Virus record (IMG/VR): IMGVR_UViG_2671181134_000016
Reading direction: 5' to 3' (one strand)
Length of the DNA: 40,220 bases
DNA from: a virus
Taxonomy: Duplodnaviria; Heunggongvirae; Uroviricota; Caudoviricetes
How positions within the stretch are numbered: the stretch's first letter is position 1; every line of letters begins with the position of its first letter. The notes beneath the pieces were generated by a model. The model was not told the origin of the DNA. It did no database searches and worked only from the letters and a program-made list of their open reading frames with translations. Below are positions 1 to 40,220 of the stretch, one piece after another. Made by a program: the position numbers and the translations under genes.

Positions 1-567
1 ATGATCGAAAAAATTCTTGCAACTCCTGAGTTAACTGCTTTACTTCGTGATGAAGTCGAAGAAAATAATGTGTTTGTCAAATTGGATGCTGATTTTTATC
101 AGGATAACGGAAAACTAGATTGCCAAAAAATAATCAATCTTTCTGTGGATTCATATTATAATTCGCTTCGGTTGCCTATTACACCTCCTTCACCAGATAA
201 TATTTTAGTTATTAAGCGAGGGGATAATCGTTTTGCACTTTACATAATTGAGTTGAAGAATGTTGCAAAAGTTTCCCGATTAGATGAAGAAAATATACGA
301 TGCAAGTATAAGACAGCAGTAGACGATTTCATGCAAGAGCGTTTTTCTGATAGTTTTTTAAAAGAAGATGTGAAAATTACTGATTTTAATATATGGATTG
401 TATGTAATAGATTCTCTTTTTTAGGGAAAGAACTTACTGATGAACAGTATGCAAAAAAAGTAATTAATAATGGGGTTATGGAAAAGTTACTACTATCCAA
501 ACCTTATAGGTTTAGAGGTAAAATATCTCCTATAACTTTCCAGTTAAGTGGCTCTGAAGTGTGTTAA
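1..567 (+). CDS. Hypothetical cargo protein between prophage end and int; possible PD-(D/E)xK nuclease-like motif (PDNILVI ... IIELK). May be N-terminally truncated by the window edge.
   Basis: 188-codon ORF, AT-rich relative to phage core genes; D...ELK spacing reminiscent of restriction-endonuclease-like fold; no family recognised. Confidence 0.5.
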   Translation: MIEKILATPELTALLRDEVEENNVFVKLDADFYQDNGKLDCQKIINLSVDSYYNSLRLPITPPSPDNILVIKRGDNRFALYIIELKNVAKVSRLDEENIRCKYKTAVDDFMQERFSDSFLKEDVKITDFNIWIVCNRFSFLGKELTDEQYAKKVINNGVMEKLLLSKPYRFRGKISPITFQLSGSEVC

Positions 568-570
568 AAA

Positions 571-597
571 GTGAGGGGGAGTTTTCCCCCTCATTTT
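571..597. terminator. Bidirectional rho-independent terminator between the convergent cargo ORF and int
   Basis: Perfect hairpin GAGGGGGA-gttt-TCCCCCTC flanked by an A-run upstream and T-run downstream; overlaps the int stop codon. Confidence 0.6.
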
Positions 598-1721
598 AAT
601 TCTAACTTATTCCAATCTTTTCCCCTGTCATCATGGTAACGATCGGTTTGCTGCTGGGTTTTATGGCCCAGCAGTTTTCTGGTATCTATCCCTTGCTCCT
701 TGTAAAGGCGTTCAGATAAAGATCTTTGTTCATGAAAAGTTGCTGGAGTTCCAGTACCCCAATCAATTTTTGCCAGATCACGCGCCTTGCTAAAGTTCAT
801 CGTTAGTGTATTAGCTTTTACCTGTGCGCCACGTTCAGCCTGTGAGGTTGTGCGAAAAAAATGTACAAGATATGGACTGACAGCATAGTCACGGCAGCGG
901 GCTACTACATCTCGCAAACTCCAGTTAATCGCATTGAGACGCAGGGAAAGCGGGATGGCGATTTTGCTCCCAGTTTTTTCCTGGATGACATGGAGATGAT
1001 CATCCCAAATATCGCTAAATTTCATACGCGAGATATCACCTAACCTCTGACCGGTAACCAGTGCTGACAGCATGGCATTCCCCATATAACGATGACTGGC
1101 ATCTGCGATATCAAAGATTTTTTGCCATTCTTCAAGGCTTAACCGTTGTCGGGTAATTTTTCTTCTGGGCTGTTTGGTCGCTAATGCTGGATTATAGCCA
1201 GGAGGGACCTCCCCATAGTGTTGTGCCTCCTTGAATACATCAATTAGAACGGAGCGGACTACTTGCGCCATCCTCGGTTGCCCAGCAGTGATATACTCGT
1301 CAAGCAATTGTGCTATATCCCTTACATCAACGGATGAAATTAACTTCATTCCTGCTCGTTCCCTGAGCAAGGATACTGGTTTGGCTTTCTGTTTATAGGT
1401 GTTGAGCTTTATATCGCCACTTTTCAGTCTGTCATCCTGGATTGCTTGATAGCGATCTAACCAGGTTGACGTTGTGATTGCTTTTCCTTTGCTGGTTGCG
1501 ATCCTGTCACTGATAGCCAGAATCTGCCGGGTTCTTTGCTCAGCCAGGCGTGTATTGGCCTCAGTGGCAATAGCAATGGCTTCAGCTTCGTTTGTGCCCA
1601 AAGAATGAAACTTCCCGGTCACTGGATGCTTATATCGCCAATAGACTTTATTTACTTTTCTGCTATAGAGCGGATATAAGTTCGGGACTGAAACATTATT
1701 TTTACGTGGTCTGGCTGCCAT
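591..1721 (-). CDS. int: Lambda-family tyrosine integrase
   Basis: 376 aa; alignable by eye to lambda Int (WLDRYQ..., C-terminal LGHK...RYHDDRGKDWNKLELK versus lambda LGHKSDTMASQYRDDRGREWDKIEIK); ATG at 1721. Confidence 0.95.
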   Translation of the reverse strand: MAARPRKNNVSVPNLYPLYSRKVNKVYWRYKHPVTGKFHSLGTNEAEAIAIATEANTRLAEQRTRQILAISDRIATSKGKAITTSTWLDRYQAIQDDRLKSGDIKLNTYKQKAKPVSLLRERAGMKLISSVDVRDIAQLLDEYITAGQPRMAQVVRSVLIDVFKEAQHYGEVPPGYNPALATKQPRRKITRQRLSLEEWQKIFDIADASHRYMGNAMLSALVTGQRLGDISRMKFSDIWDDHLHVIQEKTGSKIAIPLSLRLNAINWSLRDVVARCRDYAVSPYLVHFFRTTSQAERGAQVKANTLTMNFSKARDLAKIDWGTGTPATFHEQRSLSERLYKEQGIDTRKLLGHKTQQQTDRYHDDRGKDWNKLELK

Positions 1722-1947
1722 TACTTAAAATCCTTTGTAGAATAATAGAATCACTTTTCTTGATGACAGGAGTAACTAATTCCCCAACTAACTCTGCGTC
1801 CTCACGCACTCGCCATAGTCGACCTTGTTTCATTGCCGGTGGACAAAATAAATTCTGCTTAGCATAACGACGCAATGTGGACACACTTGGAGGATTACTT
1901 CTGTATTTTTCCGTAGCCCATTCCTCAAGTGTCAGCATTTGAAGCAT
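1702..1947 (-). CDS. xis: Excisionase (Xis); start probably ATG at 1947 or 1938 rather than the track start at 1962
   Basis: MLTLEEW...PPSVSTLRRYAKQNLFCPPAMKQGRLW resembles lambda Xis (MYLTLQEW...VRRWVRECRIFPPPVKDGREY); overlaps the int start as in lambda; GAGG upstream of the 1947 ATG. Confidence 0.8.
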   Translation of the reverse strand: MLQMLTLEEWATEKYRSNPPSVSTLRRYAKQNLFCPPAMKQGRLWRVREDAELVGELVTPVIKKSDSIILQRILSNGSQTT

Positions 1948-1990
1948 TTTTGATAACCTCATTTCTTTTGCTACAAAACTATTTCACTAG

Positions 1991-2539
1991 TTAATTTCGC
2001 TGTCTGGATTGTTTATGTATCTTATGCAGCTCTTTAAAGCGTTCCATAAACATTCCGTAGGCATGGCCCGGTGCCAGTGGAATCACGTTGAACATCTCTG
2101 TTGCCGGGATGCCTTCCAGTACAGGCCAGAAAGAGCCATCATCAAGCCCGAGATCGCGGCGTTCGGTTGCCAGCATGATGAGATCGGCATATTTCACGGG
2201 CGTACTCATAACCGGGGGTAACCCGTATTTCTCACGGATTACGGCGTCTATTTTTTCTTCCATCTGTTTATAGTCAGGAAGAAGGCGTTTCAGTGGAGCG
2301 GGGATGTCCTGGCAATACGCTTCTGTTGCATCATGCATTAACGCTTCAAAAGCAAATTCCTGCGGTACCAGTTGGCTGCAAAGAACCGCATGTTGGGCGA
2401 CGCTGTAGAAGTGTGAAAGATGTCCTGCAAAACGACAGATATTTGAAAGGGAAACCGCGATATCGTTAATAACGATGTCGTCTTTATTTATCCTGTCATA
2501 ATAAAAATGCTTCCCAGAAAAAGTTTTAATAAATAACAT
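1991..2539 (-). CDS. HD-domain phosphohydrolase / 5'-deoxynucleotidase (YfdR-like)
   Basis: HD motif (ALMHDATEAY); about 182 aa from the internal ATG at 2539, similar in size to E. coli YfdR as I recall it. Confidence 0.75.
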   Translation of the reverse strand: MLFIKTFSGKHFYYDRINKDDIVINDIAVSLSNICRFAGHLSHFYSVAQHAVLCSQLVPQEFAFEALMHDATEAYCQDIPAPLKRLLPDYKQMEEKIDAVIREKYGLPPVMSTPVKYADLIMLATERRDLGLDDGSFWPVLEGIPATEMFNVIPLAPGHAYGMFMERFKELHKIHKQSRQRN

Positions 2540-2667
2540 TTTGTTCTCTACGTTATTTGCGCTGCACCGCACTGAATTCTGGTAAAAGGAAGCCCTCACC
2601 ATCCGGCGATTATTGAGTAAATTACGTTTCCATAAATGCCCCCACAGGGGCATTTGCAGTAATGAAA

Positions 2668-3492
2668 TCAGGCGTTGAAAGTACCAATAAAGGTTTTTAC
2701 TTTGCTGTCTTTGAATTTTTCAACAAGCAGATCACGAAATTCGTTAGCCATTTCTTCCTGCACTGCTTCCAGCTGAATAATGCGCAGAACCAGTACAGGG
2801 CGATCACCAGTGATAATGCTGAGTCGTAATTTAAACGGACGTTCTTTCAGGCCTTCAAACGGAACGCATTTAAATTCAAATGCCACTGGCATAATGTCTT
2901 TGGTCTTCGCTTCGACAGACTCCATCAGGGAGCGTTTGCCGCTGAAGTCATTGTCTTCAAAATCAGCAGTCTGGTTCGCTTCAATTGTGATTTTACGGAT
3001 CGCTGCAGCCGCTTTGGTTGCCTGAATGGCGTCACCATTAGCATCAAAGCCCACAAGGTAGTCGGCCCAGTCTTCAATCCATTCTGCCAGTGATTTCTGG
3101 GAGTTACGCTCGCCGTTAACAGACAACAGGGCAGAGAACGGTGCTGTCTTTTTCAGTTTGAGAGTGGCGGTGTTATCTGCGTGACCTGGTTCATCAATAG
3201 TACCCAGGTTAAGCACACTGACGGCACGCATATTATCAGCATCGATAAAGCAGCGGGTGCCTTCATCTGCAAGATCTTTAGAATAACGGGTAAAGTCATC
3301 GATGCTGGCAGTGGAAAGCGCACCACGGAAACGGAAGCGATTTAAATTAAATTTTTCCAGATCATGAATGCGGAAATTCTCAGGCAATGCCACAGCATCG
3401 GCACCAATCTTACTGATAATTTCATTAACACCCTGAGCAGAAATAAGGGCATGGATTTGATTAATTGCGGTTGCGTCTAAGTTCTGAGACAT
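2668..3492 (-). CDS. YfdQ-like protein (DUF2303-type prophage protein)
   Basis: 274 aa; GAGGA Shine-Dalgarno before the ATG at 3492; length and position match remembered yfdQ of CPS-53-type prophages. Confidence 0.65.
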
Positions 3493-3557
3493 AATAAGTC
3501 CTCACTATATTAAGATATTCAGTGATGAGATAAATAATCAGTTAATTAAGAACGATA

Positions 3558-3920
3558 TTAATGACCTGCTGCGCGGAGTTTTCCGTCAGGCTCACCGGCA
3601 AGAGTCAGTAATTGTCCCTGGTCTTCCTGCAGAATAGTCAGGCGACCACCGCGATTGACATACATCGGCGTTTCGGTGGTGTCTTCTTCGGAAATTTTCC
3701 CACGGTTAGTCGGGCGAACATATGAGAGTTTGTGTTTGATTTTCACACGGTTCTCATCAAATGGTTCGATTTCCAGGTTGAGTGAGACCTTACCTTTGGT
3801 TTTCGTGTTCATCACACCGGAAGCGACTTCACTGAGAACTGCGCCGATTTTGGTTTCAAATACGCCGCCGTCCAGCTCCCCGATAAATGCCTGCACATCA
3901 GTACTGCGTTCGCTAGCCAT
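3558..3920 (-). CDS. YfdP-like hypothetical protein (first gene of leftward early operon)
   Basis: Internal ATG at 3920 preceded by GAGGAG; about 120 aa; the long track ORF upstream extension has no RBS. Confidence 0.6.
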   Translation of the reverse strand: MASERSTDVQAFIGELDGGVFETKIGAVLSEVASGVMNTKTKGKVSLNLEIEPFDENRVKIKHKLSYVRPTNRGKISEEDTTETPMYVNRGGRLTILQEDQGQLLTLAGEPDGKLRAAGH

Positions 3921-4528
3921 TTTGCTGCTCCTCATCATATCGACCCTGCAAGGTCGGTTGGTTTCTCCACAAAACAGAGAAGAACACCTGCGGTGACTGC
4001 CGCCCGGATGGATTGGGTTATGAGCCCGTCGTCCGATGATGCTCTTCTCTGTTTTGTAAAAAGAGCGGTACCAGCCGGAAGCAAGGGTACAAACTGGTAC
4101 CGCCAAAGCAGTGGCTGTTGTGGTGGGGTTGTCACTCAGGCGTATGGTCAACCTGACAATCCGGTGTCCTCAACGGGGAAAGAGTAACCCCGCCATACTT
4201 ACCGCCGCGCCATTTCGCGGATTACCACAACGCTGAGAGCACTTAGCCAGTTACGGCACCACACTTTGTCGCGGCTCCATAAATGCCCTCATCGTTGCAC
4301 CCTGGTCTCTTCCCAGGCGTCAAACCGAATCGCCACGCTGGTTAGGCGTCTTATCAGCATCATCATTGACTTGCACATTCCGGCTACCTGGTTTGTTTGC
4401 CCGAGCAAGGAGTGGATTGTCCCCTTTAACGTCCCCAGACCGCTAACGACGCATGTGCCATACGCCGTGTTACAACCAAATTTTGTTAGTACCTTGTTTG
4501 TTTGTCTGGAAAGAAAGATAAAATGAAG

Positions 4529-4567
4529 TTGCGCATCATGCAAGTATTTTTGTTGCGAGATATGCAA
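4529..4567 (-). promoter_or_regulatory. OL-like operator pair (TTGCGCATCATGCAA and TTGCGAGATATGCAA) overlapping a leftward promoter (-35 TTGCAT, -10 TATCTT on the minus strand)
   Basis: Two TTGC-N7-GCAA dyads 24 bp apart, same dyad type as in the cI-cro intergenic region. Confidence 0.5.
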
Positions 4568-4581
4568 TTTAAAGGGTAATG

Positions 4582-4606
4582 AAAAGCCACCTTTGGGTGG
4601 CTAATT
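4582..4606 (-). terminator. Terminator downstream of cI
   Basis: GCCACC-tttg-GGTGGC hairpin followed by a T-run on the minus strand, 17 bp after the cI stop. Confidence 0.55.
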
Positions 4607-4622
4607 GATGAGGAGGTAAGGG

Positions 4623-5315
4623 TTAATTGTGTCGCTTAAGGGTTTGTGACTGGCTGATTAAGACCTTTCCAAAGACCATAAACCGGTGTTCATTTTCGCT
4701 GGTAATTCCCCATTCACGGTAAATCTGGTTATCAGAAATCACCAGTAGTTTGTCAGGTATCATTTGCAGTCGTTTGACATAAATTTTATCATCAAAACCA
4801 AATACATAGATACCATCTCCATCAAACTGATTGATACTGACATCAACGAAGATGAGATCTCCTGGCTCAATGGTTGGACACATACTGTCCCCACGAACGT
4901 TGATAACTTTAATGTGATTGGCTGGCCGTCCGCCAAACATCGATACAGCATTATCAGTTCTGTATTCAATGGCATGAATCACATCAATGACATCACCGCC
5001 CTGGATAAGGCCATTTCCCGCACTGGCACTGACATCCAGCATTTCAATACGGAATACATCCTTCACCTGCGCAACATCCTCACTAATACTGTTTTTACAT
5101 ACAGTATTACTTTTGAAGTCTGAGGTAAAGAGATCAGCAATATCAACACCTAAGCTCTTGGCAATATTACTCAGGGCTTGTTCAGTGAATTGTTTCTGCT
5201 TACCTGTTTCCAGGCGTGAGATATTCGCCGCATCCACTCCTATTGCTTCAGCGAGATCGGCGATTTTCATGTTCTTCGCCTGGCGAAGTTGTCTGACTCG
5301 GTTTCCTATGTTCAT
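4623..5315 (-). CDS. cI: CI-type prophage repressor (N-terminal HTH, C-terminal S24 LexA-like peptidase)
   Basis: XRE-type HTH (KIADLAEAIGVDAANISRLETGK) and S24 motif (VRGDSMCPTIEPGDLIFVD ... KRL); divergent from the cro-like gene. Confidence 0.9.
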   Translation of the reverse strand: MNIGNRVRQLRQAKNMKIADLAEAIGVDAANISRLETGKQKQFTEQALSNIAKSLGVDIADLFTSDFKSNTVCKNSISEDVAQVKDVFRIEMLDVSASAGNGLIQGGDVIDVIHAIEYRTDNAVSMFGGRPANHIKVINVRGDSMCPTIEPGDLIFVDVSINQFDGDGIYVFGFDDKIYVKRLQMIPDKLLVISDNQIYREWGITSENEHRFMVFGKVLISQSQTLKRHN

Positions 5316-5335
5316 GCGTTTATTACATTTCTTTA

Positions 5336-5400
5336 TTGCGCGTTAAGCAAATCAACTTGCGCAAAATATTTGCGTGAAATAATATGCTCATCACGCAATA
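5336..5400. promoter_or_regulatory. OR-like operator / divergent promoter region between cI and cro
   Basis: TTGCGCGTTAAGCAA (TTGC-N7-GCAA dyad), near-palindrome CGCAAAATATTTGCG, further ACGCAA half-site; 97 bp AT-rich intergenic between divergent genes. Confidence 0.65.
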
Positions 5401-5412
5401 TGTGGAGGTCAT

Positions 5413-5673
5413 ATGCAATCACCATTACGGAATGTGCGTAAGGCGCACGGATTTACTTTGCAGCATGTTGCTGCTGGCGTTCAGGTCAATCCAGCGACGC
5501 TGAGTCGTATTGAAAGACTGGAACAAATTCCATCTATCGATCTTGCAGAACGTCTGGCCAATTTTTTTAAGGGTGAAATCAGCGAAATGCAGATTCTTTA
5601 TCCGGCACGTTTTCAATCTAGCCAAAACCAGAATGGGTTTAAACCACAGGAACAGGAGGTAAGCCGTGGGTAA
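5413..5673 (+). CDS. cro: Cro-like HTH regulator
   Basis: HTH (FTLQHVAAGVQVNPATLSRIER); GGAGG before the ATG; first gene of the rightward operon. Confidence 0.75.
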   Translation: MQSPLRNVRKAHGFTLQHVAAGVQVNPATLSRIERLEQIPSIDLAERLANFFKGEISEMQILYPARFQSSQNQNGFKPQEQEVSRG

Positions 5674-6223
5674 TCATCACTGGAAAGTGGAAAAACAGCC
5701 TGAGTGGTACGTGAAAGCTGTCAGAAAAACTATCGCGGCGTTGCCGGGGGGTTACGCTGAAGCTGCTGAGTGGCTGGATGTAACAGAGAACGCATTATTT
5801 AACCGCCTTCGTGCCGATGGCGATCAGATTTTCCCGCTGGGATGGGCAATGATTTTACAACGTGCTGGTGGCACTCACTTCATTGCTGACGCTGTGGCGC
5901 AGTCTGCAAATGGCGTCTTTGTGTCTCTTCCTGACGTCGAGGATGTGGACAATGCCGATATTAACCAGCGTTTACTGGAAGTCATTGAACAGATCGGCAG
6001 TTATTCAAAACAGATTCGTTCGGCAATCGAAGACGGTGTAGTGGAACCGCATGAGAAGACAGCAATTAACGACGAGCTGTACCTCTCAATTTCGAAGCTG
6101 CAGGAGCATGCAGCACTTGTCTACAAAATTTTTTGCGTTTCAGAAAGTAATGACGCCCGCGAGTGTGCAGCTCCGGGCGTCGTGGCGTCGATTGCTTCTG
6201 GTTGTGGAGAAACTAACGCATGA
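5666..6223 (+). CDS. YmfL-like / CII-position regulatory protein
   Basis: 185 aa, GTG start with AGGAGG Shine-Dalgarno; position after cro; size matches remembered e14 YmfL. Confidence 0.55.
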
Positions 6224-6558
6224 ACAGTTTAACAACACACTACCGTCGCTCGCAACTGATTGCGCTTCCTGTACCGGGTGGAAAAGCGAAGGTGGAGTAT
6301 TGCTATGCAGTAAATGTACCAGGTGACAGGGAAATTGTAACCCACAGCTTTGCTGAGTGGGCTGTGGGTGATTTCAACCGGCAGAAGGAGACAGTCCTTT
6401 GCGACAAGTTAACCGCTGGTTCAAAGATCACTACGGAGTGCCCGTCAGAGTCATTCGTTGGGAGCCGGAAACACAACGGGTTATCTACATCCGTGAAGGC
6501 TATGAGCATGAGTGCTTCAGCCCGCTCGAACAGTTTCGTCGTAAATTCAGGGAAATAG
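6220..6558 (+). CDS. YmfM-like hypothetical protein
   Basis: 112 aa; ATGA overlap with the preceding stop (translational coupling). Confidence 0.5.
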
Positions 6559-6567
6559 AGGTCGGTC

Positions 6568-7509
6568 ATGAGCACTAAATTAACCGGCTATGTATGGGAT
6601 GGTTGCGCTGCGTCAGGCATGAAATTATCCAGCGTGGCAATTATGGCCCGCCTGGCTGATTTCAGTAATGACGAAGGTGTGTGCTGGCCATCAATTGAAA
6701 CTATTGCCCGTCAGATTGGCGCGGGGATGAGTACCGTCAGAACGGCTATCGCACGGCTGGAAGTAGAAGGCTGGTTAACGCGTAAGGCGCGTCGCCAGGG
6801 TAACCGCAATGCGTCGAATGTTTATCAGCTTAACGTTGCGAAGCTTCAGGCAGCGGCATTTTCTCAACTGTCAGATTCTGACCCGTCAAAATCTGACGCA
6901 TCAAAATCTGACCCGTCAAAATTTGATGCGTCGAAATCTGGCAAAAAAGCGGGTTTTCACCCGTCAGAATCTGGCGGGGATCCGTCAGTAAAATCAAAAC
7001 ATGATCCGTCAGATAAAAAACCTTCTCGTCCGGACGCTTCGCAACCGGACACGCAGACGGCTGAACAGGATTTTTTAACTCGCCATCCTGATGCGGTTGT
7101 ATTCAGCCCTAAAAAGCGCCAGTGGGGGACGCAGGATGATTTGACCTGCGCACAGTGGCTCTGGAAAAAAATCATCGCCCTGTACGAGCAGGCTGCCGAA
7201 TGTGACGGCGAGGTGGTTCGTCCCAAAGAACCGAACTGGACAGCCTGGGCAAACGAAATTCGCCTGATGTGTGTGCAGGATGGTCGTACTCACAAACAAA
7301 TCTGCGAGATGTACAGCCGCGTCAGCCGCGATCCGTTCTGGTGCCGTAACGTGCTCAGCCCGTCGAAGCTGCGGGAAAAATGGGATGAGCTTTCCCTGCG
7401 CTTATCGCCGTCCGTCAGCACGTACACCGAAAAACGCGAAGACCCGTACTTCAAAGCCAGTTACGACAACGTGGACTACAGCCAGATCCCGGCAGGATTC
7501 AGGGGGTGA
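6568..7509 (+). CDS. Replication initiation protein (O-like, N-terminal winged-helix domain) with an internal iteron-encoded acidic/serine repeat linker
   Basis: N-terminal HTH-like replication-protein segment; internal SDSDPSKSDASKSDPSKFDASKS repeats encoded by DNA iterons; AGAGG before the ATG. Confidence 0.75.
   Translation: MSTKLTGYVWDGCAASGMKLSSVAIMARLADFSNDEGVCWPSIETIARQIGAGMSTVRTAIARLEVEGWLTRKARRQGNRNASNVYQLNVAKLQAAAFSQLSDSDPSKSDASKSDPSKFDASKSGKKAGFHPSESGGDPSVKSKHDPSDKKPSRPDASQPDTQTAEQDFLTRHPDAVVFSPKKRQWGTQDDLTCAQWLWKKIIALYEQAAECDGEVVRPKEPNWTAWANEIRLMCVQDGRTHKQICEMYSRVSRDPFWCRNVLSPSKLREKWDELSLRLSPSVSTYTEKREDPYFKASYDNVDYSQIPAGFRG
6871..7015. repeat. Iteron array (putative origin of replication) inside the replication initiator gene, followed by an A-rich stretch
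   Basis: At least 6 direct repeats of the form CCGTCA(A/G)AATCTG / GCATCAAAATCTG, then aaaatcaaaacatgatccgtcagataaaaaa. Confidence 0.6.
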
Positions 7510-7511
7510 TC

Positions 7512-8000
7512 ATGAGTCTATTAAATGACGTTCAGAAATTCATTGAAGCCCATCCGGGGTGTACTTCCGGAGACATTGCAGATGCTTTTGCTGGTTACTC
7601 ACGGCAGCGCGTTCTGCAGTCAGCAAGCAAGTTACGTCAGAGTGGGCGTGTGGCTCACCGTTGTGAAGGGGATACACGCAGACATTTCCCGCGCCTGACT
7701 GAGAGAGCGCAGGAGCCGGAACCACAACCAGTTCGTGAAACCAGACCTGTGCGCAATTTCTATGTCGGCACTAACGATCCCCAGGTGATTTTGTGCCTGA
7801 CCCGCCAGGCGGAAGAACTGGAGTCCAGGGGCTTATTTCGTCGTGCTGCAACCGTGTGGATGGCGGCATTCCGTGAAAGCCACTCCCAGCCAGAACGAAA
7901 CAATTTTCTGGCGCGTCGTGAGCGGTGCTTACGGAAAAGCAGCAAGCGCGCTGCATCGGGTGAAGAGTGGTATCTGTCAGGGAATTACGTGGGGGCTTAA
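7512..8000 (+). CDS. Hypothetical DNA-binding protein, PerC-like C-terminal motif (AEELESRGLFRRAATVWMAAF)
   Basis: ATG at 7512 preceded by GGGGG; stop overlaps next start (TAATG). Confidence 0.5.
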   Translation: MSLLNDVQKFIEAHPGCTSGDIADAFAGYSRQRVLQSASKLRQSGRVAHRCEGDTRRHFPRLTERAQEPEPQPVRETRPVRNFYVGTNDPQVILCLTRQAEELESRGLFRRAATVWMAAFRESHSQPERNNFLARRERCLRKSSKRAASGEEWYLSGNYVGA

Positions 8001-8653
8001 TGAGTAATAAATATTGCCAGGCGCTGGTGGAGCTGCGGAACAAACCAGCCCATGAACTGAAGGAAGTGGGCGATCAGTGGCGCACGCCGGACAACATTTT
8101 CTGGGGAATTAACACCCTGTTTGGCCCGTTTGTTCTGGATCTGTTTACTGATGGTGATAACGCCAAATGTGCCGCTTATTACACTGCGGAAGACAACGCG
8201 CTGGCGCATGACTGGTCAGAACGTCTTGCGGAGCTTAAAGGTGCTGCCTTTGGTAATCCCCCATACAGCCGCGCCAGTCAGCATGAGGGGCAATACATCA
8301 CCGGCATGCGTTACATCATGAAGCATGCCAGTGCCATGCGTGATAAAGGCGGGCGCTATGTTTTCCTGATCAAAGCTGCCACCAGCGAAGTGTGGTGGCC
8401 GGAAGATGCAGATCATATTGCTTTTATTCGCGGGCGTATTGGTTTTGAACTGCCTGCCTGGTTTATCCCGAAAGATGAGAAGCAGGTGCCGACAGGCGCT
8501 TTCTTCGCTGGTGCTATTGCTGTTTTCGACAAGACCTGGAAGGGACCGGCAATCAGCTACATCGGGCGCGATGAACTTGAGGCATGTGGTGAGGCGTTTC
8601 TGGCGCAGGTTCGCCAGCAGGCGGAAAAACTGGTCAGGGAGATGGCGGCATGA
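8000..8653 (+). CDS. Phage DNA N6-adenine methyltransferase (Dam-type, orphan)
   Basis: NPPY catalytic motif (GNPPYSRAS); ATG at 8000 coupled to upstream stop. Confidence 0.85.
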   Translation: MSNKYCQALVELRNKPAHELKEVGDQWRTPDNIFWGINTLFGPFVLDLFTDGDNAKCAAYYTAEDNALAHDWSERLAELKGAAFGNPPYSRASQHEGQYITGMRYIMKHASAMRDKGGRYVFLIKAATSEVWWPEDADHIAFIRGRIGFELPAWFIPKDEKQVPTGAFFAGAIAVFDKTWKGPAISYIGRDELEACGEAFLAQVRQQAEKLVREMAA

Positions 8654-8976
8654 CGACGTTAACTCAATGCCAGCAGCAGGTGCTGGATATGCTGATTTCT
8701 TATCAGAAAGAACGTGGCTTCCCGCCAACCGATCAGGAGGTGGCAACCATGCTGGGATACCGTTCAGTGAATGCAGCGGTGGAGCATCTTCGCGCACTGG
8801 AGAAAAAAGGCGTCATCACGATAAAGCGTGGTGTGGCCCGGGGGATCACGCTTCATACCGTGGTGAAGGACGACGACAGCGAGGCGGTCGGGATTATCCG
8901 CTCACTGCTTGCCGGTGAGGAAAACGCCAGGCTGCGTGCAGCCCATTGGTTACATGAGAGAGGCCTGAAAGTATGA
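8650..8976 (+). CDS. Small DNA-binding protein resembling the LexA N-terminal winged-helix domain
   Basis: MTTLTQCQQQVLDMLISYQKERGFPPTDQEVATMLGY... resembles the LexA DNA-binding domain; no peptidase domain. Confidence 0.55.
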   Translation: MTTLTQCQQQVLDMLISYQKERGFPPTDQEVATMLGYRSVNAAVEHLRALEKKGVITIKRGVARGITLHTVVKDDDSEAVGIIRSLLAGEENARLRAAHWLHERGLKV

Positions 8977-9362
8977 AGCTGATCCTGCCTTTTCCGCCCA
9001 GCGTGAACACGTACTGGCGACACCCCAACAAAGGGGCGTTTGCTGGTAAGAGCCTGATAAGCGCGGCGGGGCGAAAATTCCAGAGCGCGGCGTGTGCAGC
9101 AATAGTTGAGCAGTTACGTCGTCTGCCGAAACCAACGTCGGCACCTGCTTCAGTGGAGATCGTGTTGTTTCCACCGGATAACCGGATCCGCGATCTGGAC
9201 AACTATAACAAGGCGCTGTTTGACGCCCTGACCCACGCGGGTGTGTGGGAAGACGACAGTCAGGTGAAAAGAATGCTGGTGGAGTGGGGACCGGTTATCC
9301 CGGAAGGGAAGGTCGAGATCACTATCATTAAGTACGAGAAAACGGCGGGTGCAGCCGCCTGA
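8973..9362 (+). CDS. rusA: RusA Holliday-junction resolvase
   Basis: PPSVNTYW ... RDLDNYNKALFDALTHAGVWEDDSQV, characteristic of the RusA family. Confidence 0.9.
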   Translation: MKLILPFPPSVNTYWRHPNKGAFAGKSLISAAGRKFQSAACAAIVEQLRRLPKPTSAPASVEIVLFPPDNRIRDLDNYNKALFDALTHAGVWEDDSQVKRMLVEWGPVIPEGKVEITIIKYEKTAGAAA

Positions 9363-9381
9363 TTAAGAGGAGAAACGAAGT

Positions 9382-10179
9382 ATGAATAATCTGATGGTCA
9401 TTGATGGTATTGAAGTTCGTCGTGATGCTTATGGGCGTTACAGCCTGAACGATCTGCACAGGGCTGCCGGTTCTCTGGATAAGCATAAGCCTGCATTCTG
9501 GCTCCGCAATGAGCAAACTGAACGTTTAATAAGCGAGTTGCAGATTTGCAACTCGGTCAATATAGAGCCAGTTAACGTTATTCGTGGCGGAAATAACCAG
9601 GGGACGTATGTCTGCAAAGAACTGGTGTATGCCTATGCAATGTGGATCAGCCCGTCATTCCATCTGAAGGTGATCCGTACTTTCGATATGGTAACCAGCG
9701 CACCGGAAAAATTATCCGGGCAGGCTGCTGACAAGATGCAGGCTGGTGTGATTCTGCTGGACTTTATGCGCAGGGAGTTAAACCTGTCTAACTCTTCAGT
9801 GCTTGGTGCCTGTCAGAAACTCCAGGAGGCTGTTGGCTTACCGAATCTGGCACCGCGCTATGCCATTGATGCTCCTGCTGACGCGCCTGATGGCTCAAGC
9901 CGCCCCACGCTGTCACTGAGTGCACTGCTGAAGCAGTATGGTATCCGCCTGACAGCTAATCAGGCATATCACCAGATGGTGAAGCTGGGGATCGTCGAGC
10001 AGCGCGAACGATACAGCCGTACCGCGATTAACAACATCAAAAAATTCTGGTCGCTGACGGCGAAAGGCTGCATGTTCGGCAAGAACATCACCAGTCCTGC
10101 AAATCCGCGCGAGACGCAGCCGCATTTCTTCGAATCCCGATTCCCTGAGCTGTTAAAGCTGCTTGATACCGTTCATTGA
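9382..10179 (+). CDS. KilA-N domain protein
   Basis: N-terminal KilA-N-like segment (VIDGIEVRRDAYGRYSLNDLHRAAG...); AGAGGAG Shine-Dalgarno. Confidence 0.75.
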   Translation: MNNLMVIDGIEVRRDAYGRYSLNDLHRAAGSLDKHKPAFWLRNEQTERLISELQICNSVNIEPVNVIRGGNNQGTYVCKELVYAYAMWISPSFHLKVIRTFDMVTSAPEKLSGQAADKMQAGVILLDFMRRELNLSNSSVLGACQKLQEAVGLPNLAPRYAIDAPADAPDGSSRPTLSLSALLKQYGIRLTANQAYHQMVKLGIVEQRERYSRTAINNIKKFWSLTAKGCMFGKNITSPANPRETQPHFFESRFPELLKLLDTVH

Positions 10180-10186
10180 GGTGACT

Positions 10187-11176
10187 GTGAGAGCACTACT
10201 GACCCCTGAAATTGCCCCGCGTATGGGGATCGTATTGTTCAGACCAGGTTCAGAGCTGATGCCCCTGTTTATGCAGGGGCGTGTCCTGCTGGAGCCTGAG
10301 CCGGAACGTTATTCATCTTTCGCCAGTGGTGCCGTTCCGGCGGCATCACAACCGCTGGCGGATGATCCTGCCGTTCGGGCCGTGTTCCGCAATGAGGCAG
10401 TGATCCGTCGTGCTGGTGGCGTGGAATGTCTTGAAAGCTGGTTACTTCGTGAAAAAGGCTGCCAGTGGCTTCATTCCGACTGGCACAGCGAGAACATGAC
10501 CACAATGCGGCACGCTCCGGGAGCAATTCGTCTGTGCTGGCACTGCGATAACCAGCTGCGCGATCAGTTCACGGAACGGCTGGAATCAATGGCAACGGAT
10601 AACTGTGCCCGCTGGGTGTTATCTGTTGTGCGCCGTGATCTCGGTTTTGATGATAGTCACGTTGTGACAATTCCGGAACTGTGCTGGTGGCTGATTCGTA
10701 ATGACCTGGCGGATGCCTTACCGGAAAGTGCAGCCCGTAAGGCACTGAGATTACCGAAGCCTGTTGTGCCGTCTGTCACCCGGGAAAGTGACCTTGTGCC
10801 TTCGGTTCCTGCCACCAGCATCATCCAGGATAAGGCGAAAAAGGTGCTGGCGCTGAAAGTGGATCCGGAGTCGCCGGAGTCTTTTATGTTACGCCCAAAA
10901 CGTCGCCGCTGGGTTAATGAAAAGTACACGCGCTGGGTTAAGACGCAGCCGTGTGCATGTTGTGGAAAGCCTGCTGATGATCCCCACCACCTGATAGGCC
11001 ACGGTCAGGGTGGAATGGGTACAAAAGCGCATGATCTCTTTGTGTTGCCTTTGTGCAGAAAGCATCACGACGAACTGCATGCGGATACCGTGGCATTTGA
11101 AGAGAAGTATGGCTCCCAGCTGGAGCTGATATTTCGTTTTATCGATCGTGCGCTGGCAATTGGCGTGCTGGCCTGA
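10187..11176 (+). CDS. DUF968-type protein (YdfU-like; Cys/His-rich C-terminus CACCGKPADDPHHLIGHGQGG...CRKHHDELH)
   Basis: C-terminal HNH-like Cys/His cluster; probable GTG start at 10187 with GAGG upstream (track start is TTG). Confidence 0.65.
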   Translation: MRALLTPEIAPRMGIVLFRPGSELMPLFMQGRVLLEPEPERYSSFASGAVPAASQPLADDPAVRAVFRNEAVIRRAGGVECLESWLLREKGCQWLHSDWHSENMTTMRHAPGAIRLCWHCDNQLRDQFTERLESMATDNCARWVLSVVRRDLGFDDSHVVTIPELCWWLIRNDLADALPESAARKALRLPKPVVPSVTRESDLVPSVPATSIIQDKAKKVLALKVDPESPESFMLRPKRRRWVNEKYTRWVKTQPCACCGKPADDPHHLIGHGQGGMGTKAHDLFVLPLCRKHHDELHADTVAFEEKYGSQLELIFRFIDRALAIGVLA

Positions 11177-11193
11177 TTTTGTGGAGAAGGTTG

Positions 11194-11544
11194 ATGCGTG
11201 ATATGTATGAAGTATTGGACCGCTGGGGAGCATGGGCTGCAGCAGATAACAGTGGTGTGGACTGGCAGCCTGTTGCTGCAGGGTTTAAAGGTTTACTACC
11301 TCATGGAAAGAAAACACGCCAACAATGCGATGATGATGAAGGAATCATGATTGACAGCTGTGTTGCGCGATTGCGGAAATATAAGCCAGAAGAATATGAA
11401 CTGATCATTGCTCACTTTGTTATCGGTATTTCACTCCGTTCAATAGCAAAGAAACGGAAATGCTCTGACGGGTCAATCAGAAAACAACTTCAAGCAGCAA
11501 TAGGAGTGATTGAAGGTATTTTGTTGATTATTAAGCCCCTGTAG
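11194..11544 (+). CDS. Q: Late-gene antiterminator Q (phage 82 / QuuD type)
   Basis: MRDMYEVLDRWGAWAA...FKGLLP... closely resembles remembered E. coli QuuD (MRDIQQVLERWGAWAA...); GGAGAAGG Shine-Dalgarno. Confidence 0.85.
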   Translation: MRDMYEVLDRWGAWAAADNSGVDWQPVAAGFKGLLPHGKKTRQQCDDDEGIMIDSCVARLRKYKPEEYELIIAHFVIGISLRSIAKKRKCSDGSIRKQLQAAIGVIEGILLIIKPL

Positions 11545-11550
11545 GGCTTA
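11532..11550. terminator. Hairpin at the convergent junction of Q and the reverse cassette (putative bidirectional terminator)
   Basis: TAAGCCC-ctgta-GGGCTTA, overlapping both stop codons; no clean T-run. Confidence 0.4.
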
Positions 11551-12132
11551 ATAATTCATATGAATTCTGTTTCCGAGATAATATAATCCAAAGAAAGTTG
11601 ATACTAAGAGTTGCCAAACGAGGAAAGTAAATACAACAGTATAAACCATTAAAACAATACTGTTTTGATAGACATTGATTAATGGTGAAAATATAGCATT
11701 AAGTATTATTATAACAATGCTTAATGCTGTTAAAAAAGAGAATAGCATGCAAAGAAATAAGCGTCTGGTCAGAACCTCCTCTGAATTTACTACTTTTCCA
11801 TTTTCTTTTGTTACTTTTATTTCAATAGAGGCATTTCTTTCATTGCTAATCAATGGTAAATCAATCTCAGCTCTATTGAAAGTTGCTATGGCGGCCAGAG
11901 CGGCAATATAAAACCCTGGTAGGTTAGAGATAAATGAAACGATTGATTTAATGAAACCATTGTCATCAAATAAATCTTTGACAGGGATTTTTAATAGAAT
12001 GAAAAGTACTGCTGTGATAGAAGTAAGTAGAATTGGTGCTACCCAATCATATGCAGCTTTGCCGCTAATACCTTTAATAAAAAGATATCCAAACGGCTTG
12101 CCTAGATGAGAGAAAACTGAAAGTATTGGCAT
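11548..12132 (-). CDS. Cassette gene C: 4-TM integral membrane protein of unknown family
   Basis: 194 aa with four hydrophobic spans; GAGG before ATG at 12132; AT-rich; last gene of a three-gene operon. Confidence 0.7.
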   Translation of the reverse strand: MPILSVFSHLGKPFGYLFIKGISGKAAYDWVAPILLTSITAVLFILLKIPVKDLFDDNGFIKSIVSFISNLPGFYIAALAAIATFNRAEIDLPLISNERNASIEIKVTKENGKVVNSEEVLTRRLFLCMLFSFLTALSIVIIILNAIFSPLINVYQNSIVLMVYTVVFTFLVWQLLVSTFFGLYYLGNRIHMNY

Positions 12133-12139
12133 AATAACC

Positions 12140-12559
12140 TCACATCAAATCTATCATTTTCACAACAAACTCTAGTTCAATTTTAACATATGAATCCTTC
12201 AGGCGCGAATTAAAGTTATCGATAATGCTTTTCTTAATAAATGTTTTTTCTAAATTATTAAGATTGATGTTTGAGGTTTTGAAATCAACCTGCCTTGGTT
12301 TATTTGTTTCAGGATCTTGGAATTTAACCTTTAATTTATCATAACCACCATTCATTTTTTTATTGAAATGAGATGCTACATTTTTAATCCATCCAATAAC
12401 ATTGTCACCATGATTTGGAAGTAATTTTAATGTACTTTCAGTCGGAATGTAAGGTGAATTAACATCAGGAGCATTAATTGTTCCGAATTGATCCTTGACT
12501 AATATGACATCTGATAATCCTTTTTGGCTTATTTTATTAAAAAGCTCCTTGTCTAACAT
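12140..12559 (-). CDS. Cassette gene B: soluble protein of unknown family
   Basis: 139 aa; ATG overlaps stop of gene A (ATGTTAG), indicating translational coupling. Confidence 0.65.
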   Translation of the reverse strand: MLDKELFNKISQKGLSDVILVKDQFGTINAPDVNSPYIPTESTLKLLPNHGDNVIGWIKNVASHFNKKMNGGYDKLKVKFQDPETNKPRQVDFKTSNINLNNLEKTFIKKSIIDNFNSRLKDSYVKIELEFVVKMIDLM

Positions 12560-13161
12560 TCCTGTAAATTCAAATATTGGTTTGTATCGTATTTTACTTC
12601 TTTTTTTGATGTTGCAGAAATAACGTTAGTTGGATGTTTTGCGGTAAATAAGTCTTCATTGTCTTTCGCCACTTCAAAGAGAATTTTGTCTAAAAAACTA
12701 TTTAACCGGGCCGTAGATACACCTGGGGTAGATGTACAAATCATATCATAGGTTCTTTTATTTCCATTTAATGATATGACAACATAGGTAGAAACTTCAT
12801 AGCCTTCACCTTGTTCATATTTTGGTTGGATTTCAACGCGTTCATTAGTATTTGTATTTTTTACAACGGTAGTACTTCCATTTTTATCAACACTATTAAT
12901 AAGAAGGACAATATGCGTGGGTGAGTTATCTGGAAGTAAAGGATAAAGTTGTACATCTTGGAGAGTAACTACAATATTCCCAGAATCATATGAATGAACG
13001 AGTCCCTTTTGTTTAACAATCAATGGGGCAAGCATGTACATTTCCGGAACAGGACATATACACTGGGCTTTTACCTCTTGTGTTGCCTTGGTTCTAAACT
13101 TTGTGTCAATGGTCAGACTATGATGAGTAACGAGTCTTTCGCTAGCATTTAATTTTGCCAT
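12553..13161 (-). CDS. Cassette gene A: soluble beta-rich protein of unknown family
   Basis: 202 aa; ATG at 13161; AT-rich; first gene of the reverse-oriented operon inserted between Q and the late operon. Confidence 0.65.
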   Translation of the reverse strand: MAKLNASERLVTHHSLTIDTKFRTKATQEVKAQCICPVPEMYMLAPLIVKQKGLVHSYDSGNIVVTLQDVQLYPLLPDNSPTHIVLLINSVDKNGSTTVVKNTNTNERVEIQPKYEQGEGYEVSTYVVISLNGNKRTYDMICTSTPGVSTARLNSFLDKILFEVAKDNEDLFTAKHPTNVISATSKKEVKYDTNQYLNLQEC

Positions 13162-13189
13162 GAAATCATCCGATTATGATTTTTCGATT

Positions 13190-13300
13190 TATTTGTTAAT
13201 CTTACAAAAACGCTAACGCGTACGCAAAAATTATTGTATCGTGTTAAGAGTGGTTACTTCGCCACACAGCTTAAACCCGCCGTCGAGCGGGTTTTGTCGT
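13190..13300 (+). promoter_or_regulatory. Probable late promoter (pR'-like) region with Q-utilisation site and short terminated leader
   Basis: AT-rich region upstream of the holin ending in the hairpin ACCCGC-cgtcga-GCGGGT + TTTT at 13274-13300; exact -35/-10 not resolved. Confidence 0.4.
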
Positions 13301-13446
13301 TTCTGGGGCTGGGGATTCGTTGGTCCTGGTCTATTCCGCAGTTATCCATTGGTTCGGCTTCTTTGACGTTTCCGCTTCTAATTTGCTGTACATGATGTTC
13401 CCTCAATTTGCACCTGCTGTATCAGCGAGGTGAGAGATAACTACAA

Positions 13447-13773
13447 ATGCCTCATAACCCAAATACCTGGCTGGAGTTGTTCCAGAGCTGGTGGCGTGGA
13501 GACACACCGCTGGGCGCAGTGATTATGTCGATCGTTATGGCTGGCTTGCGCATTGCCTATTTTGGCGGTGGTGGTGGCTGGAAACGAAAAACGCTCGAGA
13601 TTTTGCTCTGTGGTGCTCTGACGCTGACTTTTGCATCCGCTCTTGAGTATGTCGGATGGCCTAAATCTCTTTCTGTTGCCATTGGTGGCGGCGTTGGGCT
13701 GATCGGGGTCGATGCTATTCGTGGGGCTGCAATGAGAGTAATCGGTAATAAGTTTGGTGGCTCTAAGGAGTAA
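13447..13773 (+). CDS. Holin, lambda S-like class I (3 TM)
   Basis: Three hydrophobic segments, charged C-terminal tail; immediately upstream of the endolysin. Confidence 0.8.
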   Translation: MPHNPNTWLELFQSWWRGDTPLGAVIMSIVMAGLRIAYFGGGGGWKRKTLEILLCGALTLTFASALEYVGWPKSLSVAIGGGVGLIGVDAIRGAAMRVIGNKFGGSKE

Positions 13774-13776
13774 TTT

Positions 13777-14253
13777 ATGCAGGTACTAAATTCCCAGCGT
13801 AAAGCTTTCCTGGATATGGTGGCATGGTCAGAGGGAACGGATAACGGGCGACAACCGACACGTAACCACGGTTATGACGTTATTGTCGGTGGAGAACTCT
13901 TCACTGATTACTCCGATCACCCTCGCAAGCTTGTCACGCTAAACCCGAAACTCAAATCAACAGCTGCAGGCCGTTATCAACTTCTTTCGCGCTGGTGGGA
14001 TGCTTACCGCAAGCAGTTAGGGCTGACAGACTTCTCTCCTAAAAGCCAGGATGCTGTTGCATTACAGCAGATTAAAGAGCGTGGCGCTTTACCGATGATT
14101 GATCGCGGCGATATTCGTCAGGCTATCGATCGTTGCAGCAATATCTGGGCGTCGTTACCTGGTGCAGGTTACGGTCAGTATGAACATAAAATCGGTGACC
14201 TGATTTCCCGGTTTAAAGAGGCTGGTGGGGTGGTAAATGAAGTTGAGCTATAA
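13777..14253 (+). CDS. R: Endolysin, lambda R-type lytic transglycosylase
   Basis: Near-identical over most of its length to remembered lambda R (NQRKAFLDM.AWSEGTDNGRQ.TRNHGYDVIVGGELFTDYSDHPRKLVTLNPKLKS...). Confidence 0.95.
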   Translation: MQVLNSQRKAFLDMVAWSEGTDNGRQPTRNHGYDVIVGGELFTDYSDHPRKLVTLNPKLKSTAAGRYQLLSRWWDAYRKQLGLTDFSPKSQDAVALQQIKERGALPMIDRGDIRQAIDRCSNIWASLPGAGYGQYEHKIGDLISRFKEAGGVVNEVEL

Positions 14254-14629
14254 GCTGGTTATCGCTGCATTCTTCTTTACTGTCATCGGTTCTTTCATCT
14301 GGTCTGCCAACCACTACTACAGCAAATATCAGCACGAAAAGAAACGTGCTGATGAGGCTGTACAAAATGCTGAATCTGCAACAGCCATTACCCGTAACGT
14401 CCTGCAATCACTGCAAATCGTCAATACAGTTATAGAGGTTAACCAGCATGCAAAACAGCAGATCGCACTGGAGTCACAGAGAACCCAGAAAGATATCAAA
14501 GTGGCTGTTGCGGATGATGATTGTGCTGCACGCCTTGTGCCTGCTGCCGCTGCTGAGCGGTTGCGGAAGTACGCGGACAGTTTACGTACAAGTTCCGGCA
14601 GTACCACTCCCGACGAATCTGATCGCTGA
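14237..14629 (+). CDS. Rz: Rz-like i-spanin
   Basis: N-terminal TM anchor followed by coiled-coil-like periplasmic domain; overlaps end of R. Confidence 0.7.
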   Translation: MKLSYKLVIAAFFFTVIGSFIWSANHYYSKYQHEKKRADEAVQNAESATAITRNVLQSLQIVNTVIEVNQHAKQQIALESQRTQKDIKVAVADDDCAARLVPAAAAERLRKYADSLRTSSGSTTPDESDR

Positions 14630-14771
14630 AACCTCGCAACCAGTTATTCCTGAGCCGCTGACTTTTGAGGGCAGCCTAGATTTGAACGTTAGTCTGTTAT
14701 CGGCGTTGGGTCAATGTAACCTTGACAAGGCTAGCATCAGACGGATTGAACAATCACGATTCTCACAATAG
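14514..14771 (+). CDS. Rz1: Rz1-like o-spanin lipoprotein in the +1 frame, overlapping and extending beyond Rz
   Basis: MMIVLHALCLLPLLSGC lipobox, proline-rich mature region. Confidence 0.65.
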   Translation: MMIVLHALCLLPLLSGCGSTRTVYVQVPAVPLPTNLIAETSQPVIPEPLTFEGSLDLNVSLLSALGQCNLDKASIRRIEQSRFSQ

Positions 14772-14947
14772 CGAGTTTTTATCATAAGAAAGGTGCTTTT
14801 CACTAAATCCCTGCATTTGAAGCTGAAGATGGAAAGAAACGCTACTGGGTATACTACTACTGGTCGCTTATTCTGAATCAGAAGAGAACGGCGTCCTTCA
14901 GCTCGAAGAGTCGGCTATAAACAGGCACTTTGGGTGCCTGTTAATGA

Positions 14948-15289
14948 TTAGTCCTGCATGAATCTCTCTCTTTCTATTTCATAACCGTCGCTTTCTTCTC
15001 GGCAGTTTTGACATAAGAGATCTCCATAGTAACCTTGTAAGTTATAAGCTTCTTCTAGCTCATAGCCAGAGATAACCTTAGAGCAACCGTTATGGTGCCC
15101 GCCTGGATTTCTAACACCACCACATGGGTGAGAAAGGAAAGGTTGCAATACCCTCTTTTGCGGTGCAGAAAGACTATCAAATCCTTTGGTTACAGCTAAC
15201 TTAGCGATTCCACTAACTTTACCATCTTCATGATAAAATGCGTCACAATTAAGCATTGTATTGAGTAATGATTCTACTTCGTCAGACAC
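14948..15289 (-). CDS. Cys/His-rich hypothetical protein (moron at the bor position); start uncertain (GTG 15289 with AGAGAGG, or ATG 15256)
   Basis: C..HPCGG..HHNGC..CQNC pattern suggests a zinc-binding fold; reverse orientation downstream of lysis genes. Confidence 0.5.
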   Translation of the reverse strand: MSDEVESLLNTMLNCDAFYHEDGKVSGIAKLAVTKGFDSLSAPQKRVLQPFLSHPCGGVRNPGGHHNGCSKVISGYELEEAYNLQGYYGDLLCQNCREESDGYEIERERFMQD

Positions 15290-15461
15290 TGGAAATACCT
15301 CTCTATAAACAAAAGTAATAGCTATCACACAAAGCTTAAGCACATAAACTAAAATAAATCAAAATGTTAATGATAATCGTATAGTAAAAAGAAAAGGCTG
15401 AAGTAGCCGAGAGGTAGCAATAGCAGGTTAAGGCAGGCACTTAGTAAGTGCCTGCCACTGG

Positions 15462-15671
15462 TTAGTAACAAGATGGTGTATTGTTGAATCTGTAAGAGAG
15501 GCGAACTATTTCAGAAACCCCTTTTCGGTTTAACAATCGCCTTATATTCTCTGGATTTTTGTAAATAAAAGGATTCCTTAGATCCTCGAACACTCCTCCT
15601 GCAATGCAAATCAAATATTCCAGATCTTCTTGTGTTGGTAAGGTTGAAAGTTTGTTATTTGCATTATTCAT
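15462..15671 (-). CDS. Small hypothetical protein (69 aa)
   Basis: ATG at 15671 with strong AGGAG Shine-Dalgarno; perfect palindrome GGCAGGCACTTA/TAAGTGCCTGCC just downstream. Confidence 0.5.
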   Translation of the reverse strand: MNNANNKLSTLPTQEDLEYLICIAGGVFEDLRNPFIYKNPENIRRLLNRKGVSEIVRLSYRFNNTPSCY

Positions 15672-15792
15672 TTTACAGCTCCTAATTATTGCCGTTATTG
15701 GCGTGGTGCATGATAGGAAGTTTGTGATTTTTAACGGTAGCTGGGGCAAGCTTTTTGTGAATCCTATGCACATCATCAAATCGAGTTTTTTA

Positions 15793-16143
15793 ATGCCACA
15801 ACGAACCCCAAAAGCCTGCCGTGTTCGCGGCTGCCGCCATACCACTACTGACCCGTCAGGCTACTGCGAAAGCCACAAAAGCGAAGGCTGGAAGCAATAC
15901 AAGCCAGGCCAGTCCCGACACCAGCGCGGTTATGGTTCGAAATGGGATGTTATCCGTGAACGTGTGCTCAAGCGTGACAAAGGCCTGTGTCAGTTGTGCC
16001 TGCGTGTCGGTGTGGTGCGTGAGGCGAAAACCGTTGACCACATCATCCCTAAAGCGCATGGCGGCACTGATGCAGACTGCAATCTGCAGAGCCTGTGCTG
16101 GCCGTGTCATAAGGCGAAGACGGCCCGTGAACGGCTAAAGTGA
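15793..16143 (+). CDS. HNH endonuclease (terminase-associated)
   Basis: Cys/His motifs CRVRGCRHTT...CESH ... DHIIPKAHGGTDADCNLQSLCWPCHKAKT. Confidence 0.85.
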   Translation: MPQRTPKACRVRGCRHTTTDPSGYCESHKSEGWKQYKPGQSRHQRGYGSKWDVIRERVLKRDKGLCQLCLRVGVVREAKTVDHIIPKAHGGTDADCNLQSLCWPCHKAKTARERLK

Positions 16144-16167
16144 TAATAATTCTCAACTGCCAGTGGG

Positions 16168-16226
16168 GAGGGGCGGGTCAAATCCCTGTGACCTGACGTC
16201 TTCCGGACTGCCCGCCCCATCGTTTT
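16168..16226 (+). terminator. GC-rich hairpin with T-run between HNH and small terminase genes (terminator; possibly part of the cos region)
   Basis: GGGGCGGG ... CCCGCCCC stem followed by atcgttttttt. Confidence 0.45.
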
Positions 16227-16268
16227 TTTATACCCGCGAAAAATGAAATTTAACCAGGAGTGCCGCAT

Positions 16269-16763
16269 ATGGCTGGAACGGCGGGGCGTTCCGGGCGTCG
16301 CCCCAAGCCAACGGCGCGCAAGGCGCTGGCCGGAAACCCCGGCAAGCGAGCCCTGAACAAAGATGAACCTGTTTTTACGCCCATCAAAGGTGTTGAGCCA
16401 CCGGAGTGGTTCGCTGAAGAAGATCTCCCTCTCGCCACGATCATGTGGCAACTGACAACCAAAGAACTCTGCGGTCAGGGCCTGTTGTGCGTGACTGACC
16501 TGGCGGTACTTGAGCTGTGGTGCGTGGCCTATGAGTTCTGGCGACGTGCCGTGAAAAATATTGCCAGCCAGGGCAACACCATCACCGGTGCAATGGGCGG
16601 TATGGTCAAAAATCCGGAGCTGACCGCCAAAAAAGAACAGGAGTCCGAGATGAGCAGTACGGGGGCAATGCTCGGACTCGACCCCAGCAGCCGCCAGCGT
16701 CTGATTGGCCTGGCGGGGAAGAAGAAAGCCACTAACCCGTTTCTGAAAATCATCGAATCATGA
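16269..16763 (+). CDS. Terminase small subunit (P27 family)
   Basis: [14 protein letters not shown]... typical P27-family N-terminus; CAGGAG Shine-Dalgarno. Confidence 0.8.
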
Positions 16764-18493
16764 GCCGGAAATCTTACCCTAACGTAAATGCTGCCAATCA
16801 GTATGCCCGGGATGTCGTGCGCGGGAAGATTGTGGCCTGCCAGTTTGTGATTCAGGCCTGCCAGCGCCATCTTGATGACCTGATGGCGGAAAAAAGTAAG
16901 TCGTTTCGTTACCGCTTCGACAAGGACCTGGCTGAACGGGCCGCCAAATTTATTCAGCTGTTGCCGCACACCAAGGGTGAGTGGGCATTCAAGAGGATGC
17001 CCATCACGCTGGAGCCGTGGCAGCTATTTGTGATCTGCTGTGCGTTTGGCTGGGTCAATAAAGGCACCCGGTTGCGCCGCTTCCGGGAGGTGTATACCGA
17101 AATTCCCCGTAAGAACGGCAAATCGGCAATCTCTGCCGGTGTTGCCCTGTATTGTTTTGCCTGTGATAACGAGTTCGGCGCGGAAGTGTATTCCGGTGCC
17201 ACGACGGAGAAACAGGCATGGGAAGTCTTTCGTCCGGCACGACTGATGTGTAAACGCACACCCATGCTGACGGAAGCGTTCGGGATTGAGGTTAACGCCT
17301 CAAACATGAACCGTCCGGAGGATGGCGCGCGGTTTGAACCGCTGATCGGTAACCCCGGTGATGGATCATCACCCCACTGTGCGGTGGTGGATGAATATCA
17401 CGAGCACGCCACCGATGCGCTTTACACCACGATGCTTACCGGGATGGGGGCGCGACGTCAGCCACTGATGTGGGCCATTACTACTGCCGGGTACAACATT
17501 GAGGGGCCGTGCTACGACAAACGGCGGGAAGTTATCGAGATGCTCAACGGTTCGGTACCCAACGATGAACTGTTCGGGATCATCTATACCGTTGACGAAG
17601 GTGACGACTGGACCAACCCACAGGTGCTGGAAAAAGCCAACCCGAATATCGGGGTGTCGGTTTACCGTGAGTTTTTGTTAAGTCAGCAACAGCGTGCGAA
17701 AAATAACGCCCGTCTGGCAAACGTCTTTAAAACAAAACACCTCAATATCTGGGTGTCGGCGCGTTCGGCGTATTTCAACCTGGTGAGCTGGCAGAGCTGC
17801 GAGGATAAATCACTGACTCTTGAGCAATTCGAGGGGCAGCCGTGCATTCTGGCCTTTGACCTGGCGCGTAAACTGGATATGAACAGCATGGCGCGACTTT
17901 ATACCCGCGAGATTGACGGTAAAACGCATTACTACAGTGTGGCCCCGCGTTTCTGGGTACCGTATGACACGGTGTACAGCGTCGAGAAAAATGAAGATCG
18001 CCGCACAGCCGAACGCTTTCAGAAATGGGTGGAAATGGGCGTCCTGACCGTTACCGATGGTGCAGAGGTGGATTATCGCTACATCCTCGAAGAGGCCAAA
18101 GCGGCGAACAAAATCAGCCCGGTCAGCGAGTCACCCATCGACCCCTTCGGGGCGACCGGGCTGTCACATGACCTTGCTGATGAAGACCTGAATCCCGTCA
18201 CTATCTTCCAGAACTTCACCAATATGTCCGATCCGATGAAAGAGCTGGAAGCAGCGATTGAATCGGGACGTTTTCATCATGACGGCAATCCCATCATGAC
18301 CTGGTGTATCGGCAACGTGGTCGGCAAAAACATGCCGGGTAACGATGATGTGGTGAAGCCCGTCAAGGAGCAGGCGGAAAACAAAATTGACGGTGCAGTT
18401 GCGCTGATTATGGCGGTTGGCAGAGCCATGCTGTACGAGAAAGAAGACACGCTGTCTGACCACATTGAGTCCTATGGGATCCGCTCGCTTTAA
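16760..18493 (+). CDS. Terminase large subunit
   Basis: 577 aa with ATPase and nuclease-type segments; coupled to the small subunit stop. Confidence 0.9.
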
Positions 18494-18504
18494 CTGAGGT
18501 AATT

Positions 18505-18687
18505 ATGATCATGCTGATTCTCGCGCCTCTGGTGGGCGTGCTGGGGGCGCTTTTGCTGGCGTATGGTGCCTGGCTGATTTATCCCCCGGCGGGGTTTGTT
18601 GTTGCCGGGGCGTTGTGCCTGTTCTGGTCGTGGCTGGTGGCGCGATATCTCGACCGTACACAGTCGTCTGTCGGCGGAGGTAAATAG
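18505..18687 (+). CDS. Small hydrophobic protein (60 aa) between terminase and portal
   Basis: ATG with TGAGG Shine-Dalgarno; two hydrophobic spans. Confidence 0.4.
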
Positions 18688-19928
18688 TGTTCTTTTCGGG
18701 ATTATTTCAACGAAAAAGTGACGCACCGGTGACCACGCCAGCAGAGCTGGCGGATGCTATCGGGTTGTCCTACGACACCTATACCGGAAAGCAGATCAGC
18801 AGCCAGCGGGCCATGCGACTGACGGCGGTTTTTTCCTGTGTCAGGGTGCTGGCGGAGTCGGTCGGGATGTTGCCCTGCAACCTGTATCACCTGAACGGCA
18901 GCCTGAAGCAGAGAGCCACTGGCGAACGTCTGCATAAGCTGATCTCCACGCATCCCAATGGTTATATGACGCCGCAGGAGTTCTGGGAGCTGGTGGTCAC
19001 CTGTCTGTGCCTGCGGGGAAACTTTTACGCCTACAAAGTGAAAGCATTTGGCGAAGTGGCTGAACTGCTGCCCGTCGATCCCGGCAGTGTGGTACCGAAG
19101 CTTAACAGTAGCTGGGAGCCGGTCTATCAGGTCACATTCCCGGATGGCTCCACGGATGTACTGAGCCAGGAGGATATCTGGCATGTGCGCACGCTGACGC
19201 TGGACGGACTGGTGGGGCTGAATCCCATCGCCTATGCCCGCGAGGCAATATCGCTGGCGGCAGCGACCGAAGAGCACGGGGCCAGACTGTTCAGCAATGG
19301 CGCGGTGACGTCGGGTGTGTTGCGTACAGAGCAGACGCTGTCAGATCAGGCTTATGAGCGCCTGAAGAAAGATTTTGAGGAGCGTCACACCGGGCTTGGC
19401 AATGCTCACCGCCCGATGATCCTTGAGATGGGGCTGGACTGGAAGTCGATGGCGCTGAACGCCGAGGACAGCCAGTTCCTGGAAACCCGCAAGTTTCAGC
19501 TTGAAGAAATCTGTCGTCTGTTCCGGGTGCCGTTGCACATGGTGCAGAACACCGATCGCGCCACCTTCAACAATATCGAAGAGCTGGGGCTGGGATTTAT
19601 CAACTATTCACTGGTGCCGTATCTGACCCGCATCGAACAGCGGATCAACACCGGACTGGTACGAAAAAGTAAGCAGGGCGTTTATTACGCCAAATTTAAC
19701 GCCGGGGCGTTACTGCGCGGGGATATGAAGTCCCGTTTTGAAGCCTACGCCACCGGGATCAACTGGGGAATTTACTCTCCCAATGACTGCCGCGACCTGG
19801 AAGATATGAATCCGCGTCCCGGTGGTGATGTCTATCTCACACCGATGAACATGACCACGAAACCCTCCGATGGTAGTAAAGCCGGTAAGCAGAAGGATAA
19901 CGCCAATGCAGACGAAACAACGTCTTGA
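18687..19928 (+). CDS. Portal protein (HK97 family)
   Basis: 413 aa; GTG start with GGAGG upstream; typical position. Confidence 0.85.
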   Translation: MFFSGLFQRKSDAPVTTPAELADAIGLSYDTYTGKQISSQRAMRLTAVFSCVRVLAESVGMLPCNLYHLNGSLKQRATGERLHKLISTHPNGYMTPQEFWELVVTCLCLRGNFYAYKVKAFGEVAELLPVDPGSVVPKLNSSWEPVYQVTFPDGSTDVLSQEDIWHVRTLTLDGLVGLNPIAYAREAISLAAATEEHGARLFSNGAVTSGVLRTEQTLSDQAYERLKKDFEERHTGLGNAHRPMILEMGLDWKSMALNAEDSQFLETRKFQLEEICRLFRVPLHMVQNTDRATFNNIEELGLGFINYSLVPYLTRIEQRINTGLVRKSKQGVYYAKFNAGALLRGDMKSRFEAYATGINWGIYSPNDCRDLEDMNPRPGGDVYLTPMNMTTKPSDGSKAGKQKDNANADETTS

Positions 19929-20556
19929 TGTACCGCTGAGTCTGAAATCTGTCAGTGACTCCGGTGAGTTTGAAGGGTATGGCTCCGTCTTTGGTGTAAA
20001 GGACAGCCACGATGATGTGGTGATGTCCGGGGCATTTGCTGCTTCCCTGCGGGCGTGGAGTGACAGAAAAGCGTTACCTGCGCTGCTCTGGCAGCACCGC
20101 ATGGATGAACCCATCGGTGTTTATACCGAAATGAAGGAAGACGATGTCGGGCTTTACGTCAGGGGACGGTTGCTTATTGATGATGATCCCCTCGCAAAAC
20201 GCGCACATGCACACATGAAGGCCGGTTCGTTAACCGGCCTTTCTATTGGGTACGTCCTGAAAGACTGGGAATACGACCGGAGCAAAGAAGCCTTTCTGCT
20301 GAAAGAAATCGACCTCTGGGAAGTCAGCCTGGTGACGTTCCCGTCTAACGACGAGGCGCGGATCAGCGACGTCAAGAACGCACTGGCCCGCGGGGAAATC
20401 CCCGAACAGAAAAAAATCGAAAGAGTCCTGCGTGATGTCGGACTCTCCCGTACCCAGGCCAAAGCATTCATGGCCGGGGGCTATGGCGCACTGTCCCTGC
20501 GCGACGCTGAGGATGTGGGCTCTGCACTGAATGCACTGAAAAATCTGAACTTCTAA
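19906..20556 (+). CDS. Prohead protease (HK97 family)
   Basis: Position between portal and capsid; ATG at 19906 with AAGGA. Confidence 0.8.
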   Translation: MQTKQRLDVPLSLKSVSDSGEFEGYGSVFGVKDSHDDVVMSGAFAASLRAWSDRKALPALLWQHRMDEPIGVYTEMKEDDVGLYVRGRLLIDDDPLAKRAHAHMKAGSLTGLSIGYVLKDWEYDRSKEAFLLKEIDLWEVSLVTFPSNDEARISDVKNALARGEIPEQKKIERVLRDVGLSRTQAKAFMAGGYGALSLRDAEDVGSALNALKNLNF

Positions 20557-20570
20557 TCAGGAGAAATACG

Positions 20571-21776
20571 ATGGCGGTAGATATTAAAGATGTCGAACAG
20601 GTCGCGCAGGAGCTGCAGCAGAAGTTTGACGACTTCAAAGCAAAGAACGACAAGCGCGTGGATGCGATTGAGCAGGAAAAAGGCAAGCTTGCCGGGCAGG
20701 TGGAAACCCTGAACGGAAAACTCAGCGAGCTGGAAAATCTCAAAAGCGACCTTGAAAAAGAGCTGCTTGAGCTGAAACGTCCGGCAGGTGGTGCGCAAAA
20801 TAAACTGGCCACCGAGCATAAAGAAGCGTTTGTGGGCTTCCTGCGTAAAGGCCGTGAAGATGGTCTGCGCGATCTGGAGCGCAAGGCATTACAGGTGGGC
20901 ACCGATGAAGACGGTGGCTATGCCGTGCCGGAAGAGCTGGATCGCAACATTCTGACCCTGCTGAAAGATGAAGTGGTGATGCGTCAGGAAGCCACGGTGA
21001 TCACCGTTGGCGGTTCCGACTACAAAAAACTGGTGAATCTGGGCGGTACGGCTTCCGGATGGGTGGGGGAAACGGATACGCGATCCAAGACTGCCACCTC
21101 CAGACTGGAGCTGATTGAACCTCTCATGGGGGAAATCTACGGCAACCCGCAGGCTACCCAGAAAATGCTGGACGATGCCTTCTTCAACGTGGAGGCCTGG
21201 ATCAACAGCGAGCTGGCAACCGAATTTGCCGAACAGGAAGAAATTGCCTTTACCTCAGGCGATGGCACCAAGAAGCCGAAAGGGTTCCTGGCGTATGAAT
21301 CCACTGATGAAACCGACAAGGTCCGGGCGTTCGGCAAACTTCAGCATATTGTATCCGGCGAAGCGACCGCGGTGACCGCAGACGCCATTATCAAACTGAT
21401 TTACACGCTGCGTAAGGCACACCGCACTGGCGCGAAGTTCATGATGAACAACAACAGCCTGTTTGCCATCCGTCTGCTGAAAGACACCGAGGGTAACTAT
21501 CTGTGGCGTCCGGGGCTGGAACTGGGGCAGCCGTCCTCTCTGGCGGGTTACGGTATCGCTGAAAACGAACAGATGCCGGATATCGCCGCTGATGCGAAAG
21601 CCATTGCATTTGGTAACTTCAAGCGGGGTTACACCATCGTTGACCGTATCGGTACCCGCATTCTGCGTGATCCGTACACCAATAAACCATTTGTCGGTTT
21701 TTATACCACCAAGCGCACCGGCGGCATGCTGGTCGATTCGCAGGCCATCAAACTGCTGAAGATTGCAGCGGCGTAA
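20571..21776 (+). CDS. Major capsid protein (HK97 fold)
   Basis: 401 aa with N-terminal coiled-coil delta domain; AGGAG Shine-Dalgarno. Confidence 0.9.
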   Translation: MAVDIKDVEQVAQELQQKFDDFKAKNDKRVDAIEQEKGKLAGQVETLNGKLSELENLKSDLEKELLELKRPAGGAQNKLATEHKEAFVGFLRKGREDGLRDLERKALQVGTDEDGGYAVPEELDRNILTLLKDEVVMRQEATVITVGGSDYKKLVNLGGTASGWVGETDTRSKTATSRLELIEPLMGEIYGNPQATQKMLDDAFFNVEAWINSELATEFAEQEEIAFTSGDGTKKPKGFLAYESTDETDKVRAFGKLQHIVSGEATAVTADAIIKLIYTLRKAHRTGAKFMMNNNSLFAIRLLKDTEGNYLWRPGLELGQPSSLAGYGIAENEQMPDIAADAKAIAFGNFKRGYTIVDRIGTRILRDPYTNKPFVGFYTTKRTGGMLVDSQAIKLLKIAAA

Positions 21777-21825
21777 TCATTCATGGGCGCGGAACCGCGC
21801 CCCCTGTTCTGACGGGTGAAGAATC

Positions 21826-22026
21826 ATGATCCTGAAACAAGATCTGAAATGGTCACCGGACGGTATGCGTGTTGAGGTCATTCGGGCCGGTGAGTATGAC
21901 GACGGGGCGCTTCCTGCCCGTGTGCAGGAGATTGCACTTCAGGCCGGGTTAGCAGAGCGCGGAATCAGTGCAAAAAGCAGTAAAGCGGCAAAAGAGAAAA
22001 AAGCCACGACCAGTAAAGAGGGCTGA
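21826..22026 (+). CDS. Small hypothetical head-associated protein
   Basis: 66-codon ORF directly after the capsid gene; no family assigned. Confidence 0.4.
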   Translation: MILKQDLKWSPDGMRVEVIRAGEYDDGALPARVQEIALQAGLAERGISAKSSKAAKEKKATTSKEG

Positions 22027-22028
22027 GC

Positions 22029-22352
22029 ATGCTTCTGACAATGGAAGAGATTAAAGCCCAACTCCGGCTGGATGAGGATTTCGATACTGATGACCGCCAT
22101 CTGCAACTGCTGGCCTGTGCGGCACAAAAGCGGACGGAAACGTATCTGAACCGGAAGCTCTATGCACCGGATGAAACCATTCCGGACAGCGATCCGGACG
22201 GGCTGCACCTGCCGGATGATATTCGTCTGGGGATGCTGATGCTTATCAGCCATTTTTACGAAAACCGCTCGTCGGTTACGGAAGTGGAGAAACTCGACAT
22301 GCCGCAGAGTTTTGGCTGGCTTGTTGGCCCGTACAGGTACTTTCCGCAATGA
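22029..22352 (+). CDS. Head-tail connector (gp6-like)
   Basis: Size and position; conserved-looking LGMLMLISHFYENR segment. Confidence 0.65.
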   Translation: MLLTMEEIKAQLRLDEDFDTDDRHLQLLACAAQKRTETYLNRKLYAPDETIPDSDPDGLHLPDDIRLGMLMLISHFYENRSSVTEVEKLDMPQSFGWLVGPYRYFPQ

Positions 22353-22759
22353 AAATTCGTCAGGCGCAGACCAGCGCAACCTACATTCTGCCGGACCCCG
22401 GTGAACTGAATAAACGCGTCCTGATCCGCCAGCGGGTGGATATGCCCGCGGATAACTTTGGCGTGGAGTCTCAATACCCGGTTACGTTCCGGACATGGGC
22501 GAAGGTTATCCAGACCAGTGCCACCACCTGGCAGGAAACCGCGCAGACCGGGGACGCCATCACCCATTACATCACCATTCGCTACCGCCGGGGGATCACC
22601 GCTGATTATGAGGTGGTCTGCGGTGACAGTGTGTACCGGGTGAAACGTCAGCGCGATCTGAACGGGGCGCGGCGCTTTCTGCTGCTGGAGTGTACGGAAC
22701 TGGGCGAATTTACGCAGAGTCACGGAGGCAGCAATGGCGACTTCCTTTTTTCACGTTGA
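22349..22759 (+). CDS. Head-tail adaptor / head closure protein
   Basis: Position and size in HK97-type head module. Confidence 0.6.
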   Translation: MKIRQAQTSATYILPDPGELNKRVLIRQRVDMPADNFGVESQYPVTFRTWAKVIQTSATTWQETAQTGDAITHYITIRYRRGITADYEVVCGDSVYRVKRQRDLNGARRFLLLECTELGEFTQSHGGSNGDFLFSR

Positions 22760-23240
22760 TTTTCAGCAGCCCGCGGAGATGCGCTTTAACCGCGCCCGTG
22801 TCCGGCGGGCGTTTGTCACGATTGGTCAGCGTCATATGCGTGATGCCCGTCGGCTGGTGATGCGCCGTGCGCGGTCGGCACCGGGTGAAAACCCCGGTTA
22901 TCAGACCGGACGCCTGGCACGTTCGATTGGTTATATGGTACCCAGAGCCAGTAAACATCGCCCCGGTTTTATGGCACGTATAGCCCCTAACCAGCGCAAC
23001 GGGAAGGGGAACCGGATGATCTCTGGTGACTTCTATCCGGCGTTTCTGTTTTTTGGTGTCCGGGGAGGAGCAAAACGTCGTCGTAGTCATCATCGTGGTG
23101 CATCCGGTGGCAGCGGCTGGCGACTGGCTCCACGTAATAACTTCATGGTGGAAACTCTTGAAAAGAACCGCAGCTGGACACGCTATTTTCTGGCGCGGGA
23201 ATTGCGTAAATCACTGAAGCCGGAGCGACGACACAGATGA
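22734..23240 (+). CDS. HK97 gp10-like virion protein
   Basis: Position and size; basic protein. Confidence 0.55.
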   Translation: MATSFFHVDFQQPAEMRFNRARVRRAFVTIGQRHMRDARRLVMRRARSAPGENPGYQTGRLARSIGYMVPRASKHRPGFMARIAPNQRNGKGNRMISGDFYPAFLFFGVRGGAKRRRSHHRGASGGSGWRLAPRNNFMVETLEKNRSWTRYFLARELRKSLKPERRHR

Positions 23241-23797
23241 AACTGACGCCTGTTATTGCTGCGCTGCGTGCCCGCTGCCCGTATTTTGAAAACCGGGTGG
23301 CAGGCGCGGCACAGTTCAAAAATCTGCCGGAGGTCGGAAAGCTGAGACTCCCGGCGGCGTATGTGGTACCGGGTGATGACTCTCCGGGAGAAAACAAAAG
23401 CCAGACCGACTACTGGCAGGAGCTGAAAGAAGGCTTCTCCGTGGTTGTCATACTGAGTAACGGGCGTGATGAGCGCGGTCAGTTTGCCTCGTATGATGTG
23501 GTGGACGATGTCCGGCAGATGCTCTTTAAGGCCCTGCTGGGCTGGAACCCGGAAGCGTGCGGTAACCCGATTACCTATGACGGCGGCACGCTGCTGGATC
23601 TGAATCGTCATGAGCTGATTTATCAGTTCGATTTTTCGGTCATCAGCGAGCTGACTGAAGACGATACCCGCCAGCAGGATGATCTGAACAGTCTGGATGA
23701 ACTGCAAACGCTGGCGATTGATGTTGATTATCTCGAGCCCGGTAACGGGCCTGACGGCGATATCGAACATCACACCGAAATAACCCTTCCTTCCTGA
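23237..23797 (+). CDS. Tail-associated protein (tail completion / terminator-like)
   Basis: Position immediately upstream of the sheath module. Confidence 0.5.
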   Translation: MKLTPVIAALRARCPYFENRVAGAAQFKNLPEVGKLRLPAAYVVPGDDSPGENKSQTDYWQELKEGFSVVVILSNGRDERGQFASYDVVDDVRQMLFKALLGWNPEACGNPITYDGGTLLDLNRHELIYQFDFSVISELTEDDTRQQDDLNSLDELQTLAIDVDYLEPGNGPDGDIEHHTEITLPS

Positions 23798-23805
23798 GGA
23801 TCCTC

Positions 23806-23976
23806 ATGTTTGTCAAACCTGTTAAAGGGCGGTCAGTTCCTGACCCTGCCCGCGGCGACCTTTTGCCCGCCGAAGGGCGAAATGTTGACGAGAACAACTA
23901 CTGGCTGCGCCGTGAAGCAGCGGGTGATATCCGGCGCGTGAATAAAAAGGTGAACACCGATGACGATAAGCTTTAA
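23806..23976 (+). CDS. Small protein (56 aa) preceding tail sheath, not in the ORF track
   Basis: ATG at 23806, stop at 23974-23976, overlaps the sheath start; Mu-like tails carry a small gene here. Confidence 0.4.
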   Translation: MFVKPVKGRSVPDPARGDLLPAEGRNVDENNYWLRREAAGDIRRVNKKVNTDDDKL

Positions 23977-25456
23977 CACCATTCCGTCGAATACGCTGGT
24001 TCCGTTGTTTTATGCGGAAATGGATAACCAGGCGGCGAATACTGCACAGGACAGCGGAGCATCGCTGCTGATTGGTCATGCCAATAACGGTGCAGAGATT
24101 GTTGCCAACAGTCTGGTACTGATGCCGTCGGCAGACTATGCACGCCAGATTTGTGGTGCGGGAAGTCAGCTGGCGCGTATGGTCGAGGCTTATCGCCAGA
24201 CTGACCCGTTTGGCGAGCTGTATGTGATTGCCGTTCCGGAAGCCACAGGCGCGGCGGCAACGGTTACGCTGACGGTGACCGGGGCGGCAACCGAAACCGG
24301 CACGGTGAATGTTTATGTGGGACGTACCCGCGTGCAGGCACCGGTGACCAATGGCGATAACGTCGCGACGATTGCCGGCAGTATCCAGGATGCCATCAAT
24401 GCCGTTCCGGCCCTGCCGTTTACGGCTTCATCTTCGGCAGGCGTGGTCACACTGACCGCGCGTCATAAGGGGCTTTGCGGGAATGAAATTCCTGTCAGCC
24501 TCAATTACTACGGCTTTGGTGGGGGCGAAGTGCTGCCTGCGGGCGTACAGATTGCCGTGGCGACGGGTACCGCCGGAACGGGTGCTCCGGTTCTCACCGG
24601 CGCGGTGGCTGCAATGGCGGATGAGCCGTTTGATTATATCGGCCTGCCGTTCAACGACACGGCCTCCGTTAACACGCTGGTGACCGAGATGAACGATACC
24701 AGCGGTCGCTGGAGCTATGCGCGTCAGCTGTATGGTCATGTGTATACGGCAAAGATCGGCACGCTGTCAGAACTGGTGACCGCAGGTGACCAGTTTAACC
24801 AGCAGCACATTACCCTGGCGGGGTACGAAAAAGAGACCCAGACGCCTGCCGACGAACTGGCGGCAAGCCGTACCGCCCGCGCAGCGGTGTTTATTCGCAA
24901 CGATCCGGCACGTCCCACGCAGACCGGTGAGCTGGTGGGTATGCTGCCTGCGCCGAAGGGGAAACGGTTCACGATGACCGAACAACAGACCCTGCTGTCT
25001 CATGGCGTGGCAACGGCGTATGTCGAAAGCGGGGTACTGCGCATTCAGCGTGATGTCACCACGTACAGGAAAAACGCTTACGGGGTTGCGGATAACAGCT
25101 ACCTAGACAGTGAGACTCTGCATACCAGCGCGTATGTACTGCGCAAACTGAAATCCGTCATTACCAGTAAGTACGGGCGTCACAAGCTTGCCAGTGACGG
25201 TACCCGCTTTGGTCCCGGTCAGGCGATTGTCACCCCGGCGGTGATCAAAGGAGAACTGCTGGCAACCTACCGTCAGCTTGAGCGTGCGGGGATCGTGGAA
25301 AACTACGCACTGTTTAAGCAGTACCTGGTTGTGGAGCGTGATGCCAGCGATCCGAACCGCCTGAACACGCTGTTCCCGCCTGACTATGTTAACCAGTTGC
25401 GTGTCTTTGCCGTGGTTAACCAGTTCCGTCTTCAGTATTCAGAGGAGTCCGCATAA
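23960..25456 (+). CDS. Contractile tail sheath protein (Mu gpL-like)
   Basis: 498 aa; followed by tube and chaperone genes. Confidence 0.85.
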   Translation: MTISFNTIPSNTLVPLFYAEMDNQAANTAQDSGASLLIGHANNGAEIVANSLVLMPSADYARQICGAGSQLARMVEAYRQTDPFGELYVIAVPEATGAAATVTLTVTGAATETGTVNVYVGRTRVQAPVTNGDNVATIAGSIQDAINAVPALPFTASSSAGVVTLTARHKGLCGNEIPVSLNYYGFGGGEVLPAGVQIAVATGTAGTGAPVLTGAVAAMADEPFDYIGLPFNDTASVNTLVTEMNDTSGRWSYARQLYGHVYTAKIGTLSELVTAGDQFNQQHITLAGYEKETQTPADELAASRTARAAVFIRNDPARPTQTGELVGMLPAPKGKRFTMTEQQTLLSHGVATAYVESGVLRIQRDVTTYRKNAYGVADNSYLDSETLHTSAYVLRKLKSVITSKYGRHKLASDGTRFGPGQAIVTPAVIKGELLATYRQLERAGIVENYALFKQYLVVERDASDPNRLNTLFPPDYVNQLRVFAVVNQFRLQYSEESA

Positions 25457-25812
25457 TGGCCCGTATCGGGGGAACCTGTTATTTCAAAATTGACGGTCAG
25501 CAGCTATCGCTGACCGGCGGCATTGAGGTGCCCATGAACAGGACGGTCAATGATGACATCATCGGCCTGGACGGTTCAGTGGACCGCAAGGAAACTCACC
25601 GTGCGCCTTATGTCAAAGGGACCTTCAAGGTGCCGAAGAATTTTCCGGTGAGCAAAATCACCTCGTCTGATGAGATGACCATCACTGCCGAGCTGGCGAA
25701 CGGTCAGGTCTATGTACTGTCGTCTGCCTGGCTGCACGGCGAAGCGAACCATAATGCCGAAGAAGGCACGGTCGATCTTGAGTTCCACGGTGAAGAAGGG
25801 GATTACCAGTAA
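25456..25812 (+). CDS. Tail tube protein (Mu gpM-like)
   Basis: 118 aa directly after the sheath. Confidence 0.8.
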   Translation: MARIGGTCYFKIDGQQLSLTGGIEVPMNRTVNDDIIGLDGSVDRKETHRAPYVKGTFKVPKNFPVSKITSSDEMTITAELANGQVYVLSSAWLHGEANHNAEEGTVDLEFHGEEGDYQ

Positions 25813-26081
25813 TGAAAGAGCTTGAGTTAAAGAAACCGATTACCGCTCATGGCGAGACACTCTCCGTACTGGAGTTTGATGAGCCCACCGGGAAAGATGT
25901 CCGCGAGCTGGGGTATCCCTACCAGATGAATCAGGATGAGTCCGTCAGACTTCTGGCGCATGTGGTGTCGAAATACATTGTGCGGCTGGCGAAAGTGCCG
26001 CAAAGCTCTGTCGACCAGATGTCTCCGGCAGACCTGAATGCAGCGGCGTGGCTTGTGGCTGGTTTTTTCCTCCAGGCCTGA
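25812..26081 (+). CDS. Tail assembly chaperone (short form)
   Basis: 89 aa upstream of tape measure; contains slippery heptamer T TTT TTC at 26063-26069. Confidence 0.7.
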   Translation: MKELELKKPITAHGETLSVLEFDEPTGKDVRELGYPYQMNQDESVRLLAHVVSKYIVRLAKVPQSSVDQMSPADLNAAAWLVAGFFLQA

Positions 26082-26230
26082 CGGCTGAATACCTCACTGA
26101 TCGCTTCTTTGACTGCGCCAGCTACTGGCGCATTAATCCCTTCGAATTGCTGAATATGCCGATCAGTGAAATTCCCTTGCTGGTCAGTCAGGCAAACAGG
26201 ATAGAGCAGGAGAAACGCACACATGGCTGA
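25812..26230 (+). CDS. Tail assembly chaperone, long form via programmed -1 frameshift at 26063-26069
   Basis: -1 frame is open from the slippery site to 26230 and overlaps the tape-measure start. Confidence 0.55.
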
Positions 26231-28055
26231 ATTTGAGCTTAAGGCGTTGATCACCGGTGTCGACAGGCTTTCTCCCGCGCTGTCGAAAATGCAAAAGAAA
26301 ATCCGGGGATTTAAACGCCAGGCGGAAGAAGCGTCACAGGGTGGGCTGGCGCTTGGTGGAGGACTGGCAGCGGGGCTGACGCTTTCCCTGAAATCTTATG
26401 CCGATCAGGAAAACGCCGCTACCGGGCTGAAAGTCGCCATGATGGATGCGAACGGCGAGGTTGGAAAGAGCTTTCAGGACATCAATAAACTGGCTATTGG
26501 CCTGGGTAACCAGCTACCCGGTACAACGGCTGATTTCCAGAACATGATGCAGATGCTGGTGCGTCAGGGGATCCCGGCAGAAAACATTCTGGGTGGTGTG
26601 GGTAAAGCGACAGCTTATCTTGCGGTACAACTGAAAAAAACACCGGAAGCGGCTGCTGAGTTTGCTGCAAAGATGCAGGATGCTACCGGAACGGCGTCAG
26701 AAGACATGATGGGGCTGTTCGACACTATCCAGAAGGCGTTTTATCTGGGCGTTGACGATACCAACATGTTGTCCTTCTTCACTAAAACCAGTTCTGTTCT
26801 GAAGATGGTGAACAAGGACGGTCTTCAGGCTGCACAGAGCCTTGCCCCCATCAGCGTCATGATGGATCAGATGGGGATGAACGGGGAGTCGGCAGGTAAT
26901 GCCCTGCGAAAAGTTATCCAGTCCGGATTAAGTGTTAAGAAAATCAGGGACGTCAATAAAGTCATGGCCCGCCAGAAACTCGGGGTACAGCTCGATTTTA
27001 CTGACGGCAAAGGAAGTTTTGGCGGTCTTGATAACATGTTCAGGCAACTGGCAAAGTTGCGAAAACTGACCGACGTTAAGCGAACAGGCGTACTTAAGGC
27101 AATATTTGGTGATGATGCCGAAACCCTTCAGGTGGTCAATGCCCTGATCGATAAAGGAAAGGATGGCTACGATCAGATCCAGCAGAAGATGAATAAACAG
27201 GCCAGCCTGAATAAACGTGTTCAGGCTCAGCTTGGTACGCTGTCCAACCTGTGGGAGGCAATGACGGGGACCGCAACTAACGGTCTTGCAGCTATTGGCG
27301 GCGCATTTTCTGGTGACGCTAAAAATATCACGCAATGGCTGGGGGAGTTGGGGGAAAAATTCACGAAGTTTGCGGATGAAAATCCCCGGGTTATTCGCGG
27401 CGTCGTCGGGCTTGCTGCCGGTCTTGCGATTCTGAAACTGGGATTGATGGGCGTTGGCGGTGCCATCAGTATTGTCAGCAGGATCATGTCGATGACGCCG
27501 ATTGGCATGATTGCGACGGCGATAGCCCTGGCTGCGGGATTAATTATCACTAACTGGGATGTTGTCGGACCTTATTTTAAGAAACTCTGGGAAACCATTG
27601 GTCCTTATTTTGAGGCTGGCTGGGAACTCCTTAAGAAAGTTTTTGCCTGGTCGCCGCTGGGGATGGTGATCAATAACTGGGGGCCGGTTGTTAAGTGGTT
27701 TCAGGATATGTGGGACAAGCTGAAGCCAATTATTGAGTGGTTTACCGACAGTTCCGGTGACACGGTCGATGCCATTAACTCTGCGCAGTGGGGCGCGGGT
27801 GCTTATGATGCTTATGGGACGGGAATACCGACGCGGGGATACACACCTTATCCGGCGGTGGATCCGGCTCAGTCAAACAACGCCTCCGATGCCACAGGCC
27901 CGAATCCCTTCATGATTAACAAAGCTATCGCGCCAAAAGTTGATGGCGAGATCAAGGTTTCATTTATGAATATGCCACCAGGTATGCGGGTTACGGAAAC
28001 ACGTTCCAGTGGCATTGATATTAATCACGATGTTGGGTACACCAGATTTAGGTAA
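26223..28055 (+). CDS. Tail tape measure protein
   Basis: 610 aa, Ala/Gly-rich with hydrophobic C-terminal segments. Confidence 0.85.
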   Translation: MAEFELKALITGVDRLSPALSKMQKKIRGFKRQAEEASQGGLALGGGLAAGLTLSLKSYADQENAATGLKVAMMDANGEVGKSFQDINKLAIGLGNQLPGTTADFQNMMQMLVRQGIPAENILGGVGKATAYLAVQLKKTPEAAAEFAAKMQDATGTASEDMMGLFDTIQKAFYLGVDDTNMLSFFTKTSSVLKMVNKDGLQAAQSLAPISVMMDQMGMNGESAGNALRKVIQSGLSVKKIRDVNKVMARQKLGVQLDFTDGKGSFGGLDNMFRQLAKLRKLTDVKRTGVLKAIFGDDAETLQVVNALIDKGKDGYDQIQQKMNKQASLNKRVQAQLGTLSNLWEAMTGTATNGLAAIGGAFSGDAKNITQWLGELGEKFTKFADENPRVIRGVVGLAAGLAILKLGLMGVGGAISIVSRIMSMTPIGMIATAIALAAGLIITNWDVVGPYFKKLWETIGPYFEAGWELLKKVFAWSPLGMVINNWGPVVKWFQDMWDKLKPIIEWFTDSSGDTVDAINSAQWGAGAYDAYGTGIPTRGYTPYPAVDPAQSNNASDATGPNPFMINKAIAPKVDGEIKVSFMNMPPGMRVTETRSSGIDINHDVGYTRFR

Positions 28056-28061
28056 AGACGA

Positions 28062-28083
28062 ACAGGGAGGGCCGTCCCTCCCT
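28062..28083. terminator. Bidirectional hairpin between tape measure gene and the convergent moron
   Basis: AGGGAGGG-ccgt-CCCTCCCT. Confidence 0.5.
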
Positions 28084-28087
28084 GAAC

Positions 28088-28534
28088 TTACTGTGCGAAC
28101 ACGCAATTTCGGCCTGATGGGGAGCCGACAATTCTGGACATTTTTTCGCAAATAACAGTTACTTGTTCTCCTTTTTTAAGAGCAGCAGCTGTTGATTTTT
28201 CAGAGTCTTGCATCTCCATTCTTGCTGGCATGAATTCATTTTCAGTTCTGAATTTAATAATTATAGAGTCAGTAAAGTCCTTATCAATGGATTGTACGAT
28301 ACCTCTAACGGCGATTAATTTACCTTTTAACTGTTCATCGGTAGCGACTTCATTTTCTTCATACTCTTTAAACAGCTGTCGAGCAGTAGTGTTGTAGATT
28401 TCTTTTTGCGGTGCCGCAGCTTCCGTATCGGATGAGTATGAAGAATTAGAGCCTTTATCGTTATTGCCTGCAAAATATCCAATAATCACCAACCCGATGA
28501 AAATATATAAAATCCATTTTAATAATTTCTTCAT
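28088..28534 (-). CDS. Moron: N-terminally membrane-anchored protein with OB-fold-like (tRNA_anti-like) C-terminal domain
   Basis: MKKLLKWILYIFIGLVIIGYFAG signal-anchor; AT-rich; opposite strand inside the tail operon. Confidence 0.6.
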   Translation of the reverse strand: MKKLLKWILYIFIGLVIIGYFAGNNDKGSNSSYSSDTEAAAPQKEIYNTTARQLFKEYEENEVATDEQLKGKLIAVRGIVQSIDKDFTDSIIIKFRTENEFMPARMEMQDSEKSTAAALKKGEQVTVICEKMSRIVGSPSGRNCVFAQ

Positions 28535-28644
28535 GTTATCACCTTAATGCTAATAATTTATATGGTTACAAATGGTAATGGCTACCACTACAAATTATGG
28601 CATTACCAGTAAATATTACTACTGATAATAAATATGGGACTTAT

Positions 28645-29973
28645 ATGACGTGGAAAGACAGGCTTCAGGATGCGTCATTTCGCAGCGTGCCGTTTAAGGT
28701 TGAAGAAGAAAGTGCGGGAACCGGTCGCCGTGTGGAAACACATGAATACCCGAACCGCGACAAGCCCTATACCGAAGATCTGGGAAAAGTCACTTTCCGC
28801 CCGTCCATCACAGCTTATGTGGTGGGAGATGACTGCTTTGACCAGCGCGATCGCCTGATTGAAGCGCTGAATAAACCCGGTCCCGGCACGCTTGTCCACC
28901 CGACATATGGTGAGCTGAAAGTCTGTGTTGACGGGGAAGTTCGGGTCAGCACATCGAAAAGTGAAGGGCGTATTGTCCGCTTTGACCTGAAGTTTGTCGA
29001 AGCAGGAGAACTCTCTTACCCCACATCAGGTGCGGCGACGGCGCAGACGCTGATGTCATCCTGTTCTGCACTGGATGACTGCATCAGTGACAGCTTCAGC
29101 GGTTTCAGTATCGATGGTGTGGCGGATTTCGTGCAGAACGACGTTATCGGTAATGCCAGCACAATGCTTGGGTATGTTTCTGATGCGATGAAAGTGGTGG
29201 ATTCTGCCGTATCGGATGCCGCCAGGCTGTTGCAGGGGGATATCTCGGTACTTCTGCCGCCGCCATCCTCAGGCAAAAATTTCGTTGAGCAGGTGCAGAA
29301 AATGTGGCGTACCGGGAAACGCCTTTATGGTAACGCCAGCGACCTGGTCACCATGATCAAAACGCTTTCCGGTGTCAGCCTCGGCAGCGATCTGCAACCG
29401 CGCGGCGTCTGGAAAACGGACAGTAAAACCACCGCCACGGCGACGCAGCAGCGTAACGTGGTTGCCAGCACCCTTCGTACGACCGCAATCAGCGAAGCGG
29501 CGTATGCCGTCACCCGATTGCCTGCGCCAACAACTTCCGCGGTGATGCAGAATTCCGCAGTGGGGCAGGCAACAACACCCGCGCAGAGCACTGGCTGGCC
29601 TTCCGTCACGCATCCGGCACTGAACAATGCACCGGCGGTGAAAAACACGGTTGACCTGCCGACGTGGGAAGAACTGACTGACATTCGCGACACACTGAAT
29701 ACGGCAATTGATAAGGAGTTGTCCCGTACAACCAGTGATGCGCTGTTTCTGGCGCTGCGCCGGGTGAAAGCAGATCTGAATGCGGATATCAACACGCGCC
29801 TTGAACAGTCTGCACGGATCATTCAGCGCACACCGGATGAGGTTTTACCCGCGCTGGTGCTGGCGGCGACCTGGTTTGATAACGCGGCGCGTGACGCGGA
29901 CATTATCCGGCGTAATGCCATTACGCATCCCGGCTTTGTGCCGGTGATCCCTCTGAAGGTGCCAGTGCAATGA
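28645..29973 (+). CDS. DNA circulation protein (Mu gpN/gp43-like); start uncertain (28597 or 28645)
   Basis: Position after tape measure in Mu-like order. Confidence 0.75.
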   Translation: MTWKDRLQDASFRSVPFKVEEESAGTGRRVETHEYPNRDKPYTEDLGKVTFRPSITAYVVGDDCFDQRDRLIEALNKPGPGTLVHPTYGELKVCVDGEVRVSTSKSEGRIVRFDLKFVEAGELSYPTSGAATAQTLMSSCSALDDCISDSFSGFSIDGVADFVQNDVIGNASTMLGYVSDAMKVVDSAVSDAARLLQGDISVLLPPPSSGKNFVEQVQKMWRTGKRLYGNASDLVTMIKTLSGVSLGSDLQPRGVWKTDSKTTATATQQRNVVASTLRTTAISEAAYAVTRLPAPTTSAVMQNSAVGQATTPAQSTGWPSVTHPALNNAPAVKNTVDLPTWEELTDIRDTLNTAIDKELSRTTSDALFLALRRVKADLNADINTRLEQSARIIQRTPDEVLPALVLAATWFDNAARDADIIRRNAITHPGFVPVIPLKVPVQ

Positions 29974-31049
29974 ACGACAATGTCACGCTACGGGTAAATG
30001 GCCGGGAGTGGAATGGCTGGACATCGGTGCGCATCGGTGCCGGTATTGAACGGCTGGCGCGGGATTTCAGTGTGGAGATTACTCGCCAGTGGCCGGGAGA
30101 TGAGGGTATCACCACGCTTCAGCCGCGCATTAAAAACGGTTCAAAAGTGGAAGTGCTGATTGGTGATGAGCTGGTGATCACCGGCTGGGTGGAGGCGACT
30201 CCCGTTCGTTACGATGCCCGTTCGGTCAGCACCGGTATTGCCGGACGTAGTCTGACGGCTGACCTGATTGACTGTGCAGCCGAACCGACACAGTTTAACG
30301 GACGCTCGCTGGTGCAGATTGCGCAGGCGCTTGCTGCGCCTTTCGGCATTGAGGTGGTGAACAGCGGTGCGCCATCGGGTGTTATTCCTGATGTTCAGCC
30401 TGATCACGGTGAAACGGTGATTGAGGTAATCAACAAAATACTCGGTCAGCAGCAGGCGCTGGCTTACGACGACCCGCACGGCAGGCTGGTGATTGGCGGT
30501 ATTGGCTCAACGCGGGCACATACCGCGCTGGTACTTGGGGAAAACATCCTTTCCTGTGATACGGAGAAGAGTATCCGGGAGCGGTTTTCTGTTTACCAGG
30601 TGGCGGGGCAGCGTGCCGGAAACGACGATGATTTCGGTGAGGCCACCACCACCGCGCTGCGGGCCCGCACAGAGGACGCATTTATTGCCCGTTACCGTCC
30701 GATGTATATCAGGCAGACAGGGCAGGCCACGGGGGCAGGTTGTATTGCGCGTGCTGACTTTGAAGCCCGACAACGGGCGGCGCGGACGGATGAAACCACC
30801 TATGTGGTGCAGGGCTGGCGACAGGGTAACGGTACGCTGTGGCAGCCCAACCAGCGGGTGATTGTCTTCGATCCGGTCTGTGGTTTCGACAATACCGAAC
30901 TGCTTGTCTCGGAAGTCACGTTTACTCAGGACCAGAACGGCACCCTGACGGAAATCCGTGTCGGCCCACCTGATGCTTATCTGCCTGAACCCGAAGCCCC
31001 CGGCGCGCGGAAAAAGAAAAAAGCCAGAGTACAGGAGGACCCGTTCTGA
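29970..31049 (+). CDS. Baseplate hub protein (Mu gpP/gp44-like)
   Basis: 359 aa in conserved order. Confidence 0.8.
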   Translation: MNDNVTLRVNGREWNGWTSVRIGAGIERLARDFSVEITRQWPGDEGITTLQPRIKNGSKVEVLIGDELVITGWVEATPVRYDARSVSTGIAGRSLTADLIDCAAEPTQFNGRSLVQIAQALAAPFGIEVVNSGAPSGVIPDVQPDHGETVIEVINKILGQQQALAYDDPHGRLVIGGIGSTRAHTALVLGENILSCDTEKSIRERFSVYQVAGQRAGNDDDFGEATTTALRARTEDAFIARYRPMYIRQTGQATGAGCIARADFEARQRAARTDETTYVVQGWRQGNGTLWQPNQRVIVFDPVCGFDNTELLVSEVTFTQDQNGTLTEIRVGPPDAYLPEPEAPGARKKKKARVQEDPF

Positions 31050-31597
31050 TGAGGACGATTGAAGCCATGCAGCGACAACTTCTCGGCCTGATTGGGCGGG
31101 CAGTGGTGAAAAGCATCAGTGCCGCCACGAAATGTCAGACTGTGGATGTGTCCCTGATTGCCGGTGAACCCAAAGCCGGGGTTGAACATCTTGAACCCTA
31201 CGGTTTTACCGCAAGGGCAAACAGCGGTGCGGAAGCGGTGGTGTTGTTTCCGGATGGCGACCGTTCTCATGCGGTGGTTGTTACGGTGTCGGACCGGCGC
31301 TACCGCCTGAAAGGGCTGCAGACGGGTGAGGTGGCTGTCTATGACGATCAGGGGCAGTCTGTGACGCTGACCCGGGAGGGGATCGTGGTGGACGGTGCAG
31401 GTAAAACGATCACGTTTCGCAATGCGCCCAGAGCACGTTTTGAAATGGACCTGGAAGTGACCGGACAGGTGAAAGACCTGTGCGACTCCGGCGGTACCAC
31501 CATGTCAGCGATGCGGCTTGCCTATAACGGGCATCGTCACAGAGAGAACGGTCAGGGCAGTAACACCGACAAACCTGATAAAGCGATGGAGGCATGA
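31049..31597 (+). CDS. Baseplate assembly/spike protein (Mu gp45-like)
   Basis: 182 aa, conserved order. Confidence 0.75.
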   Translation: MRTIEAMQRQLLGLIGRAVVKSISAATKCQTVDVSLIAGEPKAGVEHLEPYGFTARANSGAEAVVLFPDGDRSHAVVVTVSDRRYRLKGLQTGEVAVYDDQGQSVTLTREGIVVDGAGKTITFRNAPRARFEMDLEVTGQVKDLCDSGGTTMSAMRLAYNGHRHRENGQGSNTDKPDKAMEA

Positions 31598-32022
31598 TGG
31601 AACTGTGGCTGACGGTGAACGGTAAACGCACCTGCGCCAGCGCACAGCTGGATCCGCTGACCCGCGCCGTGGTGATTTCCCTGTTTACCTGGCGGCGGTC
31701 GGAGCCTGATGACAACGCCGATGTCCCGATGGGATGGTGGGGGGATACCTGGCCTGCGGTACAGAATGACCGTTACGGCTCCCGACTGTGGCTGCTTCAG
31801 CGCAGCAAACTGACCAATCAACTGGTGCAGACGGTAAGGGGGTATATCCGCGAATGCCTGCAATGGATGATTGATGACGGCGTGGTGTTCCGTATTGATC
31901 TGGATATCCGCCGTACCGGGATTAATGAACTGGGTAACAGTATCACTCTCTGGCGTCGTGACGGACCGGTAATGATTTCTTTTGATGATCTGTGGAGTGC
32001 GATAACGCATGGCGGACAGTGA
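31594..32022 (+). CDS. Baseplate protein (Mu gp46-like)
   Basis: 142 aa, conserved order. Confidence 0.7.
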   Translation: MMELWLTVNGKRTCASAQLDPLTRAVVISLFTWRRSEPDDNADVPMGWWGDTWPAVQNDRYGSRLWLLQRSKLTNQLVQTVRGYIRECLQWMIDDGVVFRIDLDIRRTGINELGNSITLWRRDGPVMISFDDLWSAITHGGQ

Positions 32023-33067
32023 ATTTCAGCGCCCGACGCTGGCAGAAAATATCAGTATGCTCCGTAACGATTTATTCGCCAGGCTGGACGTCAGCGACAC
32101 GCTCCGGCGCATGGATGAAGACGTGCGGGCAAAGGTGTATGCGGCGGCGCTGCATACGGTCTACGGGTACATCGATTATCTGGCAATGAATATGCTGCCT
32201 GACCTGTGCGATGAGTCCTGGCTGGCGCGACATGCTGCGATGAAACGGTGTCCGCGCAAGGGGGCCACGGCTGCCAGCGGGTATATGCGCTGGGAAGGTG
32301 TCAGCGATGGCCTGAAGGTGACTGCCGGGAGCGTGATTCAGCGCGATGACCTGGTTCAGTACACGGCAACTGCCGATGCAACCAGCTCCGGTGGTGTCCT
32401 GCGTGTGCCGATCACTTGCTCAACTACAGGCGCGGTCGGTAACGCTGACGACGGTACGGCATTAATCCTGGTCACGCCGGTGAATGGTCTGCCGTCTTCC
32501 GGTGTTGCAGATACCCTGACTGGCGGATTCGATACTGAAGATCTGGAAACGTGGCGCGCCCGCGTCATTGAGCGGTATTACTGGACGCCGCAGGGCGGGG
32601 CTGACGGGGACTATGTCGTCTGGGCTAAAGAAGTGCCCGGCATTACCCGCGCATGGACATACCGTCACTGGATGGGAACGGGAACTGTCGGTGTGATGAT
32701 TGCCAGCAGTGACCTGATTAATCCCATTCCGGAAGAATCAACGGAAACGGCGGCAAGACAACATATCGGGCCACTGGCCCCGGTGGCAGGCTCTGACTTG
32801 TATGTGTTCAGGCCGGTGGCACATACGGTGGATTTTCATATCCGCGTGACGCCGGATACACCGGAAATACGGGCTGCCATCACCGCGGAGTTGCGTTCGT
32901 TCCTGCTGCGTGATGGTTATCCGCAGGGAGAACTGAAGGTGTCGCGTATCAGTGAGGCGATTTCCGGTGCGAACGGGGAATACAGCCATCAGTTGCTTGC
33001 ACCGGCAGACAATATCTCCATTGCAAAAAATGAACTGGCGGTTCTGGGGACGATTTCATGGACGTGA
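32009..33067 (+). CDS. Baseplate J-like protein (Mu gp47-like)
   Basis: 352 aa, conserved order. Confidence 0.8.
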
Positions 33068-33642
33068 CAAACGATGATTACATCCGTCTGTTATCTGCAC
33101 TGTTGCCCCCCGGTCCGGCGTGGTCAGCCAGCGATCCGGCGATTGCCGGTGCGGCACCGTCATTAACCCGCGTTCATCAGCGTGCTGATGCCCTGATGCG
33201 GGAGCTGGATCCGCGCACCACCACCGAACTGATAAACCGCTGGGAGCGTCTGTGCGGCCTGCCGGATGAATGTATTCCCGCAGGGACACAGACCCTTCGC
33301 CAGCGTCAGCAACGACTGGATGCGAAGGTTAACCTGGCGGGCGGCATCAATGAGGATTTTTACCTTGCACAGCTTGCTGCCCTGGGCAGACCAGACGCTA
33401 CCATCACGCGATACGACAAAAGCACGTTCACCTGCTCATCAGCCTGCACTGACGCTGTGAATGCGCCGGAATGGCGGTATTACTGGCAGGTCAACATGCC
33501 AGCCGCCACCAACACCACCTGGATGACATGTGGCGATCCCTGTGATTCCGCACTGCGTATCTGGGGCGACACCGTTGTCGAGTGTGTGCTTAACAAACTC
33601 TGCCCGTCGCATACCTACGTAATTTTTAAATATCCGGAGTAA
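33058..33642 (+). CDS. Tail protein (Mu gp48-like / YmfQ-like, DUF2313)
   Basis: 194 aa, same size as remembered e14 YmfQ; directly upstream of the tail fibre. Confidence 0.75.
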
Positions 33643-33645
33643 TCC

Positions 33646-34308
33646 ATGCATCGTATAGACACGAAAACCGCGCAGAAGGATAAGTTCGGCGCGGGTAAGA
33701 ACGGTTTTACCCGTGGTAACCCCCAGACTGGCACACCTGCCACCGATCTGGATGATGACTACTTTGATATGTTGCAGGAAGAACTCTGCAGCGTGGTGGA
33801 GGCATCCGGTGCCAGCCTGGAGAAGGGGCGAAACGACCAGTTGCTTACCGCGCTTCGTGCTCTGCTGTTAAGCCGCAAGAATCCGTTTGGTGATATCAAA
33901 TCGGATGGCACGGTGAAAACGGCTCTCGAAAACCTTGGTTTGGGAGAAGCGGCAAGACGGGGGGTGGGAACAGGGGAAAATCAGATACCGGACATGGCTT
34001 CATTTAGTGGGGTGAGGGATTATTACGGAAAACAACTTTTGCCAGGAGGGTTGATACTTCAGTGGCTGACGATTCCATCAAGTGCAGCAGCTAAAGCTGT
34101 AACACTGAATAATGGTAATTATCAGCTGTCAGGCTATAAATGGCCCCAGTCATTTGGTGTCCTGTTTGCTGTGTTTGCCACAAAAGTTTCTGGCTCGACT
34201 AACGAAGCATATGCAATCTCAGTTAATCGTCACTCTACCGATGTAATTGTCACCTGGAATGCCCGTAAGGCTGATGATGTCCACATTTTAGGAATTGGGA
34301 AATTATGA
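33646..34308 (+). CDS. Tail fibre protein: constant N-terminal part (to about 33948) fused to the currently expressed variable C-terminal part
   Basis: GGAG Shine-Dalgarno; the inversion crossover site lies inside the gene at codons 97-101. Confidence 0.8.
33935..33949. repeat. Left inversion crossover site (TTGGTTTGGGAGAAG)
   Basis: Perfect 15-bp inverted repeat with the right site; embedded in the tail fibre gene. Confidence 0.65.
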
Positions 34309-34724
34309 AAATGAAATGGTCCCCATCTGTTCAGGGATTTTTCTCTGAAAATAACAGCGATATTCCCGATGATGCTTTCGATATTGAAGATGCTCTTTAT
34401 TATGAACTTATGAATGGTCAGAGTACGGGGAAAATTATTATCAATAACCCGGATAACTACCCTGTACTTACTGAATATCCAGCGAAGACACAGGAACAGG
34501 AAATAGCTGAAGCGGAGGGAATGAAAAGTATACTTATTGAACAGGCCAACGAATACATGAACAGTAAGCAATGGCCTGGTAAAGCCGCTATTGGTCGTCT
34601 GAAAGGTGAGGAACTGGCGCAATATAATTTGTGGCTGGATTATCTGGACGCACTGGAACTGGTTGATACCTCCAGTGCGCCAGATATTGAATGGCCTACG
34701 CCTCCGGCAGTTCAGGCCAGATGA
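34305..34724 (+). CDS. Tail fibre assembly protein (Tfa, expressed orientation)
   Basis: C-terminal conserved Tfa motif (...WPTPP...); coupled to the tail fibre stop. Confidence 0.8.
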
Positions 34725-35298
34725 CATCCGGCGCGGTGCTGGTATCTGTTGCCGTCACCGAGTCAATGTAATCCAGCACAGCGTTAAGTCGGGTGTTTTC
34801 TGTCTGCGTCAGCTTCCGCCCGGCCTGTAATTTCAGTTGAATCAGACTGATGGAAGCCATTGCAGCATCAATCAGCGACTGGCGCTGTGCTTCTGCCGCT
34901 TCTACTGCGGCGCTATGCTGTGCCTCAGTATCGGTCACCCATTTCTCACCATCCCATTCATCGTATGGCGTTAACGGGGCGATAGTGGTTGTATTTTCAG
35001 GATAATCACCCGGAGTTGTGATTTCTTTCGATTCTCCTGTTTCGGTGCTATAGATGATTTCACCGCGATGATCTGGTACATATTCCCATGAGTTAAAATC
35101 TGCAGAGCGGCAGATTGCATAACCAGCTTTGTAGGTGCCTGGAGCATCTAAACAGGAATATGCCGGAATGCCGACACCAACAGCAAGATATTCAGTTGAA
35201 GCTGAAATATACTCCCGACTCATGACGTCAAAGTTATAAACAGTAATTTCTCCTGCCATAGTGGCAATTAATTCACTGTTTAATTCTGCGTTATTCAT
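34696..35298 (-). CDS. Alternative tail fibre assembly protein (Tfa', silent orientation)
   Basis: C-terminus ...[12 protein letters not shown] is Tfa-like; convergent with Tfa. Confidence 0.75.
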   Translation of the reverse strand: MNNAELNSELIATMAGEITVYNFDVMSREYISASTEYLAVGVGIPAYSCLDAPGTYKAGYAICRSADFNSWEYVPDHRGEIIYSTETGESKEITTPGDYPENTTTIAPLTPYDEWDGEKWVTDTEAQHSAAVEAAEAQRQSLIDAAMASISLIQLKLQAGRKLTQTENTRLNAVLDYIDSVTATDTSTAPDVIWPELPEA

Positions 35299-35783
35299 TA
35301 TGCAGCCCTCACAATATAGTTAAAAGCGACATTTCGTGGGCGTGTTTCATTCGCACCTGCAGGTTTAGTCGTTGCCGCAACAACACCACCCTCTGTAATA
35401 GCCGGGTTGGGAATTGGGTAATTATCGAAGTCAATGGCTGGAGACAGGGGCGTGATTTGTTTTAAAATCGTGGTGCCTGTAAAACTTCCCAGAGTCTGGT
35501 CGTTAGTTCGTGAAGTCCAGATTCCCCAATAGTGGTTATGACTGACAATCGCACCGTCCTGAAGCGTTAATAATCCCCTTCCGTTATCCACTCCACGTCC
35601 GTCATCCCAGCCACGAATAAACTCACCGCGTAAATCAGGTAATTTATTTGTCGGATAAGCCTTTGCCAGTTCCGGGTATTCTTCAGCAGAAAAAGCTGCT
35701 CCGTTGCATTTCAGCCAGCCTGTTGGCGGAGTGGCTGAAGGCCACGGAACAGGCACACCAACGGGTAATGCTGAGCCTTCTCC
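35298..35783 (-). CDS. Alternative tail-fibre variable C-terminal segment (Sv'), lacking its own start; fused to the constant part upon inversion
   Basis: The frame continues from the crossover repeat (GLGE) with no ATG; the track's 'M' at 35786 is a TTG. Confidence 0.7.
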   Translation of the reverse strand, partial: GEGSALPVGVPVPWPSATPPTGWLKCNGAAFSAEEYPELAKAYPTNKLPDLRGEFIRGWDDGRGVDNGRGLLTLQDGAIVSHNHYWGIWTSRTNDQTLGSFTGTTILKQITPLSPAIDFDNYPIPNPAITEGGVVAATTKPAGANETRPRNVAFNYIVRAA

Positions 35784-35791
35784 CAAACCAA
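35777..35791. repeat. Right inversion crossover site (reverse complement of TTGGTTTGGGAGAAG)
   Basis: Inverted copy immediately upstream of the invertase gene. Confidence 0.65.
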
Positions 35792-35857
35792 CCTTTTAGA
35801 AAATGCAGTTGTTTCGTTCAGGTGGCATGATTCCGGCTTTTTACAGGGCTATTTATC

Positions 35858-36406
35858 ATGCTTATCGGCTATGTACGCGTGTCAACAAATGACCAGAACA
35901 CGGCATTGCAGCGAAACGCGCTGGATTGCGTAGGATGTGAACTGATATTCGAAGATAAGATCAGCGGCAGAAGTCTGACAGACCGGGACTGAAGAAGGTG
36001 CTCAGGACGCTATCAGAAGGCGATACGCTGGTGGTCTGGAAACCGGATCGTCTCGGTCGCAGCATGCGGCATCTTGTCGTTCTGGTGGAGGATACGGGAA
36101 AGAGGGATTAACTTTCGCAGCCTGACCGACAGCATAGACACATCTTCGCCAATGGGGCGTTTTTTCTTTCACGTTATGGGCGCTCTGGCTGAAATGGAGC
36201 GAGAACTGATTGTCGAACGCACTAGGGCGGGCCTTGCCGCGGCTCGTGAAGAAGGGCGGATCGGTGGGCGTCGTCCAAGGCTAACAGATGAGCAATGGGT
36301 GCAGGCAGGAAGATTGATAGCTGCTGGGGAATCACGGCAGCGCATAGCGATCATCTATGATGTTGGCGTATCGACGCTGTATAAAAAATTCCCGGTTAAT
36401 TGTTAA
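35858..36406 (+). pseudogene. pin: Pin/Gin/Hin-family serine DNA invertase disrupted by two compensating frameshifts (-1 near 35969-35977, +1 near 36091-36094)
   Basis: N-terminus MLIGYVRVSTNDQNT and C-terminus RERGINFRSLTDSIDTSSPMGRFFFHVMGALAEMERELI are in the same frame; the middle (DRPGLKKVLRTLSEGDTLVVWKPDRLGRSM) is in another frame; stop at 35990 in the start frame. Confidence 0.8.
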
Positions 36407-36560
36407 CAGATGCCGCAGTCTCGCCATATGCAAGAGCGGACTGCGGCAGGCAACAGAGTGTTCATGCCCACATTGCCGACAGAAAGGATAGCAGAGAAAA
36501 GAGAAGGTGGAATTGTCAGGTGTTTCACCATTAATTCACCATCGGCAAATTGCAGGTATA

Positions 36561-36590
36561 AAAAAACCAGCCTTAAGAGGTTGGTTTTAT
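36561..36590. terminator. Putative bidirectional terminator after the invertase region
   Basis: A-run, imperfect stem CCAGCC/GGTTGG, T-run. Confidence 0.4.
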
Positions 36591-36720
36591 TGGGGAATTT
36601 TGGTCGCACGAGAGAATTTGAACCTCCGCCCCCTGACACCCCATGACAACAAGCAATAATATGTATAACATGGGTTTTTACATGACATATAATAAATTAA
36701 TTTTTGTAAAGGGAAATCTT

Positions 36721-37681
36721 ATGGATTCAAGAAGATATTTGCATACTGTAATATTAATTGCTGGTATAGTATTTATATGTATATTGGTTATATACTTAAT
36801 TTATCCAAAGGTGATATTTACTATCAGTGATAACTATTTAAATCCATTGGTTTTAATAGCGATGGTTTTGTCGTTTTCCTCAGTAGTGCTGTTATTTATA
36901 AAGTATTTAAATAAGGATATTGGCAATGATCATTCTAAAAAAGAAACAGCACAGAATTATGCCATTGAACTGAAGAAAGAACTAGAAAGAATAAATGGGA
37001 GACTTGAGGCAATAGATAGGCCCATTGCTGGAAAATCCAGTGATATCATACTAAGTGATGCGGAGAGAGCAGATTTTATTGAAAGGGCGAAAAAGAAAAT
37101 TGCAGGTGAAATGATAATTAATGCATCAGAAAGTTTAAAAAAAGAGATGCAACACATTAAAGAACAGTTAAGTATTAATGAGCATTATGAAGATATGGTT
37201 TACAGAATCAAAAAAGAAATAGATAGACTTAACAGGCGAGGTGGAGCTAACCTTGGCATTGGTGCTTCAATCGCTTTTTTTGGAATAGCGTATCTGGGTT
37301 ATGTTGTTTCAAAACAAACTGTCACGACCGATGTAATTAATTATCTGATTCATATGTTACCTCGAATTTCTTTTGTATTAGTTATAGAGGTTTTTGCATA
37401 TTTTTTTTCTAAAGTTATATAAAAATGGTTTTGATGAGGTAAAATATTTTCAAAATGAATTGACAAATATTGAGGCAAAAGTATTGGCCATTAAATTTTT
37501 AAAAGATGTTAAAAATGAAGATTTAATGGCTGAAGTTATAAAAAATCTAATGACAACAGAGAGGAATTTTATATTATCAAAAGGACAGACGACTGTGGCA
37601 TTAGAAAAAGAAAAAATCAAGGGGCTTGAAGATAAAAATGCTTTATCTATTATAAAGGAGTTAATTAAGTTAAAAAGTTAG
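36721..37681 (+). pseudogene. AT-rich membrane / coiled-coil protein of unknown family, interrupted by a +1 frame change in a T8 homopolymer (37401-37408)
   Basis: ATG at 36721 with AAGGGA upstream; 2 TM + coiled coil + 2 TM; deleting one T in the T8 run joins both ORFs into about 320 codons. Confidence 0.5.
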
Positions 37682-37985
37682 CGGGGATATTAAGTGAGGT
37701 TGGTTGTACGTTGCAGGTGCTTGTGCATCTGCATTTAAATAATGAGGTTTAATTAAACAGCACGTGAATAATAAAATAAATAGGCTGTTTAATTTTTTTA
37801 ATAGGGAGGGAAGGTAGCTCATGATTTTTACTGGGTAGGTGATATAGCTTATTGTAGTATCGTTCATGCTTGTTGAACTTAAGGTTTGATACTCCGCCAT
37901 ATATACCGGTCCGCTGAGAATGTAAGATACAAAAGTCTTTTATAGTATCAAGTTATACTTCACGAGCAAAATATGAGGAGTGTTT

Positions 37986-38198
37986 ATGAAGGGAAGAACC
38001 ATTGCTGACTATGCAAAGTTAGCGCAAGAATCTGCCAAACGTAACGTATTAAGAACTGAGTTTAGTGAGTATCTCAAGGTAAATGGCCTGGAGAGGAGTG
38101 AAGAGAATGCTCATACTTTTGCCTTTGGGAAAACAAACAATCATGACGATAGAGTTAATCTTGTACATATGCTGATGTCAGGTGTATGGGGTGGCTAA
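37986..38198 (+). CDS. Small hypothetical protein (70 aa)
   Basis: ATG at 37986 with GAGGAG Shine-Dalgarno 5 nt upstream. Confidence 0.4.
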   Translation: MKGRTIADYAKLAQESAKRNVLRTEFSEYLKVNGLERSEENAHTFAFGKTNNHDDRVNLVHMLMSGVWGG

Positions 38199-38529
38199 AT
38201 CATCATTAAGGCTGGAAAATTTTCACCAATGAAGGTTGCTGTTTTCTGTAAGCTTTTGAGGGTACAGCAATGAGAATTATGAAGTATTGGAGAAAAATAA
38301 ATTCAACTAATTGATTACACTATATAAAATGCATGATTTAAATTCTCTCTTTAGAGTGAACCTACTGAATAGTGTTAGCTGTCGATTTTGACCAAAAAAG
38401 GGTTATCAAAACCCAAAAACATATATTGATAATCAGTGGGTTAGGGGAATGCCGATAGTCAGTTGGTTAAGTGTGAATTGGTGGAATTATACTTACATAT
38501 CAAATTGTTGGTATTAGTCTTTCTAAATA

Positions 38530-38694
38530 ATGTTACGCCATATGGGCTGGACTGAAGCCGCAGACCTGATTGTTAAAGGTATGGAAGGCGCAATCAATGC
38601 GAAGACCGTAACCTATGACTTCGAGCGTCTGATGGAAGGCGCTAAACTGCTGAAATGTTCAGAATTTGGTGACGCGATCATCAAGAACATGTAA
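38530..38694 (+). pseudogene. icd: 3' fragment of isocitrate dehydrogenase gene (icdC-like attachment-site remnant)
   Basis: Encodes [54 protein letters not shown], the remembered C-terminus of E. coli Icd; in-frame stop immediately upstream shows it is a detached fragment. Confidence 0.85.
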
Positions 38695-38717
38695 TCACTA
38701 CATGTGTTTAATATTGC

Positions 38718-38745
38718 AACGGGCGTATAACACGCCCGTTGTTTT
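38718..38745 (+). terminator. icd rho-independent terminator
   Basis: AACGGGCGT-ataac-ACGCCCGTT followed by gtttt. Confidence 0.7.
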
Positions 38746-38796
38746 ATTTATGTAGGTATTATTAATAGCATATCGAGCATATTTATATAAAACCCT

Positions 38797-39120
38797 TTAC
38801 TTGAGCCCATATGGGCATATTTTTATAATGCAACTATTATGCAAACATTTATTTGTTATTTTGCTTTCTCCTGGAGGACACTCTTGACTGCTTTTGAGTA
38901 GACTCCATAAATCCTTGTTGAATGGTGCGATGTTATAAATAGTAATAGGATATTCTTTATCTTTAAGGATAATTCCAGATTTAACCGGTGTAAATATACT
39001 GCCAGGAGGGAGAAATATAGTAGATTGATACCAGATGATCATTTTCATATTACCCCATATGGCTGAAAAAGATATGCCGCATGAAGGTTGAATTATCGTG
39101 TCAATTACTATCCACTTCAT
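38797..39120 (-). CDS. iraM: IraM-like anti-adaptor protein (host gene)
   Basis: 107 aa starting MKWIVIDT..., matching remembered E. coli IraM; expected position after icdC. Confidence 0.7.
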
Positions 39121-39577
39121 TTGTTATGTCTTATCCCACGGTATTTAATATAGTTCATTTGGATGTTCATTTCTTTATTTTGCATATGAGTATATTACCC
39201 CTTCAAAAAATAAATTAATTAAAACGATTGCTTATATAAAACAAAATTTAAAGCAAGGAATCTCAATGGATGTTAAACAAAATGAGATTTAGTGAAAACA
39301 ATAAATTATTCACTTCGTTTTAGATTTGTTTAGCTATAATGTTATACATTCAAATGACTGAACATCCTGTAATTAAAACATAGCCTTTATGCTACTTTGT
39401 GCCAATTTGCTAAACATTATGGTTGCCTTTTTATATAACGATAATAATGAATGTAAGCATGACATGAGAATAAGGTTTCAATTTTTGAGTTATATAGGAA
39501 AGGTTTAACCTGTTCCTGGCTAAAATACATATAACTGGATGATGACTAAACCAAAACACATGTGCGTTAAGTATTGA

Positions 39578-39605
39578 AACGGGCGTATGGCACACCCGTT
39601 GTTTT
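39578..39605 (+). repeat. Second, diverged copy of the icd-terminator hairpin element
   Basis: catgtgcgttaagtattgaAACGGGcgtatggcacaCCCGTTgttttt, about 85% identical to 38701-38750. Confidence 0.5.
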
Positions 39606-39815
39606 TATAAATATATTAACCGTTATAAAATAACGTATAGAAAGTCAAGTGATCACATTTCAAATATCAATTTGATAGTATTGGCATGGTGATTATTTAT
39701 GGGTAGCAATAAAAGGACAGTATTTATCATCCATAGGGATAGTCTCTGTACTTTTATTCCCATTATGCTAATGCCTTACTGAATTATGAAGCATTTCTTA
39801 AGCATCCAACTTTAG

Positions 39816-40220
39816 CTAGATTAATGGTTTATTATTTTCTACATCTTCAATATATAAAAGCGTATTATCAATGGCGTAGTAACTGCGTTTGTTATGATTA
39901 ACATCAGTAACCCACCGGAAAACGCCCGCGCCTGCTAGTGTTGAACAGTATTCCCGAAATGTAGATTTTCCGCAAATATGAAGCAATGCGGCCTCTTTTA
40001 TTTTAGCAGGGTTCTTGGTCGTACTAACTTTTAACAGGTTCCTGGTTCCTCTTAATAACAAAACCGTGTCATCGTGAGTAATAATTCTGATGTTATCCGT
40101 AGCCAGATAATAAATGTAATGTGCAATACGGTGATGTTTTAATTCTGAATAAAACCAGGAGAAGTTTTGCTCTTTTCTCACTTGCTCAAACATCTTTTGA
40201 AAAACAACGACCTGATCCAT
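39816..40220 (-). CDS. Hypothetical host protein (ycgX-like position); ATG coincides with the window end
   Basis: 134-codon ORF; gene order icd-fragment, iraM, then this gene matches remembered E. coli K-12 context. Confidence 0.5.
   Translation of the reverse strand: MDQVVVFQKMFEQVRKEQNFSWFYSELKHHRIAHYIYYLATDNIRIITHDDTVLLLRGTRNLLKVSTTKNPAKIKEAALLHICGKSTFREYCSTLAGAGVFRWVTDVNHNKRSYYAIDNTLLYIEDVENNKPLI

Follow-up and report, generated by a model that had tools for sequence, protein, structure and literature searches.

A two-gene ABC ATPase–nuclease cassette in the icd–int slot of an e14-like prophage, a probable anti-phage defence module

Introduction

WonAB, encoded by the WASA-1 prophage of Vibrio cholerae (Adams et al. 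2025), consists of an OLD-type ABC ATPase and a 16-kDa variant of the PD-(D/E)xK nuclease fold (PMC12137116). Both genes are needed, together with ATPase motif residues K34, R182, E300 and H333 and nuclease residue K71, and the system acts by abortive infection, in which translation is arrested and genomic DNA stays intact; WonB is toxic only in the presence of active WonA, and the authors suggest rRNA or tRNA as its target (PMC12137116). In PD-T4-4 an AAA_15 ATPase is partnered by a PD-(D/E)xK nuclease (Vassallo et al. 2022), and in HEC-02 an ABC ATPase is combined with a NERD nuclease, both genes being required for defence (Payne et al. 2024 preprint). PARIS, a two-gene system, is carried by prophages or satellites; its ABC ATPase, AriA, controls a separate nuclease, AriB, which targets RNA of the translation apparatus. 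In a survey of ABC ATPases, Krishnan et al. 2020 are said to have catalogued operons of the type 'OLD-ABC ATPase + novel REase'.

Here we describe a gene at the left edge of the window (the whole 40,220-nucleotide stretch of viral DNA that was analysed), which contains most of an e14-like prophage of Escherichia coli, and we compare the gene and its operon partner with these systems. In e14 itself, cargo with an exclusion role is provided by Lit, a metalloprotease that cleaves EF-Tu.

Results

An AT-rich gene convergent with int

The first gene of the window (1–567, + strand, with its ATG at base 1 and a TAA ending at base 567) encodes a 188-aa stand-alone protein with a PD-(D/E)xK nuclease fold, the predicted effector. 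At 31.7% GC, compared to 49.1% for the window and 45.2% for int, it is indeed the AT-rich 188-codon ORF of the original prediction, and it is convergent with int as that prediction had it. The int gene (591–1721, − strand) encodes a lambda-type, intE-like tyrosine integrase (Pfam Arm-DNA-bind_1 2e-37, Phage_integrase 2.6e-15; annotated intE), and next to it lies an xisE-like excisionase gene (1702–1962, − strand; Pfam Exc 1.3e-11; annotated xisE). The strong bidirectional terminator proposed to separate the ORF from int corresponds to an intrinsic-terminator-like hairpin at 572–593 (8572–8593 of locus L001, from NZ_CP075652.1) of the form TGAGGGGGA-n4-TCCCCCTCA, which has a 9-bp stem with six G-C pairs and is accompanied by a T-run on both strands. 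That stretch holds 11 terminator-like sites, compared to 1.1 expected from shuffled sequences.

Two more trivial origins had been raised for the ORF, that it continues upstream into an unrelated larger gene and that it is a housekeeping gene of the host, and neither is the case. An in-frame TGA is located 10 codons 5' of the ATG in NZ_CP075652.1 with no start codon between them, which shows that the ORF does not continue from a larger gene. Its product is represented in RefSeq by WP_024246527.1, a hypothetical protein encoded within the prophage and not by a core gene.

The ORF is the second gene of an operon

It had been cautioned that upstream partners could not be seen from a window that begins at the ATG, and a leftward extension had been proposed; the extended sequence reaches the icd attachment side and contains such a partner. 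The start of the ORF is overlapped by 4 nt by a gene coding for a 507-aa 'AAA family ATPase' (WP_024246526.1), located at L001:6481–8004 of NZ_CP075652.1, which lies outside of the window, about 1.5 kb to the left of base 1. The overlap has the sequence ATGA in the cassette of eight complete E. coli genomes (window positions 1–4, + strand), with bases 2–4 forming the TGA stop codon of the ATPase gene according to both RefSeq annotation and the sequence, and it suggests that the ATPase and nuclease genes are translationally coupled. The functional unit is a two-gene operon rather than a single ORF, so that the earlier placement of cargo next to int stands but its identification with the ORF on its own does not.

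The ATPase matches the Pfam domains AAA_15 (1.4e-22) and AAA_21 (5.3e-14), and its best PADLOC matches are AriA of PARIS (7e-27), PD-T4-4_A (1e-23) and NsnB of Menshen (1e-22), followed by HEC-02A and then by many GajA, Old and PtuA models. Five motifs are invariant in 46 ATPase homologues: the Walker A sequence G27-x-N-x-x-G-K33-S; LPASR239SGLY, within which PASR239S is the Q-loop equivalent; S341-MVSE; the Walker B and D-loop sequence IEEPEAHL-x-P at residues 386–395, which is IEEPEAHLHP in the E. coli protein; and H420-SN, containing the H-loop H420. Together these represent the OLD-type deviation of the ABC motifs, as described for WonA. A 72%-identical Enterobacter homologue of the ATPase was modelled with AlphaFold (pLDDT 80.7), and the model is best matched by PtuA of Septu and of retron I-A (Foldseek E 5e-11), with Rad50 and SMC heads being the next matches. 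Neither the ATPase nor the nuclease ORF is disrupted, and motif conservation extends over 257 relatives of the nuclease and more than 2700 of the ATPase.

A family of stand-alone nucleases with conserved catalytic-type residues

The nuclease motif reads PD66-NILVIKRGDNRFALYII-E84-L-K86, i.e. PD66-x17-E84-L-K86. Taken by itself it is weak and does not exceed chance, as D-x(10-30)-[DE]-x-K occurs in 88% of shuffled versions of the protein and the variant with PD in 13%; its significance comes from its conservation among relatives. In an alignment of 144 full-length family members, D66 is present in 143 and E84 in all 144; residue 86 is a K in 110 of them and an R in the other 34. The D...E-x-K motif singled out in the original prediction therefore falls on conserved positions of the family. 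Other conserved positions are D50 (142/144), Y53 (141/144), P62 (139/144), L85 (131/144), K102 (142/144) and F110 (97% of relatives). From these patterns, D50, D66, E84, K86 and K102 are candidate catalytic residues. The occurrence of Arg at position 86 in 24% of the members is unusual for a catalytic Lys, and K102, which lies in the following helix and is 99% conserved, may compensate for Arg86 or take part in catalysis.

A word-indexed search of 5.8 billion proteins returned only 14 clusters for the nuclease, from E. coli, Enterobacter, Klebsiella, Pectobacterium, Phytobacter, Aeromonas and metagenomes, and a HMMER profile search of 1.84 billion representatives gave 257 matches at E<=1e-3, 219 of them at E<=1e-10, such that the effector family comprises at least 257 clusters at 50% identity. 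All of the 150 matches listed are stand-alone proteins of about 115–205 aa. No model in Pfam, PHROG, PADLOC or NCBIfam matches the 188-aa protein, and when 62 diverse relatives were compared with the same libraries only scattered weak noise was seen, with no consistent model; for PADLOC in particular, there are no matches to the query and only scattered weak ones among the 62 members. Among PDB sequences, the family profile picked up a single chance match, to a ribosomal protein (E 0.28).

The predicted structure matches the restriction-endonuclease fold

We modelled the nuclease with AlphaFold2 using a 14-sequence alignment, and obtained a model with a pLDDT of 91.8 and a pTM of 0.88. The model has the alpha-beta-beta-beta-alpha-beta core of the PD-(D/E)xK superfamily: D66 directly precedes a strand formed by residues 67–72, E84 and K86 are within a strand at 77–86, and K102 is in a long helix (96–114) that is followed by a strand at 125–135. 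A conserved acidic residue is thus positioned at the start of core strand 2 and the (D/E)-x-K element in strand 3, as in other members of the superfamily. The protein has a single domain, and a separate target-recognition domain is absent. In FokI the corresponding motif is PD450-x16-D467-x-K469, and the PD66-x17-E-x-K spacing seen here is close to it.

Foldseek comparison of the model to the PDB gave nothing at E<=1e-3; the weak matches were to cap-snatching endonucleases, BspD6I, BsmI, FokI, EcoO109I, McrC and MspJI, which are PD-(D/E)xK enzymes. Structural matches with figures were Can1 (5.6), Upx (5.5), a CdiA-CT toxin (5.2), Can2 (5.1) and the BspD6I small subunit (5.0). The nuclease belongs to the PD-(D/E)xK superfamily by fold and motif, in agreement with the fold originally proposed, and the model indicates a restriction-endonuclease-fold protein whose predicted active site is apparently intact.

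An explanation in keeping with these matches is that the pair is a direct, non-abortive, restriction-like system comparable to OLD, Gabija or Septu, in which the ATPase would recognise or load on invading DNA, the nuclease would cut it, and the host would survive. Structurally, the nuclease is best matched by modules that cleave DNA (FokI, BspD6I, BsmI and McrC), and PtuA, Rad50 and the SMC heads, the best matches of the ATPase, act on DNA. However, a methyltransferase or other self/non-self marker is absent beside the cassette at 13 of 13 sites, that in E. coli included, and WonB, which has the same architecture, spared genomic DNA and blocked translation (PMC12137116). We regard a restriction-like action as unlikely.

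The cassette occupies the icd–int slot of the prophage

The start of the ATPase gene lies 167 nt beyond icd and the icd terminator, and a duplicated 3' end of icd is located on the attR side of the window at 38527–38695 (+ strand; 169 nt, 95.9% identical to L001:6146–6314 in the intact icd). The presence of icd to the left of the window and of the icd 3' copy at its right places the cassette inside the prophage, between attL and int; the copy also marks attR, so that the last ~1.5 kb of the window (38.7–40.2 kb) is host flank. A DUF1398 ORF (39816–40220, − strand) is located in this flank. The prophage extends from inside icd to ~38.7 kb, with its left end ~1.7–1.9 kb to the left of the window. 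The slot between the prophage end and int was correctly recognised from the window, with the correction that the prophage end lies outside it by that distance. A trough in GC content (27–35%) coincides exactly with the cassette between icd and the terminator. The location of the cassette is the cargo slot of e14, inside the prophage and flanked by the icd attachment site and a lambda-type integrase gene.

It had been remarked that the window starts exactly at the ATG, and five IMG/VR prophage contigs (L009–L013) likewise start exactly at the ATG of their nuclease homologues, at the same base. The window starts there because prophage callers cut at gene boundaries, and its left edge is an artefact of prophage-boundary calling. 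Automated prophage boundaries systematically split the two-gene operon, dropping the ATPase partner and hiding it from view.

In K-12, the slot between icd and int of e14 contains ymfD-ymfE-lit. The cassette is like Lit in being cargo of the icd/attL–intE slot of an e14-like prophage; a Lit-like peptidase was rejected as an identity for the ORF, which has no sequence or fold relation to Lit and no Pfam match. The reading of the int-adjacent slot as a site for cargo is borne out by other E. coli strains, in which different cargo is found: a DUF262-domain protein and a hypothetical protein are encoded in NZ_CP015244.1 (L024 3170–4881), and a 569-aa AAA ATPase and a DNA adenine (Dam) methylase in NZ_CP143092.1 (L025 2356–4995). 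The icd–int slot of e14-like prophages behaves as a hotspot for exchangeable, defence-like genes.

A second cargo slot is present at the right end of the prophage (window 36074–37681), at a position where e14 carries mcrA. Its first ORF (110 aa) encodes a short Pin-like invertase that aligns with HTH_7 and, of Resolvase, with the C-terminal part only, and it is followed by two ORFs without a Pfam match (36643–37422, 259 aa; 37394–37681, 95 aa), which may be further accessory or defence genes.

The cassette is variably present in its prophage backbone. When bases 1–2000 were compared by megablast to 5,426 complete E. coli genomes they were found in eight, at >=99.4% identity and with the prophage integrated in icd, and about 500 genomes match only from base 607–611 onward, which corresponds to the int/xis backbone. 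This distribution bears on the question of whether the cassette serves the phage itself, in housekeeping or lysogeny (by assisting recombination or replication, for instance), as its position adjoining int and xis might indicate, or is a decaying, inactive remnant. The ~500 E. coli genomes with this int/xis backbone lack the cassette, the cassette is convergent with int with a terminator between them, it is found outside prophages in unrelated genomic contexts, and both of its ORFs are intact, with motifs conserved over the 257 and more than 2700 relatives. Either a housekeeping role or a remnant is very improbable.

The two genes are strictly paired and the cassette is mobile

We examined 12 further homologous sites, nine identified through the nuclease (in Pectobacterium, Aeromonas, four metagenome or MAG contigs, GCA_054635715.1 and two IMG/VR contigs) and three through ATPase homologues (in Serratia, Vibrio and Desulfolutivibrio) with a member of the nuclease family immediately downstream. 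The ATPase–nuclease pair is present at all 12, with an ATPase gene (460–507 aa) immediately 5' of the nuclease gene, and membership of the nuclease family at these sites is confirmed at E 1e-47 to 1e-70. The genes overlap by 4–14 nt in 10 of the 12 tabulated cassettes, including that of E. coli, and the identities of the ATPase and the nuclease to the E. coli pair co-vary (r = 0.78).

The cassettes have a GC content of 26–37% whatever the GC content of the host, even in surroundings of 57% GC, and they are mobile, lying often in prophages or in islands of toxin or Abi genes. In Vibrio the cassette adjoins a prophage integrase, in Serratia it is inside a lambdoid prophage, between the replication and the Q/lysis genes, and it also occurs outside prophages, in unrelated genomic contexts; other cassettes are located beside AbiEi, HipA, TacA, RelB/YafQ and HicB genes. 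No homologues were found by tblastn in 50,697 sequenced phage genomes or in 72,556 plasmids, and a pattern scan of GTDB species representatives, based on an alignment of the closer relatives, gave one locus only, in Aeromonas cavernicola.

The early-left region of the window (1991–4151, − strand) encodes homologues of YfdR (an HD-domain 5'-deoxynucleotidase), YfdQ and YfdP, and the Vibrio prophage copy of the cassette (L022) is similarly flanked by YfdP, DUF2303 and integrase genes. The presence of Yfd homologues beside both copies suggests a prophage backbone that is common across genera. In two metagenome contigs (L016 6580–9262 and L017 1173–3855) genes for an AAA+ ATPase, DUF1257, DUF2997 and a radical-SAM protein come after the cassette on the same strand, and these could be another defence-like cluster.

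The gene neighbourhoods and the organisation of the operon raise the possibility of a toxin–antitoxin or addiction module, in which the ATPase would neutralise a nuclease toxin and so stabilise the prophage or island with no sensing of phage. A small nuclease and a larger partner in an overlapping operon would be expected of such a module, the Pfam description of the AAA_21 domain reads 'putative AbiEii toxin, Type IV TA system', and homologous cassettes are located among HipA, TacA, RelB/YafQ and HicB genes. On the other hand, all of the ATP-hydrolysis motifs of the ATPase are invariant, which would be needless in a passive antitoxin, and in WonAB, the closest studied analogue, simple sequestration was excluded, WonB being toxic only with active WonA (PMC12137116). 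Toxin–antitoxin and defence roles can also coexist. We consider a module acting purely by addiction to be quite unlikely, somewhat more so than restriction-like action.

Comparison with described defence systems

The locus is organised like WonAB, in that it is a two-gene prophage operon in which an OLD-type ABC ATPase gene comes first and is followed by a small gene of the restriction-endonuclease fold. The ATPase shares with WonA an EEPEAHL(H/Y)P Walker B/D-loop and a PA(S/G)RS Q-loop equivalent, and the nuclease, like WonB, is a small stand-alone PD-(D/E)xK variant with the core '(V/I)D ... (C/P)D ... ELK(G/N)'. There are also differences: WonB proteins are ~140–170 aa, whereas the nuclease has 188 aa and carries additional elements at its N- and C-termini, and the ATPase, at 507 aa, has larger inserts than WonA.

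At the level of sequence the similarity of the nuclease to WonB is marginal. An hmmsearch of the family profile against nine WonB/novel-REase sequences found nothing significant, and alignment of the nuclease family to WonB with hhalign, in which WonB is represented by nine sequences only, gave a probability of 26% and, across 57 columns, an E-value of 7e-4; the VD, (C/P)D and ELK motifs are in register in this alignment. The DxYYN signature of the nuclease family is absent from the accessible part of the WonAB homologue tables (PMC12137116). Membership of WonB is not supported at the level of sequence profiles, as the family profile finds none of the nine sequences. The ATPase scores 62.6 bits with a profile of eight WonA homologues, compared to 93 bits with AriA and 82 bits with PD-T4-4_A; homology to WonA beyond the generic ABC core was rejected on account of this lower score, and judged by these profiles WonA is not a nearer relative of the ATPase than other OLD-type ABC ATPases are.

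PD-T4-4 offers a similar combination, with an AAA_15-type ABC ATPase and a PD-(D/E)xK nuclease on an E. coli mobile element, and the PADLOC model PD-T4-4_A matches the ATPase partly, in two stretches (82 bits, 1e-23). The PD-T4-4_B model matches neither the nuclease nor its 62 relatives, and membership of PD-T4-4 was rejected because this effector model is unmatched; PDDEXK_5, a Pfam domain that a review lists for PD-T4-4 and other PD systems, also does not match the nuclease. HEC-02 likewise combines an ABC ATPase with a nuclease of the PD-(D/E)xK superfamily (NERD). HEC-02A scores 61.7 bits against the ATPase, and HEC-02B matches one of the 62 nuclease family members, at an E-value of only 0.0087; membership of HEC-02 was rejected as the effector model does not match.

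The resemblance to PARIS lies in the ATPase, for which AriA is the top PADLOC match (7e-27) and is covered nearly over the full length of the model. The AriB effector is a DUF4435 TOPRIM nuclease, whereas the effector here has the restriction-endonuclease fold and no DUF4435 match, and PARIS membership was rejected for these reasons. Septu (PtuA/PtuB) and retron I-A resemble the cassette in having PtuA, which provides the closest solved structures to the ATPase model, together with a small nuclease partner. In sequence, the ATPase resembles PtuA only within the Walker B region, and PtuB, unlike the nuclease, is an HNH nuclease; with no HNH match in the nuclease, Septu membership was rejected. 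The cassette thus resembles WonAB, PD-T4-4, HEC-02, PARIS and Septu in design, and under the available models it is a member of none of them.

Discussion

The ATPase–nuclease module is most likely a defence system related in design to WonAB, PD-T4-4 and PARIS, and the ORF at the left edge of the window is probably the nuclease effector of this two-gene, prophage-borne anti-phage module. By analogy with WonAB, PARIS and Septu, and from the architecture common to ABC-ATPase/nuclease immune systems, we infer control of the nuclease by the ATPase, switching by phage, and abortive cleavage. Both genes would be co-transcribed from the icd-proximal end of the prophage, with transcription stopping at the bidirectional terminator before int, and they are probably translationally coupled through the ATGA overlap. 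In the lysogen, an oligomer of the ATPase would form a complex with the nuclease and hold or control it; an infecting phage would then supply a protein or nucleic-acid cue that is sensed through a change in the state of the ATPase, whereupon the nuclease would cleave nucleic acid and the infection would be aborted. The resulting defence would protect the lysogen population and with it the resident prophage. The target is about equally likely to be RNA of the translation apparatus, as suggested for WonB and established for AriB, or DNA, as the FokI-like structural matches would suggest.

The effector family and the ATPase clade are distinct, but within the already known class of systems with an ABC ATPase plus a nuclease. 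The chances are about even that the pair constitutes a distinct and so far unnamed defence system, with its own effector family and its own clade of OLD-type ABC ATPases, having a trigger and a nucleic-acid target unlike those of WonAB, PD-T4-4 and PARIS and serving, in E. coli, as interchangeable cargo of e14-like prophages that integrate in icd. The operon catalogue of Krishnan et al. 2020 may already contain the pair, and to a specialist the cassette would be plausible rather than surprising.

ABC ATPase and nuclease pairs (PARIS, Septu, Gabija, WonAB, PD-T4-4 and HEC-02) are becoming one of the largest classes of bacterial immunity, and the ways in which the ATPase senses phage and releases the nuclease are understood for only a few of them. 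To this class the cassette adds an effector family that is not recognised by current annotation or by defence-finder models. The cassette is small, at ~2.1 kb, and its hosts include pathogenic E. coli (STEC and ESBL isolates), Enterobacter, Klebsiella, Serratia, Pectobacterium, Vibrio and Aeromonas; in e14-like prophages, the icd–int slot that carries it is a site at which defence cargo is swapped.

Follow-up and report, generated by a model that had tools for sequence, protein, structure and literature searches.

A modular RNA leader with a new structured-RNA family probably heads the early-left transcript of a lambdoid prophage

The gap between yfdP and the repressor gene

The window, by which we mean the whole 40,220-nt stretch of DNA analysed here (virus record IMGVR_UViG_2671181134_000016, Caudoviricetes), contains 702 nt without annotation between the start of yfdP (3920) and the stop codon of a cI-like XRE repressor gene (4623), and the PGAP annotation of a 100% identical RefSeq record calls no gene there. 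The original prediction had described a gene-free leader between the leftward promoter and the first gene of the left operon, and this leader turned out to be slightly larger than stated. Its description as GC-rich holds as well, with a GC content of 0.52-0.565 over positions 3800-4500 against 0.39-0.45 in the flanks. ARAGORN and Rfam found no tRNA or tmRNA cloverleaf in the whole window. The first gene behind the gap, yfdP, belongs to PHROG 204, is of unknown function and is not arginine-rich; its ATG at 3920-3918 is preceded by the Shine-Dalgarno sequence GAGGAG at 3933-3928. The features that we distinguish in the gap are collected in Table 1.

Table 1. Features assigned between the repressor gene and yfdP, in the order of leftward transcription
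Feature	Positions	Strand	Sequence and basis
Repressor-gene intrinsic terminator	4585..4602	-	AGCCACCCAAAGGTGGCT then T-run; terminator scan; 21 nt past the stop codon at 4623
PL promoter and two OL operators	4515..4567	-	read from sequence
A/C-rich 5' segment of the PL transcript (UCCAGACAAACAAACAAGG...)	4468..4508	-	little predicted structure; sequence
Element C, 172-nt conserved structured RNA	4296..4467	-	model R1 and covariation
Hairpin S	4228..4297	-	minimum-free-energy fold; motif scan of fetched loci
Cassette B, ~115 nt	4117..4231	-	closing stem GUUGUGGU/ACCACAAC; conserved
DicF-like sRNA 3' module / intrinsic terminator	4058..4107	-	UUUGGCGGUACCAG-19 nt loop-CUGGUACCGC then UCUUUUU
Module A, long hairpin	3969..4057	-	stem ~18-23 bp, ACAAAACAGAGAAGAGCA ... 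UGUUCUUCUCUGUUUUGU
Small hairpin GACCUUGCAGGGUC and yfdP Shine-Dalgarno	3921..3968	-	sequence; PGAP gene model of the identical record

The PL promoter is placed after the repressor terminator, as it is in other lambdoid loci. As read from the sequence, its -35 box is TTGCAT (4543-4538) and its -10 box TATCTT (4520-4515), with a spacer of 17 nt, and the two OL operators, TTGCATATCTCGCAA (4567-4553) and TTGCATGATGCGCAA (4543-4529), follow the pattern TTGCAT-N5-GCAA. TTGC-N7-GCAA repeats of the OL type recur in the PR/PRM region at 5333-5400. Transcription from PL would start at about 4508.

Regarding antitermination, the window has the predicted late antiterminator Q (11179-11544, PF06530 match), and the predicted lack of an N-like antiterminator agrees with our analysis in that none of the early ORFs tested gave an N-like protein; as N proteins are poorly conserved, failure to detect N is no proof of its absence. 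Also a lambda-type N/nut organisation was not found in the window, where yfdP is the first gene after PL, and the first genes downstream of element C in the relatives include no match to the N family. In the PR operon, a terminator scan gave no convincing intrinsic terminator.

Element C, a structured-RNA family

The window contains one copy of element C, to which model R1 assigns a score of 141 bits (E 6.5e-43); the next best R1 match in the whole window, searched with filters off, reaches 7.7 bits. Its fold comprises five covarying helices and a pseudoknot. P1 is formed by CGGCGUAU/AUGCGUCG, P2 by UCUGG/CCAGG with a variable, three-way apical part, P3 is a variable hairpin, P4 pairs ACGC with GCGU around the 7-nt loop CUAACCA, and P5 reads CCUGG-GAAGAGA-CCAGG. 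The pseudoknot connects AACC of the P4 loop with GGUU. About 50 nucleotides, mainly in loops and junctions, are invariant, and we regard these together with the pseudoknot as the hallmark of a specific activity or a specific molecular partner.

Comparison of the relatives for compensatory base changes supports this fold. For element C, 96% of the cells are paired and 13 pairs show compensatory changes, a covariation score that none of 500 shuffles reached, and slid controls stayed at or below 47%. In the pseudoknot, a C-G pair is replaced by A-U in 5 of 60 distinct sequences, namely four of the window type and one from Kosakonia (L241), whose close relative L261 retains C-G. G.U combinations occur 200 times at the paired positions and A.C combinations 5 times, from which it follows that the minus strand is the sense strand of the element. 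The folding energy of the single sequence is unremarkable (z-score -0.59). A search of the whole window against Rfam 15 yielded zero matches at the gathering threshold, and at E-values up to 10 positions 3400-5000 gave chance-level matches only. A calibrated covariance model and about 130 distinct sequences have been assembled for the family, which forms 42 clusters below 95% identity and extends down to 55% identity. Element C is a new, independently mobile structured-RNA family, and it is not protein-coding.

A query consisting of C and the adjoining hairpin S matched in 1834 of 5426 complete E. coli genomes, which is about a third, and an annotation was never present among the matches listed. 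Confident matches in species-representative genomes numbered 23, made up of 22 Enterobacterales species and one MAG labelled Bacillota, in which the match lies on a 1.7-kb contig. Element C is also found behind the repressor-controlled promoters of other lambdoid phages, where it lies about 150 nt past the repressor stop codon in at least five immunity types and is followed by genes of at least four unrelated PHROG families. The spacer upstream of it differs in length between loci, from 7-8 nt up to about 50 or about 120 nt. In Uetakevirus it stands beside tRNA-Arg, and in P1 between tRNA-Ile and ban, where there is no terminator; altogether a same-strand tRNA adjoins the motif in about 45 of about 125 loci. 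Hairpin S comes next after C in the lambdoid phages and in Uetakevirus, across which the module order is conserved; in P1 the next feature is the ban ribosome-binding site. For 11 of the 42 representative loci, the 800 nt behind C yielded no intrinsic terminator. One tandem second copy of the element looks degenerate, and in loci of the B type no divergent copies were found except one with a single-base change. A literature search on RNA between trnI and ban of P1, or upstream of yfdP, found sRNA-17 alone.

Other phage RNAs resemble element C in their setting. The stable RNAs of T4 are phage-encoded, often lie beside co-oriented tRNA genes and have conserved complex folds, and their function is not known. 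ROOL and GOLLD share with element C that they are phage-encoded, often stand co-oriented beside tRNA genes and have a conserved complex fold without known function, but element C, at about 150-180 nt, is far shorter, its confident matches in genomes come from Enterobacterales species, and Rfam gave no match of it to the ROOL or GOLLD families. Likewise, no conserved expression platform directly downstream of C and no Rfam riboswitch match were found.

Hairpin S, the cassette and the DicF-like terminator

In hairpin S, CAAC-GAU-GAGGGCAUUU ... AAGUGCUCUC-AGC-GUUG form a long, irregular stem below a variable tip. A motif scan of the fetched loci gave 319 matches with many compensatory stem variants, among them TGAGAGCA/TGCTCTCA, TGAGAACA/TGTTCTCA, TAAGGGTA/TACCCTTA and AAGCGCAC/GTGCGCTT. 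By analogy with related loci, we infer that RNase III cuts in S and so parts C from the cassette behind it.

In the window this cassette is B, with the hairpins CCGCG-AAAUGG-CGCGG, GUAUGG/CCAUAC, CGGGG/CCCCG and GACA/UGUC. The inverted repeat CCGCG-ccattt-CGCGG to which the original prediction had pointed is present at 4207-4222; it is hairpin Bb of this module and conserved in the K-12 Qin dicF precursor region. Window positions 4109-4231 are 89% identical (E 2.5e-43) to positions 3752-3874 of the Qin locus, directly upstream of dicF, and B is also found with 85-90% identity in phage Evi and in a phage recorded as Actinobacillus phage. The modelled fold is plausible: 93% of the cells are paired, but compensatory changes are few, as the sequences are too alike to prove it. 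The position of B is occupied by tRNA-Arg(UCU) in Uetakevirus and by the body of sRNA-17 in RS218-type prophages. GTTGT(G/A)(G/A) motifs recur where modules join.

The terminal hairpin precedes the T-run and has an energy of -21 to -22 kcal/mol; up to int, the left operon has no other strong intrinsic terminator. A 17-nt stretch of this module matches DicF at 16 of 17 positions, and the terminator is of the same type as the 3' end of sRNA-17, as judged from primers and alignment, and similar to the KilS terminator. In the window, the Rfam DicF model (RF00039) gave no match at the gathering score nor at E-values up to 10, so that the terminal module is only a distant relative of DicF; in phage Evi the model reaches 76 bits directly after B. 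From B and the terminator together, an RNA of about 170 nt is predicted (roughly 4231 to 4058), which would correspond to sRNA-17 and to the 190-nt DicF. By eye, a boxA-like string overlaps the terminator tail. It was also considered that the string CACAACA mimics a GcvB target, as in an anti-sRNA like AgvB, but AgvB and AsxR in Rfam gave no match, and CACAACA belongs to the stem that closes B, as its 3' arm. The Pas sRNAs, likewise considered and rejected, are located elsewhere, in the late prophage region.

Between the terminator and yfdP, module A folds with -45.8 kcal/mol and is conserved in Salmonella phage 118970_sal3, where it shows one compensatory change from G-C to A-U and lies upstream of a yfdP homologue. 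Lying ahead of yfdP, module A is a candidate for RNase III cleavage or for translational control. The yfdP type locus, CPS-53 of K-12, was rejected as a model, since it is without the leader and shares only 40 nt with the window, namely the last 20 nt of the leader plus the yfdP start.

By its sequence homology to the ydfC-dicF spacer of Qin, this segment of the window is assigned to a DicF-type precursor locus. In Qin, the 190-nt “long DicF” is RNase III-dependent and its 5' end is made by RNase III (PMC10448788). The Qin dicF terminator is leaky, and terminated as well as read-through transcripts exist (PMC10448788). When placed by length, the 5' end of the 190-nt DicF falls on the 3' strand of S. 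Like the window, Qin dicBF is an early-left operon under a cI-like repressor (DicA), and in both loci S and B are followed by an sRNA whose hairpin doubles as intrinsic terminator (leaky in Qin). The two differ in that no more than about 17 nt of DicF recur in the terminal sRNA of the window, and in that the window is without an AU-rich RNase E site of the kind that yields the 53-nt DicF of Qin. Instead of C, Qin has the translated ORFs ydfABC and a different upstream module, and the downstream gene is dicB in Qin, whereas it is yfdP in the window.

A second relative, sRNA-17 of E. coli K1 RS218, is a 193-nt RNA mapped by RACE and northern blot (Sun et al. 2020, PMC7719688), which we compared with the window by means of the primers of that paper and RS218-type viral contigs. 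The published primers show the 5' RACE end at CGUUGUGG; they put the 5' end at CGTTGTGG and the 3' end at a terminator of the window type. The primer sequences of the boundaries, CGUUGUGG ... CUGGUACCGCUCUUUU, are present in the window at 4232-4224 and 4104-4060, and sRNA-17 spans the region from the S-cassette junction to the terminator. An RS218-type locus (L013) is collinear with the window, and PL, C, S, the terminator, the long hairpin and yfdP are near-identical, whereas between the GUUGUGG and CCACAAC arms the window carries module B and RS218 a body of unrelated sequence, B'. This sRNA-17 body (GAATGCGCAGGCTGATGCGCGAAAGACA...) occurs in 12 fetched loci and is absent from the window. 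The authors' qRT-PCR amplicon starts inside C, at its 5' edge. Deletion of the sRNA region in RS218 raised yfdP 95-fold (PMC7719688), a rise that could stem from the promoter of the inserted resistance cassette. That study took C and S for promoter DNA, and the relation to DicF and the RNA family C were not recognised there.

A third relative is the KilS sRNA in the 5' UTR of kilR in the Rac prophage of K-12, which is Hfq-associated and northern-verified (PMC8175672). It shares with the window the 3' strand of an S-type hairpin and a terminator hairpin of the GGCGG.A.CAG type, and it lies upstream of the first toxic gene of the early-left operon. In contrast to the window, no cassette is present between S and the terminator, C is absent, and BLAST of the window leader against the KilS locus gave no match. 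Processing of the S-cassette junction by RNase P, in connection with the M3 RNA of phi80, an RNase P substrate, was also considered. This was rejected because M3 is a homologue of oop, none of C, S and B occurs in phi80, which has N and nutL, and formation of the homologous 5' end in Qin depends on RNase III.

Working of the leader and alternative readings

We think, with a probability of about 70%, that the gap is on its minus strand a modular non-coding leader, built from exchangeable RNA modules, at the head of the PL (early-left) transcript. Within this analysis, the reading is based on sequence homology, covariation, strand and module order. The RNA species themselves, the need for RNase III and the joint transcription of C and the sRNA are known from relatives alone, and the transcription start, cleavage position, attenuation and terminator efficiency are our deductions for this prophage.

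In such a leader, RNA polymerase would start at about 4508 once the repressor leaves the two operators, and would transcribe element C, hairpin S, cassette B and the DicF-like terminator hairpin in this order. By homology with the Qin dicBF operon and the sRNA-17 locus of RS218, RNase III would cut in the long stem of S, giving on the 5' side an RNA of about 280 nt with element C and on the 3' side one of about 170 nt with B and the terminator hairpin, which would end at 4058-4107. The same terminator would attenuate transcription into yfdP-yfdQ-yfdR-xis-int, and these genes would be supplied by leaky read-through as at the Qin dicF terminator. The long hairpin before the yfdP ribosome-binding site is likely a second processing or translational-control point.

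Concerning element C itself, our best guess, held tentatively, is that it acts as a stable early RNA which is freed by processing and binds a conserved host or phage factor. More speculative still is the idea that C represents a new functional class of phage RNA, either catalytic, ligand- or protein-binding, or reprogramming RNA polymerase in a manner unrelated to put, which temperate phages of enterobacteria from three unrelated groups (lambdoid, P1-like and Uetakevirus) deploy at the start of early transcripts.

The main alternative for C, possible but in our view rather doubtful, is a put-like cis action, in which the nascent RNA would bind the transcribing RNA polymerase as a processive antiterminator, so that transcription from PL continues beyond the leader terminator and whatever Rho-dependent sites there are, and N is replaced. 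The original prediction had offered a put-like element, an sRNA or simply untranslated sequence; the structured RNA or sRNA it proposed is supported by the covariation of C, the homology to the DicF precursor and the sRNA-17 locus, whereas membership in the put family found no support. In HK022, put is a sequence of about 70 nt with two stem-loops that follows both PL and PR and acts alone on the zinc-binding domain of RNA polymerase beta-prime (PMC9378689). Element C resembles it as a structured RNA near PL of a lambdoid phage (HK022 is without N, and in the window and these lambdoid phages none was found) that is conserved independently of the downstream genes. It is also the first structured element behind repressor-controlled early promoters, beginning about 40 nt from the presumed PL start, 7-8 nt from the -10 box in some relatives, and, in Uetakevirus, about 50 nt from a promoter of the form TTGACA-17-TACCTT. 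Between it and the protein-coding genes stands a strong terminator in the window and in Uetakevirus, and its invariant unpaired nucleotides would suit a contact surface for protein or polymerase. However, with 172 nt, five helices and a pseudoknot its architecture is different, the window has a single copy with none in the PR operon, and BLAST of the HK022 nun-PL-cI-PR region against window positions 3401-7000 found the cI gene only (69% identity), without similarity in the PL/put region. The copies beside tRNAs in P1 and Uetakevirus do not resemble the setting of put, and the P1 copy has no terminator to pass, nor was an intrinsic one found within 800 nt in the 11 representative loci mentioned above. 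Moreover, Qin passes the homologous dicF terminator without C, and RS218 lysogens have a C-containing transcript with yfdP almost silent.

The remaining readings concern the leader as a whole. The view proposed for sRNA-17 in E. coli K1, that the DNA of C and S is a promoter or regulatory region with ArcA-binding sites for a separately transcribed sRNA and not an RNA element, is improbable. The GTTA repeats are present in the window copy, but most family members have CAGCGG instead of GTTAGCGG, the sequence of S has no sigma-70-like promoter before the mapped 5' end, and the compensatory changes and the asymmetry of G.U over A.C show selection on the fold of the minus-strand RNA. Also the position of the authors' qRT-PCR amplicon speaks against this view, as does the homologous 5' end in Qin, which comes from RNase III and for which an internal promoter was not found. 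We consider it very improbable that recombination scars and decaying fragments make up the leader and that spacing is its sole function. The mosaic character is indeed clear, the modules differ in distribution, GTTGT(G/A)(G/A) motifs mark the junctions and the tandem copy of C looks degenerate; decay, however, would not keep about 50 positions of C invariant across sequences only 55% identical overall, maintain helices by compensatory change or preserve a module order shared by lambdoid phages and Uetakevirus, and experiments have revealed homologous RNAs. Hardly credible, finally, are small protein genes concealed in the gap, possibly for an unrecognised N-like factor. Several GenBank phage records carry plus-strand hypothetical ORFs across the region, and a sense-strand ORF of 66 aa with a GTG start exists at 3935-4135, but the latter, which is not rich in arginine, covers both the terminator and the long hairpin, and PGAP calls no gene here. 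The ORFs of the gap, judged unconvincing from the outset, are not kept as reading frames: spacings between the invariant blocks vary freely modulo 3 among relatives, the indels in hairpins of the conserved blocks are 2, 3 and 4 nt, and the pattern of variation fits paired stems.

With the modular leader, the recurrent “empty” 700-bp gap of very common E. coli, Shigella and Stx prophages is accounted for as an RNA locus. DicF, KilS and sRNA-17, which were described separately, become variants of one modular platform that consists of a promoter, a 5' module, an RNase III hairpin, an exchangeable cassette and a terminator sRNA, and the published “promoter of sRNA-17” would, as the comparison suggests, itself be a conserved structured RNA. 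If C acts on RNA polymerase, it would show how the early-left operon is controlled in lambdoid phages in which N has not been detected.

Layout of the early left region

In the gap between yfdP and the cI-like repressor gene, PGAP annotates no gene, and the GC-rich character ascribed to it in the original prediction was recovered (0.52-0.565 against about 0.4 in the flanks), as was the inverted repeat quoted there. Likewise, no N-like gene was found among the early ORFs examined, and such an N-less layout is also annotated in phage cdtI, PhiR47_1 and one Stx2a phage. A 741-nt query spanning the gap (window 3900-4640) is 100% identical to a prophage of E. coli STEC17-183. In BLAST searches against phage records, separate parts of the gap match separate relatives, and the gap is thus a mosaic. 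The operator repeats, of the same type as the operators between cI and cro, overlap a -35 (TTGCAT) and a -10 element (TATCTT) with a 17-nt spacer on the minus strand, and the position of these elements places the probable start of the early leftward promoter PL at about 4508.

Features of the early left region and relatives of its parts
Feature	Position	Strand	Details
Left arm int, xis, yfdR, yfdQ, yfdP	yfdP 3558-3920	minus	
Small hairpin, then yfdP ribosome-binding site	after the 3969-4057 stem		GAGGAG
Long hairpin	3969-4057	minus	stem 18-23 bp, -45.8 kcal/mol
Terminator segment, after B	4058-4107	minus	UUUGGCGGUACCAG...CUGGUACCGCUCUUUUU
Module B	4117-4231	minus	closed by GUUGUGGU/ACCACAAC
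Hairpin S	4228-4297	minus	stem CAAC-GAU-GAGGGCAUUU / AAGUGCUCUC-AGC-GUUG; minimum-free-energy fold
Element C	4296-4467	minus	covariation, model R1
Operator repeats	after repressor terminator	minus	TTGCATATCTCGCAA and TTGCATGATGCGCAA
Repressor gene's own terminator	4602-4585	minus	
Gap without annotated feature	between yfdP and repressor		702 nt
cI-like XRE repressor	4623-5315	minus	
cro	5413	plus	
CII-like ymfL	beyond cro		
Q	11179-11544		
Part related to Salmonella phages	3957-4063		upstream of yfdP homologues; BLAST
Part related to Rac/Qin-like phages	4109-4231		BLAST
Part related to P1, P7 and epsilon15-like Uetakevirus phages	4225-4468		BLAST

The rightward operon from cro to Q (window 5300-11200, plus) has no convincing intrinsic terminator, so that the absence of an N-like factor may be relevant for the left operon only. 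Elsewhere in the window, three ORFs of 194, 139 and 202 aa (11548-13161, minus) lie on the opposite strand between Q and the holin gene. No Pfam match for any of them exceeds the curated cut-off, and they resemble a moron-type insertion into the late-promoter region. A 188-aa ORF (1-567, plus) beside the integrase end stands in DNA of 30-34% GC that differs strongly in composition from all other parts of the window, and may represent cargo or DNA of a flanking island.

Fold and distribution of element C

A 19-mer from the C region retrieved at least 120 viral contigs, which yielded 102 distinct 270-nt sequences in 42 clusters below 95% identity, with identities to the window down to 55%. Their alignment contains invariant blocks (GGCAC, AGCGGUC, GGUAGCCGGAAUGUGCAAG, CACCA, GGCGAU.CGGUGUGAC and GGAAGAGAC), separated by helices that show the compensatory changes for which a comparative alignment had been proposed. 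The structure, consisting of helices P1, P2, P4 and P5 and two pseudoknots, is paired in 96% of cells, with double changes in 13 pairs; the observed covariation was reached in 0 of 500 column shuffles, and pairing fell to 25-47% when partners were slid by 1-3 columns. One pseudoknot joins the 7-nt P4 loop to a downstream GGUG, and a C-G pair in it is replaced by A-U in 5 of 60 distinct sequences (four window-type and one from Kosakonia, L241), while L261, a close relative of the latter, keeps C-G. G.U pairs outnumber A.C pairs by 200 to 5, which assigns the fold to the minus-strand RNA, and the distances between the invariant blocks fall evenly into the three residue classes modulo 3, which rules out for C the conserved small coding gene considered as a counter-explanation.

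The window scores 141 bits with the covariance model R1, which detects no further copy there; no Rfam family matches C, so the covariance-model check suggested originally gave it no name, and the window as a whole has no Rfam match. In another viral contig (L022), two same-strand copies lie about 800 nt apart (3995-4152 and 4802-4957, both minus), the second with a lower score (119 bits) and altered in otherwise invariant blocks (GGUC to GGCC and GGUAGCCGG to GGAAGCUGG). A wider search of species-representative genomes, by a pattern independent of the 19-mer and then R1, gave 23 confident matches. Enterobacterales species account for 22 of these, with genera including Escherichia, Citrobacter, Klebsiella, Kosakonia, Phytobacter, Kluyvera and Enterobacter, and the remaining match comes from a MAG labelled Bacillota, in a contig 1.7 kb long. 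Of 5426 complete E. coli genomes, 1834 have a match to a query of C plus S (window 4225-4490), and in 1472 of these the match covers 80% or more of the query; among 60 matches listed, the matched stretch carries no annotation other than a neighbouring tRNA-Arg or one hypothetical protein. We found no earlier description of C in Rfam 15 or the searchable literature, and by that measure it is an undescribed structured-RNA family.

In lambdoid loci, a same-strand cI-like ORF ends about 150 nt upstream of C, usually followed by its own terminator and a strong promoter, and C begins 7-8, about 50 or about 120 nt past the -10. The first genes downstream, none of them N-like, represent four or more unrelated PHROG families of unknown function. 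In Uetakevirus, C and S are followed by tRNA-Arg(UCU), then a DicF-like terminator, then a hairpin and another terminator, and a TTGACA-17-TACCTT promoter about 50 nt upstream of C lies inside a palindrome. This palindrome (TTACCT-N3-AGGTAA, at about -230 to -120 relative to the C 19-mer in L006, L070 and L080), with a related half-site upstream of it, looks like a repressor operator. In P1 and P7, C is located between tRNA-Ile and ban, within the C1-controlled ban operon. Given these varied contexts, C is a module of early transcripts under repressor control that moves independently and is tied to no particular downstream gene or expression platform. Directly after C in P7 (L001, about 2440-2500, minus) and also in P1, just ahead of the ban ribosome-binding site, stands UUUUCUGGUGAUGAC, which by eye agrees with most of the DicF 5' end UUUCUGGUGACG and points to joint movement of C with DicF-type modules.

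Relation of S, B and the terminator to DicF and sRNA-17

A motif scan for S found 319 matches in the fetched loci, with many compensatory stem variants. B is well conserved, with a mean identity of 80% over 22 clusters, and its proposed helices are 93% paired, but the sequences vary too little to prove them. In phage Evi, an Rfam DicF match lies directly 3' of B, and in K-12 Qin the unannotated ydfC-dicF spacer holds S and B at 89% identity to the window, with DicF immediately next; together with the covarying fold of C, this homology to the Qin DicF precursor bears out the idea of a structured RNA or sRNA in the gap. In Qin, DicF occurs as a 190-nt species with an RNase III-dependent 5' end and as a shorter one of 53 nt, generated by RNase E; no internal promoter is present, and a transcript ending at dicF exists beside one that reads through (Ragunathan et al., PMC10448788). 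The point 190 nt upstream of the 3' end of DicF falls within the 3' strand of S, from which we infer that S is probably the RNase III site and the long species B plus DicF. In the Actinobacillus phage vB_Apl-pPE4 (L127; deposited host Actinobacillus pleuropneumoniae), B shares 85% identity with E. coli sequences, and positions 1-6116 carry an early-left region like that of E. coli Rac (exonuclease VIII, Kil, DicA, YdaT), which casts doubt on the assigned host or on whether the isolate was pure.

The segment after B has a 5' arm in common with DicF and is designed overall like the terminator of KilS, the Rac sRNA upstream of kilR, but it does not satisfy the Rfam DicF model. It is the sole strong intrinsic terminator in the left operon ahead of int. 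Its descending arm and tail (4051-4066, minus) read CGCUCUUUUUACAAAA, which by eye resembles boxA (lambda CGCUCUUA, rrn UGCUCUUUAACAA) and could be chance. The stem of the long hairpin is kept in one Salmonella phage with one compensatory change. The lambda N leader contains an RNase III site, and by analogy the hairpin could plausibly be a second processing or translational-control point.

Sun et al. 2020 (PMC7719688) used RACE and northern blotting to map sRNA-17, a 193-nt RNA from a prophage of E. coli K1 RS218. By the published primers it extends from CGTTGTGG to the window's own leader terminator, its qRT-PCR amplicon begins at the 5' edge of C, and the "promoter fragment" of that study is C plus S; a resistance cassette in place of the region raised yfdP 95-fold (PMC7719688). 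The 12 RS218-type loci among those fetched are nearly the same as the window in PL, C, S, terminator, long hairpin and yfdP and differ from it in the cassette alone, so that the site between the GUUGUGG and CCACAAC arms is an exchange site, occupied by B (window, Qin), by the RS218-type cassette B', by tRNA-Arg (Uetakevirus) or by nothing (Rac). One such RS218-type locus (L013) has adjoining Rfam matches to C4 antisense RNA (68 bits) and isrK (60 bits) at 2538-2726 (minus), about 2.5 kb from the leader.

Possible function of the leader

The evidence best supports a non-coding leader of the DicF type. Upon derepression of PL, the transcript would fold into C, S, B and the terminator hairpin, and RNase III would cleave S to give a 5' RNA with C and a 3' RNA of about 170 nt, while the terminator, being leaky, would attenuate but not abolish transcription into yfdP-int. 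As for C, what the data establish is its fold and its distribution rather than an activity. The put-like antitermination element originally envisaged, for which the promoter-proximal place of C in N-less phages would be fitting, appears unlikely, as C has no similarity to HK022 put and is present once in the window, some C loci have no detected downstream terminator, and the position between tRNA-Ile and ban in P1 weakens such a role. Moreover, read-through in Qin happens without C (PMC10448788), and RS218 lysogens transcribe C, yet yfdP is near-silent (PMC7719688). On these grounds we weakly favour the view that C is processed to a stable RNA with a conserved binding partner. The 3' half of the leader belongs with the known DicF, KilS and sRNA-17 loci, and uniting these loci in an architecture with an exchangeable cassette goes beyond what is stated in PMC10448788, PMC7719688 or the KilS paper.

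What the first reader, a model, noticed from the sequence alone, without database searches (positions are those of the whole stretch)
4529..5400. Shared TTGC-N7-GCAA operator dyads on both sides of cI define putative OL and OR
The cI-cro intergenic region contains TTGCGCGTTAAGCAA, the near-palindrome CGCAAAATATTTGCG, and a further ACGCAA half-site. About 800 bp away, just beyond the cI terminator, two more dyads of the same type (TTGCGCATCATGCAA, TTGCGAGATATGCAA) lie 24 bp apart and overlap a plausible leftward promoter. This gives the repressor's probable recognition sequence and an OL/OR layout directly from sequence.
Basis: seen in the sequence. Interest (0 to 1): 0.45.

Follow-up and report, generated by a model that had tools for sequence, protein, structure and literature searches.

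The report
Operator sites of a common prophage repressor
The short inverted repeats on both sides of this prophage's repressor gene are very probably the DNA sites where the repressor and its antagonist Cro bind to switch the virus on or off; this is an ordinary lambda-type control region, but for an immunity type carried by about one in five complete E. coli genomes.

Summary
All quoted sequences are at the stated coordinates. A weight matrix built only from related prophages ranks four 15-bp dyads top in the 40-kb window: 4529-4543 and 4553-4567 (OL), 5336-5350 and 5384-5398 (OR). Shuffles give 0.2 such hits.

In 22-27 related loci from a dozen enterobacterial genera (cI 54-97% identical, same recognition helix), dyads of consensus TTGCGTATTACGCAA sit at the same distances from cI. 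Three inferred promoters each start their -35 hexamer on the first base of a dyad.

Corrections:
- The "ACGCAA half-site" is a full dyad (OR1) covering the pR -10 and start.
- The near-palindrome 5360-5374 is not a dyad of this type. The family-wide middle site is the weak register 5357-5371.
- A further palindrome lies inside cro (5434-5448), where relatives carry a strong dyad held by fixed codon choice.

A 2025 preprint on phage 1720a-02 (control region 95/97 identical) predicted by AlphaFold3 that Cro binds the OR3 dyad. Binding has not been measured.

Verdict: a lambda-type OL/OR operator set, a new member of a known kind, of modest interest.

The parts
4515..4520 (-). Inferred pL -10 hexamer TATCTT. 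The transcript would start near 4508 and run leftward.
   Evidence: A TAnnnT hexamer lies exactly 8 nt after the promoter-proximal OL dyad in 19 of 25 related loci. Read directly.
4529..4543 (.). OL1 dyad TTGCGCATCATGCAA. Its leftward-strand first hexamer TTGCAT (4543-4538) is the inferred pL -35, with a 17-bp spacer.
   Evidence: Exact pattern match. Top matrix score in the window, 19.1 bits. Its position is conserved in relatives.
4553..4567 (.). OL2 dyad TTGCGAGATATGCAA, 24 bp from OL1 and upstream of the pL -35.
   Evidence: 18.9 bits. Paired dyads 22-24 bp apart occur in 19 of 25 loci. One E. coli strain has three copies.
4585..4602 (-). cI intrinsic terminator stem-loop.
   Evidence: Terminator scan. 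Equivalent GC-rich hairpins with T runs occur in relatives.
4623..5315 (-). cI repressor, 230 aa: HTH_3 N-terminal domain plus S24 autopeptidase C-terminal domain.
   Evidence: Pfam. The GDSM Ser and VKRLQ Lys align to UmuD. A99-G100 is invariant in relatives.
5322..5327 (-). Inferred pRM -10 hexamer TGTAAT, 6 nt before the cI ATG, which implies a leaderless cI mRNA. No Shine-Dalgarno sequence is present.
   Evidence: Conserved block in the footprint of 22 loci.
5336..5350 (.). OR3-like dyad TTGCGCGTTAAGCAA. Its cI-strand first hexamer TTGCTT (5350-5345) is the inferred pRM -35.
   Evidence: 15.7 bits. A dyad sits at -35..-21 from the cI ATG in all family loci. It lies within the 20-bp Cro site predicted by AlphaFold3 in phage 1720a-02.
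5357..5371 (.). Weak OR2-like site TTGCGCAAAATATTT. It has one perfect half-site, TTGCG, which coincides with the pR -35 TTGCGC at 5357-5362. The other arm is degenerate.
   Evidence: This is the best-scoring middle register in 20 of 22 loci, with scores from -10.7 to +14.7 and -3.0 in the window. It reaches 12 bits or more in L004, L006, L010, L021, L022 and L028. TTGCGCAAGTtg is invariant across the family.
5370..5374 (+). It is unexplained.
   Evidence: The palindrome scores -44.8 as a dyad and this half-site is absent from distant relatives. It is nevertheless invariant in the E. coli/Shigella/Citrobacter clade while its neighbours vary.
5380..5385 (+). Inferred pR -10 hexamer TAATAT, 17 bp after TTGCGC. 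The transcript would start near 5392.
   Evidence: Conserved aTTA block next to OR1. The hexamer reads TAACAT in clade relatives.
5384..5398 (.). OR1-like dyad ATGCTCATCACGCAA (reverse complement TTGCGTGATGAGCAT), covering the end of the pR -10 and the transcription start.
   Evidence: One-mismatch match, 14.1 bits. A dyad sits at -83..-69 from the cI ATG in all family loci. Its outer base is fixed as ..GCAT, which is part of the -10.
5413..5673 (+). cro, an 86-aa HTH_3 protein. Its recognition helix ATLSRIE shares the S-R-(L/I)-E motif with the cI helix ANISRLE.
   Evidence: Pfam, sequence read directly. Arg32 is predicted to contact operator guanines in the 1720a-02 preprint. The Cro DNA-binding domain is identical to that phage's.
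5434..5448 (.). Perfect palindrome GTGCGTAAGGCGCAC inside cro (codons 8-12). It is a candidate auxiliary operator 50 bp from OR1.
   Evidence: 7.5 bits. At the same position 16 of 27 family loci have a dyad of 13-21 bits. In those loci Leu is always TTG, Ser always TCG and Arg always CGN, while neighbouring synonymous codons vary.
5666..6223 (+). cII-like regulator (Phage_CP76 family). This is context only.
   Evidence: Pfam, PHROG 101.

Best explanation
This is the immunity region of a lambdoid prophage. Its S24-type CI repressor and small HTH Cro protein recognise a 15-bp dyad, idealised as TTGCGTA-N-TACGCAA with the invariant core TTGC-N7-GCA.

Four strong copies flank cI. OL1 (4529-4543) and OL2 (4553-4567) lie just past the cI terminator. 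OR3 (5336-5350) and OR1 (5384-5398) lie between cI and cro. Between OR3 and OR1 is a weak site (5357-5371) that keeps only one good half-site.

Each of the three inferred promoters begins its -35 hexamer on the first base of a dyad: pL on OL1, pRM on OR3, pR on OR2. OR1 additionally covers the pR -10 and start. Bound repressor would therefore block RNA polymerase at pL and pR. Occupancy of OR3, by Cro first or by excess CI, would shut the leaderless cI promoter. RecA-stimulated self-cleavage of CI at Ala99-Gly100 would release repression.

Shown here: the sequences, their statistical excess, their conservation in position and sequence across genera, and the promoter-like hexamers. Inferred, not shown: protein binding, order of site occupancy, cooperativity, transcription start points and leaderless translation.
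For: 1. A matrix trained only on relatives picks exactly these four sites as the top hits in 40 kb, with 0.2 expected by chance.
2. In 22 non-redundant loci, the cI-cro spacer is conserved only in these blocks: OR1 plus the pR -10, TTGCGCAAGTtg, OR3, TGTAAT and the start codons. The dyad centres and inter-site DNA vary.
3. A pair of dyads 22-24 bp apart, followed at exactly 8 nt by TAnnnT, occurs in 19 of 25 loci after the cI terminator.
4. All family loci carry 2-7 sites of 12 bits or more, clustered around cI. The three control immunity regions with unrelated DNA-binding domains (HK022, ST160, Acinetobacter L030) have none, and 10 kb of K-12 e14 has one, far from its repressor.
5. The cI recognition helix N(I/V)SR(L/V)ETGKQK is invariant across the family. 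The N-terminal domain is 33% identical to 434 repressor.
6. cI has an HTH plus an S24 peptidase domain with the Ser/Lys dyad.
7. There is independent prior modelling. In phage 1720a-02 the control region is 95/97 identical and the Cro DNA-binding domain is identical. AlphaFold3 places a Cro dimer 20-39 nt upstream of cI, which corresponds to window 5335-5354 and contains OR3. Arg32 contacts guanines spaced by eight bases, as in TTG-N8-GCAA. Genetic data in the same preprint show that this Cro represses a second prophage.
Against: No binding, footprint or transcription start data exist for CI at any of these sites.

The middle OR site is very weak in this phage (-3.0 bits). OR therefore has only two canonical dyads, 48 bp apart.

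OR3 scores as high as OR1. Under a strict lambda analogy that would repress pRM too readily.

The half-site TTGC resembles the -35 consensus TTGACA, so part of the conservation at OL1, OR2 and OR3 could come from promoter function.

BLASTP finds no alignment between the cI N-terminal domain and Cro, so shared specificity rests on a short motif read by eye.
Confidence: 0.85

Rival explanations
1. The first reader's everted palindrome CGCAA-N5-TTGCG (5360-5374), centred exactly midway between OR3 and OR1, is the real OR2. It would be bound by CI or Cro in a geometry different from the other sites.
For: The centres are 24 + 24 bp apart, as in lambda. Both arms are invariant in the E. coli/Shigella/Citrobacter clade while the 5 nt between them vary, which is the pattern seen at the true dyads.
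Against: The half-sites point outward, so the dimer that reads TTGCG-N5-CGCAA cannot read them. The matrix score is -44.8, and -15.7 to -55.6 in all 22 loci. The left arm lies in the least conserved part of the spacer across the family. In 20 of 22 loci the best middle register is 3 bp away, and it is a good dyad in several loci.
Confidence: 0.1
2. The dyads are Cro sites only, and CI recognises a different sequence.
For: The only modelling available is for Cro. BLASTP detects no similarity between the cI N-terminal domain and Cro.
Against: Both proteins are HTH_3 proteins with the same S-R-(L/I)-E motif in helix 3. No other repeated motif is conserved in the spacers. The OL pair at the leftward promoter, and the conservation of the dyad along with the cI recognition helix over 54-97% identity, fit CI. 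In every studied lambdoid phage CI and Cro share operators (established knowledge).
Confidence: 0.05
3. The repeats are conserved only as promoter -35 elements, or arose by chance, and are not protein operators.
For: TTGCxx resembles TTGACA, and three dyads start on inferred -35 hexamers. The whole-window count of the exact pattern is not significant on its own.
Against: The distal arm GCAA at a fixed 7-nt spacing is conserved equally well and has no promoter role. OL2 and OR1 are not -35 elements. The intragenic site in relatives is maintained by synonymous codon choice. The matrix gives 4 hits against 0.2 expected.
Confidence: 0.03

Closest known systems
Phage lambda OR (OR1-OR3) and OL operators with pR, pRM and pL
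   Same: An HTH plus S24 repressor and a divergent cro. Dyad operators are spaced about 21-27 bp apart and overlap the divergent promoters. A second operator cluster sits at the leftward early promoter. The cI mRNA from the maintenance promoter is inferred to be leaderless. A terminator follows cI.
   Different: The dyad is 15 bp, TTGC-N7-GCAA, instead of 17 bp. The N-terminal domain is unrelated to lambda's. There are two OL sites, not three, and no rexAB lies between cI and OL. OR2 is nearly vestigial here. The operators start exactly on the -35 hexamers. The OR2 centre is near -49 of pRM rather than -42, so lambda-style activation of pRM is not implied. Cro is an HTH_3 protein, not a lambda-Cro fold.
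Phage 434 repressor and its 14-bp operators (ACAA-N6-TTGT, from my own knowledge)
   Same: The N-terminal domain is a homologue, 33% identical over 63 residues. A designed 434 repressor is among the structure-database sequence hits. Both use a short 4-bp outer half-site with a variable centre.
   Different: The base-contacting positions differ (434 TQQSIEQ against DAANISR here), and so do the half-site sequence and the spacing (N7 against N6).
Phage 1720a-02 (Stx2d) Cro and its AlphaFold3-predicted operator (bioRxiv 10.1101/2025.01.01.630987)
   Same: It is the same immunity type: the control region is 95/97 identical, the Cro DNA-binding domain is identical, and CI differs at 5 of 230 residues. 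The predicted 20-bp Cro site contains the OR3 dyad.
   Different: As far as the text read shows, the preprint models only one site and only Cro. It does not describe OR1, the OL pair, the consensus, the promoters or the family-wide conservation.
Phage 933W operator region (Tyler, Mills and Friedman 2004, cited in PMC4587872)
   Same: It is a lambdoid Stx phage with only two OL sites (statement in PMC4587872).
   Different: The repressor specificity and operator sequence are unrelated. 933W was characterised experimentally.

Membership tests
Lambda-type CI/Cro immunity region | Repressor with an N-terminal HTH domain and a C-terminal S24 (LexA-like) self-cleaving domain | tested here: met
   Pfam HTH_3 (E 9e-11) plus Peptidase_S24 (E 6.5e-19).
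Lambda-type CI/Cro immunity region | Ser/Lys catalytic dyad and an Ala-Gly cleavage site | tested here: met
   GDSM (Ser144) and VKRLQ (Lys181) align to the UmuD catalytic residues. S98-A99-G100 is invariant in the family alignment. Cleavage itself was not tested.
Lambda-type CI/Cro immunity region | Divergently transcribed small HTH cro gene next to cI | tested here: met
   ORF 5413-5673 (+), HTH_3.
Lambda-type CI/Cro immunity region | Several related dyad operators in the cI-cro spacer overlapping divergent promoters | tested here: met
   There are two strong dyads and one weak site. Conserved -35/-10 hexamers have 17-bp spacers. The third site is marginal in this phage.
Lambda-type CI/Cro immunity region | A second operator cluster at the leftward early promoter | tested here: met
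   OL1 and OL2 lie after the cI terminator, with a conserved -10.
Lambda-type CI/Cro immunity region | CI and Cro bind these operators; CI binds cooperatively and activates pRM from OR2 | not testable with these tools
   Only an AlphaFold3 model of Cro on OR3 exists, for a near-identical phage. The geometry (OR2 centre about -49 of pRM, OR3 on the pRM -35) does not match the lambda activation geometry. That is my inference.
Lambda-type CI/Cro immunity region | N antiterminator gene and nut site downstream of pL | tested here: inconclusive
   No convincing ORF lies in 3945-4508, and the candidate ORFs there give no N-like PHROG or Pfam match. PMC3851460 states that SfII, which has the same immunity type, lacks N. 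There is no Rfam hit.
Lambda CII binding site (TTGC-N6-TTGC direct repeat, from my own knowledge) | Direct repeat of TTGC with a 6-nt spacer flanking a -35 region | tested here: not met
   The sites are inverted repeats with a 7-nt spacer. TTGC-N9-TTGC at 5357-5373 has the wrong spacing.
434-repressor-like HTH_3 DNA-binding domain | Sequence homology of the five-helix N-terminal domain | tested here: met
   33% identity, E 3e-9 in a pairwise comparison. The operator specificity differs.

The most novel reading that the evidence does not exclude
The right operator may not be a lambda-like triplet. It may instead be an array of two strong dyads 48 bp apart, a nearly vestigial middle site, clade-specific orphan half-sites, and a fourth site inside the cro coding sequence held in place by codon choice. 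pR and pRM would sit back to back, and each would carry an operator on its own -35. In that reading CI would only repress its own promoter and never activate it. The intragenic site would add looping or a roadblock. The resulting switch logic would differ from lambda, 434 and P22, in an immunity type present in about 19% of complete E. coli genomes and in some Stx2 phages.
Probability: 0.25. Interest if true: 0.45.

Novelty: new member of a known kind. Interest (0 to 1): 0.3.

Why it matters
This immunity region is very common. It is in 1040 of 5426 complete E. coli genomes. It is also in Shigella phage SfII, in mEp460, and in the Stx2-converting phages Stx2a_1447, Stx2a_WGPS2, phiSTEC1575-Stx2k and 1720a-02.

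A well-supported operator consensus and promoter map has three practical uses:
- It allows prediction of cross-immunity and cross-regulation between co-resident prophages, as the 1720a-02 preprint reports for Cro.
- It allows design of reporter and induction-defective constructs for these Stx phages.
- It provides a weight matrix to scan for repressor targets outside the prophage.

Conceptually this is a standard lambda-type arrangement and would not surprise a specialist.

Tried and rejected
- Rfam on 3400-6300, and on HK022 and two relatives: nothing relevant. HK022 put RNA is not in Rfam.
- Literature: searches for mEp460, e14/cohE, SfV/SfII operators and the string TTGCGCAA found no experimental definition of these operators. 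The e14 paper (by PMC id and DOI) and the SfV paper (by PMC id) are not held. The Stx2a paper PMC4587872 could not identify operators in its PST2 phages, but PA2-type phages are not among the records with this immunity region, so I make no link.
- K-12 e14: its repressor YmfK is unrelated in the DNA-binding domain, and its spacers carry a different repeat (GTAC-rich). e14 is therefore not this immunity type.
- HK022 CI and the P22-like ST160 C2 (41-43% identical, C-terminal part only): they have different N-terminal domains and no dyads of this type.
- Fourth exact match at 38002-38016: it lies inside a small ORF in an AT-rich accessory region and scores only 8.7 bits, so it is probably chance.
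- Site 5314-5328 (9.9 bits): it overlaps the cI ATG and the pRM -10, and that accounts for its score.
- Covariance model of the structured pL leader found in relatives: there is no significant hit in the window.
- Alternative promoters: the scan's leftward TCCACA-16-TATTAT at 5406-5379 is not conserved in relatives and was not adopted.

Full report
**Layout**

The region holds a 230-aa repressor gene at 4623-5315 on the minus strand. An 86-aa cro gene lies at 5413-5673 on the plus strand, followed by a cII-like gene at 5666-6223. The repressor has an HTH_3 N-terminal domain and a Peptidase_S24 C-terminal domain. Cro is an HTH_3 protein, and the third gene belongs to Phage_CP76 (CII). GDSM (Ser144) and VKRLQ (Lys181) align with the catalytic residues of UmuD. 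SAS-A99-G100 is invariant in relatives, so RecA-dependent self-cleavage is expected. A terminator-like hairpin at 4585-4602 follows cI.

**Check of the observation**

The exact pattern TTGC-N7-GCAA occurs four times in the window against 1.69 expected. That count is not remarkable by itself, but three of the four lie in the short non-coding stretches flanking cI. With one mismatch allowed, a fourth local site appears: ATGCTCATCACGCAA at 5384-5398.

**Related sequences**

The same immunity region (90-99% identical) occurs in these phage records:
- mEp460
- Shigella phage SfII
- Stx2a_1447 and Stx2a_WGPS2
- phiSTEC1575-Stx2k
- 1720a-02
- four PhiR phages

It also occurs in 1040 of 5426 complete E. 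coli genomes. More distant repressors (54-84% identical) were collected from Salmonella and Klebsiella phages and E. coli phage Flotzy. Further ones came from 24 genome loci in Citrobacter, Kluyvera, Pseudescherichia, Klebsiella, Trabulsiella, Buttiauxella, Pantoea, Mixta, Dryocola, Rosenbergiella, Proteus and Serratia. All keep the recognition helix N(I/V)SR(L/V)ETGKQK.

**Phylogenetic footprint**

Relative to the cI ATG, a dyad sits at -83..-69 and another at -35..-21 in essentially every family locus. A pair of dyads follows the cI terminator.

In 22 non-redundant loci the cI-cro spacer reads cata...cc.Cct....TTGCGT..T.cGCATaTTAtt..a........a.TTGCGCAAGTtg.TTTGCa.a...CGCAAaaa..A..TGTAAT...cgcATG. 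Only the dyad arms, three promoter hexamers, the cro ribosome site and the start codons are conserved.

I built a weight matrix from 61 sites of relatives, leaving out the window and its near-identical clade. Its consensus is TTGCGTATTACGCAA. In the window it ranks 4529 (19.1 bits), 4553 (18.9), 5336 (15.7) and 5384 (14.1) first, with the next hit at 9.9 bits. Shuffled windows give 0.2 hits of 14 bits or more.

Every family locus has 2-7 sites of 12 bits or more, clustered around cI. HK022, ST160 and an Acinetobacter locus have none. Ten kilobases of K-12 e14 have one, far from its repressor. HK022 CI, ST160 C2 and e14 YmfK have different N-terminal domains and visibly different spacer repeats.

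**Promoters (inferred)**

- Leftward promoter pL. In 19 of 25 loci the promoter-proximal OL dyad is followed after exactly 8 nt by TAnnnT (TATCTT in the window, 4520-4515). The first six bases of the dyad (TTGCAT, 4543-4538) therefore form a -35 with a 17-bp spacer.
- cI promoter pRM. TGTAAT (5327-5322) lies 6 nt before the ATG, with no Shine-Dalgarno sequence. It lies 17 bp from TTGCTT (5350-5345), the first hexamer of OR3. This implies a leaderless cI mRNA.
- Rightward promoter pR. TTGCGC (5357-5362) and TAATAT (5380-5385) are 17 bp apart. Both lie in conserved blocks.

Each promoter's -35 is thus the first hexamer of a 15-bp operator register. OR1 additionally spans the end of the pR -10 and the start. 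The non-consensus outer base of OR1 (ATGC rather than TTGC) is the fifth base of the -10 hexamer.

**The middle of OR**

It scores -44.8 bits, and the equivalent register scores between -15.7 and -55.6 in all 22 loci. Its cI-side arm is part of the invariant TTGCGCAA. Its cro-side arm lies in the least conserved stretch of the family footprint.

The best middle register in 20 of 22 loci is 5357-5371 (-56..-42 from the cI ATG). Scores there run from -10.7 to +14.7, and six loci reach 12 bits or more. The window keeps only the perfect arm and scores -3.0.

Centre-to-centre distances are then 21 bp to OR3 and 27 bp to OR1. The OL pairs are 22-24 bp apart.

One point remains unexplained. Within the E. 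coli/Shigella/Citrobacter clade, the extra TTGCG at 5370-5374 is invariant while the five bases between the arms and the flanks change.

GTGCGTAAGGCGCAC at 5434-5448 is a perfect palindrome in cro codons 8-12. It scores 7.5 bits. The terminator scan also flagged it as a hairpin.

At the same position, 16 of 27 family loci have a dyad of 13-21 bits. It is encoded as TTG CGN AAR TCG CAN. Leu is always TTG, Ser always TCG and Arg always CGN, although the neighbouring Leu and Arg codons vary. This indicates selection on the DNA sequence itself. The site lies about 50 bp from OR1, at roughly +43..+57 of the inferred pR transcript. Its role is unknown.

**Prior work**

I found no experimental definition of these operators.

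A 2025 preprint on Stx phage 1720a-02 (10.1101/2025.01.01.630987) is directly relevant. It reports that this phage's Cro represses a co-resident prophage. AlphaFold3 places a Cro dimer on a 20-bp site 20-39 nt upstream of cI, and Arg32 contacts guanines spaced by eight bases.

That phage's spacer is 95/97 identical to the window's. Its Cro DNA-binding domain is identical, and CI differs at 5 residues. Positions 20-39 correspond to window 5335-5354, ATTGCGCGTTAAGCAAATCA, which contains OR3. Cro Arg32 lies in LSRIE, and cI has the matching ISRLE (Arg34).

This is independent, though computational, support for one site. It means the OR3/Cro pairing is not new.

**Mechanism and verdict**

The most likely reading (about 0.85) is a lambda-type switch with these steps:
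- CI dimers occupy the OL1/OL2 pair and OR1, with help at the weak OR2. This blocks pL and pR.
- OR3 occupancy, by Cro early in lytic growth or by excess CI, shuts the leaderless cI promoter.
- CI self-cleavage lifts repression.

Binding, site order, cooperativity and transcription start points are all inferred.

Two differences from lambda leave room for a somewhat different logic, and I rate that at about 0.25. OR3 is strong and sits on the pRM -35. OR2 is centred near -49 of pRM rather than -42.

Overall this is a well-supported new member of a known kind of system. It is useful because the immunity type is so common, but it is not surprising.

Noticed in passing
L035 (E. coli YF-1, NZ_CP161809.1), OL region: This strain has three tandem OL dyads, through duplication of a 22-bp unit TTGCGAGATATGCAAGTGGTAT. 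The window and most relatives have two.
   Followed up: no
L003 2313-2380, L005 2315-2382, L011 2311-2378, L016 2320-2387, L007 2379-2446, L001 2363-2430 (-), L033 (K-12 e14) 6110-6178 (-): A 68-nt element (CAGCGAACAGGCAGGACGCCCACGAAGTAGCC...CCGG-loop-CCGG...ATGATTCGC) lies shortly downstream of the leftward early promoter, in prophages with different repressors. RNAalifold gives 15 pairs, 3 of them with compensatory changes. A covariance model finds it at 85-97 bits in 8 loci but not in the window. It is not in Rfam. These phages lack N, so it may be a put-like processive antiterminator RNA. That was not tested.
   Followed up: partly
window 3945-4508: About 560 nt lie between the inferred pL start and the first convincing leftward gene (3558-3944, PHROG 204). 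No credible ORF is present. The stretch is 98-99% identical in phages of other immunity types (cdtI, Ayreon, Stx2c phages), so a mosaic joint lies near 4488. It contains a 25-nt-arm inverted repeat at 3969-3993/4033-4057 and a direct repeat TACCTKGTTTGTTTG at 4385 and 4490.
   Followed up: partly
window 6856-6978: Six copies of a roughly 15-nt unit (TCAAAATCTGACNCG) lie inside the O-like replication gene 6568-7509. They are probably origin iterons.
   Followed up: no
window 5370-5374: An orphan TTGCG half-site is invariant in the close clade but absent from distant relatives. It does not pair with any correctly oriented partner.
   Followed up: partly
L016 1389-1403 and L017 1388-1402 (Pantoea): In these two loci the extra right-hand dyad overlaps the cro start codon (ATGCAAATCCCGCAA) instead of lying at cro codons 8-12.
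   Followed up: no
window 37987-38198: A small ORF of about 70 aa lies in an AT-rich accessory region near the right end of the prophage. It carries the fourth exact TTGC-N7-GCAA match (38002-38016, 8.7 bits), which is probably chance.
   Followed up: partly

Follow-up and report, generated by a model that had tools for sequence, protein, structure and literature searches.

The origin of phage lambda lies inside its initiator gene, where direct repeats with internal dyad symmetry in the linker-coding middle are followed by an A+T-rich tract (PMC7466680). The same layout of repeats and A+T-rich tract within the initiator gene is found in 434, 21 and 933W/P27, and it is found, with a modest A+T enrichment after the repeats, in the phage DNA analyzed here, a stretch of 40,220 nucleotides that we refer to as the window. 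In lambda the N-domain of the initiator and the origin form one specificity module, as do the N-domain and the putative origin in the window phage. Repeat copy number varies among relatives in both cases: lambda and the Stx phages differ (4 vs 6), and the group described here carries 1-10 units.

A second set of initiators is related through the other end of the protein. SfV, Sp5/Xuzhou21-type Stx phages, Klebsiella ST13-OXA48phi12.5, Vibrio D67 and Aggregatibacter S1249 encode an N-domain homologous to that of the window initiator. These SfV-group genes have their own tandem, dyad-symmetric repeats right after the N-domain, in frame and at the same place as in the window. The repeats occur in 3-5 copies at 21-24 bp spacing and are unrelated to CAGAATCTG, the core of the window repeats. 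They are followed by a DNA-conserved box, CACTCTTTTGAACCAGTCAATGAACC, in place of the GATCCGTCAG boxes of the window. The SfV initiator and the window protein also have their C-terminal tail in common.

Theta plasmids (pSC101, R6K, RK2 and P1 oriR; Rep_3/WH1-WH2) likewise have initiator-binding direct-repeat arrays that adjoin an A+T-rich unwinding element, as proposed here. Their iterons lie outside the rep gene, usually at ~22 bp spacing and with DnaA boxes, whereas the window array is intragenic with a spacing of 15 bp. P1 oriR and oriC both have GATC sites in the unwinding region. A plasmid-type iteron origin was rejected for the window: the Pfam match of the initiator is HTH_36 and not Rep_3, the array is intragenic, and DnaA boxes are not enriched (14 one-mismatch matches vs 9.2 expected in the window, the nearest at 6481, ~390 bp upstream of the array).

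From these sequence comparisons, we read positions 6868-7050 as the probable vegetative replication origin of an SfIV/SfII/CPS-53-type lambdoid prophage, placed within the linker-coding part of the initiator gene, and give this reading a probability of roughly 80%. The element is of an ordinary, known, lambda-like kind, but it is unannotated for a very common E. coli replicon. The initiator is currently labeled only as 'helix-turn-helix domain-containing protein', 'primosomal protein' or 'replication protein O', and the database records inspected for it carry no origin feature. Full-text literature searches returned no paper with these repeat sequences and nothing relevant on the SfIV or SfV origin, and the paper describing the SfIV genome is silent on any origin.

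The initiator gene and its repeat array

The gene at 6568..7509 (plus strand) encodes a 313-aa, lambda O-like replication initiator that is homologous to E. coli K-12 yfdO. The protein matches PHROG 391, 'replication initiation O-like' (E 2e-135), and the gene is 99% identical to the initiator genes of SfIV and SfII. Its first part (6568..6861, plus strand) encodes a winged-helix domain (Pfam HTH_36, aa 23-70, E 2.8e-10) that is presumed to bind the iterons. The C-terminal domain (aa 166-277; 7063..7398, plus strand) is homologous to the C-domain of lambda O (BLASTP E 8e-26) and is 39% identical to O of lambda, 434, 21 and 933W by tblastn. These matches bear out the earlier note, which had taken the gene for a replication initiator, and they support an initiator of the lambda O kind.

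Homology to lambda O was found in the C-domain. The N-domain profile gave no match to the lambda O N-domain, with shallow profiles on both sides (5 sequences vs 1). An HTH_36 match in lambda O has been reported from HHpred (PMC5509034). The N-domains of the window initiator and the SfV group are homologous (hhalign probability 99.4%, 33% identity). A PDB sequence search returned only weak MarR/PaaX winged-helix matches for the N-domain and no match for the C-terminal 51 residues. AlphaFold2 run without an alignment gave an unusable model (mean pLDDT 41), with the linker as coil at very low confidence.

Five abutting 15-bp units at 6868..6942 form the iteron array, and each contains a 13-bp near-palindrome (core CAGAaTCTG / GTCAnAaTCTGAC; CAGAaTCTG is itself palindromic). 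The units are CTGTCAGATTCTGAC (6868-6882), CCGTCAAAATCTGAC (6883-6897), GCATCAAAATCTGAC (6898-6912), CCGTCAAAATTTGAT (6913-6927) and GCGTCGAAATCTGGC (6928-6942), and unit 1 includes a perfect 13-bp palindrome, GTCAGATTCTGAC. An 18-bp spacer, AAAAAAGCGGGTTTTCAC, follows at 6943..6960 and contains, in its 3' part, a conserved half unit (TTT-CAC). The sixth iteron, CCGTCAGAATCTGGC, lies at 6961..6975, has the 9-bp palindrome CAGAATCTG as its core and is the most conserved copy. With at least three direct repeats with internal dyad symmetry taken as the threshold, the gene has six, and the earlier note was right to count at least that many.

The array is the top-scoring tandem repeat of the 40-kb window in Tandem Repeats Finder (period 15, 4.3 copies, score 86; period 30, score 100). 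A search with the 15-mer allowing up to 3 mismatches gave 9 matches in the window vs 1.14 expected, 8 of them in the repeat region, and 9 was not reached in any of 100 dinucleotide shuffles. The motif forms no second cluster elsewhere in the window. The repeats are in frame with the 313-aa ORF and translate as SDSDPSKSDASKSDPSKFDASKS. They occupy codons 101-136, between the HTH_36 domain and the lambda O-like C-domain, so the claim that they encode a linker holds.

The array is followed directly by an A-rich tract (6979..7020, ~40 bp), a candidate unwinding element with two GATCCGTCAG(W)AAA boxes 24 bp apart. Box 1, GATCCGTCAGTAAAA, spans 6979-6993 with a Dam site GATC at 6979-6982, and box 2, GATCCGTCAGATAAA, spans 7003-7017 with a Dam site at 7003-7006. 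The two boxes amount to a further direct repeat, on which the earlier note is silent. A natural 24-bp deletion in strain OkiPb01688 takes out exactly one box. The G+C content at 6980-7019 is 32.5%, the lowest 40-bp value within 6300-7700, and the A+T content of the tract, read by eye, is ~67%. The least stable 40-mer of the gene is 6987-7026, although within the whole window it is only in the top 7%. An A-rich stretch after the repeats is thus present as had been noted, but that wording overstates a modest A+T enrichment.

The same earlier note had recognized the lambda arrangement, and in position this is correct. The four lambda iterons (O codons 117-145) stand opposite the window repeats in the protein alignment, and both sets lie ~30 codons before the shared C-domain. 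The likeness stops short of the loader, since no P-type gene follows the window initiator. The core sequences are also unrelated, and the window tract has its two GATC-containing boxes. Lambda iterons are ~19 bp long at 20-24 bp spacing, whereas the window units are 15 bp long and abut. Because this palindrome spacing differs, any O-some-like complex need not share the lambda geometry.

Several smaller observations concern the same region. A hairpin-like sequence, CGGGTGAAAACCCG, occurs on the minus strand at 6950-6963, and the hairpin is not conserved in most homologues. A CCGTCAG half-site at 6708 was rejected as a functional site, as the underlying codons are not frozen in homologues; further CCGTCAG half-sites at 6442, 6734 and 7412 were treated as chance. 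A promoter and terminator scan gave nothing above shuffle expectation that bears on the array.

Codon constraint and inheritance of the repeat region

We collected 83 homologous loci from different Enterobacterales species, picked by N-domain similarity alone (61-99% identity). The repeat region accompanies the N-domain in all 83, with 1-10 units per locus and a mode of 5. Behind these two elements the loci diverge into three C-domain types and 18 downstream gene types. A scan of IMG/VR with the SfV-group N-domain returned 80 near-identical copies that added no diversity.

Synonymous sites are nearly invariant in the repeat region and randomized in the adjacent N-domain of the 83 loci. A first codon count used units selected by DNA similarity and was biased, and it was redone with protein-only anchors. 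At conserved-residue columns, the major-codon fraction is 0.89 (median 0.97) in 6955-7011 vs 0.52 in the N-domain of the same genes (Mann-Whitney p 2e-6, protein-only anchor). Linker serine codons alternate between TCA and TCT (83% vs 27% in the rest of the gene, p 2e-157), and lysine is AAA in 97% of cases in the array vs 64% elsewhere. The two serine positions of each unit use TCA (353/381) and TCT (263/325) in the biased count on units chosen by DNA similarity.

Individual codons are frozen from the spacer to the A-rich tract. With the protein-only anchor, the spacer has TTT in 77/77 Phe codons and SAC in 77/83 loci, where the residue at SAC switches between Asp and His. The YCA codon of the sixth iteron is TCA in 41 loci, CCA in 38 and GCA in 3, so that the third base is A in 82/83 though the amino acid varies. 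Other codons of this iteron, again with the protein-only anchor, are GAA (70, with no GAG) and TCT (76/78). The tract has GAT in 83/83, GTA in 81/81, TCA in 75/75, GAT in 72/72 and CCA in 74/79.

Frozen synonymous sites beside varying amino acids indicate that selection targets the DNA rather than the linker peptide. Because frozen and free positions are interleaved, the pattern cannot be due to a recent transfer of this segment. The constraint proves a cis-acting function, of whatever kind.

The conserved DNA ends in a G+C-rich right border (7021..7050) that is a mosaic recombination joint. In most loci it reads GGTTGCnnnGCAACC, and its codons are also constrained: TGT in 45/45, CCG in 27 and CAG in 26 with a third base G in 53/53, and GAC in 53/53. 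The phage phiNP shares DNA as far as nt 479 of the gene (window 7046). The reciprocal case is mEp460_4F5, which has the same C-half DNA, shared from gene nt 443 (window 7010) onward, together with another N-domain and other repeats. C-domains and downstream genes are exchanged through recombination at this border. The N-domain and the putative origin are inherited as one block (6568 to ~7050), since the sites and the domain recognizing them have to evolve together. The repeats are thus both constrained at the DNA level and co-inherited with the N-domain.

Other readings of the constrained DNA

The repeats could instead form a cis-regulatory array, for instance operators through which the initiator operon is autoregulated, or sites bound by another protein such as a host factor, the PerC-like protein or the product of the DUF4222 gene. 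The codon constraint shows a cis function without saying which, and operators are typically palindromic. Candidate regulators are also close by. A small DUF4222 gene (6399..6578, plus strand; Pfam E 6e-19), a conserved companion of this initiator type, overlaps the initiator start and lies immediately upstream in 66/83 loci, and the next gene after the initiator is PerC-like in the window and in 26 of the 83 loci. However, the element is equally found in 17 loci with no detected adjacent DUF4222 gene and in 57 with no PerC-like gene immediately downstream. The array position is homologous to ori-lambda, an A-rich tract follows as at known origins, and operators within a coding linker, far from a promoter-like site, would be unusual. 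We consider a purely regulatory array unlikely, although an origin may also use its sites for autoregulation.

The region might also be a structured RNA or another DNA site, such as one for partition, packaging or recombination. Palindromic repeats are able to fold, and one sub-threshold Rfam match falls on the array. This match is to mir-5880, scores 30.7 bits against a gathering score of 97 and occurs on both strands, as expected of a palindrome artefact. For the other site types, the lack of a second motif cluster in the window counts against them, and partition or packaging sites are not expected to travel with the DNA-binding domain of an initiator. This reading is very improbable.

Slippage could have produced a low-complexity protein linker (an SDxSK pentapeptide) whose DNA likeness is a by-product of duplication. 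The units are in frame and variable in copy number, serine/aspartate-rich linkers are common, and the linker came out as coil in the very low-confidence model. Duplication alone does not explain why synonymous positions stay frozen in 83 species while Ser, Pro and Ala alternate at YCA and Asp and His at SAC, nor why the two serine positions of a unit have different, fixed codons. The units are moreover palindromic, which coding does not need, and the non-repeated block 6955-7011 is frozen to an equal degree. The chance that the linker peptide is all there is to the repeats is therefore slimmer still.

Least probable of all, close to negligible, is constraint from an overlapping gene: a 60-aa +2 ORF (6809-6991) and a 55-aa minus-strand ORF (6830-6997) are both present, changes at some variable positions (T/C at 6964, A/G at unit position 7) leave the +2 product unaltered, and 56/83 loci have no stop in the -3 frame over this region, but the +2 frame stops inside the frozen block in every locus with frozen codons continuing past the stop, the -3 frame is broken in 27/83, a T-rich minus strand is stop-poor from composition alone, and neither ORF has a credible family match. 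The 60-aa ORF (6809..6991, plus strand), whose 'LTRQNL' repeats are the iterons read in the +2 frame, had already been called spurious. We agree, as it has no credible PHROG match and is not conserved, with an ATG-started equivalent of at least 40 aa in only 41/83 loci.

Proposed initiation and helicase loading, and distribution

With 6868-7050 read as the origin, we infer the following course of initiation by analogy with lambda. Dimers of the N-terminal HTH_36 domain would bind the dyad sites (core CAGAaTCTG) in the five abutting units and the better conserved sixth. The resulting nucleoprotein complex would destabilize the A-rich tract next to it, which holds the two GATCCGTCAG boxes, and unwinding may begin there. 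The lambda O-C type C-terminal domain, and possibly the DnaT-like tail too, would then bring in the host DnaB helicase.

The loading step may differ from that of lambda. The window contains no homologue of P, DnaC-like proteins or primase anywhere, which rules out a step-by-step copy of the lambda pathway. A homologue of lambda P (L052, E 2e-47) or a DnaC-like gene does occur in some relatives. The window initiator ends in SQIPAGFRG (7480..7506, plus strand), which is identical at 8/9 residues to the very C-terminal end of DnaT from E. coli (SQIPPGFRG). The final 76 nt of the gene form a mosaic module of their own, which initiators that otherwise differ share at 97-99%. We tentatively propose that this DnaT-mimic tail lets the initiator work without a phage loader and, independently, that the GATC boxes make firing Dam-dependent; both ideas are speculative and we regard them as rather doubtful. 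If the first were true, the origin-bound initiator would plug directly into the host DnaT/PriA-DnaC-DnaB loading route, and the tail would be a portable recruitment module, as it is swapped among otherwise unrelated initiators. The two GATC boxes are strictly conserved and the phage has its own Dam gene (7967-8653). If firing did depend on Dam, the methylation could come from this gene.

The module occurs in 2010 of 5426 complete E. coli genomes (37%) and in the serotype-converting phages SfII and SfIV. E. coli K-12 carries it in CPS-53 (KpLE1) as the yfdO pseudogene, which is annotated 'missing N-terminus' and matches from nt 234 of the initiator gene. This copy is 99% identical to window 6801-7050, with the six units and the two boxes all retained. 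Downstream of it lie the PerC-like yfdN, as in the window, and a truncated methylase, yfdM. Since the K-12 initiator lacks its N-terminus, the putative origin there is an orphan remnant.

Read as an origin, 6868-7050 would give one of the commonest prophage replicons of E. coli and Shigella an origin annotation that is precise and testable. The locus is an unusually clean case of a DNA element overprinted on a coding linker, and its synonymous-site signature resolves the important bases to the single nucleotide. Searching for this signature could reveal origins within the initiator genes of other phages and guard against spurious ORF calls there. The missing loader gene, together with the DnaT-like tail, raises the question of how single-gene replication modules recruit DnaB.

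Repeats within the initiator gene

The window is an SfIV/SfII-type lambdoid prophage. Its early region encodes, in order, a cI-like repressor (4623-5315, minus strand), cro-like and CP76/cII-like proteins, a 112-aa ORF, DUF4222, the initiator, a PerC-like protein, a Dam methylase, a LexA-like protein and RusA. The initiator gene (6568-7509, 942 bp) is 99% identical to those of Shigella phages SfIV and SfII and several E. coli phages, and 2010 of 5426 complete E. coli genomes contain the same module. The two ORFs preceding the initiator (112 aa, 6220-6558, phrog_1170; DUF4222, 6399-6578) share 160 nt in different frames, each with a family match; PGAP calls DUF4222 in E. coli genomes, and the SfIV record calls the 112-aa ORF only.

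The initiator matches PHROG 391, 'replication initiation O-like' (E 2e-135), and has a Pfam HTH_36 winged helix at aa 23-70. Its C-terminal domain (aa 166-277) shares 39% identity with the O C-domain of lambda, 434, 21 and 933W, and pairwise BLASTP with lambda O gives E 8e-26. Shallow profiles detected no similarity between the N-domain and that of lambda O, where Brezellec et al. obtained an HTH_36 match via HHpred (PMC5509034). PDB searches with the initiator returned weak matches only, and its single-sequence AlphaFold model was too low in confidence for use (mean pLDDT 41).

Six 15-bp units, putative iterons, lie within this gene, as the earlier note had proposed for its direct repeats. 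Units 1-5 abut (6868-6942), and an 18-bp spacer separates them from unit 6 (6961-6975). The array is the strongest tandem repeat of the window (TRF score 86 at period 15, 100 at period 30). Allowing up to 3 mismatches, the 15-mer has 9 matches in the window against 1.14 expected; eight of the nine are at the array, and none of 100 shuffles reached 9. Every unit contains the 13-bp near-palindrome GTCAnAaTCTGAC, which is perfect in unit 1; the palindromic core of unit 6, CAGAATCTG, is also perfect. In the gene frame the units translate as the linker SDSDPSKSDASKSDPSKFDASKS, and their +2 frame yields the 60-aa LTRQNL ORF (6809-6991), both as previously described.

Downstream of the array, two boxes GATCCGTCAG(W)AAA (6979-6993 and 7003-7017) are spaced 24 bp apart. 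The A-rich stretch reported earlier is real in that the boxes sit in the lowest-G+C part of the gene, although its instability is modest: it includes the gene's least stable 40-mer, which ranks only in the top 7% window-wide. To its right (7027-7050) lies a 6+6 dyad whose third positions are frozen; it reads GGTTGCnnnGCAACC in most homologues and is partly degenerate in the window (GGACGCTTCGCAACC). In lambda, too, the AT-rich tract is flanked on its right by an inverted repeat. The initiator gene of E. coli OkiPb01688 (L175) carries a clean 24-bp deletion, aligned to 6979-7002, that removes exactly one GATCCGTCAG box and presumably arose by recombination between direct repeats.

The four lambda iterons correspond to O codons 117-145. 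In the protein alignment they face the window repeat codons, about 30 codons ahead of the shared C-domain, and the two arrays are thus positionally equivalent. Together with the O-like initiator, this supports the lambda arrangement that the earlier note had suggested.

Constraint at the DNA level

We compared 80 loci from different Enterobacterales species, picked solely by N-domain similarity (aa 1-98; 61-99% identity), and added phage homologues, for 83 loci analysed in all. The units directly follow the winged helix in 83/83 loci, in contiguous arrays of 1-10 copies (mode 5). Codons were tabulated with the protein motif DP[SLQ][VL] as the only anchor and no DNA criterion in the selection. 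A block at 6955-7011 reads TTT-SAC-CCG-YCA-GAA-TCT-GGS-GGG-GAT-CCG-TCA-GTA-AAW-TCA-...-GAT-CCA-TCA, and its synonymous sites are frozen (TTT 77/77, TCT 76/78, GAT 83/83, GTA 81/81, TCA 75/75, GAT 72/72, CCA 74/79). Residues change where the DNA core permits (TCA 41, CCA 38, GCA 3; GAC 40, CAC 37). The fraction taken by the major codon at conserved-residue columns is 0.89 (median 0.97) in the block, compared with 0.52 in these genes' N-domain (p 2e-6). Serine is TCA or TCT, in strict alternation, at 83% of its positions in the protein-delimited array region versus 27% elsewhere (p 2e-157), and lysine is AAA in 97% versus 64%. The constraint persists across a G+C-rich segment, as far as about 7050 (TGT 45/45; CCG 27 or CAG 26, third base G 53/53; GAC 53/53).

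Each box lies in the A-rich part of the putative origin and contains one GATC (6979-6982 and 7003-7006), conserved in 83/83 and at least 72/83 loci; both frozen GAT codons are followed by CCR. A Dam-type methyltransferase gene (7967-8653) lies just downstream in the prophage, as in many relatives, and a methylation role at these boxes is possible.

DUF4222 is a conserved companion of the initiator, directly upstream in 66/83 loci, and its product may be a co-factor at the repeat element, although 17 loci keep the element with no adjacent DUF4222 copy detected. Recent horizontal spread of the segment cannot explain the frozen codons because free positions are interspersed among the frozen ones; at one glycine, for instance, GGC, GGG, GGA and GGT are all seen. 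A +2-frame gene is likewise rejected: a stop falls within the frozen block in every locus, frozen codons run on beyond it, and only 41/83 loci have an ATG-started ORF that reaches 40 aa. The LTRQNL ORF is therefore spurious, as had been supposed. The minus-strand frame is interrupted in 27/83 loci, and neither ORF has a credible family match. Structured RNA is unlikely too: Rfam gave only a sub-threshold miRNA match on both strands, a palindrome artefact. DnaA boxes are not enriched, the nearest being about 390 bp upstream of the array.

The N-domain and its probable sites

The element accompanies the N-domain in 83/83 loci, ahead of three unrelated C-domain types ('ITDQAKQVL' 57, lambda O-C 18, Proteus/EKP1 7). 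The gene that comes next is of 18 kinds, among them PerC-like (26), Dam-like (20), DnaC-like (8) and lambda P-like (4). Mosaic joints fall at the right border of the element. The DNA shared with phiNP runs as far as gene nt 479 (window 7046), and that shared with mEp460_4F5 starts from gene nt 443 (window 7010); the latter phage combines the same C-half with another N-domain and other repeats. Distant N-domain homologues (33% identity, hhalign probability 99.4%) in initiators of SfV, an Sp5-type Stx phage, and Klebsiella, Vibrio and Aggregatibacter phages have their own 3-5 dyad-symmetric repeats in the same place, at 21-24 bp spacing; an IMG/VR scan added redundant SfV copies only. This co-occurrence is indirect but consistent evidence, as would be expected for a DNA-binding domain and the sites that it recognises.

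Initiators of SfV, Salmonella SF6, Xuzhou21-Stx2a, Klebsiella ST13-OXA48phi12.5, Vibrio D67 and Aggregatibacter S1249 (L006-L010, L012) carry, after their own repeats, a box AGA-ACC-AGT-CAC-TCT-TTT-GAA-CCA-GTC-AAT-GAA-CC encoding RTSHSFEPVNEP. Its DNA is nearly identical among genera that differ widely in base composition, which suggests another DNA-level element in this SfV-like subfamily.

An apparent single-gene replication module

By analogy with lambda (PMC7466680), N-domain dimers would occupy the dyad-symmetric sites, the resulting complex would destabilise the A-rich tract, and the C-domain would then recruit the helicase. Unlike in lambda, the abutting units set each site about 150 degrees from the next on the helix, by arithmetic from 15 bp and about 10.5 bp per turn. 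Also unlike lambda, no P, DnaC-like or primase homologue is encoded anywhere in the window, so this phage apparently has a replication module of one gene; genes of these kinds are present in relatives whose C-domains differ. The gene following the initiator (7506-8000, 164 aa) has a PerC-like C-terminal half, is homologous to K-12 yfdN and is not a helicase loader.

The last nine residues of the initiator, SQIPAGFRG (7480-7506), agree at 8/9 positions with SQIPPGFRG, the very C-terminal end of E. coli DnaT. They belong to a separate mosaic module, the last 76 nt of the gene (7434-7509), which is 97-99% identical in DNA in many phages with otherwise different initiators (SfV, mEp460, cdtI and Stx2 phages). 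The tail probably accounts for 'primosomal protein I' annotations. As a clue to helicase recruitment it is speculative, since the way in which DnaT itself recruits DnaB-DnaC is not established (PMC13377028).

The K-12 cryptic prophage CPS-53 carries the same module as yfdO-yfdN-yfdM. Its yfdO initiator has lost the N-terminus and kept the entire repeat region, which, adjoining yfdN and yfdM, is an orphan remnant of the putative origin. In a K-12 derivative (L174), the full region persists at 99% identity in the truncated yfdO pseudogene.

The SfIV genome paper is silent on an origin, the SfIV, SfII, SfV and E. coli records that we inspected have no origin feature, and full-text literature searches with the repeat sequences yielded no relevant paper. 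The element follows the lambda arrangement in another branch of the O-like initiators, well supported and widespread, though unsurprising to a specialist.

Follow-up and report, generated by a model that had tools for sequence, protein, structure and literature searches.

The cryptic prophage P1 of Pseudomonas putida carries PP_5643 and PP_5644, which encode the phage defence system RexABpp (Rosendahl et al., Sci Rep 2026, PMC12894663). Defence needs both genes and is abolished by loss of rexA; RexApp binds DNA, its overexpression leads to RexBpp-dependent growth arrest and membrane permeabilisation, and an interaction between RexApp and RexBpp was not seen in two-hybrid assays (PMC12894663). 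A clamp-like sensor dimer and a pore-like effector ring are reported for the pair. An HHpred result for PP_5643 in the same paper is the only reported profile link to lambda Rex, and the paper makes no mention of PADLOC or PDC (PMC12894663). PDC systems are candidates embedded in BREX, DISARM or type I RM loci; among them, PDC-M53 is a two-family cassette listed as an untested candidate (Payne et al., bioRxiv 10.1101/2024.01.29.577857). Prophage-mediated defence by a soluble RexA-like protein and a membrane protein is also known from actinophage pairs (Sbash gp30/gp31, CarolAnn gp44/gp43 and Butters gp30/gp31), which resemble the locus described here in this layout but differ in having Actinobacteria as hosts and, in Butters, in swapping the roles of the two proteins.

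Here, we compare these systems with a reverse-oriented gene block from the window, by which we mean the whole 40,220-nucleotide stretch of viral DNA that was analysed (IMGVR_UViG_2671181134_000016). We put at roughly 0.8 the probability that the block is a two-gene RexAB-type abortive-infection or phage-exclusion moron of an SfII-like lambdoid prophage, most likely inactive in this copy. Its features and borders are as follows.

11179..11544, plus strand: Q antiterminator gene, left border of the cassette slot (PF06530, E 8.7e-45)
11533..11549, no strand assigned: short inverted repeat (arms AAGCCC and GGGCTT around a loop) that covers the convergent stops of Q and C, by direct reading
11548..12132, minus strand: gene for a putative rexB-like four-TM membrane effector (PDC-M53B, phrog_8257), intact, 194 aa
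12140..13161, minus strand: putative rexA-like sensor gene (PDC-M53A, phrog_9879), 340 codons when intact, here ORFs A and B through a -1 frameshift
12592..12595, minus strand: A4 run where one base has been lost relative to SfII and the intact E. coli copies, which have A5
12601..12607, minus strand: A7 run (tcA AAA AAA) of the -1 slippery heptamer form, 5 nt upstream of the deletion, by direct reading
13203..13268, no strand assigned: conserved element of about 65 bp, right border of the slot, kept regardless of the adjoining cassette
13273..13294, plus strand: candidate tR', a terminator-like hairpin with a T-run after it, from the terminator scan
13447..13773, plus strand: lambda-type holin S gene, the first late gene (PF05106, E 6.6e-25)

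The sequence-only reading had described an AT-rich, reverse-oriented moron lying between Q and the late-gene control region and containing three minus-strand ORFs. This much is borne out: A (12553-13161, 202 aa), B (12140-12559, 139 aa) and C (11548-12132, 194 aa) lie exactly where it placed them, the GC content of the block is 0.29-0.37 against 0.47-0.59 in the flanks, and Q and the holin gene flank it on the plus strand. The same arrangement of Q followed by the cassette is found in SfII, E. coli, Erwinia and Serratia. The ORFs represent real genes and not chance ORFs, with homologues conserved from Enterobacterales to Alphaproteobacteria. At the left border, the inverted repeat was not called by the terminator scan, so a terminator role for it is put forward as a possibility. 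At the right border, the element of about 65 bp is conserved in the window, Erwinia, Serratia, an Stx2a phage and 569R4, whichever cassette adjoins it, and shares 97.8% identity with Stx2a phages. This element probably serves the PF06530-type Q family as its cognate late promoter/qut region and may also contain the cassette's own promoter; we infer these functions, since no consensus promoter was seen on either strand. In a promoter and terminator scan of 13162-13300, no consensus promoter emerged either for the cassette or as pR', and a search by eye for -35/-10 hexamers across the same interval gave nothing convincing. Rfam returned no match across the whole window.

Profile searches, one of the checks suggested with the sequence-only reading, found PHROG and PADLOC families for all three ORFs, including A and B, which had been said to match no family. 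Both fall on consecutive stretches of single profiles. In phrog_9879 (340 positions), A matches positions 1-191 and B positions 202-340; in PDC-M53A (320 positions; PDLC04696), A matches 4-165 (E 7e-14) and B 225-318 (E 1.3e-13), and together they cover the model. Pairwise DNA alignment of the window with phage SfII (99.7% identical) places the cause at a single base, one A that the window lacks in the run GAAGTAAAAATACG. In SfII the gene encodes an undivided 340-aa protein (SfII_50), and the same holds for eight prophage copies in E. coli whose length is intact. The deletion, at 12592..12595, breaks the reading frame after codon 191, where a linker joins two domains predicted from the secondary structure of the model. 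Full-length A-family homologues from more than 40 species are each a single gene of 315-345 aa, and the intact allele is present on more than 250 contigs, compared with 1-7 for the split ORFs. The start codon of B corresponds to Met202 inside the intact protein, and direct reading shows no Shine-Dalgarno at a suitable distance before it. On this combined profile and alignment evidence, A and B together make up one 340-aa gene, A its N-terminal and B its C-terminal part.

The original proposal saw in A, B and C three distinct genes with coupled translation that form an undescribed three-component defence system. The ORFs and the ATGTTAG overlap at the A/B junction on which it drew are indeed present in the window, a few E. 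coli assemblies annotate the split ORFs as separate proteins, and a PHROG for the C-terminal piece exists (phrog_30139). The overlap is nevertheless a by-product of the frameshift and not a sign of coupling, and the spacing given for C (B ending 8 bp before its GAGG) was imprecise: GAGG overlaps the TGA of B, and the ATG of C lies 7 nt past that stop. We reject three components as highly improbable, given the consecutive mapping of A and B on one profile, the single-base deletion relative to SfII, the rarity of the split forms, the single-gene homologues in other species, the internal ATG of B without a Shine-Dalgarno at the proper distance and the fact that the family is already catalogued, with one member validated. 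A single homopolymer indel can thus mimic a three-gene operon with apparent translational coupling.

The second gene of the two-gene cassette, C, is undamaged; 581 contigs carry it in identical form, and it has 682 homologues. Its product matches PDC-M53B (PDLC04699) with an E-value of 1.8e-54 over positions 2-187 of 188. Four transmembrane helices, as originally noted, are supported by Kyte-Doolittle segments at 31-49, 64-82, 125-143 and 159-177 and by the AlphaFold model (pLDDT 87), in which four long helices are accompanied by a beta-hairpin (102-120). A structural search of BFVD with C gave no significant match; the top TM-score was for a 165-aa Sbash protein and was likewise not significant.

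Linkage of the two families is strong: among 47 C-family loci, drawn from Gamma-, Beta- and Alphaproteobacteria, 43 have an A-family gene immediately upstream of the C-family gene and in the same orientation, usually separated from it by -4 to +12 nt (7 nt in the window, from the A-family stop to the ATG of C). The suggested test of co-occurrence therefore upheld linkage, but of two genes and not of three. The pair also occurs in Serratia, Erwinia, Vibrio and Halomonas, in prophages and in defence or mobile-element islands, and CI/LexA-like repressors are among its neighbours in other genomes. In the window, the PDC-M53 models recognise both proteins and the genes adjoin on one strand, although only one of the two is intact. 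We conclude from these matches that the unit is, at the level of sequence, the two-gene PADLOC candidate system PDC-M53. The label 'undescribed' consequently does not apply: the pair is already catalogued as a PADLOC candidate, and a family member defends against phages (PMC12894663). A difference is that PDC-M53 was defined in BREX, DISARM and type I RM loci, whereas the window copy is a lambdoid prophage moron. In one Vibrio island a second candidate pair (330 + 197 aa) was considered and set aside as unrelated; it has no TM segments.

These contexts bear on whether the pair might mainly serve the prophage's own cycle, through the lysis-lysogeny switch or through the timing of, or assistance with, lysis. 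In lambda, RexA has a RexB-independent role in stabilising the lytic state, the cassette adjoins the late promoter region and the lysis genes, with a membrane protein near the holin, and family members often lie beside CI-like repressors. However, the cassette is oriented opposite to the late operon, and the pair is also found outside lambdoid late regions, in the Vibrio island, in a P2-like prophage beside an RM system and in a decayed Serratia prophage remnant without lysis genes. The family was moreover first picked up embedded in BREX, DISARM and RM loci, and its P. putida member, carried by a cryptic prophage, defends against phages. We therefore regard a role confined mainly to the prophage cycle as unlikely and favour phage exclusion by a RexAB-type pair.

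The connection to RexABpp runs through a pair from Pseudomonas sp. 286 that matches PDC-M53A (E 1.5e-149) and PDC-M53B (E 4.8e-71). Translation of the primers in PMC12894663 gives PP_5643 as MHRTATFV... and PP_5644 as MLIGQLANP...LYYLGYKLQE*; the Pseudomonas sp. 286 pair starts MHRTATFVDIK and ends ...GLYYLGYKLQE, its protein size agrees with that of PP_5643/PP_5644, and, of seven residues numbered in the RexBpp suppressor mutations, it shares five (W25, F35, L55, G153 and Y181). Inclusion of the validated P. putida RexABpp in PDC-M53 is thus indicated indirectly but consistently, the link to PP_5643/PP_5644 resting on primer-derived termini, numbered residues and protein size. C is 38% identical (E 6e-33) to the Pseudomonas sp. 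286 C-family protein, the one that matches RexBpp. The A-family protein of Pseudomonas sp. 286 belongs to the same HMM family as window A, while the two are only about 20% identical and pairwise BLAST is not significant. What the window family and RexABpp have in common is a soluble component of RexA/RdgC fold and a four-TM inner-membrane partner. With C at about 38% and A at about 20% identity, the enterobacterial clade is very divergent; it lies outside PADLOC's five M53A sub-models and matches them weakly and in two halves (E 7e-14 and 1.3e-13). RexABpp also differs in its intact sensor, where that of the window is frameshifted, and in lying downstream of a CI-like repressor, whereas the window, SfII, E. 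coli, Erwinia and Serratia pairs sit in reverse orientation between Q and the late region. A location next to a repressor is a typical, not a strictly defining, feature of RexABpp.

The soluble protein of the window shows fold similarity to RdgC and RexA, and with a family that appears to include RexABpp, the earlier analogy to the logic of RexA/RexB proved almost literal. At the sequence level, by contrast, a relationship of A to lambda RexA or RdgC was tried and rejected. A, B and 74 family members had no match to the RexA models (PF15969; PADLOC RexA), against which lambda RexA itself scored E 9e-110 as a positive control. Alignment of the A family with a 23-sequence RexA alignment by hhalign gave a probability of 1.3%, a PDB profile search with the A family produced no RexA or RdgC link, and RdgC (PF04381) had no Pfam match in the window or the 74 family members. 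For C, 32 family members had no match to the RexB models (PF15968; PADLOC RexB), and hhalign of the C family with RexB gave probabilities of 0.3-1.2%. A proposed homology of C with RexB, based on collinear motifs (G..IA.L.A..TF in TM2 and F.LY.L at the C-terminus), was rejected by shuffle controls: hhalign also settled on this part of TM2, yet 32-55% of block shuffles that preserve hydrophobicity, and the reversed profile, scored equally. Lambda RexA and RexB are also smaller (279 + 144 aa, compared with 340 + 194 aa in the window family), C has an extra beta-hairpin between TM2 and TM3, and lambda rex is co-transcribed with cI where the window cassette occupies the slot between Q and the late promoter; PADLOC and Pfam both hold lambda RexA/RexB as families separate from PDC-M53. 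RdgC differs in being a stand-alone housekeeping gene product with no membrane partner, whereas the A-family gene is always paired with a membrane-protein gene.

By analogy with these systems, the 340-aa cytoplasmic protein would act as the infection sensor, and its fold suggests that it is probably dimeric and binds DNA non-specifically. The 194-aa four-helix inner-membrane protein would be the effector. Infection by another phage would cause the sensor to activate the effector, which would compromise the membrane and halt growth, and the infection would be aborted. As the cassette is oriented away from the late operon, it is presumably transcribed from its own promoter in the lysogen; with the promoter scan negative, we treat lysogen expression as an assumption.

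Since the deletion disrupts the sensor gene, the window locus is probably non-functional, and we consider the module most likely inactive for defence, or at best leaky, should rare -1 slippage occur at the A7 run that shortly precedes the deletion. When such a slip was simulated, the frame was restored and a 340-aa product obtained whose sole change from the intact protein was EV to RS, so the window allele may yield some full-length sensor. On a stricter view, the locus is a decaying remnant without present role, a pseudogene next to an orphan membrane gene. Besides the frameshifted sensor, and the end of defence on rexA loss in P. putida, this agrees with independent lesions in other copies: truncated A genes in Silvimonas and a Bathymodiolus symbiont, a shortened C annotation in E. 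coli TW10828 and a partner gene cut by an IS in the SfIV cassette. The intact C, identical on so many contigs, and the potential for a leaky full-length product weigh against it. We think it somewhat more probable than not that this describes the window copy; it concerns the state of that copy, not the nature of the element, and is therefore compatible with a RexAB-type exclusion moron. Given that the DNA is otherwise 99.7% identical to intact SfII, any decay must be very recent or the indel a sequencing error, and the frameshift might be a homopolymer error instead of a real mutation.

The interval between Q and the late promoter holds several unrelated cassettes of a soluble and a multi-TM protein, those of Stx2a phages included. 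Next to PDC-M53/RexABpp, there are at least two more cassette families: Stx2a-converting phages and SfIV have phrog_3482 with phrog_16807, and vB_EcoS-569R4 has phrog_2802 with a 182-aa protein; neither cassette has a PADLOC or Pfam match, and none of their proteins is significantly related to A or RexA (best hhalign probability 10%, E 0.003). One of these two alternative families is also found at the classic cI-adjacent rex position in Acinetobacter phages. We tentatively suggest, as an idea that could well prove wrong, that the interval from PF06530-type Q to the late promoter is a dedicated exchange slot for interchangeable Rex-like cassettes, always reversed and each pairing a soluble sensor (about 290-350 aa) with a multi-TM effector (about 170-190 aa). 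If so, the phrog_3482/phrog_16807 and phrog_2802 cassettes would be new Rex-analogous systems, some of them on Shiga-toxin phages, and the slot would be a place to seek further membrane-effector exclusion systems, in Stx phages among others.

The present analysis offers a function-level annotation for SfII orf49/orf50, whose products are listed as hypothetical proteins, and for related prophage genes of E. coli, Salmonella and Shigella. It connects the PDC-M53 candidate, RexABpp and the RdgC/RexA fold, a link that the literature searched does not make: we found there no paper naming PDC-M53 and no text tying it to Rex. If the link holds, 'RexAB-type' would denote a family of 268 sensor clusters (at 50% identity) spread over Gamma-, Beta- and Alphaproteobacteria, and not five isolated cases.

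The AT-rich block beside the Q antiterminator gene of the window (GC 0.29-0.37, against 0.47-0.59 in both flanks) holds three minus-strand ORFs, all exactly where the sequence-only reading had placed them:

12553-13161, minus strand, ORF A, 202 aa
12140-12559, minus strand, ORF B, 139 aa
11548-12132, minus strand, ORF C, 194 aa

The left neighbour had been correctly recognised as Q, a plus-strand gene (PF06530, E 8.7e-45); the right neighbour encodes a lambda-type holin (PF05106), with endolysin and spanin genes beyond it. A second AT-rich stretch at 14948-15845 (GC 0.35-0.41), between spanin and HNH/terminase genes, contains two ORFs on the minus strand, one of 131 aa (phrog_12178) and one of 127 aa (phrog_22590), neither of known function. 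Relatives carry an S1 peptidase (two E. coli prophages) or IS911 (Shigella phage SfII) at this position, which looks like another moron slot.

The block had been interpreted as a three-gene system in which A and B belonged to no recognised family and were translationally coupled. Profile scans place both in phrog_9879 (340 positions; A covers 1-191, B 202-340) and in PDC-M53A, the sensor model of the two-gene PADLOC phage defence candidate PDC-M53 (320 positions; A covers 4-165, B 225-318), while C matches the effector model PDC-M53B across its full length (E 1.8e-54). At 99.7% identity, SfII is a near match for the region; its record has just two genes annotated there, for proteins of 340 aa (SfII_50) and 194 aa (SfII_49). 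The sole relevant difference in the DNA alignment is GAAGTAAAAATACG in SfII versus GAAGTAAAATACG in the window, where a five-A run is short by one A at 12592-12595. Every full-length homologue recovered has 340-342 aa, and of nine complete E. coli genomes with the locus, eight have it at intact length. In public protein collections the exact 202-aa piece occurs on one contig and the exact 139-aa piece on seven, with intact 340-aa forms on more than 250 and an identical C on 581. Judged by these alignments, A and B are a single gene split by a one-base deletion: they map to successive parts of one profile and form one gene in SfII, so B starts at what is an internal residue of the intact protein, Met202, and the frameshift itself gives rise to the ATGTTAG overlap. 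The break coincides with the linker joining two predicted domains. A-family genes truncated to about 208 aa are also seen in Silvimonas (L060 7053-7679; coordinates within each comparison locus, L) and a Bathymodiolus symbiont (L073 141-770), so disruption of the sensor gene recurs in unrelated lineages. In E. coli TW10828 (L003 5057-5584), the locus is one base shorter than intact copies and the C gene is annotated as 175 rather than 194 aa, which points to a lesion of the effector gene that arose independently.

Searching one genome per species with a C-family alignment yielded 47 loci in Gamma-, Beta- and Alphaproteobacteria. In 43 of these the gene immediately upstream, on the same strand, belongs to the A family, with gaps mostly of -4 to +12 nt; of the four exceptions, at least two are fragments or sit at a contig edge. 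Linkage therefore holds, for a unit of two genes rather than three. The pair is again found between Q and holins in an apparently intact Erwinia billingiae prophage, and also in Serratia, in the remnant of a decayed prophage where a fragment of Q survives and the lysis genes are gone; both share the 7-nt spacing of the window, with sensor identities of 49-58%. Vibrio and Halomonas have more distant C homologues, and in both a PDC-M53A protein of 330-334 aa comes before C. C is the better conserved partner (one PADLOC model, 682 word-indexed hits). The sensor diverges fast, as PADLOC needs five sub-models for it and a full HMMER search splits it into 268 clusters at 50% identity, with lengths almost always of 315-335 aa. 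Family membership, gene linkage, fold and topology are established in this analysis.

Among the flanking genes at 31 loci are HTH regulators (three carry S24 peptidase domains and are CI/LexA-like repressors), type IIG, III and IV restriction components, DISARM DrmMII, SoFic, ArdC, an IS66 transposase and some ordinary housekeeping genes. This mixture is compatible with a mobile-element or defence-island setting, and the enrichment is not dramatic. In Serratia (L005-L009, 10001-11615) the cassette occupies a fixed chromosomal site in a remnant where, apart from it, just the Q fragment, one Mom-like gene and some small ORFs survive; such retention would fit selection acting on the cassette after prophage decay. 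Just past the lysis genes, the Erwinia prophage (L010 7644-7925) encodes an Acb2/Tad1-hairpin protein of an anti-CBASS/Thoeris sponge family (PF24729). In Vibrio coralliilyticus (L011 1138-4686), OmpA-domain, 550-aa and HNH/DUF8245 genes lie a few kb from the pair, a layout presumably resembling type II Zorya.

A validated relative is RexABpp (PP_5643/PP_5644), a two-gene 'RexAB-type' defence of P. putida cryptic prophage P1 that requires both genes for defence against two phages (Rosendahl et al. 2026, PMC12894663). RexBpp is a four-TM protein; RexApp overproduction causes RexBpp-dependent growth arrest and membrane permeabilisation, and suppressor mutations fall at W25, F35, L55, T103, S145, G153 and Y181 of RexBpp (PMC12894663). 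The authors found BLAST hits uninformative and do not mention PADLOC (PMC12894663). Translating the published primers (PMC12894663) gave MHRTATFV... for PP_5643 and MLIGQLANP...LYYLGYKLQE* for PP_5644. A Pseudomonas sp. 286 locus recovered with the C-family alignment encodes a 330-aa sensor beginning MHRTATFVDIK and a 188-aa effector ending ...GLYYLGYKLQE, with W25, F35, L55, G153 and Y181 at the exact suppressor positions. This pair matches PDC-M53A (E 1.5e-149) and PDC-M53B (E 4.8e-71) over their full length, and window C shares 38% identity with its C-family protein (E 6e-33). From these sequence comparisons, made for the PP_ proteins via their primer-derived ends, we assign RexABpp to the PDC-M53 families and regard the window cassette as a divergent enterobacterial member of them. 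The original observation is real but was mis-parsed: the Rex-like interpretation was right in spirit, and the claim of a novel three-gene system falls.

The four helices proposed for C are confirmed by its confidently predicted structure (pLDDT 87), in which they are long, with a β-hairpin between helices 2 and 3; a structural search with this model returned no significant match. Neither protein could be linked to lambda Rex using Pfam or PADLOC Rex models, PDB profile search or hhalign against purpose-built RexA/RexB alignments, and we found no sequence-level connection between lambda Rex and A-family or C proteins. A C-RexB motif resemblance spotted by eye was at chance level under shuffling and was rejected.

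Two features lie on the far side of the cassette from Q:

about 13203-13268, conserved ~65-bp element adjoining the cassette (cross-phage conservation)
13273-13294, terminator-like hairpin following the element in the window and the Stx2a phage (terminator scan)

The element recurs in the window, in Erwinia and Serratia, in phage 569R4 and in an Stx2a phage; the cassettes that it adjoins in prophages of E. coli, Shigella, Erwinia and Serratia are unrelated. Element and hairpin behave as expected of the late promoter/qut/tR' module of this Q family, so the element probably corresponds to the late promoter/qut region. A consensus scan called no promoter in it on either strand; it holds a TACAAT/TATAAT-like hexamer on the cassette strand. 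The proposed placement between Q and the late promoter is thus plausible but unproven.

In other lambdoid phages of the same Q type, the slot between Q and this element (window equivalent 11545-13200) holds different reverse-oriented two-gene cassettes; in each, the soluble partner measures 286-356 aa and the multi-TM partner about 170-180 aa:

Stx2a phages (Stx2a_1447, L014 900-2463), reverse, 343-aa soluble protein and 179-aa protein with four TM segments
SfIV (L080 1998-3420), reverse, pair homologous to the Stx2a-phage pair, second gene cut by an IS transposase
vB_EcoS-569R4 (L015 992-2387), reverse, 286-aa protein and 182-aa protein (3-4 TM)

These cassettes matched no PADLOC or Pfam family, and their profile similarity to the A family is weak and non-significant. 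In Acinetobacter phages, the Stx2a-type pair lies directly downstream of a CI-like repressor, the classic rex position (lambda cI-rexA-rexB). Phage phi1_092021 (L079 2501-4008) encodes a homologue of the 343-aa protein (32% identity) with a 167-aa multi-TM partner; this copy is annotated 'DefenseFinder protein'.

By analogy with RexABpp and lambda Rex, we infer DNA binding, effector activation and phenotype as follows. The intact sensor would be a dimeric protein, binding DNA non-specifically, that detects a feature of the infecting phage, possibly replication or recombination intermediates, and then activates the membrane protein, which would compromise the membrane and halt growth so that infection fails. 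The late operon lies behind the cassette, which converges on Q, and the cassette is therefore presumably expressed in the lysogen from its own promoter; a promoter scan identified none. When the phage itself grows lytically, early rightward transcription could work against expression of the cassette. In P. putida, defence is lost along with rexApp (PMC12894663), so the frameshifted window copy is probably inactive. An A7 run of -1 slippery heptamer form lies at 12601-12607, 5 nt upstream of the deletion, and a simulated -1 slip there gives a 340-aa product with EV to RS as the sole change; speculatively, such slippage could yield full-length sensor from the window allele. The interest of the finding is modest, and lies in the connection of PDC-M53 with RexABpp and the RdgC/RexA fold, together with a cassette slot common to Stx phages.

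Follow-up and report, generated by a model that had tools for sequence, protein, structure and literature searches.

In phage lambda, the bor gene is a moron carried on the opposite strand after Rz/Rz1; it is a single small gene with its own hairpin and is absent in some relatives. It encodes a lipoprotein of the outer membrane, complete with signal peptide and lipobox, and its expression in the lysogen is the accepted view. In phi80, tai, an opposite-strand defence gene of the Tai/Ati tail-assembly-inhibition system, lies directly ahead of the packaging module and breaks up the Q-dependent late operon (PMC11364771). Production of tai in the lysogen, and its decrease upon expression of Q, have been shown experimentally (He et al. 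2024, PMC11364771).

Here we describe two minus-strand genes, p113 and p69, in a 40,220-nucleotide stretch of viral DNA (IMG/VR record IMGVR_UViG_2671181134_000016), the whole of which is referred to as the window. Like lambda bor, both genes sit where the lysis cassette gives way to the packaging genes and face against the late operon. An earlier note on this DNA had placed them in a bor-equivalent position, and the annotation bears this out, since they directly follow Rz/Rz1, precede the packaging genes and are encoded on the opposite strand. The arrangement also shares a feature of the phi80 tai/ati “non-contiguous operon”, with opposite-strand cargo directly upstream of the packaging module.

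The resemblance does not extend to the proteins. For p113 and p69, no Pfam match was obtained, Lambda_Bor included. Their N-termini, read directly (MSDEVESLL... and MNNANNKLST...), are polar or acidic and contain no signal peptide, lipobox or membrane helix, and the GRAVY values of the two proteins are -0.58 and -0.51. In comparison with phi80, TaiEcA has 204 residues against 113 in p113, and no late-strand partner equivalent to ati was found next to p113/p69 in the window. Homology to TaiEcA/AtiEcA was also considered and rejected, as BLASTP and profile searches with phi80 orf63–66 gave no match. In its position, and probably in its regulation, the region resembles lambda bor and phi80 tai; it belongs to neither family.

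Genomic setting of the variable slot

The prophage in the window is SfV/e14-like and inserted at icd; its head is of the HK97 type and its tail is contractile. A prophage in E. coli S19-651 (CP075852) is 99.96–100% identical to it. The late region begins with the antiterminator gene Q (about 11193–11543) and continues with the holin (13447–13773), the endolysin (13777–14253), Rz (14237–14629) and an Rz1-like spanin gene (14448–14771, plus strand; ORF, annotated as lysC in RefSeq), which ends the lysis cassette. The minus-strand genes p113 and p69 follow, and beyond them an HNH endonuclease gene (15793–16143, plus strand; Pfam HNH, E = 1e-14, RefSeq CDS) starts the HK97-type packaging module, with the small and large terminase subunits after it.

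Between Rz1 and the HNH gene, the window contains a variable, AT-rich insert (14732–15789, no strand) that phage SfV lacks. Homology to SfV breaks off at 14731 and restarts at 15790, leaving 1058 bp of unrelated DNA in the window, while the Rz1–HNH spacing in SfV itself is just 26 bp. The GC content of the insert is 35–43%, compared with 50–58% in the flanks. The entire insert was present in 5 of 5426 complete E. coli genomes, and a similar HNH gene in 851 of them; in draft assemblies, exact p113 was found on 380 contigs and a member of the p69 cluster on 335. At this position, some sampled relatives have no gene and others have a single 168-aa gene (phrog_5789), three or four; the slot was therefore regarded as a variable cargo site. 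Where genes fill it in these relatives, all of them lie on the late strand, and those of other E. coli relatives are unrelated. The cargo of the window is unusual in that it points backwards, in contrast to the late-strand cargo of its relatives.

These properties correspond to those of a moron in the Hendrix/Juhala sense. The genes are extra ones between neighbours that are adjacent in related phages, their base composition is unlike that of the flanks, and each has its own terminator in the form of a stable hairpin 2–5 nt past the stop codon. A promoter scan of positions 14600–16300 revealed no sigma-70 consensus site, and none was recognised upstream of either p113 or p69. The prophage sRNA svsR of a related prophage was also considered; it is located at the cI gene, outside the p113/p69 region.

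Other features of the prophage were observed outside the slot. Two AT-rich genes (30–36% GC) lie on the minus strand between Q and the holin (11547–13161), the larger of which has a PADLOC match, to the candidate defence family PDC-M53A. A 1-bp deletion near 12592 divides this larger gene into ORFs of 139 and 202 aa in the window, and its counterpart in CP075852 is intact (340 aa). Another cargo candidate, on the opposite strand at about 27989–28435 (L001 33290–33736), is the gene that comes right after the tape-measure gene in the tail module and is annotated as an OB-fold protein. Immediately to the left of the window (L001 3779–5865), icd and the integrase gene are separated by two genes, one for an AAA-family ATPase and one for a hypothetical protein of 188 aa, which may form a defence system at the edge of the attachment site. 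The segment 33935–35800, a tail-fibre/tail-fibre-assembly region beside a recombinase pseudogene, is inverted relative to CP075852 and looks like a Pin/Gin-type invertible host-range segment in the other orientation. A 169-bp copy of the icd 3' end (38527–38695, 95.9% identity) is the duplicate that an e14-type insertion should leave at its far attachment site. Within the large terminase gene, a length difference of 99 nt relative to CP075852 was located at 17660–17744; the protein has 577 aa in the window, as in other relatives, and the CP075852 copy is shorter.

The p113 gene and its family

The earlier note had described two minus-strand reading frames at this locus and, in the first, the motifs HPCGG, HHNGC and CQNC. 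Both frames lie where it placed them, and the motifs are present in the translation. The mechanically called ORF of p113 starts with a GTG at 15343 and has 131 codons for amino acids. The real start is the GTG at 15289, giving a 113-aa protein, because the N-termini of the homologues (MSE...), the PHROG profile (residues 21–131) and the RefSeq annotation agree on it. The gene therefore spans 14948–15289 on the minus strand, as supported by the ORF, PHROG, RefSeq and the alignments, and encodes an acidic cytoplasmic protein with conserved cysteines C56, C69, C93 and C96. A ribosome-binding site, GAGAGG, was read from the sequence at 15298–15303 (minus strand), 8 nt before the GTG. In RefSeq, p113 is the hypothetical protein WP_001361772.1 (342 nt); a literature search on this accession found nothing.

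The protein matches phrog_12178 over the entire profile (positions 1–111 of 111, E = 6e-57, or 6.1e-57 before rounding). Neither PHROG 12178 nor PHROG 22590, the family of p69, is functionally annotated, and membership is therefore silent on mechanism. The p113 family comprises 12 clusters at 90% identity; at 50% identity, an exhaustive search gave 67. Its members are stand-alone proteins of about 110 aa, barring cut-down fragments and one 3172-aa match; the latter, an astacin-type repeat protein, was dismissed as spurious. In the comparison with the Klebsiella homologue, dN was 0.15 and the synonymous sites were saturated. We regard p113 and p69 as real genes, the latter somewhat less certainly.

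Prophages of Klebsiella and Pectobacterium also carry p113 homologues (75–77% identity), likewise on the opposite strand at the lysis/packaging junction and without p69. Among IMG/VR loci, 76 carry a p113 homologue; p69 is absent from 71 of them, and the other five all represent the same E. coli prophage. Between Rz and the gene for the small terminase subunit, p113 is alone on the opposite strand at most of these loci, and this position is kept across at least four terminase/portal types. A strong hairpin directly past the stop codon was observed at about half of 54 non-redundant p113 loci. In the upstream regions of 46 non-redundant homologues, promoter scores were no better than those of shuffled sequences.

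More remote homologues were found in Pseudomonas, Vibrio, Marinobacter, Halomonas and other Gammaproteobacteria, in settings that are integrative or resemble defence islands. Their neighbours include a caspase-like protein with a KAP NTPase (PDC-S49), a type IV restriction-like HNH protein, a PD-(D/E)XK nuclease with integrases, and a P2 GPA-type replication protein. No recurrent neighbour gene or immune system was consistently found beside them.

A small late-strand gene of about 66–71 aa, phrog_6581, is often convergent with p113 and was considered as a partner. It has at least 533 relatives in IMG/VR, and p113 is present in only 13 of 80 sampled phrog_6581 loci; since it is far commoner than p113, the partnership was rejected. 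In P22-like prophages (L118–L197, IMG/VR loci), phrog_6581 is located after Rz, and a further variable insertion point seems to lie just beyond it, on the downstream side.

Sequence conservation and predicted structure of p113

The p113 protein is hydrophilic and acidic, with a pI of 4.87 and a net charge of -8, and the family median pI is 4.66. In an alignment of 49 family sequences, C56 and C93 never vary, and conservation is at least 90% at C69 and C96. The AlphaFold2 model (pLDDT 91.7) consists of three N-terminal helices, a short beta-hairpin bearing C56 and C69, and two further helices, with C93 and C96 at the start of the last one. Alignment and model together place the four conserved cysteines for one metal site, as in four-Cys zinc proteins, so that p113 likely binds zinc through them. 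The earlier note had called the protein Cys/His-rich and likely zinc-binding; for the four cysteines this is upheld by the 49 sequences, but the histidines of HPCGG and HHNGC vary across the family and do not belong to the conserved set.

The spacing (C-x12-C ... C-x2-C), with the four cysteines arranged as a knuckle and a helix start, is like that of treble-clef and LIM-type zinc fingers, and weak profile matches connect p113 with LIM domains. In the PDB sequence search, with both the single sequence and the 49-member profile, only insignificant LIM-type matches were obtained. Searches of PDB and BFVD with the confident model returned no significant fold match and nothing enzyme-like. Pfam, NCBIfam and PADLOC scans gave zero matches for p113 and p69 alike.

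A further candidate, an HNH or His-Me finger nuclease, was rejected; neither p113 nor any of 49 relatives has an HNH match, and H65/H66 vary. All database names of p113 relatives are “hypothetical”, except for one UniRef entry labelled “HNH endonuclease”. This label is apparently wrong, as the pattern of conservation speaks against it.

The earlier note had been able to name no family for either gene. This holds for Pfam, NCBIfam, PADLOC and PDB, but both proteins do fall into PHROG families, 12178 and 22590, which have no assigned function. The profile and structure searches that it proposed yielded no domain family and, for p113, no significant fold match; homology to phage structural or lysis genes, which it had named as counter-evidence, was not found.

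The p69 gene

The second gene, p69, occupies 15462–15671 on the minus strand and encodes a mildly basic, helical protein of 69 aa; its identification is based on the ORF, PHROG and codon-position differences. An AGGAG Shine-Dalgarno sequence, pointed out in the earlier note together with the 69-aa frame, is indeed present at 15679–15683 (minus strand), 7 nt before the ATG, and the hexamer TAGGAG is conserved in the Logan contig L002. The match to phrog_22590 covers the complete profile (positions 1–70 of 70, E = 1e-40). RefSeq does not annotate p69.

Evidence for coding comes from the comparison with the 67%-identical relative in L002, for which dN/dS is 0.33. The differences at first, second and third codon positions number 15/11/24 overall and 3/4/13 in the conserved core. 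The gene is rare; among 5.8 billion proteins, it forms only two clusters at 90% identity, and a search for more relatives in these proteins, IMG/VR and one genome per species found only one divergent relative. The divergent intergenic region between p69 and the HNH gene (15672–15792, no strand) is 70% identical to L002 and contains conserved blocks. It presumably holds the p69 promoter, although the scan recognised none.

The protein has a pI of 8.7, and its AlphaFold2 model is helical with low confidence (pLDDT 64.5). In this model, the stretch ENIRRLLNRKGVSEIVRLSYRF comes out as a helix-turn-helix. Residues 40–63 read like such a motif, and p69 could be a DNA-binding regulator. Searches of Pfam, NCBIfam and PDB sequences produced neither a helix-turn-helix nor any other family match for p69, and because no family matches it, we regard the motif as a mere lead.

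Hairpins at the borders of the two units

Directly beyond p69 lies a perfect palindrome (15432–15456, minus strand), with 12-nt arms at 15432–15443 and 15445–15456 separated by one central base. The earlier note was right about its perfect 12+12 structure, and its coordinates (15431–15455) were one base off. The palindrome begins 5 nt past the p69 stop, its arms are 100% complementary, and it folds into an 11-bp stem with a 3-nt loop (-21.3 kcal/mol, z = -3.2). It marks the border of the p69 unit with the p113 unit. No U-tract follows it, so that p69 and p113 might be co-transcribed. A second inverted repeat, at 14917–14945 on the minus strand, forms a terminator-like stem-loop with a UUUAU tail 2 nt past the p113 stop (-17.7 kcal/mol, z = -3.5). 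Neither hairpin was listed by a strict terminator scan, because their T-runs are weak or absent. No Rfam match was found for the region.

Both hairpins have the core CAGGCA..TGCCTG in common, which occurs in the window only at these two sites, against an expectation of 0.01. A hairpin with the same stem was found after the p69 homologue in L002 and before the p113 homologue in a Pectobacterium prophage (L006) that has no p69. The CAGGCA..TGCCTG hairpins are thus present at cassette borders of three prophages, those of E. coli, L002 and Pectobacterium L006; they lie at about 775–810 in L002 and about 5820–5850 in L006, where the stem is the same and the loop is inverted. Since one of them precedes a p113 homologue without p69, we place these hairpins at the joints of modules, and they may serve as shared joints for module recombination.

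Independence of the two genes

In L002, the p69 locus adjoins the HNH gene, has a 173-aa helix-turn-helix gene downstream and contains no p113. DNA homology between the window and L002 extends over 15433–16233 (75%), from the palindrome through p69 and the intergenic region into the HNH gene, and we therefore assign p69 and its palindrome to the left end of the packaging module. From this comparison, p113 with its own hairpin is a separate unit, and the sequence evidence describes p113 and p69 as independent modules and not as a functional pair.

The possibility that p69 and p113 form a toxin-antitoxin or defence pair was considered and rejected, given that they do not co-occur across genomes. 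In L002, the 173-aa helix-turn-helix gene is closely preceded, at 940–1000, by two direct copies of TTCCTGTCAGGAAATTA, each with a palindrome; these copies resemble the operators of a repressor-type cargo gene that regulates itself.

Interpretation and alternatives

The explanation we favour, tentatively and with a little less than even confidence, is that p113 and p69 represent two separately acquired moron cassettes lying antisense in a Q-dependent late operon, expressed in the lysogen, with p113 acting as a protein-binding factor. One unit would comprise p113 and its downstream hairpin, and the other p69 and the palindrome, which would travel with the left end of the HNH–terminase module. 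Both genes would be transcribed in the lysogen while the late operon is silent, and Q-driven late transcription would oppose them during lytic growth. Since they face the late operon, expression in the lysogen is probable by analogy, with damping by Q-driven transcription. The p113 protein would be zinc-stabilised and non-enzymatic and would work by binding another protein, a proposal made because it probably has a structural zinc site, its surface is acidic and it lacks the signature of an enzyme. The lysogen would gain protection against other phages, or the host would be modulated in some other way. Because of the slot and the company kept by the distant relatives, exclusion of other phages is our first guess and counter-defence the second. 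A role of p113 in phage exclusion is possible, with function assigned from position, orientation and analogy; against a defence reading, neither protein matched any PADLOC defence model. A bolder proposal is that p113 founds a family of small, acidic, zinc-stabilised prophage proteins lacking a solved structural relative, and that it would act as a single-gene factor, expressed in the lysogen, which blocks other phages or a host immune system by binding and neutralising one specific protein. Its place at the lysis/packaging junction would let late transcription switch it off in the lytic growth of its own prophage. This proposal is rather doubtful.

Several other explanations were weighed against the two-cassette reading. 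If p113 were a counter-defence protein, it would inhibit a host immune system in the manner of Ocr, ArdA or an anti-CRISPR, from its own promoter and soon after DNA entry, ahead of any late transcription across the gene. The acidity of p113 (pI 4.87, family median 4.66), its small, stand-alone form without an enzymatic domain, and the integrative or defence-island-like settings of distant homologues are consistent with this. However, the gene lies antisense in the late region and not in an early operon, it shows no likeness to known inhibitors in PDB or BFVD, and no neighbouring immune system is consistently present; we consider counter-defence unlikely. The two genes could instead act as a regulatory pair, in which a helix-turn-helix-like p69 and a zinc-finger p113, encoded in one operon with the palindrome as attenuator, tune the late, packaging or lysis genes of the phage itself. 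This is quite unlikely, as the two genes are not found together elsewhere, neither is present in most related prophages, which are presumably viable, an acidic protein such as p113 would be an unusual DNA binder, and the fold and family matches are all below significance.

For p69 alone, the absence of a RefSeq annotation, the similar conservation of the flanking non-coding DNA (70% versus 76%) and the stable 3' hairpin would also suit a regulatory or antisense RNA ending in that hairpin, or an upstream region of the packaging module, with no protein made. The excess of third-position differences in the core (3/4/13), the dN/dS of 0.33, the AGGAG conserved at the correct spacing and the PHROG match (E = 1e-40), together with the lack of an Rfam match, argue against such a function, which appears decidedly unlikely. 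Lysogenic conversion at the cell envelope, for example to serum resistance or adhesion, would follow the model of lambda bor, whose slot and orientation the locus shares. With no Lambda_Bor match, signal peptide, lipobox or membrane helix, this possibility is largely refuted by the sequence and seems extremely improbable.

Biological significance

The two-cassette reading assigns the locus to a known kind of element, prophage cargo at the lysis/packaging junction, and what is new is its content, the uncharacterised genes p113 and p69. Temperate phages use this junction to carry genes with a role in the lysogen, such as lambda bor and phi80 tai. The p113 family occupies the same slot in the same orientation in about 70 prophage-like contigs, and its confidently predicted structure has no known relative. 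If p113 should prove to be without a phenotype, the region would be one more example of mosaic prophage cargo. As it stands, p113 represents a compact and cheap candidate for a phage-exclusion or counter-defence screen.

What the first reader, a model, noticed from the sequence alone, without database searches (positions are those of the whole stretch)
25812..26230. Programmed -1 ribosomal frameshift in the tail assembly chaperone
The chaperone ORF ends at 26081, but 12 nt upstream of its stop lies a canonical slippery heptamer T TTT TTC (26063-26069). The -1 frame stays open from there to 26230 and overlaps the tape-measure start. This is the conserved G/GT-type chaperone arrangement found upstream of tape measure genes in long-tailed phages.
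Basis: partly seen in the sequence, partly recalled or inferred. Interest (0 to 1): 0.45.

Follow-up and report, generated by a model that had tools for sequence, protein, structure and literature searches.

The report
Tail chaperone -1 frameshift site
This is the standard programmed -1 ribosomal frameshift that lets a phage make a short and a long tail-assembly chaperone from one gene; it is real and strongly conserved, but it is a textbook feature that genome annotations miss, not a new mechanism.

Summary
An 89-codon gene (25812-26081) lies between the tail tube and tape measure genes of an SfV-like E. coli prophage. It carries T TTT TTC (26063-26069) in the X XXY YYZ phase, three codons before its stop. 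The -1 frame then runs open to TGA at 26228-26230 and overlaps the tape measure ATG (26223) by 8 nt. The short product belongs to Pfam PF10109, the P2 gpE / Mu gp41 chaperone family.

A heptamer alone is weak evidence: the window's genes hold 43 in-phase ones. The comparative evidence is decisive:
- All 85 distinct relatives, down to about 40% identity, keep T TTT TT[C/T] in phase.
- The -1 frame is always open for 51-69 codons and is under purifying selection.
- Most relatives have no start codon for the second ORF.
- The fusion profile aligns end to end with P2 E+E', with the slip sites in the same columns.

I found no conserved downstream RNA structure and no upstream Shine-Dalgarno sequence, as reported for P2. 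The site differs from Mu, which shifts -2.

Verdict: a genuine, unannotated member of the known G/GT (P2 E/E+E') frameshift class. Interest is low. The practical value is correcting annotation in about 1,000 E. coli genomes.

The parts
25456..25812 (+). Tail tube protein gene (118 aa), immediately upstream. Its stop overlaps the chaperone ATG by 1 nt. It is the likely binding partner of the T domain (inferred).
   Evidence: PF10618 Tail_tube, E 2.4e-33; ORF list.
25812..26081 (+). Zero-frame tail assembly chaperone gene ('G', the P2 gpE equivalent), 89 aa, ending with TGA at 26079-26081.
   Evidence: PF10109 Phage_TAC_7, E 5.4e-16, 58.8 bits against a cut-off of 25. PHROG 166 'tail protein', E 7e-24. 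158 homologues, almost all 89 aa. dN/dS 0.14.
26063..26069 (+). Slippery heptamer T TTT TTC in the X XXY YYZ phase. The zero-frame codons are GGT TTT TTC (Gly84 Phe85 Phe86).
   Evidence: In-phase T TTT TT[C/T] is present in 85/85 distinct relatives (83 with C, 2 with T). The codon supplying X is GGT in 82 and AGT in 3, while the preceding codon uses all four Ala codons and the following codon varies. GGT makes up only 24% of Gly codons elsewhere in G and T. 'GGTTTTTT' is invariant in the 17-sequence alignment.
26069..26230 (+). -1 frame extension ('T' segment, the P2 E' equivalent): 53 codons (PPGLTAEYLTDRFFDCASYWRINPFELLNMPISEIPLLVSQANRIEQEKRTHG) plus TGA at 26228-26230. It is read only after the shift.
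   Evidence: Open in the -1 frame. Relatives have 0 stops in this frame against 1-7 in the zero frame and 0-6 in the +1 frame. Conserved motif FDCAxYWRINPxELL...QANRI. Pairwise differences by codon position are 0.34/0.27/0.50. dN/dS is 0.24. No -1-frame start codon upstream of the heptamer in 10 of the 21 loci examined, 17 of them distinct. Matches PHROG 32181 'unknown function', which is this segment annotated as a separate ORF.
25812..26230 (+). Span of the predicted frameshift fusion protein GT: 139 aa, from 25812-26069 plus 26069-26227, with one base read twice.
   Evidence: Translation. A profile of 14 GT fusions aligns with P2 E+E' (142 aa) over 121 columns, E 8.5e-5, with the GFF slip residues in the same columns.
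26208..26213 (+). AGGAGA Shine-Dalgarno sequence for the tape measure gene, 10 nt before its ATG and inside the 3' end of the T segment.
   Evidence: Read directly from the sequence.
26223..28055 (+). Tape measure protein gene (610 aa). Its ATG overlaps the T stop in ATGGCTGA.
   Evidence: PF10145 PhageMin_Tail, E 9.8e-27. The overlap ATGGCTGA recurs in most relatives.

Best explanation
This is a programmed -1 ribosomal frameshift site of the G/GT (P2 E/E+E') type in an SfV-like temperate myovirus.

Inferred mechanism: most ribosomes read GGU UUU UUC CUC CAG GCC UGA and release the 89-aa chaperone. In a minority, the two tRNA-Phe molecules on UUU (P site) and UUC (A site) slip back one base and re-pair with UUU UUU. 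Translation then continues in the -1 frame (CCU CCA GGC ...) to the UGA at 26228-26230 and gives a 139-aa fusion.

Inferred function, by analogy with lambda gpG/gpGT and P2 E/E+E': the shared N-terminal domain coats the tape measure protein, the C-terminal T domain recruits the tail tube protein, and the fixed low ratio of long to short product is needed for correct tail assembly. Neither protein should remain in the virion.

Shown here: the anatomy, family membership, conservation of the slip site, coding constraint on the -1 frame, and the lack of an independent start. Not shown: the fusion protein itself, its ratio to the short form, and its binding partners.
For: - Anatomy: heptamer in the correct phase; -1 frame open for 55 codons up to the tape measure start.
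- Context: sheath, tube, PF10109 chaperone, tape measure.
- Conservation: 108 related loci, 85 distinct sequences, G identity down to about 40% (Derxia, uncultured proteobacteria). Every one carries in-phase T TTT TT[C/T].
- The zero-frame stop moves between 16 and 55 nt after the heptamer, while the heptamer and the -1 peptide stay fixed.
- Synonymous constraint is confined to the heptamer: GGT 82/85 against 24% elsewhere, and TTT 17/17 against 55% elsewhere.
- The -1 frame behaves as coding sequence: no stops, dN/dS 0.24, 52% synonymous differences against 10-11% in the other frames.
- No -1-frame ATG/GTG/TTG upstream of the heptamer in 10 of the 21 loci examined, 17 of them distinct.
- Homology to P2 E+E' across both domains, with slip sites aligned: P2 GGTTTTTTG, here GGTTTTTTC.
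- Literature: P2 is reported to shift -1 at TTTTTTG to make 91-aa E and 142-aa E+E', with no downstream structure (PMC3091744). U_UU.U_UU.C belongs to the H_HH.U_UU.Y class, which is among the most shift-prone heptamers in E. coli, and it is used by IS elements (PMC4066793).
Against: - No protein-level evidence exists for this phage or its close relatives. I found no paper that reports it.
- In a reporter without stimulators, UUUUUUC shifts at only 0.12% (PMC4066793 Table S3). I found no conserved stimulator, so the real efficiency is unknown and could be very low.
- PGAP, RefSeq SfV and other records do not annotate a fusion.
- The hhalign match to P2 E+E' is modest (probability 60%, E 8.5e-5). 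The T segment alone has no Pfam hit.
Confidence: 0.9

Rival explanations
1. The same long protein is made, but by transcriptional slippage. RNA polymerase adds one extra U on the T6 run, so a subset of mRNAs carries G and T in one frame and ribosomes read them normally.
For: The site is a homopolymer run. Two relatives have T7. A7 and U7 runs are known to cause transcriptional slippage (PMC4066793; PMC5009743). The protein product would be identical, so sequence analysis cannot separate the two routes.
Against: From general knowledge: efficient slippage by E. coli RNA polymerase needs runs of about 8-9 or more, and here the run is 6. The strict phase conservation (the run always starts on a third codon position, 85/85) is what tandem tRNA slippage requires; polymerase slippage would not need it. 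The homologous P2 site is reported as a translational frameshift (PMC3091744).
Confidence: 0.05
2. The -1 ORF is a separate small gene (60 aa) that starts at GTG 26048. It is annotated that way in phage vB_EcoM-689R6 and grouped as PHROG 32181.
For: A GTG lies in the -1 frame 15 nt before the heptamer. ON470584 annotates it as a 'hypothetical protein'. PHROG 32181 matches it at E 3e-41.
Against: 10 of the 21 loci examined (17 of them distinct) have no ATG/GTG/TTG in the -1 frame between the upstream stop and the heptamer, and the others differ in codon and context. The 16 nt before the GTG (ACCTGAATGCAGCGGC) contain no Shine-Dalgarno-like sequence. The conserved peptide begins exactly at the heptamer. 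The homologous P2 E' has no independent start.
Confidence: 0.03
3. There is no recoding. The heptamer and the open -1 frame are coincidental, and the 141 nt between the chaperone stop and the tape measure start are a non-coding spacer.
For: In-phase slippery heptamers are common: 43 in this window's genes. Database annotations leave the interval empty.
Against: Universal conservation of the heptamer and its phase. The -1 frame is free of stops in every relative, whereas the zero frame always has at least one and the +1 frame has stops in all but one. The coding signature is frame-specific. The arrangement is homologous to P2 E+E'.
Confidence: 0.01

Closest known systems
Bacteriophage P2 gpE / gpE+E' (-1 frameshift at T TTT TTG in the FETUD tail operon; Christie et al. 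2002, as summarised in PMC3091744)
   Same: Same Pfam family (PF10109). Same position between the tube and tape measure genes. Nearly the same product sizes (89/139 aa here, 91/142 aa in P2). The slip site lies in the same aligned columns and has the same first eight bases, GGTTTTTT. The long product ends 8 nt inside the tape measure gene in both. Neither has a downstream stimulatory structure.
   Different: The last base of the heptamer is C, not G, so the A-site codon is Phe UUC rather than Leu UUG. Sequence identity is only about 23%. The surrounding tail genes are Mu-like (DNA circulation protein, gp44-type hub, gp48), not P2 FI/FII/U/D. The zero-frame stop is 3 codons after the site, against 6 in P2.
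Bacteriophage lambda gpG / gpGT (-1 frameshift at G GGA AAG; Levin 1993; Xu, Hendrix and Duda 2004, 2013, 2014, as reviewed in PMC5009743)
   Same: Same logic and gene position: two products share an N-terminus, the long form is made by a -1 shift just before the stop of the first ORF, and the locus sits directly upstream of the tape measure gene.
   Different: No detectable sequence similarity. Different heptamer and different tRNAs (Phe-Phe rather than Gly-Lys). This is a contractile-tail phage, so the T-domain partner would be a tube protein inside a sheath.
Bacteriophage Mu gp41 (tail assembly chaperone with a -2 frameshift; Xu et al. 2004, as cited in PMC5009743 and PMC2628397)
   Same: The neighbouring tail genes here are Mu-type. 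gp41 is in the same Pfam family description ('E, or 41 or 14'). The Mu extension has a weakly similar C-terminal motif.
   Different: Mu shifts -2, and its extension lies in the +1/-2 frame after a G-run. Here the +1/-2 frame has 5 stops and the -1 frame is the open one. Mu gp41 is 144 aa and shows no significant profile similarity (E 0.026 over 27 columns).
Stimulator-dependent bacterial -1 frameshift sites (dnaX, IS3/IS911)
   Same: An X XXY YYZ heptamer with tandem tRNA slippage. U_UU.U_UU.C is itself used by some IS elements.
   Different: Those sites rely on an upstream Shine-Dalgarno sequence, a downstream hairpin or pseudoknot, or both. Neither is conserved here.

Membership tests
G/GT-type tail assembly chaperone frameshift (Xu, Hendrix and Duda 2004 class) | Two overlapping ORFs located between the major tail or tube gene and the tape measure gene | tested here: met
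   Tube 25456-25812, G 25812-26081, -1 ORF to 26230, tape measure 26223-28055.
G/GT-type tail assembly chaperone frameshift (Xu, Hendrix and Duda 2004 class) | [quoted passage not shown] | tested here: met
   T TTT TTC at 26063-26069, starting on a third codon position, 3 codons before the stop.
G/GT-type tail assembly chaperone frameshift (Xu, Hendrix and Duda 2004 class) | The second ORF has no initiation signal of its own and is reachable only by the shift | tested here: met
   No -1-frame start codon upstream of the heptamer in 10 of the 21 loci examined, 17 of them distinct. No Shine-Dalgarno sequence before the window's GTG.
G/GT-type tail assembly chaperone frameshift (Xu, Hendrix and Duda 2004 class) | The slip site and both reading frames are conserved among diverged relatives | tested here: met
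   85/85 distinct sequences keep the in-phase T-run. The -1 frame is open in all of them, with dN/dS 0.24.
G/GT-type tail assembly chaperone frameshift (Xu, Hendrix and Duda 2004 class) | Two proteins are made at a fixed ratio, both are required for tail assembly, and both are absent from virions | not testable with these tools
   Needs a Western blot or mass spectrometry plus genetics. No publication found for SfV-type phages.
P2 gpE / E+E' family (Pfam PF10109 Phage_TAC_7) | N-terminal chaperone domain scores above the Pfam gathering threshold | tested here: met
   58.8 bits against a cut-off of 25. All 14 aligned relatives also match.
P2 gpE / E+E' family (Pfam PF10109 Phage_TAC_7) | Slip site at the position homologous to P2 GGT TTT TTG | tested here: met
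   hhalign places GFF of this family opposite GFF of P2 E+E'. The DNA reads GGTTTTTTC against GGTTTTTTG.
P2 gpE / E+E' family (Pfam PF10109 Phage_TAC_7) | The C-terminal extension is homologous to P2 E' | tested here: inconclusive
   The hhalign alignment runs through the E' region (query 82-130 against P2 81-135), but overall probability is 60% at E 8.5e-5. The T segment alone has no significant Pfam hit.
P2 gpE / E+E' family (Pfam PF10109 Phage_TAC_7) | P2-type tail gene neighbourhood (FI, FII, E, T, U, D) | tested here: not met
   The downstream genes are Mu-type: DNA_circ_N, gp44-like hub, Baseplate_J, Mu gp48. The phage is SfV-like.
Mu gp41-type chaperone with a -2 frameshift | The extension is encoded in the +1/-2 frame after a G-rich slip site | tested here: not met
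   The +1/-2 frame has 5 stops in the interval and the -1 frame has none. The slip motif is a T-run, not Mu's G-run.
Stimulator-dependent -1 frameshift sites (dnaX / IS3 type) | A conserved hairpin or pseudoknot 5-9 nt downstream, or a Shine-Dalgarno sequence 6-17 nt upstream | tested here: not met
   The 50 nt downstream fold no better than shuffles (z +0.71). The consensus fold is -4.35 kcal/mol with no covariation. Both named helices fail the shuffle and slide controls. An SD-like motif occurs in only 2 of 17 relatives. No Rfam hit.

The most novel reading that the evidence does not exclude
Both this family and P2 shift without any RNA stimulator. The bare heptamers give only about 0.1% in a reporter (UUUUUUC 0.12%, UUUUUUG 0.118%), yet P2-type phages are said to shift 2-3 times more often than lambda. 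The ratio may therefore be set by an undescribed stimulator. One candidate is the conserved nascent peptide W-x-V-A-G-F-F in the exit tunnel, or the conserved Gly codon (GGU) immediately 5' of the slip site. The two most distant relatives have instead acquired a strong hairpin 1-2 nt after the site.
Probability: 0.15. Interest if true: 0.4.

Novelty: new member of a known kind. Interest (0 to 1): 0.15.

Why it matters
The main value is annotation. This prophage region matches 1,089 of the 5,426 complete E. coli genomes searched, and 895 of them hold most of the query. In the records I inspected (PGAP, RefSeq SfV), the 141 nt between the chaperone and tape measure genes are left empty. One phage record annotates the T segment as a free-standing 'hypothetical protein', and it seeds a PHROG of unknown function. 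Annotating the 139-aa fusion would correct these records and give the T segment a function.

The site also adds a well-sampled family (85 distinct sequences) in which a U UUU UUC site is maintained with no detectable RNA stimulator. That is a modestly useful data point on how tail-chaperone ratios are set. It does not change current understanding of frameshifting or tail assembly.

Tried and rejected
- **Downstream stimulatory structure.** An 8-bp hairpin (UGCGCCAG-CUA-CUGGCGCA, 26114-26132) appears in single-sequence folds. It starts 44 nt after the heptamer, lies on the most conserved T-domain codons (DCASYWRI), and shows no covariation; changes in relatives break its pairs. A 4-bp hairpin at 26075-26086 is paired in only 66% of cells. 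I rejected both as stimulators.
- **Upstream Shine-Dalgarno stimulator.** Present in only 2 of 17 relatives.
- **Rfam.** No family matched anywhere in the window.
- **Structure prediction.** The G domain alone gave a poor model (pLDDT 55, pTM 0.36), so I ran no fold search.
- **Solved structures.** The PDB sequence search with the GT profile gave nothing meaningful (E 0.034 to an unrelated ApcE2 chain).
- **Antisense ORF 25931-26254 (107 aa).** It is interrupted by stops in most relatives, and its first codon positions coincide with the most variable sites, so I treat it as spurious.
- **In-frame G-T fusions in the protein database (P0001-P0006).** Most are single-contig singletons, and each has scrambled residues at or before the T-run. 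These look like assembly indels, not natural fusions.
- **Primary papers.** Xu 2004, Christie 2002 and Allison 2002 are not in the held library. Statements about P2, lambda and Mu therefore rest on secondary accounts (PMC3091744, PMC5009743, PMC2628397). I could not check whether Xu et al. 2004 already list SfV.
- **First viral-contig scan.** It returned only 100%-identical copies. I obtained diversity by querying with diverged relatives instead.

Full report
**What the window is.** The region around the finding is 98.6-99.1% identical to Shigella/Escherichia phages SfV, SfI, SfII and vB_EcoM-689R6, and 100% identical to prophages in several E. coli chromosomes. In total, 1,089 of 5,426 complete E. 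coli genomes have a match. Pfam gives the gene order:
- tail sheath, 23960-25456
- tail tube, 25456-25812 (PF10618)
- an 89-aa protein, 25812-26081 (PF10109 'Phage tail assembly chaperone proteins, E, or 41 or 14', 58.8 bits against a cut-off of 25)
- tape measure protein, 26223-28055 (PF10145)
- a reverse-strand insert
- Mu-type DNA circulation protein and gp44-type baseplate hub

**Checking the observation.** The sequence reads ...GCT GGT TTT TTC CTC CAG GCC TGA. TTTTTTC occupies 26063-26069 and starts on a third codon position, which is the X XXY YYZ phase needed for tandem slippage. The -1 frame is open from there to TGA at 26228-26230. That stop overlaps the tape measure ATG (26223) in ATGGCTGA. 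The shifted product would be 139 aa. Nine nucleotides, not twelve, separate the heptamer from the stop codon; otherwise the coordinates are exact.

**Is it more than chance?** The heptamer alone is not. 49 likely genes of the window (11,205 codons) contain 43 in-phase XXXYYYZ heptamers. Only two of these lie near a 3' end with a -1 frame that continues more than 100 nt past the stop. One is this site. The other is in a gene broken by a 1-nt deletion (see the last section). The decisive evidence is comparative.

**Comparative evidence.**
- I collected 108 related loci: 20 from one-genome-per-species bacterial contigs and 88 from viral contigs, using two diverged relatives as queries. They cover G-protein identities from 100% down to about 40%, including Derxia gummosa and uncultured proteobacteria.
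- All 85 distinct sequences carry T TTT TT[C/T] in phase: 83 with C and 2 with T.
- The codon that supplies the first T is GGT in 82 and AGT in 3. The codon before it uses all four alanine codons about evenly, and the codon after the heptamer varies (CTC, ATG, CTT, GGG, CTG, TTG, GGC).
- Elsewhere in these genes GGT makes up only 24% of glycine codons and TTT 55% of phenylalanine codons. The synonymous constraint is therefore confined to the heptamer.
- The zero-frame stop moves between 16 and 55 nt after the heptamer, while the heptamer stays fixed.

**The -1 frame is coding.**
- In every relative the -1 frame is open for 51-69 codons. It encodes a conserved peptide (FDCAxYWRINPxELL...QANRI) that begins at the heptamer.
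- Over the same interval the zero frame has 1-7 stops and the +1 frame 0-6.
- Pairwise differences by codon position are 0.34/0.27/0.50.
- dN/dS is 0.24, against 0.14 for the G domain.
- 52% of differing codons are synonymous in the -1 frame, against 10-11% in either other frame.
- The 107-aa antisense ORF that overlaps the region is interrupted by stops in most relatives.

**Independent initiation is unlikely.** The window has a GTG in the -1 frame 15 nt before the heptamer, and one phage record annotates a 60-aa 'hypothetical protein' from it. PHROG 32181, of 'unknown function', is this segment. However, 10 of the 21 loci examined (17 of them distinct) have no ATG/GTG/TTG in the -1 frame between the preceding stop and the heptamer, and the window's GTG has no Shine-Dalgarno sequence.

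**Relation to known systems.** P2 E ends ...GTC GGT TTT TTG TCG..., so the DNA motif is GGTTTTTTG against GGTTTTTTC here. A profile of 14 reconstructed GT fusions aligns with P2 E+E' over 121 columns (E 8.5e-5, probability 60%). The GFF slip residues fall in the same columns and the alignment continues through E'. P2 is reported to shift -1 at TTTTTTG, making a 91-aa E and a 142-aa E+E', with no downstream RNA structure (PMC3091744). The sizes here are 89 and 139 aa. Mu is reported to use a -2 shift (PMC5009743; PMC2628397). Its extension does lie in the +1/-2 frame after a G-run. Its profile similarity to this family is not significant (E 0.026 over 27 columns). This phage therefore combines Mu-type tail genes with a P2-type chaperone and slip site.

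**Stimulators.** I found none that is conserved.
- The 50 nt after the heptamer fold no better than shuffled sequence (z +0.71).
- The alignment consensus fold is -4.35 kcal/mol with no covariation.
- An 8-bp hairpin at 26114-26132 starts 44 nt downstream and sits on the most conserved codons. Substitutions in relatives break it rather than compensate, and both named helices fail the shuffle and slide controls.
- An upstream SD-like motif occurs in only 2 of 17 relatives.
- Rfam gives no hit.
- Only the two most distant lineages (L098/L099 and L103) have strong hairpins, starting 1-2 nt after the site (-21 and -22 kcal/mol, z -2.8 and -2.3).

**Expected efficiency.** Sharma et al. 2014 place H_HH.U_UU.Y among the most efficient heptamer classes in E. 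coli and find U_UU.U_UU.C in IS elements. Their Table S3 gives UUUUUUC as 0.12% without a stimulator, 0.89% with the IS911 signals and 7.6% with the IS3 pseudoknot. UUUUUUG gives 0.118%, 0.247% and 0.765%. P2-type phages are said to shift 2-3 times more often than lambda (PMC5009743), so something in the native context probably helps. What that is remains open, and it is the only mildly novel angle. Their genome-wide screen lists five prophage clusters, none of which is this one.

**Mechanism (inferred).** E. coli decodes both UUU and UUC with a single tRNA-Phe species (anticodon GAA; general knowledge). With UUU in the P site and UUC in the A site, both tRNAs can re-pair one base back on UUU UUU. 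Translation then continues CCU CCA GGC... to the UGA at 26228. Most ribosomes do not slip and terminate at 26079-26081. They cannot couple to the tape measure start 141 nt away, which has its own AGGAGA at 26208-26213. By analogy with lambda (PMC5009743), G and the G part of GT bind the tape measure protein, and the T part recruits the tube protein. These functional steps are not shown here.

**Verdict.** This is a genuine, conserved member of the known G/GT (P2 E/E+E') frameshift class, and it is not annotated in the records I inspected. Confidence that the long product is made by recoding at this heptamer is about 0.9. Transcriptional slippage on the T-run is the only rival that sequence data cannot fully exclude. 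Interest is low.

**Seen in passing.**
- A candidate defence pair, PDC-M53A/B, lies on the minus strand at 11548-13161. The A gene is split by a 1-nt deletion (A5 to A4, about 12598) relative to nine other E. coli genomes, where it is an intact 340-aa CDS.
- A reverse-strand gene that SfV lacks sits between the tape measure and DNA circulation genes.
- There is an apparent invertible tail-fibre segment with a truncated serine invertase.

Noticed in passing
window 11548-13161, minus strand: Three AT-rich ORFs lie between the Q-antiterminator region and the lysis genes, and they match the candidate defence system PDC-M53 in PADLOC. ORF 11548-12132 is a full-length PDC-M53B (E 2e-54). PDC-M53A is split into 12553-13161 (model positions 4-165 of 320) and 12140-12559 (positions 225-318). 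An in-phase A AAA AAA at 12613-12607 made this look like a second -1 frameshift site. However, nine other E. coli genomes have one extra A in a nearby run (GAAGTAAAAATACG, against GAAGTAAAATACG here, about 12598) and an intact 340-aa CDS. The split is therefore a 1-nt deletion or an assembly error, not recoding.
   Followed up: yes
window 28088-28534, minus strand: A 148-aa reverse-strand gene (N-terminal hydrophobic helix plus a PF12869 tRNA_anti-like OB fold, E 2.9e-19) is inserted between the tape measure and DNA circulation genes. In phage SfV itself these two genes are only 45 nt apart, so this is a moron-like insertion in the tail operon. It has no PADLOC match.
   Followed up: partly
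window 33646-36406: This looks like a Mu G-segment-like invertible tail-fibre cassette. A fibre C-terminal ORF and an assembly gene (33646-34724) lie on the plus strand, facing a second assembly gene and a collar-domain fibre end (34696-35786) on the minus strand. The cassette is flanked by 24-nt inverted repeats at 33926-33949 and 35777-35800 (88% complementary). A serine recombinase ORF follows at 36074-36406. It matches only positions 87-144 of the resolvase catalytic domain plus HTH_7, so it appears to be N-terminally truncated.
   Followed up: partly
L098/L099 1750-1770 and L103 1752-1789 (related loci): The two most distant relatives (an uncultured proteobacterium, which has T7 instead of T6C, and Derxia gummosa) have strong hairpins starting 1-2 nt after the heptamer (-21 and -22 kcal/mol, z -2.8 and -2.3). 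The enterobacterial clade has none. This may be a lineage-specific stimulator.
   Followed up: partly
protein database hits P0001-P0006: A few in-frame 'G-T fusion' proteins exist in metagenome and Logan assemblies. Most are single-contig singletons, and each has scrambled residues at or just before the T-run. They look like homopolymer indel errors at the slippery run, not natural fused genes.
   Followed up: partly
window 26048-26230; PHROG 32181; GenBank URC08943.1: The T segment is annotated in at least one phage record as a stand-alone 60-aa hypothetical protein, and it forms its own PHROG of unknown function. PGAP and RefSeq SfV leave the interval empty.
   Followed up: yes
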